Source: Escherichia coli
GTDB lineage: Bacteria; Pseudomonadota; Gammaproteobacteria; Enterobacterales; Enterobacteriaceae
DNA: 64,000 bases
NCBI RefSeq assembly: GCF_003334815.1
Contig: NZ_QOWO01000011.1
Reading direction: 5' to 3' (one strand)
Shown: one piece after another, positions 1 through 64,000 of the stretch
Position numbering within the stretch: position 1 is the first letter of the stretch
Layout: every line of letters begins with the position of its first letter
The notes under the pieces: generated by a model
What the model saw: only the letters and a program-made list of their open reading frames with translations
Database searches by the model: none
Told to the model about the DNA's origin: nothing
Program-made: the position numbers and the translations under genes

Positions 1-1626
1 ACCCTTGGGCAAACAGAATTTCACTTTGCTGGATTAAACTCCACAAAGCGTAGTGCCAGACATCGTGCTGGCGTGCCATCTGTTCGGTTTGCTGCATTAG
101 CGCCAGTGAGCGGGTCAATTCGCCTTTGCAGTGCAGCACTTCACCCAGCACCGAGGTTGCCACAATGCGGCTATAGAACCAGCCCGGCGGCAGCTCTTCC
201 AGTGCCAGTTTTGCCAGCCGTTCCGCTTCATCCGGATTACCATCGTTAATCGCCACCTGGGCGCGCAGAGCGTTAAATTCTGCGTGCATGGTGTCTTCTC
301 TGATGTCCTTGATTTCATGTTCAGCACGGGCTAGCAGGGTGTTAACTTCGCCGTAGCGATGTTGGCTTTGCATCAGCCACGCCTGCAATAACACCAACTG
401 CGGATTTTCCAGCAAGCTGTCCCACGGCAGGGCCTTAAGCGACTCTTCCAGCAGCGACAGTTCGCTATGGTTGAACAGACTCCAGGCGTGATTAAGCAGA
501 ATATCGCGCAGCATCAGCGCATCGCCTGCCGCCAGCGCATGATGAATCGCTTCGCTGGGAAATCCCTGGGCCATCCAGCTTTCTGCGGCGGCACGGTGGA
601 TTTCCGGCAGCTCCGCCGCCAGTTCCCACTGGCAGCGCTGGCGCAGGAAGTTACCAAACAGCGGGTGATAGCAGAACCACTCGCCGGTATCATCTATCCG
701 CTGTAAAAACAGCCCCTGACGCTCAATCTCTTCGAGGCGCATTTGCCCGTTTTCTTCGCCGGTCACACGGGTGATGAGGGCATCGTTCATTGAGCGCAAA
801 ATGGCGCTTTTCAACAGAAAATGGCGCGTTGCGAGATCGACGTTATCCAAAACCTCATCGACCAGATAATCCGAAAGATGGCTGGCATTGATTCCCGCCA
901 GGCGGCGTGCCGACTTATGGGCTGAGTGGGTATTCTGCCGGGCGGAGAGGGCGATTAGCTGTAGTGCCGTCGCCCAACCGGAAACGTCATCGCAAATCCG
1001 ACTGCTTTCTGCGGCTTCAATCGGCGATGACAGACGGCAATCAAAAAACTGCTTCGCTTCCTGATGGGTAAATGCCAGTTGCTGACTGCCAATTTCCAGC
1101 AGTTGATCACGAACACGCAGATTGGCAATGCCCAGTTGCGGAAGGTTGCGTGACAACACCACCAGGGTGAGATTTTCTGGTTGATGGCGAATAAAGAAGC
1201 GCATTGACTCGTGGATCACTGGATTAGTGATCAGATGATAGTCATCGATGACCAGATAAAGTGGGCTATGCCATTCCGCCAGCTCAATGAAAAGCTGGGC
1301 GAAGAGTGACGTCAGGCTGGCATATTGCCGTTTTTGCGCCATCGTCTCACATATCGCACAGTGACCGTTGGTTGCCTGCTGCACGGCGGCAATGAGATAG
1401 CTGGCGAAACGCTCTTGCTGGTTATCACCTTCATCCAGCGAGTACCAGCCGATATCGTTTTTGCCTGCCGCCCACTGGGAAATGAGGGTGGTCTTTCCGT
1501 AGCCCGCAGGACTCGTGATCAGCGCCAGCCGGAAGTTGTTCGCGCCGGAAAGTTTAGCCAGCAGGCGCTCACGAACCACGGTATGGTCGAGTCGAACCGG
1601 ACGACTTAGTTTTGACGGAATCAGCA
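1..1626 (-). CDS. malT: MalT, maltose regulon transcriptional activator; 5-prime part only (first 542 codons, gene continues past window start)
   Basis: Reverse-strand translation from ATG at 1624-1626 reads [47 protein letters not shown] (Walker A) and stays open to position 1. Absent from ORF track because no stop lies inside the window. Confidence 0.95.
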
Positions 1627-1739
1627 TAGTTAATCACTTCACTGTGGAAAATGAGGAAATATTATTTTTTTTGCGCTTCGTAATTAATGGTTATAAGGTC
1701 GGCCAGAAACCTTTCTAATGCAAGCGATGACGTTTTTTT

Positions 1740-1768
1740 ATGTGTCTGAATTTGCACTGTGTCACAAT
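1740..1768. promoter_or_regulatory. Putative CRP-binding region in malT promoter
   Basis: Imperfect TGTGA-like inverted repeat (tgtgtctgaatttgcactgtgtcacaatt) about 115-140 bp upstream of malT ATG; recalled that malT is CRP-activated. Confidence 0.35.
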
Positions 1769-2124
1769 TCCAAATCTTTATTAACAACTCACCTAAAACG
1801 ACGCTGATCCAGCGTGAATACTGGTTTCCCTTATGTTCATCAGATTCATTTAAGCAAGGGTTTCTTCTTCATTCCTGATGAAAGTGCCATCTAAAAAGAT
1901 GATCTTAATAAATCTATTAAGAATGAGATGGAGCACACTGGATATTTTACTTATGAAACTGTTTCACTCCTTTACTTAATTTATAGAGTTACCTTCCGCT
2001 TTTTGAAAATACGCAACGGCCATTTTTTGCACTTAGATACAGATTTTCTGCGCTGTATTGCATTGATTTGATGCTAATCCTGTGGTTTGCACTAGCTTTA
2101 AGTGGTTGAGATCACATTTCCTTG

Positions 2125-2171
2125 CTCATCCCCGCAACTCCTCCCTGCCTAATCCCCCGCAGGATGAGGAA
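2125..2171. promoter_or_regulatory. MalT boxes of malPQ promoter
   Basis: Reverse complement of gctcatcccc (2125-2134) = GGGGATGAGC and ggatgaggaa (2162-2171) match MalT box consensus GGGGA(T/G)GAGG; 70-115 bp upstream of malP ATG. Confidence 0.55.
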
Positions 2172-2214
2172 GGTCAACATCGAGCCTGGCAAACTAGCGA
2201 TAACGTTGTGTTGA

Positions 2215-4632
<2,418 letters not shown>

Positions 4633-4641
4633 GGAAGCTCG

Positions 4642-6726
4642 ATGGAAAGCAAACGTCTGGATAATGCCGCGCTGGCGGCGGGGATTAGCCCCAATTACAT
4701 CAATGCCCACGGTAAACCGCAGTCGATTAGCGCCGAAACCAAACGGCGTTTGCTTGACGCGATGCATCAACGTACCGCCACGAAAGTGGCGGTAACGCCA
4801 GTCCCGAATGTCATGGTTTATACCAGCGGCAAAAAAATGCCGATGGTGGTGGAGGGCAGCGGCGAATATAGCTGGCTGCTGACCACCGAAGAAGGAACGC
4901 AGTACAAAGGCCATGTAACGGGGGGCAAAGCGTTCAATCTACCGACGAAGCTGCCGGAAGGTTATCACACGCTGACACTCACCCAGGACGACCAGCGCGC
5001 GCATTGCCGGGTGATTGTCGCCCCGAAACGCTGTTACGAACCGCAGGCGTTGCTGAATAAACAAAAGCTGTGGGGTGCCTGCGTTCAGCTTTATACGCTG
5101 CGATCGGAAAAAAACTGGGGTATTGGGGATTTTGGCGATCTCAAAGCGATGCTGGTGGATGTGGCAAAACGTGGCGGGTCGTTCATTGGCCTGAACCCGA
5201 TTCATGCGCTCTATCCGGCAAATCCGGAGAGCGCCAGCCCATACAGCCCGTCTTCTCGCCGTTGGCTGAATGTGATTTATATCGACGTTAACGCCGTTGA
5301 AGATTTCCATCTTAGCGAAGAGGCTCAGGCCTGGTGGCAGTTGCCGACCACGCAACAGACGCTGCAACAGGCGCGCGATGCCGACTGGGTCGATTACTCC
5401 ACGGTTACCGCCCTAAAAATGACAGCATTACGAATGGCGTGGAAAGGTTTCGCGCAACGTGATGATGAGCAGATGGCCGCGTTTCGCCAGTTTGTTGCAG
5501 AGCAGGGCGACAGCCTGTTCTGGCAGGCAGCCTTTGATGCGCTACATGCCCAGCAAGTGAAAGAGGACGAAATGCGCTGGGGCTGGCCTGCATGGCCAGA
5601 GATGTATCAGAACGTGGATTCACCAGAAGTGCGTCAGTTCTGCGAAGAACATCGTGATGACGTCGATTTTTATCTCTGGTTGCAGTGGCTGGCTTACAGC
5701 CAGTTTGCCGCCTGCTGGGAGATAAGCCAGGGCTATGAAATGCCGATTGGCTTGTATCGTGATCTGGCGGTTGGCGTAGCGGAAGGTGGGGCGGAAACCT
5801 GGTGTGACCGTGAACTATATTGCCTGAAAGCATCGGTTGGCGCGCCGCCGGATATCCTCGGCCCGTTGGGGCAGAACTGGGGATTACCGCCAATGGACCC
5901 GCATATCATCACCGCGCGTGCCTATGAACCGTTTATCGAGCTGTTGCGTGCCAATATGCAAAACTGCGGCGCATTACGAATTGACCATGTGATGTCGATG
6001 CTGCGTTTGTGGTGGATACCGTATGGCGAGACGGCAGATCAGGGCGCGTATGTTCACTATCCGGTGGATGATCTGCTCTCGATTCTGGCACTCGAAAGTA
6101 AACGTCATCGCTGTATGGTGATTGGTGAAGATCTCGGTACCGTACCGGTAGAGATTGTCGGTAAGCTGCGCAGCAGCGGTGTGTACTCTTACAAAGTGCT
6201 CTATTTCGAAAACGACCACGAGAAGACGTTCCGTGCACCGAAAGCGTATCCGGAGCAGTCGATGGCGGTTGCGGCGACACATGACCTGCCAACGCTGCGC
6301 GGTTACTGGGAGAGCGGGGATCTAACGCTGGGCAAAACCCTGGGGCTGTATCCGGATGAAGTGGTACTGCGCGGTCTGTATCAGGATCGCGAACTGGCGA
6401 AGCAAGGGCTGCTGGATGCACTGCATAAATATGGTTGTCTGCCGAAACGTGCCGGGCATAAGGCATCGTTGATGTCGATGACGCCGACGCTGAACCGTGG
6501 TTTGCAGCGCTACATTGCCGACAGTAACAGTGCTCTGTTAGGACTACAGCCGGAAGACTGGCTGGATATGGCCGAACCGGTGAATATTCCTGGCACCAGT
6601 TACCAGTATAAAAACTGGCGACGCAAGCTTTCCGCAACGCTTGAGTCGATGTTTGCCGATGATGGCGTGAACAAGTTGCTGAAGGATTTGGACAGACGGC
6701 GCAGAGCTGCAGCGAAGAAGAAGTAG
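4642..6726 (+). CDS. malQ: 4-alpha-glucanotransferase (amylomaltase)
   Basis: 694-aa ORF MESKRLDNAALAAGISPNYINAHGKPQ; operon partner of malP. Confidence 0.97.
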   Translation: MESKRLDNAALAAGISPNYINAHGKPQSISAETKRRLLDAMHQRTATKVAVTPVPNVMVYTSGKKMPMVVEGSGEYSWLLTTEEGTQYKGHVTGGKAFNLPTKLPEGYHTLTLTQDDQRAHCRVIVAPKRCYEPQALLNKQKLWGACVQLYTLRSEKNWGIGDFGDLKAMLVDVAKRGGSFIGLNPIHALYPANPESASPYSPSSRRWLNVIYIDVNAVEDFHLSEEAQAWWQLPTTQQTLQQARDADWVDYSTVTALKMTALRMAWKGFAQRDDEQMAAFRQFVAEQGDSLFWQAAFDALHAQQVKEDEMRWGWPAWPEMYQNVDSPEVRQFCEEHRDDVDFYLWLQWLAYSQFAACWEISQGYEMPIGLYRDLAVGVAEGGAETWCDRELYCLKASVGAPPDILGPLGQNWGLPPMDPHIITARAYEPFIELLRANMQNCGALRIDHVMSMLRLWWIPYGETADQGAYVHYPVDDLLSILALESKRHRCMVIGEDLGTVPVEIVGKLRSSGVYSYKVLYFENDHEKTFRAPKAYPEQSMAVAATHDLPTLRGYWESGDLTLGKTLGLYPDEVVLRGLYQDRELAKQGLLDALHKYGCLPKRAGHKASLMSMTPTLNRGLQRYIADSNSALLGLQPEDWLDMAEPVNIPGTSYQYKNWRRKLSATLESMFADDGVNKLLKDLDRRRRAAAKKK

Positions 6727-6738
6727 AGTGCGGTTGAT

Positions 6739-6826
6739 GCCGGATGCGATGCTTGACGCGTCTTATCCGGCCTACTAATTCATCCCGAATCGTAGGCCGG
6801 ATAAGGCGGTCACGCCGCATCCGGCA
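6739..6826. repeat. BIME: two inverted REP elements between convergent malQ and gntT
   Basis: gccggatgcgatgcttgacgcgtcttatccggcctac (6739-6775) and inverted copy gtaggccggataaggcggtcacgccgcatccggca (6792-6826); classic REP motif GCCGGATG...TTATCCGGCCTAC. Confidence 0.85.
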
Positions 6827-6836
6827 GTCAGTGTTA

Positions 6837-8153
6837 TCAAATCACCATATTCAGCAGCAGACAGCCTACCAGACCGCACACCGAGATAATGGTTTCCAGC
6901 ATCGACCAGGATTTGATGGTCTCGCCGATAGTCAGGTTAAAGTACTCTTTGAACAGCCAGAAGCCCGGATCGTTCACATGAGAGAAAATCACACTACCGG
7001 AACCAACCGCAATAACCATCAGCTCCGGGCTAACACCCGTCGTTGCAATCAGCGGTGCCGCGATACCACCCGCAGTGATTGCCGCAACGGTTGCGGAACC
7101 CAGCGCGATACGCAGTACGGCAGCAATCGACCAGGCCATCAGCAGCGGAGAAATGTTGGTTTCGTGCATCATGGAAGCAATGTATTTGTCCACGCCGCTG
7201 TCTACCAGCACCTGCTTGAACGCACCGCCACCACCGATGATCAACAGCATCATCGCAATGATTTTGATGGAAGAAACCAGCGTGTCGTTAATCTGATCCA
7301 TTGAACGACCACGGTTTAGACCAAAGGTGAACATCGCAATCAGCACGGCAATCAGCGTTGCCATTACCGGGTCACCGAGGAACTCCGCTACCGGCAGGAA
7401 AGCGTGACCTTTCGGCAGGATCATTTCGGCAATCGCACGCATCGCCATCAGTACTACCGGCACCAGAGAGGTCCAGACGCTGACGCCAAAGCTCGGCATC
7501 TCTTCTTCGCTGAAGGTTTTCGCGCTGTAGAGACCTTCCGGAATTGGCTTATCGATACCTTTCAACACGCGAGCGTAAACCGGACCGGCGAGAATCACGG
7601 TCGGGATTGCCAGAATAGTACCGTACAGCAGGGTTTTACCCATATCGGCATTGAAAATGGTGGCAATCGCAGTCGGACCCGGATGCGGTGGCAGGAAGCC
7701 GTGGGTCACAGACAGTGCAGCCGCCATTGGTACACCAACATACAGCAGTGGAATATTCGCAGAAGCCGCGATGGTAAACACCAGCGGCAGCATCAGCACA
7801 AAGCCCACTTCATAGAACAGGGCAAAACCAACGGTAAAACCGGTCAGTACCACCGCCCACTGGATGTGTTTTTTACCAAATTTGGCAATCAGCGTGGTGG
7901 CGATACGTTGTGCGCCACCGCAGTCTGCCAGCATTTTGCCCAGCATTGCGCCAAAACCCATGATCAGGGCAAGGCTACCGAGCGTCCCGCCGACACCGGC
8001 TTTGATGGAGCCAATAACTTTATCCAGCGGCATTCCTTGCATTAATCCAACAGCAAGCGCCACGAGGACGAGAGCGATGAAGCCGTTCATTTTGAAGCGG
8101 ATCATCAGGAGCAACAACAAGATTACACCGATAGCAACAATGACTAATGGCAT
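6837..8153 (-). CDS. gntT: High-affinity gluconate:H+ symporter
   Basis: 438-aa hydrophobic ORF MPLVIVAIGVILLLLLMIRFKMNGF, GntP family. Confidence 0.95.
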   Translation of the reverse strand: MPLVIVAIGVILLLLLMIRFKMNGFIALVLVALAVGLMQGMPLDKVIGSIKAGVGGTLGSLALIMGFGAMLGKMLADCGGAQRIATTLIAKFGKKHIQWAVVLTGFTVGFALFYEVGFVLMLPLVFTIAASANIPLLYVGVPMAAALSVTHGFLPPHPGPTAIATIFNADMGKTLLYGTILAIPTVILAGPVYARVLKGIDKPIPEGLYSAKTFSEEEMPSFGVSVWTSLVPVVLMAMRAIAEMILPKGHAFLPVAEFLGDPVMATLIAVLIAMFTFGLNRGRSMDQINDTLVSSIKIIAMMLLIIGGGGAFKQVLVDSGVDKYIASMMHETNISPLLMAWSIAAVLRIALGSATVAAITAGGIAAPLIATTGVSPELMVIAVGSGSVIFSHVNDPGFWLFKEYFNLTIGETIKSWSMLETIISVCGLVGCLLLNMVI

Positions 8154-8172
8154 GATTTACCTGGCCTTTCAT

Positions 8173-8188
8173 TTGTTATGGGTAACGT
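8173..8188. promoter_or_regulatory. Putative GntR operator 1 (gntT promoter)
   Basis: ttgttatgggtaacgt resembles GntR operator palindrome ATGTTA-N4-TAACAT; 20-35 bp upstream of gntT ATG. Confidence 0.45.
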
Positions 8189-8313
8189 CAATTTTCTGAC
8201 GACAAACTCTAATTATCCCAATCGGGAACAGAGATATTGCGGCACCACGACTGATACCCACTAAAACTAATTATTGTAGTCAGATGTCAGGAGTATGTTT
8301 GGTACCCATGTGA

Positions 8314-8329
8314 ATGATACGGGTAACAT
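8314..8329. promoter_or_regulatory. Putative GntR operator 2 (gntT promoter)
   Basis: tgatacgggtaacatc resembles ATGTTA-N4-TAACAT. Confidence 0.45.
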
Positions 8330-8456
8330 CTGGCGTTTGAGAATCACCAGAGCGGGGTAAATTTAAATTATGAGAGGTTGGTCATATTATCGCGGGGAAA
8401 CGAACCGAGGATTTGACAAAGCAATGCTGCGCCAACGTCTGGCACATGTTCAACGT

Positions 8457-8512
<56 letters not shown>

Positions 8513-9088
8513 TTAGTAGTAGGAGTGTTCGCCGCGCTGGTGTTCGGTGAGATCGCGCACACCTTTCAGCTCCGGGAATTCGTTCAGCAGCTGCTTCTCG
8601 ATCCCTTCTTTCAGCGTCACATCGACCATGGAACAACCGTTACAGCCGCCGCCAAATTGCAGAATGGCGTAACCGTCTTCGGTGATTTCCATCAGCGAAA
8701 CGCGACCACCGTGACCAGCAAGCTGTGGGTTGATCTGCGACTGCAGCATATACTCCACGCGCTCCATCAGCGGTGCATCGTCTGCCACTTTACGCATTTT
8801 GGCGTTCGGGGCTTTCAGCGTTAACTGGGAACCCAACTGGTCGGTAACAAAATCGATCTCTGCATCTTCCAGGTATGGTGCGCTTAACTCATCAACATAC
8901 GCGGTCAGCAGGTCAAATTTCAGGGCTGTGTCGGTGGCTTCCACAGCGTCCGGCGGACAATAAGAAACGCCACATTCAGCGTTAGGCGTGCCAGGGTTAA
9001 TCACAAATACGCGGATTTGTGTCCCTTCTTCCTGATTTGCCAGCAGTTTGGCAAAGTGCGCTTGTGCAGCATCGGAAATACGGATCAT
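8513..9088 (-). CDS. nfuA: Fe/S cluster biogenesis protein NfuA
   Basis: 191-aa [32 protein letters not shown]; C-terminal Nfu domain with CxxC (GGCNGCSM). Confidence 0.95.
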
Positions 9089-9146
9089 AGTAATGGCCTA
9101 ATAGTTGACTATTTTAGTTGGTTATAATACGCCCATCATCGAGGCT

Positions 9147-10638
<1,492 letters not shown>

Positions 10639-10666
10639 GTGGCTTTTGAAATGGCGAGACAGAACT

Positions 10667-11545
10667 TTACTGACTCGCCGCAGCCAACTCTTCTTCTGAC
10701 AGCCCGGTAAAGCGCATGATGTCTGCAAGAGGAACTCCGGATTCAAGCATTATTTTGGCTATATGCAGGGCTTTGGATTGTTCCCCCTCCTGCCGCAATC
10801 TTTCCGCAATAGTCATTAAACTCTCCTTGTGTTTCGGTGAACGTTCGGCAACGCCGTCGATAAAATCGTTAAAACGTACAGCGTCGCCAGTTTGCAGTAT
10901 GTAATTAAACAGCCCTTTGATTTGTCTGTCATTAGCGTATCCACTACTTAATAAGCAGGCCATTTGCTCTACCAGCCCCATCAGGTCGCGTTGACGAATA
11001 TGTTTTTGAATTAACTCCAGCAGCGCCATACGTCGGTGCTGCATGATTTCATCATCAGGCATGACGGTGACATCAATCAGCGGAAATGCGGAGGCATAAA
11101 GCTGCCTTGCCAGTTTGGGATCGGCGAAACAATCCAGCCAACACAGCGAATAGGGATAGGGGCTTTCAATACCGTGGTAAAACAACAATGGCACCACCAT
11201 CGGCAACGTTTTGTATCCAGCATCAAGGTGATTTTGCATTGCGGCAATAGCGTAACGCATCATGCGAAATGCGATCAGTTTGTTTGAGGTGCTTTGATGT
11301 TCAATCAGACAATAGATGTATCCTGGTCCTTGTTCCGTTTTCACCGACCACAGCACATCGGAATAGCTTTCACGCAGATCGTCATCAATAAAGCTGCTCG
11401 ACTCCAGCTTGAGGGTTTTCATATCACAAAGCGCGTGAATGGGTGCCGGTAAATGAAACGCAAGAAAATCACGAGCCGTGTCCGGTTGGCGTAAAAAGAG
11501 TTTGAACAGCGCATCGTGTGGGGTGGAACTCTGCTTTTTGCTCAT
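10667..11545 (-). CDS. rpnA: Recombination-promoting nuclease RpnA (transposase_31/PDDEXK-like family)
   Basis: 292-aa [36 protein letters not shown], matches YhgA; no flanking inverted repeats. Confidence 0.9.
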
Positions 11546-11690
11546 GGCGTTCCTTCACCTGTTGTTTGAATGCCGCGACTCTACGCGCCACTCCACACCT
11601 GTGTATTAGCGAGTTTTCATCCCTGCGAGATGCTTTCAAAGGAACTTACGCCGTGCTGCAAGAGTTGCATTTTTATGGAAAGCCGCACGC

Positions 11691-11722
11691 AAAAAAGCCC
11701 GGATGCAGACGCATACCGGGCT
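11691..11722 (-). terminator. Rho-independent terminator downstream of feoC
   Basis: Stem gcccgg/ccgggc (11697-11702 and 11716-11721) followed on minus strand by TTTTTT (complement of 11691-11696); about 27 bp past feoC stop. Confidence 0.7.
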
Positions 11723-11747
11723 TTCCAAAACAGGCGATGGAGTAAGG

Positions 11748-11984
11748 TTAACGCAGCGCCCACCACTCGCGCAGACAGGCTTTTCCTTCCGGGCAGCTTT
11801 TACAACTGCCAGAGAGGCAGCCGTCAGGTTCTTCCTGAATCCGCACGGCTTTGCCCATACTTTCCAGTTGTTGCAGCATGGCGTTAATCATTGGCTGTGG
11901 AGTGTTCAATGTCTGGCTTATCTGGGCCGCTTCCATACGGCCCCGTAACGCCAGCAAATCGCGCACCTGAATAAGTGAAGCCAT
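11748..11984 (-). CDS. feoC: Ferrous iron transport protein FeoC (winged-helix, Cys-rich)
   Basis: Track ORF trimmed to ATG at 11982-11984 giving 78 aa [21 protein letters not shown]...[15 protein letters not shown]; start overlaps feoB stop by 1 nt (TAATG). Confidence 0.9.
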
Positions 11985-14305
11985 TAATGGCAATCACCGG
12001 TGGTGCTGGCTGCGCAGCAACTGCTTACCGACTTGCGGGTTGCCAGCAGTTCGATATCCACCCGGCTACGCGCGCGGCGCAGCAGACCGATAACCACGAT
12101 GTTAAACAGGATAACCGCCAGAATGCACACCAGGCTGTAAGTTGGATGCTGACTGTAGCTGGCGACCTGATAGAACAATGTTGCCAGTGAGTAAGCGATA
12201 TTCAGCCCCCACAGGATGGAGAAGCCCATCCAGCCACGGCTTGATTCACGGGCGATAGCCCCCATCACCGAGATACATGGTACATACAGCAGGACGAAAA
12301 TCAGGTAGCTGTAAGCTGCTGCTGCGCTACCGAATTTCTGATCCATCACGCCCATCGCCCCGGTACCCATTTCGCCGTCGCCTTTGCTGGCTTCAATGGG
12401 GTTCATCAGTACGCTAAGGCTGAAGGTGTCTTTCAGGCTCTGCCAGGTTTCATCTATCGCACTGAACAGCTCTTCACCGAGGTTAAATTCTGCCGGATTG
12501 AACTCTTCGTCCTGAATATTTTCTGCGGTGTAGAGGGTGTTGAGCGTACCCACTACCACTTCTTTCGCCATGGCACCTGTAAACAGGCCAACCGTTGCCT
12601 GCCAGTTATCTTCATGCACGCCAATTGGCTTGAAGACCGGGGTGATCACCCGGCTGACGGACGCCAGCGCCGAGTCGTTGATGTTATCGACGATTTTCCC
12701 GCTCAGCGAGAAGCTGTTGAAAGCGCTCAGGAAAATGCTGACGATGATGATCACTTTACCAGCACGCAGAACGAAGCCTTTCAGACGCTGCCAGGTCTGG
12801 ATAATCAGGCTTTTAACGTGTGGTACATGATAGACCGGCAACTCCATGACAAACGGCGTCGCTTCACCGCGCATGATGGTGTACTTGAGCATCAGGCCAG
12901 TCAGCACCGCCATCACAATACCCAGCATATACAGCGAGAAGACCGCCAGCGCACCGTTCTGCCCGAAGAAGGCAGCCGCGAATACTGCGAAGATAGCCAG
13001 ACGCGCGCCGCAGGACATAAACGGTGCCATCATGATGGTCATCAGACGTTCACGCGGTGCATCAAGCGTACGTGCACCCATTACCGACGGTACGTTACAA
13101 CCGAAACCGACGATCAGCGGCACAAAGGATTTCCCCGGCAAGCCCAGCGCCTGCATCAGACGGTCCATCACAAACGCCGCACGCGCCATATACCCGGAGT
13201 CCTCAAGGAAGGAGAGGAACAGGTACATCATGCCAATCTGCGGCACCAGTGGCAGCACGGTGTTAATGCCGCCACCCAGGCCCTGGGCGAGGAAGATAGT
13301 CAGCCAGTCCGGGAAGTGGAGCGTGTAGCCAATCCATTGAATACCATGCACAAATAGCGCCACGGAGCCGACGTCAAACAGCGGCTGTAACGCCCCGCCG
13401 ATGTTGATAGCCAGCAGGAACATCAGGTACATCACAAAGAGGAAAATCGGCAGACCGAGGAAACGGTTGAGCACGATTTTATCTACCGCAGTGGTGAAAC
13501 GGCTGGGTTCTGCCGTCAGGGTGTTGCTTACCACATCACAGATGGCAGCAATGCACTGGTAACGCGCATCGGCAATGTGCAGCGCCGGATCGTCCATCTC
13601 ATTACGCAGACGGGCGAGGGCGGCATCCAGATGCTGCGACGCTTCACCGGCGTAGGCGCGGCTGTAGATATCGCCTTCCAGCATTTGCAGGCCCAGCCAG
13701 CGACGTTGTTTCAGCGGGATGTCGGAAGGCATCACTTTTGCCAGTGAATCTGCTTCGTTGAGCAGCGGCTGTGCGTAATGCACCAGTTCCACATTCTCGT
13801 TAGCTTTATAGCGATCAATCGCCAGCTTGAGCGCTTCAATACCGCGACCACGGGTTGAAACCAGCGGGATCACCGGACAGCCCAGACGCGCCGACAGAGC
13901 ATCAATTTCAATACGAATATTTTGCTTCTCGGCAATGTCGAGCATGTTCAGTGCCACAATGCAGGGAATGCCGAGTTCCAGCAGTTGTAGCGTCAGGTAC
14001 AGGTTACGCTCAAGGTTAGACGCATCCACCACGTTAATCAGCAGGTCGGCGTCGCCACTCAAAATGTAGTGACAGGCGATTTGCTCATCGAGCGAGGTCT
14101 GCGATGAGATGGTGGTCAGAGAATAGGTGCCGGGCAGGTCCACCAGCGTGACCTGATGATCGGTGGTGGAGAATTGCCCTTCTTTACGTTCGACGGTAAC
14201 GCCAGCCCAGTTACCTACACGCTGACGTGAGCCAGTGAGCTGGTTAAATAACGTTGTCTTGCCAGAATTTGGATTACCAATTAAGCCAATGGTTAATTTT
14301 TTCAT
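11984..14305 (-). CDS. feoB: Ferrous iron transporter FeoB (N-terminal GTPase plus membrane permease)
   Basis: Track ORF trimmed to ATG 14303-14305 giving 773 aa [25 protein letters not shown] (G1 motif). Confidence 0.96.
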
Positions 14306-14321
14306 TGTTGTTATCACCGTA

Positions 14322-14549
14322 TTAACAGGAAACCGCTTCCACTTCTAATAAGGCCAGATCTTTTTTGCGTAATACCAGGCTCACACGACGGGTTTCGATA
14401 TGAATGGGGTCGCCGAGTGGAGCGACGCGCACCACATTAAAAGAGGAGCCAGGTAACATGCCAAGAGAAAGCAGTTTTTGGCGATATGCCGGGCTGATTT
14501 CACGGGAAAAGCCAGTGATTTTCCACGCAGTATCTGGAGTGTATTGCAT
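14322..14549 (-). CDS. feoA: Ferrous iron transport protein FeoA
   Basis: 75-aa [37 protein letters not shown]. Confidence 0.95.
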
Positions 14550-14659
14550 AGGTGCCTACTTGTTTCTCATTAACTGGATAACTACCTCATGGGGCGTTTG
14601 ACAGCGACATGAGACCAGATGATTTGCCAACAAAGGAGAGATTAAATAATCAACAACAC

Positions 14660-14684
14660 AATGATAATGAGAATGGTTTCTATC
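14660..14684. promoter_or_regulatory. Putative Fur box in feoA promoter
   Basis: tgataatgagaatggtttctatc resembles Fur consensus GATAATGATAATCATTATC; about 110 bp upstream of feoA ATG. Confidence 0.55.
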
Positions 14685-14737
14685 AGCAATACTTAAAATG
14701 TGTGCGAATGTTGGTTTGAATAATAATCTGACTCAAT

Positions 14738-14751
14738 GTTGATGTGGCTCA
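14738..14751. promoter_or_regulatory. Putative FNR site in feoA promoter
   Basis: ttgatgtggctcaa matches TTGAT-N4-ATCAA in 9 of 10 positions; upstream of the Fur box relative to feoA. Confidence 0.4.
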
Positions 14752-14880
14752 AGGTTATATCGCAGCGAAAATATAATTCGAATAGTGAATTACCCGGACT
14801 GGCTAATGTTTAATTAAGGTTTCAGTTGTTAATGAAATGATAAATATTGCCGGAATATATTATGAGTTTGGCTGTGGAAT

Positions 14881-14912
14881 AAAAATGCCGGAGATATTCT
14901 CCGGCACTTTTA
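14881..14912. terminator. Bidirectional hairpin terminator downstream of yhgF
   Basis: aaaaatgccggagatattctccggcacttttat: stem gccggag/ctccggc flanked by A-run and T-run. Confidence 0.65.
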
Positions 14913-14930
14913 TGTCAGGCAAGGCGTTCG

Positions 14931-14967
14931 TTGCCAGATGCGGCGTGAACGCCTTATCTGCCCTACG
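14931..14967. repeat. REP-like element
   Basis: ttgccagatgcggcgtgaacgccttatctgccctacg, a degenerate REP; a second partial REP (cgtaggccagtacgggcg) overlaps the yhgF stop. Confidence 0.6.
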
Positions 14968-15005
14968 ATTTCGTGCAAATTCGAACCGTAGGCCAGTACG
15001 GGCGT

Positions 15006-17327
15006 TTAACGTTTTTTGCCCATTGCCGCCGCCAGCGCATCCATCATCGCGCTATTACCGGCAGGCTGCGCTTCACGACCGCGTGGTTTGGCTGCCGGGC
15101 GGTTGTTTTGCGGGCGTTCATTACCGCCGCCGCGACGAGCGTTGGTTTCGCCAGGCTGCTCATCCAGGCGCATAGTCAGGGCGATACGTTTACGCTGAAG
15201 ATCCACTTCCAGCACTTTCACCTTCACAATGTCGCCCGCTTTCACCACGGTATGCGGATCTTCCACAAACTTGTTCGACAATGAAGAGATGTGAACCAGG
15301 CCGTCCTGATGCACGCCAATATCGACAAACGCGCCAAAGTTGGTGACGTTGGTCACTGCGCCTTCGAGGATCATACCCGGTTGCAGGTCGTTCATTGTCT
15401 CGACGCCATCGGCAAACTGAGCGGTTTTAAATTCCGGACGCGGATCGCGACCCGGTTTTTCCAGCTCTTTGATGATGTCGGTTACCGTCGGCACACCGAA
15501 TTTCTCATCAGTAAAGTCAGACGCTTTCAGGTTACGCAGTTCGCTGCTGTTACCCATCAGATCTTTCAGTGCCTGCTGTGTTGCTGCCAGAATGCGTTCC
15601 ACCACCGGATAGGCTTCCGGGTGAACGGTAGACGCGTCCAGCGGGTTATCACCGTGGTTAATGCGCAAGAAGCCCGCGCACTGCTCGAAGGCTTTCGGCC
15701 CCAGACGGCTCACTTTTAACAGTTGCTGACGGTTCTGGAACTGACCGTTCTCATCGCGCCAGGCAACGATGTTTTGCGCCATCATGCGCGTCAGGCCCGC
15801 CACGCGGGTTAACAGCGGAACAGAAGCAGTGTTGAGATCGACGCCAACGGCGTTTACGCAGTCTTCTACTACTGCGTCCAGTTTGCGGGCCAGTTGCGTC
15901 TGGCTGACGTCATGCTGATACTGACCTACGCCGATAGATTTCGGATCGATTTTCACCAGCTCCGCCAGCGGATCCTGCAAACGGCGGGCGATAGACACCG
16001 CGCCACGCAGCGAAACGTCGAGATCCGGGAACTCCTGTGCAGCCAGCTCGGAAGCCGAGTAAACCGACGCGCCTGCTTCGCTGACGATTACTTTCTGCGC
16101 GGTCACTTTCGGGAACTGCTTCTGCACATCGAGATAGAAACGCTCAGTTTCGCGGGAAGCTGTACCGTTACCGATCGCTACCAGTTCAACGTTATGTTTT
16201 TCACACAGCGCAGCAACGGTCATCGCTGCTTTTGCGGCCTGTCCGGTGTGCGGGTAAATGGTGTCGGTCGCCACCAGTTTGCCAGTGGCATCGACCACCG
16301 CCACTTTTACCCCAGTACGCAGACCCGGATCGAGGCCCATCGTTGCACGCAGTCCGGCAGGGGCCGCCATCAGCAGATCGTGCAGGTTACGGGCAAAGAC
16401 GTTGATTGCTTCATCTTCCGCACGTTCGCGCACGGTGCCCATCAGTTCGGTTTCCAGATGCATCAGCACCTTGATGCGCCACGTCCAGCTCACCACGCCT
16501 TTGCGCCAGCTATCCGCCGGGGCATTGTTCAGGCGCAGGCCAAGGTGATCCATGATGATTTGCTCGCAATAGCTCTCTTTGGGCGGCTCATCGAACTGTG
16601 GATCGGCATTCAGCGAAAGCTGAAGTACGCCTTCGTTACGCCCACGGAACATCGCCAGCGCGCGGTGAGAAGGCACCGTGGACAACGGTTCGTGATGATC
16701 GAAATAGTCGCGGAATTTCGCCCCTTCCTCTTCTTTACCGCTCACCACCGTAGAAACCAAATGCGCGTTCTTCCACAGATAATCACGCACTTTCGCCAGC
16801 AGCGCGGCATCTTCGGCAAACCGTTCCATCAGGATATAGCGCGCGCCATCCAGCGCGGCTTTGGTATCTGCCACGCCTTTATCGGCATCAACATATTGTG
16901 CAGCGGCGACTTCTGGCGTGTGTGACGGATCGCTCCACAGCAGGTCAGCCAACGGCTCAAGCCCTGCTTCAATGGCGATTTGCCCGCGGGTGCGGCGTTT
17001 AGGTTTGTAGGGCAGGTAGAGGTCTTCGAGTTCGGTTTTGCTTAGGGTGGCGTTGATGGCCTTCGCCAGATCATCGGTGAGTTTGCCTTGCTCGGAAATG
17101 GACTTGAGGATCGCCTGACGTCTCTCTTCCAGCTCGCGCAGATAGCTCAGACGCGTTTCCAGATTACGCAGCTGCGTGTCATCCAGACCGCCGGTGATTT
17201 CCTTACGATAACGTGCGATAAACGGCACGGTATTCCCTTCGTCAAGCAGGCGAACGGCAGCGTCAACCTGTTCCGGGCGCGCCTGAATTTCACCCGCAAT
17301 AATGCGGCAGAACGAATCATTCATCAT
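15006..17327 (-). CDS. yhgF: Transcription accessory protein Tex/YhgF (S1 RNA-binding domain at C-terminus)
   Basis: 773-aa [46 protein letters not shown], Tex family hallmark. Confidence 0.95.
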
Positions 17328-17423
17328 GGTTTGAGTTCATCTTTTCGGATCAAAAATCAGGGGATAGTTATACGGACTGGCTGGCAAAAATGCCAGCCAT
17401 CGGCAGGAGGTTAAGACTCTTCC

Positions 17424-17900
17424 TTACGGTTTCACGTACTCGATAGCATTAACATACCAGCTCGCTTCCCCGGCAGGGGTATTCACCACCGCCAGATCGC
17501 CGACTTCTTTTTTCAGCAATGCGCGGGCCATCGGGGAATCGATAGAGATGTAATCTTTACGGCCAAAAATTTCATCGTAGCCGACAATACGGAAACGGTG
17601 AGTCACGCCATCGTCGTTTTCAATCTCCACCCACGCGCCAAAAAAGACTTTGCCTTCCTGCTGAGGGGAGTAATCGACGATTTTGAGATTTTCCAGGCAT
17701 TTAGTGAGATAGCGCACGCGACGGTCGATTTCACGCAGACGCTTTTTATTATACTGATAGTCAGCATTTTCGCTGCGGTCGCCCAGACTTGCGGCCCAGG
17801 TCACCTTTTTTGTGACCTCCGGGCGTTCTTCACGCCAGAGATAATTAAGCTCTTGTTTGAGTTTTTCATACCCTTCCCGGGTAACCAGGGGCGTTTTCAT
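17424..17900 (-). CDS. greB: Transcription elongation factor GreB
   Basis: Track ORF trimmed to ATG 17898-17900 giving 158 aa MKTPLVTREGYEKLKQELNYLW. Confidence 0.95.
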   Translation of the reverse strand: MKTPLVTREGYEKLKQELNYLWREERPEVTKKVTWAASLGDRSENADYQYNKKRLREIDRRVRYLTKCLENLKIVDYSPQQEGKVFFGAWVEIENDDGVTHRFRIVGYDEIFGRKDYISIDSPMARALLKKEVGDLAVVNTPAGEASWYVNAIEYVKP

Positions 17901-18127
17901 CTCGTTGATTCCCTTTGTCTGTTTGATAATGCGCACATTGGGTATAACGTGATCATATCAACAGAATCAATAATGTTTCGCCGAATAAATTGTATACTTA
18001 AGCTGCTGTTTAATATGCTTTGTAACAATTTAGGCTGAAATTCATACCAGATTTAGCTGGTGACGAACGTGAGCTTTTTTAAGAATACACGCTTACAAAT
18101 TGTTGCGAACCTTTGGGAGTACAAACA

Positions 18128-20196
<2,069 letters not shown>

Positions 20197-20198
20197 AT

Positions 20199-20233
20199 AA
20201 ACGGGAGGCGAAGGTGCCTCCCGTTTTGCTTTC
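20199..20233. terminator. Bidirectional rho-independent terminator between convergent envZ and pck
   Basis: aaacgggaggcgaaggtgcctcccgttttgctttc: 8-bp GC stem cgggaggc/gcctcccg, T-run after on plus strand and A-run before. Confidence 0.8.
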
Positions 20234-20271
20234 TATAAGATACTGGATAGATATTCTCCAGCTTCAAATCA

Positions 20272-21894
20272 TTACAGTTTCGGACCAGCCGCTACCAGCG
20301 CGGCACCCGCAGGGGTGTCGGTGTATTTATCGAAGTTGTCGATAAACAGTTTCGCCAGGGTTTCGGCTTTTTCCTGCCACTGTTCCGGAGAAGCGTAGGT
20401 GTTACGCGGATCGAGAATCTTCGTGTCTACGCCCGGCAGTTCGGTTGGGATCGCCAGGTTAAACATCGGCAGAGTGAAGGTTTCTGCATTATCCAGCGAA
20501 CCGTTGAGGATGGCGTCGATAATGGCGCGGGTATCTTTAATCGAGATACGTTTGCCAGTGCCGTTCCAGCCAGTGTTAACCAGATAAGCCTGCGCGCCCG
20601 CCGCCTGCATACGTTTCACCAGCACTTCTGCGTACTGAGTCGGGTGCAGCGACAGGAATGCCGCGCCGAAGCAAGCGGAGAAGGTTGGCGTCGGTTCGGT
20701 GATGCCACGCTCAGTACCGGCCAGTTTGGCGGTGAAGCCAGAGAGGAAGTGATACTGGGTTTGATCGGCAGTCAGGCGAGAAACCGGCGGCAACACGCCG
20801 AAAGCATCAGCAGTCAGGAAGATAACCTTAGTCGCGTGGCCCGCTTTGGAAACCGGCTTAACAATGTTATCGATGTGATAGATCGGATAAGAAACGCGGG
20901 TGTTCTCGGTTTTTGAACCATCATCAAAGTCGATAGTGCCATCTTCACGCACGGTGACGTTTTCCAGCAACGCATCACGACGGATAGCGTTGTAGATTTC
21001 AGGTTCCGCTTCTTTCGACAGCTTGATAGTTTTTGCGTAGCAGCCGCCTTCGAAGTTAAACACGCCGTCATCGTCCCAGCCGTGTTCGTCATCGCCAATC
21101 AGGCGACGTTTCGGGTCGGTGGAAAGGGTGGTTTTACCGGTGCCGGAAAGGCCGAAGAACACCGCAACATCGCCTTTCTCACCAACGTTGGCGGAGCAGT
21201 GCATAGAAGCGATACCTTTCAGCGGCAGCAGGTAGTTCATCATCGAGAACATCCCTTTCTTCATTTCGCCGCCGTACCAGGTGCCGCCAATCAGCTGCAT
21301 GCGCTCGGTCAGGTTAAACGCCACGAAGTTTTCGGAGTTGAGACCCTGTTCTTTCCACTGCGGGTTAGTGCACTTCGCGCCGTTCATAACGATAAAGTCT
21401 GGTTTGAAACCTGCCAGTTCTTCATCGCTCGGGCGAATAAACATGTTTTTGACAAAATGCGCCTGCCAGGCCACTTCGGTGATGAAACGGACGGAAAGAC
21501 GAGTATCCGGGTTCGCACCACAGAAAGCGTCGACAACGAACAGACGTTTGCCGGAAAGCTGCCTGGTCACCAGGCCTTTCAGATGCTGCCAGGTTTCCGG
21601 AGAGAGAGGTTTGTTGTCGTTCTTACCTTTGCCTTTGTCTGCCCACCAGAAAGTATCGCGAGTGGTATCGTCACGGACGATATACTTATCTTTTGGTGAA
21701 CGACCGGTGAAGATCCCGGTATCGACGGCAACGGCACCCAGATTAGTTAACACCCCGCGCTCATAACCTGTCAGGCTCGGATCGAGCTCTTCCTGATACA
21801 GCAGGTCGTAGCTTGGGTTGTAAACGATATCATGTACGTCACTGATACCATAAGCCTCGAGTTCTTGCGGGGTCAAACCATTGTTAACGCGCAT
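20272..21894 (-). CDS. pck: Phosphoenolpyruvate carboxykinase (ATP)
   Basis: Track ORF trimmed to ATG 21892-21894 giving 540 aa [32 protein letters not shown]; kinase motif GLSGTGKTT. Confidence 0.96.
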
Positions 21895-22272
21895 TTCACT
21901 GCTCCTTAGCCAATATGTATTGCCTGAATAGTAAAGTCTTTTTGGGGGTGTTAACCGCGACAAGGCTCATAGATTTACGTATCTGGAGAAATTCATATTT
22001 GACAAAAAACTCCGTGATTCCTGTCACGAAACGGTTGCTATTATCGCAGAAATAGCATTTTAGGTGTGGAAAATGTTCTCAAAAGGTTAAATCTTGGTTT
22101 ATATGGCGGGAATATTGTGAGTGGAATCGCATTCCTGAATGAAATTGATGCAAATTCAACCGGTAAAGTATCGATTCACCACGCTAACTTTTTTTGATTA
22201 TTTTCTGAAAAAAGCAAAATACTACTGCCCGGATGCGATAATTAACCCACCTTTTGATTCTGGATAACCAAC

Positions 22273-23997
22273 ATGGATAACGTTGAACTTTCACCCGCAA
22301 CACGCTGGGGGATGATTGCTACCGGATTACTTCAGGGTCTGGTTTGCTACCTGCTGATCGCCTGGCTTTCCGGAAAAAATCACAGTTGGATTGTTTATGG
22401 CGTGCCTGCGACCGTCGCGTTTTCATCCGTTTTACTCTTCTCCGTGATCTCTTTTAAACAGAAGCGCCTTTGGGGATGGCTGGCGCTAGTGTTTATTGCC
22501 ACGCTGGGGATGAGCGGCTGGCTGAAGTGGCAAACTGATGGCATGAACCCCTGGAGAGCTGAAAAGGCGCTTTGGGATTTTGGTTGCTATCTGCTGTTGA
22601 TGGCAATGTTGTTGCTACCGTGGATACAACAAAGCCTTCGCATCCGCAATGACAGTAGCCGCTATCGCTATTTTTACCAGTCAGTATGGCATAACGTACT
22701 TATATTACTGGTGATTTTTCTCGCCAATGGCTTGACGTGGCTGGTGCTTTTACTGTGGAGTGAGTTGTTTAAACTTGTTGGCATCACGTTTTTCAATACG
22801 CTCTTTTTTGCAACCGACTGGTTTATTTATCTCACGTTAGGTCTGGTTACCGCGCTGGCGGTGATCCTCGCGCGAACACAGTCACGTTTAATCGACTCTA
22901 TTCAAAAGTTGTTCACGTTAATCGCCACGGGGTTGCTGCCGTTAGTATCATTGCTAACCCTGATGTTTATCATCACCCTGCCGTTTACGGGCCTGAGCGC
23001 GATTTCTCGCCACATCTCCGCCGCCGGGTTGCTGTTGACGCTGGCCTTTTTGCAATTGATCTTAATGGCTATTGTCCGCGATCCGCAAAAAGCGTCACTT
23101 CCCTGGACAGGGCCGTTGCGTTGCCTGATTAAAACCGCTTTGCTGGTTGCTCCGCTGTATGTGTTCGTCGCCGCCTGGGCGTTATGGCTGCGGGTCGCTC
23201 AGTACGGCTGGACTGTCGACCGCTTGCAGGGCGTGCTGGCGGTGCTGGTGTTACTGGTGTGGTCGCTGGGGTATTTTGTCAGCATCGTCTGGCGTAAAGG
23301 GCAAAATCCCGTTGTTCTTCAGGGCAAAGTGAACCTTGCGGTTTCGTTATTGGTGTTGGTGATACTGGTGCTTCTTAATTCGCCGGTGCTGGACAGTATG
23401 CGCATTAGCGTGAACAGCCATATGGCGCGTTATCAGAGCGGCAAAAACACGTCAGACCAGGTAACTATCTACATGCTCGAGCAGAGCGGTCGCTATGGAC
23501 GTGCTGCGCTTGAGTCGCTGAAAAGCGATGCCGGGTTTATGAAAGACCCGAAACGCGCGCGGGATCTGCTGATGGCGTTAGATGGAGAGCAACATCTTCA
23601 GCAACAGGTATCGGAAAAAGTATTAGCCGATAATGTGTTAATTGCCCCTGGTTCTGTTAAACCTGATGCGACATTCTGGTCGGCCTTAATCCAGGATCGC
23701 TATAACGTGATGACCTGTATTGAAAAAGACGCCTGCGTCCTGGTCGAGCAAGATCTGAATAGTGATGGTCAGGCGGAGCGGATCCTGTTTGCTTTTAATG
23801 ATGACAGAGTCATTGTCTATGGCTTTGACTCAGACAGAAAAGAATGGGACGCGCTTGATATGAGTTTACTTCCGAACGAAATAACGAAAGAAAAATTACT
23901 CACAGCTGCGAAGGATGGAAAACTGGGGACGAAGCCTAAAGCGTGGCGCGATCTTGTAGTGGATGGTGAAAGGCTGAATGTGAATCTGAATGAGTGA
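22273..23997 (+). CDS. yhgE: Uncharacterized polytopic inner membrane protein YhgE
   Basis: 574-aa [35 protein letters not shown] with many hydrophobic segments and a soluble C-terminal third. Confidence 0.85.
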
Positions 23998-24059
23998 CAA
24001 AGCGCATCAGGTGTATTAGTCGTAAAATCCGGCAGAGCCCTCTCTGCCGGACATACTCA

Positions 24060-24938
24060 TTAATGAACTTGCGGATCTGCCGGAGACGCGTTGTTGCGGA
24101 TTTCAGCAATATCCATCGCATTGAACAGATAGTGGTTACCGCAGTAATCACAATGCATGTCAATTTCGCCATCTTCCGCCAGGATGCTATCAACTTCTTC
24201 ATCAGGCAGCGTTTTCAGCGCATCGGCGCAACGTTCACGCGAGCAGGTGCATTTGAACTCCACATCCTGCGGATCGTAAACCGTCACCTCTTCTTCGTGA
24301 TACAAACGCCACAACACTTCGTTTGCCGGTAAGGTCAGCAGTTCTTCGGTTTTGATGGTTTCGGTTAGCGTCGCCAGGTGGTCAAAGTCGTCCTGCTGGG
24401 CATTTTGCGCAGGCATTACCTGCAACAACATACCGCCTGCAGCCGGTTTGCCGTCTACGTCGCCGGTGCGAATAAACAGGCGCGTCGGCAGCTGTTCAGA
24501 ACGCATAAAGTAATCTTCCAGGCAGGCCGCCAGGGTATCACCTTCCAGACCAACTACGCCCTGATAGCGTTCGCCTTCGCTCGGGGTAATGGTGATCACC
24601 ACGTAACCATTGCCGACCAGCGTTTTCAGGTCGGCATTTTCTGGAATTTCGCCCTGCACGCGCGCCACACCGCGCATCTGCTGGTTATTGTTACCGTTAA
24701 TAACCGCCAGATTCATCGGACCGTCGCCCTGCAGCTGTACGGTGATATCACCATCAAACTTCAGCGTAGCGGTTAACAGGCTGGTCGCAACCAGCAGTTC
24801 TGCCAGCACGTTTTTAACGGGCTGCGGATAATCGTGGTTCTCAAGGATCTGTTGCAGGGTTTCCGAAACGGTTACCAGTTCGCCGCGCACGGCAAAGTTT
24901 TCAAACAGATAGCGATGTAATTGGTCATGTTGCGGCAT
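24060..24938 (-). CDS. hslO: Redox-regulated chaperone Hsp33
   Basis: Track ORF trimmed to ATG 24936-24938 giving 292 aa [22 protein letters not shown]; C-terminal zinc centre CTCSRERC...CDYCGNHY. Confidence 0.95.
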
Positions 24939-24962
24939 AATCATCTCTCTTGCAGGTGACAG

Positions 24963-25364
24963 TTATTCACTGTCGCCGTGTTTAAATCGTAACAGGTCGC
25001 GGCGCTCTTTTTTGTCCGGGCGTCGGTCCGGGTGCGGCATGGTTAAGGCATTAAGTTTACGTGCCAGCGCCATTTTTTCGCGTTTCTCTACACTTTCCGC
25101 AGTCTCTTCATACAGCAAGGCTGCCTCGCTGGCGGGGCGACGCTGTTCAGTAATCGCCTTTACAATCACCGTGCGTTCGTCATTTCCCTGGCGCAGAGTG
25201 AGCGTGGCATTCAGCTCGACGATTTTGCTCGGCTTGCTGCGCTGCCCGTTGTAATGCACCTTACCGCCTTCAATCATTTCACGGGCCAGCGCGCGGGTTT
25301 TATAAAAACGGGCAGCCCATAGCCATTTATCCAGTCGAACCTCAACAGCAGGTTTCTCTTTCAT
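24963..25364 (-). CDS. hslR: Ribosome-associated heat shock protein Hsp15
   Basis: 133-aa ORF MKEKPAVEVRLDKWLWAARFYKTRALARE (S4-like domain). Confidence 0.95.
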   Translation of the reverse strand: MKEKPAVEVRLDKWLWAARFYKTRALAREMIEGGKVHYNGQRSKPSKIVELNATLTLRQGNDERTVIVKAITEQRRPASEAALLYEETAESVEKREKMALARKLNALTMPHPDRRPDKKERRDLLRFKHGDSE

Positions 25365-25374
25365 GGCGTCTCCT

Positions 25375-26043
25375 TCACATTAGCGAGGGGATCAGGCGGC
25401 GGTAGTCATTCAGTGACGGATGGCGTTGATACTGTTTCTCGGCAATCCCGGAATCAGGATTAGTCACGCCGAGGCAGTAACGAATACCAAATTGCGCGGC
25501 AGCATCGAGAATCGCTTCGCTGTCATCAATAAACAGCGTTCTTTCAGCTTTCAGACCCGTAGCTTCGGCCACCGCATGCCATAACCGCTGATCCTCTTTC
25601 GGATAACCAAATGTGTGGGTGGAAAGTAATAAATCAAGGTGTGCGTCCAGACCGGTATGCTCAAGTTTTACCGCCAGGTTGTGCGGATGCGCATTGGTGA
25701 GCAAAATTCGCTGCTTACCGCTGGCTTTCAGTGCCTCAAGAAACGGAATGGTATCTTCACGCAGTACGGCACGCGGTCCCATCTCGGTGGTCATCGCACA
25801 GATATCCAGACCCAGTTGCTCACTCCAGTAATCAAGACAGTACCAGTTTAGCGTATGCTGTACGTCGTGATATTGCTGGCGCATATATTCCATCGCTTCC
25901 TGTGGCGTAACCCCGTTTTTCGCGCCCCATGTTTCAGGCACCAGCTTTTGCCAGAAATAGTTATCGAAGGCGAGGTCGAGCAACGTGCCGTCCATATCCA
26001 GCAGAACGGTATCTACGTCCTGCCAGGCAATGTTGATATGCAT
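25375..26043 (-). CDS. yrfG: HAD-family purine nucleotidase (GMP/IMP)
   Basis: Track ORF trimmed to ATG 26041-26043 giving 222 aa MHINIAWQDVDTVLLDMDGTLLDL (HAD DxDGT motif). Confidence 0.9.
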   Translation of the reverse strand: MHINIAWQDVDTVLLDMDGTLLDLAFDNYFWQKLVPETWGAKNGVTPQEAMEYMRQQYHDVQHTLNWYCLDYWSEQLGLDICAMTTEMGPRAVLREDTIPFLEALKASGKQRILLTNAHPHNLAVKLEHTGLDAHLDLLLSTHTFGYPKEDQRLWHAVAEATGLKAERTLFIDDSEAILDAAAQFGIRYCLGVTNPDSGIAEKQYQRHPSLNDYRRLIPSLM

Positions 26044-26107
26044 GAGGGAAATCTCCAGAGTGAAGCAATTTGCGCGACAGGGTAGCATAACCTGCCGCGC
26101 AAACGTG

Positions 26108-28243
26108 TTATTCGATAAGGCTTTCTGAAGGGGTGATCAGTTGCGGGTTCAGGCAGCTTTCATAATAGGCCTGAATCTCCATCATGCGAGTGCGATGACG
26201 CTGGTAACGACGCCAGGCCTGTACGCCATTGTAAATGGCGCTACCCAGCATCGTCAGTAGCAGCAATGTGGTGCTGAGATAGCGCCACAGGCCGGAACGA
26301 TCCGGGATCGGATGAAGGCCAATATGCTGCGTACCATTGGCGTCAGTGAAGATTTTTGTGACGATACCCTCGGCGTTAAACGGCGTATGCATCAGCATTT
26401 GTGCCAGTTTCTGGAAAGCGTTCCACTGTTCTTGCGGCGGGTAGTCGTAAAGTGATGCCGAAGGCCAGGGCTGATCAACAAAATCGCTGCCTTCGTCGCT
26501 GACAATCAGGAATCCGCCGGGGGCCGGACTGTTTAGTGATTGTGCCGCTCGCGCCGTTTCATGCGTGATAAACGGCGCGGTGGAGGTTGCCACCAGGTTA
26601 TCCAGCGATTCCGCACTCACCGGGCGTAATAACACATTCACGCCATCGAGCTTCCCGGCGTTGGCGCGTTTTACCAGCGCGTCCCAGTCTTTACTGTTGC
26701 CGAGATTGACCAGCGCATTTTTCAGTCGCACACAGTCATCTTTGGCAGAACATAAATCCGCTGTCTTCAGTACAATGTCGCCAAAATCATCAAGCAATAC
26801 CATGCCGGATTTTTGAATTGCTGAACGTAATGAGGCACTGACGCGAGATTCATCTTCCGGTTTAGGGTGCAGCTGGCGATTAACTGCTTCAGTCAATGCC
26901 GTCGCTTTGTTGACCAGTTCAGATTCTGGTAATGGCAATGAGCGGGCGTCGTTCCAGATGATCTGCGAGCAGTCAAACGGTAAAAAAGGTGAATTGGTTT
27001 TCGCGCTCCAGGTTCCGGAAGTTCGAATATTACACATTCCCGTACCGCTAATACGCAATGTATCGCCTACCCGCACGCCAGCGTCAGCCAGTTGTTTTAC
27101 GCTGGTGGCTTCAATGGTCTGCGCGCCTTTCATCCATGAGAGAGTGAATTTCAGCGGCATATCCAGCGGGATCCAGAATAACAGCATAAACAGCACCAGC
27201 AGCGAGCCCGCAGCGATAATCGTACTGCGCAGCCAGTGCTGTAACGGAAAGTTTTTTACTTCATCATGCAGCGAAAGATATCGTCCCTGACGCACTACAT
27301 GGCGGTCGAGATAGATATCGATATCGGTTTGTTGACCGAGATCCTGAGCAATGTATGGCTGCCAGTGTGCGGGATAGACCAGGTCGATAATACCGAGTGA
27401 AATATTGTTGATCTGTTCCTGATCGTTTTCGCCAAACAATCCCCAACGACGGGGTGTACCGCGCAGACAATGAATTTCCCGCAGGGAGGATTTTGCCGGG
27501 GGCGCGAATAGCCCCCACAGACCTGCGCCCAGCAGCAGTAACGCGCCGCCTGCCAGCCACGGAACAAATACATCCGGGGTAATCAGGCAGAAAAAGAACA
27601 TCAGGAAGGAGGCGACGATCAGCAACGCTTCACGCAGCCCGCGCGGACGACTCAGCGCATATTCTTCATGCGTTTCTTTGCGAATATTGAGTAGCTCGAT
27701 TTGCTCACTCTCTTCCCCGCGAATCGACGCCTGCGTTGACGGAACAGGTTGCAAGGCATAGCTGCGAGTTTCCTGCATGTACTCCTGCAGCGTATGACCG
27801 TTGAGTGAAATAACCAGCGGCAGCGAATCGGTATGAATCAGTTCAACGGTATTCTCATCGTTGATGTACTGTTCCCAGAAAGGGGGCAGGTGGACTTCTA
27901 CCGAATCGAGGTAGTAACGCCATTTATTCGGATCGTCGGTAGAGATGCCGTAACGCGTGATAGCGTGTGTCAGCATCATGACGTTGTTGCTTTCGGCATT
28001 CAGCGCCAGAGAGATCGGTGCCGCGCTGGCTCCCGTTGGGCCAGGCACCTGTAATACCTGCGTCAGGCTCTCAAGATAATTTTCAACGGCGCTACGTTCT
28101 TCAGGTGTGAGTTTACGCGTTTGCGCATCCGCGAAGGCGTTGGTCCAGGGCAGCTGACGCCGTCTGGATCGCACTTTTATCAGCCATCCCGCAAGTAGTG
28201 AGCAGGCCAGCAAAGCAGCTAAAAAAATCACAATGGTGCTCAT
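26108..28243 (-). CDS. igaA: Inner membrane protein IgaA (negative regulator of Rcs phosphorelay)
   Basis: 711-aa ORF MSTIVIFLAALLACSLLAGWLIKVRSRRRQLPW. Confidence 0.93.
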   Translation of the reverse strand: MSTIVIFLAALLACSLLAGWLIKVRSRRRQLPWTNAFADAQTRKLTPEERSAVENYLESLTQVLQVPGPTGASAAPISLALNAESNNVMMLTHAITRYGISTDDPNKWRYYLDSVEVHLPPFWEQYINDENTVELIHTDSLPLVISLNGHTLQEYMQETRSYALQPVPSTQASIRGEESEQIELLNIRKETHEEYALSRPRGLREALLIVASFLMFFFCLITPDVFVPWLAGGALLLLGAGLWGLFAPPAKSSLREIHCLRGTPRRWGLFGENDQEQINNISLGIIDLVYPAHWQPYIAQDLGQQTDIDIYLDRHVVRQGRYLSLHDEVKNFPLQHWLRSTIIAAGSLLVLFMLLFWIPLDMPLKFTLSWMKGAQTIEATSVKQLADAGVRVGDTLRISGTGMCNIRTSGTWSAKTNSPFLPFDCSQIIWNDARSLPLPESELVNKATALTEAVNRQLHPKPEDESRVSASLRSAIQKSGMVLLDDFGDIVLKTADLCSAKDDCVRLKNALVNLGNSKDWDALVKRANAGKLDGVNVLLRPVSAESLDNLVATSTAPFITHETARAAQSLNSPAPGGFLIVSDEGSDFVDQPWPSASLYDYPPQEQWNAFQKLAQMLMHTPFNAEGIVTKIFTDANGTQHIGLHPIPDRSGLWRYLSTTLLLLTMLGSAIYNGVQAWRRYQRHRTRMMEIQAYYESCLNPQLITPSESLIE

Positions 28244-28562
28244 GCTTTCCCCATCTTACTTAGTCTGTCAGGCGTGGTCAGTCGCACCGGACACAATACA
28301 TGATTCTGCGGTTGGCTATCGGCAAGCGTGGAGTTTAACTTGAGCATCATTAAGCACATCACAGTAACCGCTGATCATAGCAAACCCTCTGAAGGCGGAA
28401 TATCAGCAAATTCCTGGAGTTATTTCAACCTATTGACTTTTAATTTGATTTGAGGACGATTATTTATTAAGTTACATAAATGTAAATAACATGCAATTCA
28501 CATTGCCGAAAGCGTGTCCGATATCGCACAATAACCGCTGATTTCACAGCATAGATCCCACG

Positions 28563-29123
28563 ATGAGCAAATCATTACAAAAACCCACCATTCTGAATGT
28601 TGAAACTGTAGCCCGTTCCCGACTGTTTACCGTCGAGAGCGTGGATCTGGAGTTCAGCAATGGCGTGCGGCGTGTTTATGAACGAATGCGTCCAACCAAC
28701 CGGGAAGCAGTGATGATTGTGCCGATTGTGGACGATCACCTGATCCTGATCCGCGAATACGCAGTGGGAACTGAATCCTACGAATTAGGTTTTTCGAAAG
28801 GATTAATTGATCCGGGTGAAAGCGTCTACGAAGCCGCTAACCGCGAGCTAAAAGAAGAGGTTGGATTTGGAGCGAACGATCTGACTTTTTTGAAGAAGCT
28901 CAGCATGGCACCGTCTTACTTTTCCAGCAAAATGAATATCGTGGTAGCGCAAGATCTCTACCCGGAATCACTGGAAGGCGATGAGCCAGAGCCGCTACCA
29001 CAGGTGCGCTGGCCGCTGGCGCATATGATGGATTTGCTGGAAGACCCTGACTTCAATGAAGCGCGCAATGTCAGTGCGCTGTTCCTCGTGCGCGAATGGT
29101 TGAAAGGGCAGGGGCGAGTGTAA
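28563..29123 (+). CDS. nudE: ADP compounds hydrolase NudE (Nudix)
   Basis: 186-aa ORF MSKSLQKPTILNVETVARSRLFTVE; Nudix box GLIDPGESVYEAANRELKEEVG. Confidence 0.95.
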   Translation: MSKSLQKPTILNVETVARSRLFTVESVDLEFSNGVRRVYERMRPTNREAVMIVPIVDDHLILIREYAVGTESYELGFSKGLIDPGESVYEAANRELKEEVGFGANDLTFLKKLSMAPSYFSSKMNIVVAQDLYPESLEGDEPEPLPQVRWPLAHMMDLLEDPDFNEARNVSALFLVREWLKGQGRV

Positions 29124-29204
29124 ATGCGTGAAGTTTGCCTGATGCACAATGTTTATCAGGCTTATGGGGTTTCTGCAATTTATTGAGTTTTCACGATTTT
29201 GTTA

Positions 29205-29234
29205 GCCGGATAACGCGTTCACGCCGTATCCGGC
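29205..29234. repeat. REP element
   Basis: gccggataacgcgttcacgccgtatccggc. Confidence 0.8.
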
Positions 29235-29263
29235 ATAAACAAGTGCACTTTGTCAGCAAACTG

Positions 29264-64000: not shown

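Follow-up and report, generated by a model that had tools for sequence, protein, structure and literature searches.

The feoABC control region of Escherichia coli: a promoter under a Fur site, a far-upstream FNR site and two forms of the feoB/feoC junction

The DNA analysed here (the window, meaning the whole stretch of 64,000 nt) contains the promoter and operon of E. coli feoABC, whose control region is already well studied. Our reading of the whole, to which we give a probability of roughly 0.85, is of a sigma-70 promoter that would be occluded by Fur, an FNR site that would activate from upstream, ArcA-P and OmpR bound further upstream still, an intrinsic terminator after the last gene and a probable, partial coupling of feoC translation to that of feoB. 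Published data, mapped here onto the window, place Fur and FNR occupancy, the transcription start and ArcA and OmpR binding in this region and establish Fur-dependent repression. Every site that a preliminary description had flagged from the letters of this stretch had already been mapped experimentally, and the biology is known: the sequence is identical to the same locus in K-12 (Kammler 1993; Mendoza-Vargas 2009; Myers 2013; Park 2013; Seo/Gao ChIP-exo; Gerken 2020), and the FNR 14-mer, the Fur footprint, the start site and the ArcA/OmpR site all match that literature, with no differences. As a textbook example of combined control by iron (Fur) and oxygen (FNR, ArcA), the promoter has little weight as a discovery, and all that is added here to knowledge of K-12 feoABC is the conservation of its sites, and of the FNR spacing, across species.

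In the proposed scheme, the sigma-70 promoter (-35 TTGCTG, 17-nt spacer, -10 TATCAT) drives transcription from position 14654. When iron is plentiful, Fur-Fe2+ occupies a hexamer array across the -35, spacer and -10 (14654-14687) and represses the operon, presumably by excluding RNA polymerase. When oxygen is absent, an FNR dimer occupies TTGAG-N4-ATCAA about 91.5 bp 5' of the start, a distance that leaves only upstream (class I-type) activation possible and from which FNR would most likely contact the C-terminal domain of the alpha subunit of RNA polymerase; ArcA-P, with OmpR on the same DNA at about -192 to -172, would add further activation. Sitting on the core promoter, Fur would override the activators, so that induction would require iron and oxygen to be scarce at the same time. 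The transcript comprises a 105-nt leader, feoA, feoB and feoC and ends at the strong intrinsic terminator at 11722..11691. Since the final base of the feoB stop codon is also the first base of the feoC start codon (UAAUG), feoC would probably be translated in part by restarting feoB ribosomes, with GGUGAU, 8 nt upstream of the feoC ATG, assisting reinitiation.

The locus, its core promoter and the Fur operator

Positions 11212-15212 of the window match NC_000913.3 3539500-3543500 exactly, which is the yhgF-feoABC-rpnA region of E. coli K-12 MG1655 (minus strand), and the minus-strand gene order is yhgF (tex), feoA, feoB, feoC and rpnA. The intergenic DNA between yhgF and feoA is 100% identical to that of K-12 MG1655 and several other strains, and was matched in every complete E. 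coli genome searched (5,426/5,426). Coordinates (g) in NC_000913.3 were converted to window positions (w) by w = 15212 - (g - 3539500). Many papers use the older U00096.2 coordinates, for which an offset of 1978 to NC_000913.3 was validated at three sites with printed sequences (the FNR motifs of feoA and nirB and the ArcA site). A 50-bp difference in length between the window and NC_000913.3 lies somewhere between 15212 and 60810; it accounts for an apparent 50-bp displacement of the nirB site, for which the offset is not to blame. For the comparison across species, feoA loci were fetched from 80 Enterobacteriaceae species (the genera sampled include Escherichia, Citrobacter, Salmonella, Klebsiella, Kluyvera, Enterobacter, Raoultella, Kosakonia and Cedecea) and the 330 nt 5' of feoA were aligned, giving 78 distinct sequences with a mean identity to E. 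coli of 0.54 over the aligned region. The genes and core promoter elements are as follows.

11748..11984, minus strand: feoC, 78 aa, PF09012 (RefSeq annotation)
11984..14305, minus strand: feoB, 773 aa, with GGTGAT 7 nt before its ATG (RefSeq annotation)
14322..14549, minus strand: feoA, 75 aa (RefSeq annotation)
14654, minus strand: transcription start site, 105 nt 5' of the feoA ATG (454 sequencing of 5' ends; Mendoza-Vargas 2009)
14661..14666, minus strand: -10 hexamer TATCAT, at -12..-7 from the start (Mendoza-Vargas 2009)
14684..14689, minus strand: -35 hexamer TTGCTG, at -35..-30 from the start (Mendoza-Vargas 2009)

Mendoza-Vargas 2009 (PMC2760140) mapped the feoA 5' end to -105 relative to the ATG (window position 14654) and assigned a -35 element within GTATTGCTG and a -10 element within ATTATCAT, separated by 17 nt. 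This start comes from high-throughput data, apparently from one 454 read (the count column gives '1'), and the oxygen conditions of the cells are unconfirmed. Independently, the position '-191 to -171' from the mapped start that Park 2013 (PMC3798270) gave for an ArcA site implies a start at window position 14655. The start-site tables of Kim 2012 that were searched list no feoA entry, and a generic promoter scan missed the mapped promoter because its -35 matches at only 3/6 positions. In all species aligned (78/78), the mapped -10 matches TATAAT at 4/6 positions or better, with A2 and T6. Mean identity is 0.97 for the -10 hexamer, 0.83 for the -35 hexamer (its TTG is conserved, and TTGATG is the form in most species) and 0.93 for the 17-nt spacer. 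Since the spacer of a sigma-70 promoter has no intrinsic reason to be conserved, a value of 0.93 suggests that a protein, Fur, binds within it, and an overlapping repressor site can thus be recognised by comparison of sequences alone.

14654..14687, no strand assigned: primary Fur operator, a hexamer array CACAAT-GATAAT-GAGAAT (plus strand, 14657-14674, extending to 14681) inside the ChIP-exo footprint
14719..14737, no strand assigned: secondary predicted Fur cluster, at about -74 (10.5-bit site of Chen 2007 at 3538006, window 14728)

The Fur box proposed in the preliminary description (14684..14660, minus-strand sequence GATAGAAACCATTCTCATTATCATT) agrees with both published occupancy and published prediction. 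A feoA Fur ChIP-exo peak at 3538047-3538080, found in iron-replete cells only (Gao et al. 2023, PMC10164565, supplementary file 3), maps to window 14654-14687 and encloses the box, and overlapping Fur sites of 10.9 and 13.4 bits were predicted at 3538059 and 3538065, which are window positions 14675 and 14669 (Chen et al. 2007, PMC2189734). Relative to the start at 14654, the footprint runs from -33 to +1 and covers part of the -35, the spacer and the -10, a classical geometry that would block RNA polymerase, and a feoA-lacZ fusion is repressed by Fur anaerobically (Beauchene et al. 2015); from the position of the footprint we infer that repression works by occlusion. Judged from its letters alone, the site is modest to moderate rather than strong, and weak by the classical consensus, but non-random. 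The classical 19-bp Fur consensus had no match at three or fewer mismatches anywhere in the 64-kb window; the best local 19-mers score 13/19 in two registers 6 bp apart (14657-14675 and 14663-14681), a score of at least 13 being found at only 20 of the roughly 128,000 window positions; and a threefold (N)ATWAT array with up to two mismatches turns up only once in the 64 kb (14658-14674), the expected number being 0.24.

Kammler et al. 1993 annotated two Fur boxes, and each of the clusters predicted by Chen 2007 (PMC2189734) is said there to coincide with one of them. The second of them lies outside the ChIP-exo footprint and has a mean identity of only 0.54, so that we treat it as a weak candidate. 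Neither this weaker cluster, near 14728, nor the site of ArcA and OmpR (14826-14846) was noticed in the preliminary description.

The FNR site and its distance from the promoter

14739..14752, no strand assigned: FNR binding site, TTGAG-CCAC-ATCAA in feo sense, centre 14745.5 (position weight matrix and ChIP-seq peak)

The preliminary description had also noticed an FNR-like palindrome; it is a real site, with the coordinates shifted by one, the 14-mer occupying 14739-14752 (TTGATGTGGCTCAA) and not 14738-14751. In feo sense it reads TTGAGCCACATCAA at 14752..14739, and in this form it is listed 5' of feoA in Table S6 of Myers et al. 2013 (PMC3688515), with a PatSer score of 14.6 and an ln p of -13.13 (threshold -10.75), and is marked at an FNR ChIP-seq peak; the summit of that peak (3537996) corresponds to roughly position 14738 of the window. 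The 14-mer has one mismatch to TTGAT-N4-ATCAA, and seven such sites occur in the window against 2.3 expected, so a single one would be unremarkable without other evidence. The other evidence consists of occupancy and conservation. An FNR-like site with at most two mismatches lies upstream of the promoter in 72/78 species; mean identity is 0.92 and 0.93 in the two half-sites, 0.60 in the 4-nt spacer between them and 0.26-0.35 in the flanks (78 species); and in 70 of the 72 species that have such a site, the predicted start lies 90.5 or 91.5 bp from the FNR centre.

The sites had further been described as arranged as expected, which holds for Fur, lying over the core promoter in the classical manner, but is inexact for FNR, whose centre is at -91.5 from the start at 14654 (-90.5 if the start is 14655) rather than at the usual -41.5. 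Among FNR-activated promoters with a known start, 19/23 have the site at -41.5 +/- 4 and very few have it at -61.5 or beyond (Myers 2013, PMC3688515), and the feoA centre falls outside the former, class II, range. With class II promoters (nirB, narG, dmsA and others, at -41.5) feoA has the regulator and its recognition sequence in common; the feoA site differs in lying about 50 bp further upstream, and therefore cannot overlap the -35 or contact region 4 of sigma-70, and in having no conserved -10 at the class II position. A perfect FNR site 5' of nirB is present in the same window, at 60810-60823. There is a likeness to class I promoters of the FNR/CRP type, such as the natural ydjXYZ (-60.5), in that the feoA site lies well upstream of -60; its spacing is conserved, as would be expected of class I if helical phase matters.

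The conserved distance between FNR site and promoter suggests class I-type activation, and we consider FNR most likely to be an upstream activator of this type acting from about -91.5, with a contact to the alpha C-terminal domain that we infer from this position; a search of the literature for alpha C-terminal domain data on feoA found none. Wing and co-workers reportedly worked, in 1995, with synthetic promoters in which FNR sites were placed at about -61.5, -71.5, -82.5 and -92.5. The feoA site is within 1 bp of the last position in that series, which we take to be competent for activation. Very few natural class I-type FNR promoters are known, and feoA, as a rare natural promoter with FNR far upstream (at about -91.5 in some 70 species), would be a convenient one in which to study FNR class I activation.

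Among the competing accounts of these sites, one would treat the Fur-box and FNR-like sequences as chance matches in AT-rich intergenic DNA. The Fur match of only 13/19 and the roughly 2.3 one-mismatch FNR sites expected per window would be in keeping with it, but this reading is ruled out: both sites coincide with published in-vivo occupancy (ChIP) and both are islands of at least 90% conservation in poorly conserved DNA. The two checks proposed with the preliminary description gave the same outcome, matrix scores being above threshold (FNR as given above; Fur 10.9 and 13.4 bits) and neither the FNR peak summit near 14738 nor the Fur footprint at 14654-14687 mapping elsewhere. A different proposal has FNR acting in the conventional class II manner, from -41.5, at a second promoter that is used only anaerobically and starts near 14704, the start at 14654 belonging to an FNR-independent promoter. 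This would bring feoA into line with the class II majority (19/23) and would draw on the origin of the 14654 start in what is apparently one read from cells of unconfirmed oxygen status. We nevertheless consider it very improbable because the hexamer at -12..-7 of the putative 14704 promoter is AACCAA in E. coli, because a 3/6 match with A2 and T6 (+/-1) is found at the class II -10 position in only 12/70 species against 78/78 for the mapped -10, because the DNA at 14718-14692 is only 0.60 conserved, and because the distance from the FNR site to the mapped promoter is fixed within 1 bp in 70/72 species.

A centre at -91.5 is a weak activating position at class I promoters, and this favours a further reading in which FNR is bound but has little or no transcriptional role, the anaerobic induction of feoABC being due mainly to ArcA-P (with OmpR) and to changes in Fur activity. 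Such a reading would also accommodate the 3.7-fold fall in feoABC on deletion of arcA (Park 2013), published sigma-70 occupancy at the feoA promoter that shows no oxygen-dependent change, and the finding that feoA has no FNR-dependent change in expression in iron-replete glucose medium (Myers 2013, PMC3688515), although the authors of the last explain the missing effect by masking through Fur. We regard it as unlikely, since the strong conservation of the FNR half-sites and of their spacing across 70 species argues for selection on function, since several papers, where they touch on feo, credit Kammler 1993 with its activation by FNR, and since Myers 2013 (PMC3688515) lists feoA, after an earlier study, as FNR-activated in nitrate.

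Upstream DNA, leader and terminator

14826..14846, no strand assigned: ArcA-P binding site TTGTTAATGAAATGATAAATA (plus-strand letters), at -192..-172 (Park 2013, Tables S3/S4/S6)
14886..14906, minus strand: terminator-like hairpin 3' of yhgF (tex), GC-rich TGCCGGAGATATTCTCCGGCA, listed by the scan on the plus strand
14550..14653, minus strand: 5' untranslated leader, with the Shine-Dalgarno sequence AAGTAGG at 14561..14555
11691..11722, minus strand: intrinsic terminator after feoC, with stem GCCCGG/CCGGGC, an inner AUGC/GCAU stem and then U6

The ArcA site, U00096.2 3537888-3537908 (window 14846..14826), lies under ChIP peaks, and feoABC is 3.7-fold lower when arcA is deleted (Park 2013, PMC3798270). 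Gerken et al. 2020 (PMC7315122) found by EMSA that OmpR binds DNA that includes the motif at -294..-278 relative to the ATG; this motif corresponds to window 14843..14827 and overlaps the ArcA site. Mean identity across the 78 species is 0.72 for the ArcA site and 0.70 for the adjoining block 14819..14803. The feoABC promoter of Y. pestis has a proven Fur site at its sigma-70 promoter and predicted FNR and ArcA motifs; the region has two promoters, with no effect of FNR or ArcA, and there is no detectable similarity in sequence between the feo promoters of Y. pestis and E. coli (O'Connor et al. 2017), so the architecture described here seems limited to the Enterobacteriaceae in the narrow sense.

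Upstream of the ArcA site, the hairpin at 14886..14906, read by eye, presents on the minus strand a palindrome followed by ATTTTTATT, and this putative yhgF hairpin would insulate feoA from upstream read-through. In the leader, conservation is concentrated in the Shine-Dalgarno sequence (mean identity 0.94 across the 78 species), the remainder being poorly conserved, and members of the Enterobacter/Lelliottia/Leclercia clade have a leader of only about 34 nt. A search of 11500-15100 against Rfam returned no family at threshold. At permissive E-values there were sub-threshold matches, among them one to the REP-like naRNA4 at 14926-14963. Given only sub-threshold Rfam matches, poor conservation and the short leader of the Enterobacter clade, a structured leader or riboswitch was rejected, and neither Rfam nor conservation gave any sign of a regulatory RNA element in the feoA leader. 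At the other end of the operon, the strong terminator that the preliminary description had seen after feoC is borne out: the hairpin (11721..11697) and its U6 tract (11696..11691) lie 26 nt 3' of the feoC stop codon, and the fold has an energy of -25.2 kcal/mol (z = -3.65), which 0/200 shuffled sequences equalled.

Two forms of the feoB/feoC junction

11982..11986, minus strand: TAATG, in which the feoB stop and the feoC start overlap; the GGTGAT before it ends 8 nt from the feoC ATG

The feoB stop codon TAA (11986..11984) and the feoC ATG (11984..11982) share one base, as had been noted beforehand and as both the sequence and the RefSeq annotation confirm. This overlap is not conserved among relatives. 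Junctions were compared in Salmonella, Citrobacter rodentium, Kluyvera, Enterobacter, Trabulsiella, Lelliottia, Intestinirhabdus and E. albertii, and in all of them feoB ends in TGC or TGT followed by CAC and TAA (or TAG), with the stop codon running into a Shine-Dalgarno sequence (TAAGGAG, TAAGGCG, TAGGAG or TAAGGAC) and a gap of 8-12 nt before the feoC ATG, whereas about 11 nt are missing from the K-12 junction, TGC CAT TAATG. The proteins themselves are alike: in Salmonella, Citrobacter, Kluyvera, Enterobacter, E. albertii and E. coli 536, as in K-12, FeoB ends in GCH or NCH, FeoC begins with MAS and the two genes are tightly packed. Both arrangements occur within E. coli. The K-12-type overlap is present in 4,595/5,426 complete genomes (about 85%), and the other 831 (about 15%) have a junction of the E. 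albertii type (at least 90% match over 121 nt), which in the two inspected, E. coli 536 and 2013C-4282, has a 10-nt gap containing TAAGGA. Seen against these relatives, the TAATG overlap is a derived state that goes back to a recent deletion of about 11 nt, and E. coli is dimorphic for it. What the deletion removed was the ancestral TAAGGA Shine-Dalgarno sequence fused to the feoB stop codon.

K-12 feoC still has a Shine-Dalgarno-like motif after this loss; the idea that it might lack a usable one was given up because feoB uses the identical GGTGAT at nearly equal spacing (7 nt before its ATG, as against 8 nt for feoC). In K-12 this GGTGAT arises from a synonymous GGC-to-GGT change, which is absent in all ten of the ten spacer-type sequences. 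GGT stands at the junction in 4,588 of the overlap-type genomes and GGC in a single one, RMDEC465. The change would fit compensation after the deletion, and plain linkage explains it equally well. That the two are strictly tied was rejected on the evidence of RMDEC465, whose overlap with GGC means that deletion and GGC-to-GGT change are separable.

The preliminary description had taken the overlap to imply translational coupling. We consider it plausible, and somewhat more likely than not, that coupling between feoB and feoC makes at least a partial contribution in K-12-type strains; a search of the literature found no paper addressing feoB-feoC coupling. The overlap could instead be functionally inconsequential, with feoC initiating independently at GGUGAU and the deletion neutral, a view we hold to be a serious possibility but not the better one. 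It would accord with the presence of GGTGAT 8 nt before the feoC ATG and of the same motif 7 nt before that of feoB, with an ancestral junction that had a normal Shine-Dalgarno sequence and an 8-12-nt gap, and with the persistence of both forms in E. coli (4,595 and 831 genomes). Against it, UAAUG is the textbook arrangement for termination-reinitiation, and the GGTGAT lies inside the feoB coding sequence, so that access to it depends on feoB translation in any case; the GGC-to-GGT change that creates GGUGAU and accompanies the deletion in 4,588 genomes against one also counts against neutrality, with the caution that linkage accounts for it just as well.

If the deletion altered the amount of FeoC made per FeoB, K-12-type strains would differ in FeoC dosage from 536, Salmonella and Klebsiella. 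This we put forward tentatively and think rather doubtful; were it true, the difference in dosage could help to explain the disagreement from species to species over the roles of FeoC. The two junction forms within E. coli are relevant to comparisons between strains of FeoC phenotypes or of FeoB:FeoC stoichiometry.

Spacing and conservation upstream of feoA

The FNR site upstream of feoA (14739-14752) is centred at approximately -91.5, not -41.5, relative to the transcription start mapped at 14654. Across the feoA upstream loci of Enterobacteriaceae (L003-L082), 70 of 72 species keep the site at this distance from the start, give or take 1 bp, despite poor conservation of the intervening DNA. 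Downstream of the start, most genera have a predicted feoA leader of about 100-105 nt, but the prediction for the Enterobacter/Lelliottia/Leclercia/Silvania group (loci L040-L042, L048, L056, L060, L063, L069, L072, L073, L076-L079 and L081) is just 32-37 nt; thus, about 70 nt of the leader is dispensable. Two further elements lie upstream of the feoA start:

14719-14737: second predicted Fur cluster, weaker than the first and flanked by the FNR site and the -35
14803-14819, feo-sense strand: conserved 17-nt block, CCTTAATTAAACATTAG, adjoining the ArcA site

The predicted Fur cluster, one of two Fur boxes annotated by Kammler and scored at 10.5 bits (Chen 2007, PMC2189734), is only 54% conserved and does not fall within the published ChIP-exo footprint. 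Conservation of the 17-nt block reaches about 70% in the alignment of 78 species, and we found no published site assigned to it in the literature. On the + strand, the block includes TGTTTAATTAA, which is similar to an ArcA repeat.

The feoB/feoC junction and 5' ends within feoB

Comparison of loci L083-L096, from E. coli and relatives, and of complete genomes revealed two forms of the feoB/feoC junction (11982-11998) within E. coli: a TAATG overlap in 4,595 of 5,426 complete genomes, and the ancestral 10-nt spacer with TAAGGA, kept in the other form (831/5,426). The overlap type is almost always accompanied by a synonymous GGC-to-GGT change that makes GGTGAT (4,588 genomes versus 1). Two internal 5' ends, both weak and each with a sigma-70-like -10 element, have been reported at ~14021 (feoB +284) and ~12091 (Mendoza-Vargas 2009, PMC2760140); the latter lies inside feoB, 107 nt upstream of feoC, and could provide some feoC transcription without the main promoter.

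Sites elsewhere and relation to MG1655

Outside the feo operon, the following features were located:

14886-14906: terminator-like hairpin downstream of yhgF, after an naRNA4-like match (14926-14963)
60810-60823, + strand: perfect FNR consensus, TTGATGTAAATCAA, upstream of nirB

The naRNA4 match in Rfam is sub-threshold (32 bits versus a gathering score of 59.5), and we take it to be REP-like, naRNA4 being REP-derived. The FNR consensus is the known class II nirB site, with a score of 17.06 (Myers 2013, Table S6, PMC3688515). Coordinate mapping placed the published Fur ChIP-exo peak P103 (3534739-3534772), which is present in iron-starved and iron-replete cells alike, at 17962-17995 in the greB-ompR intergenic region. 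The feo region of the window is identical to that of MG1655 (NC_000913.3); the MG1655 sequence is 50 bp shorter somewhere between 15212 and 60810, and the window is therefore not MG1655 along its entire length.
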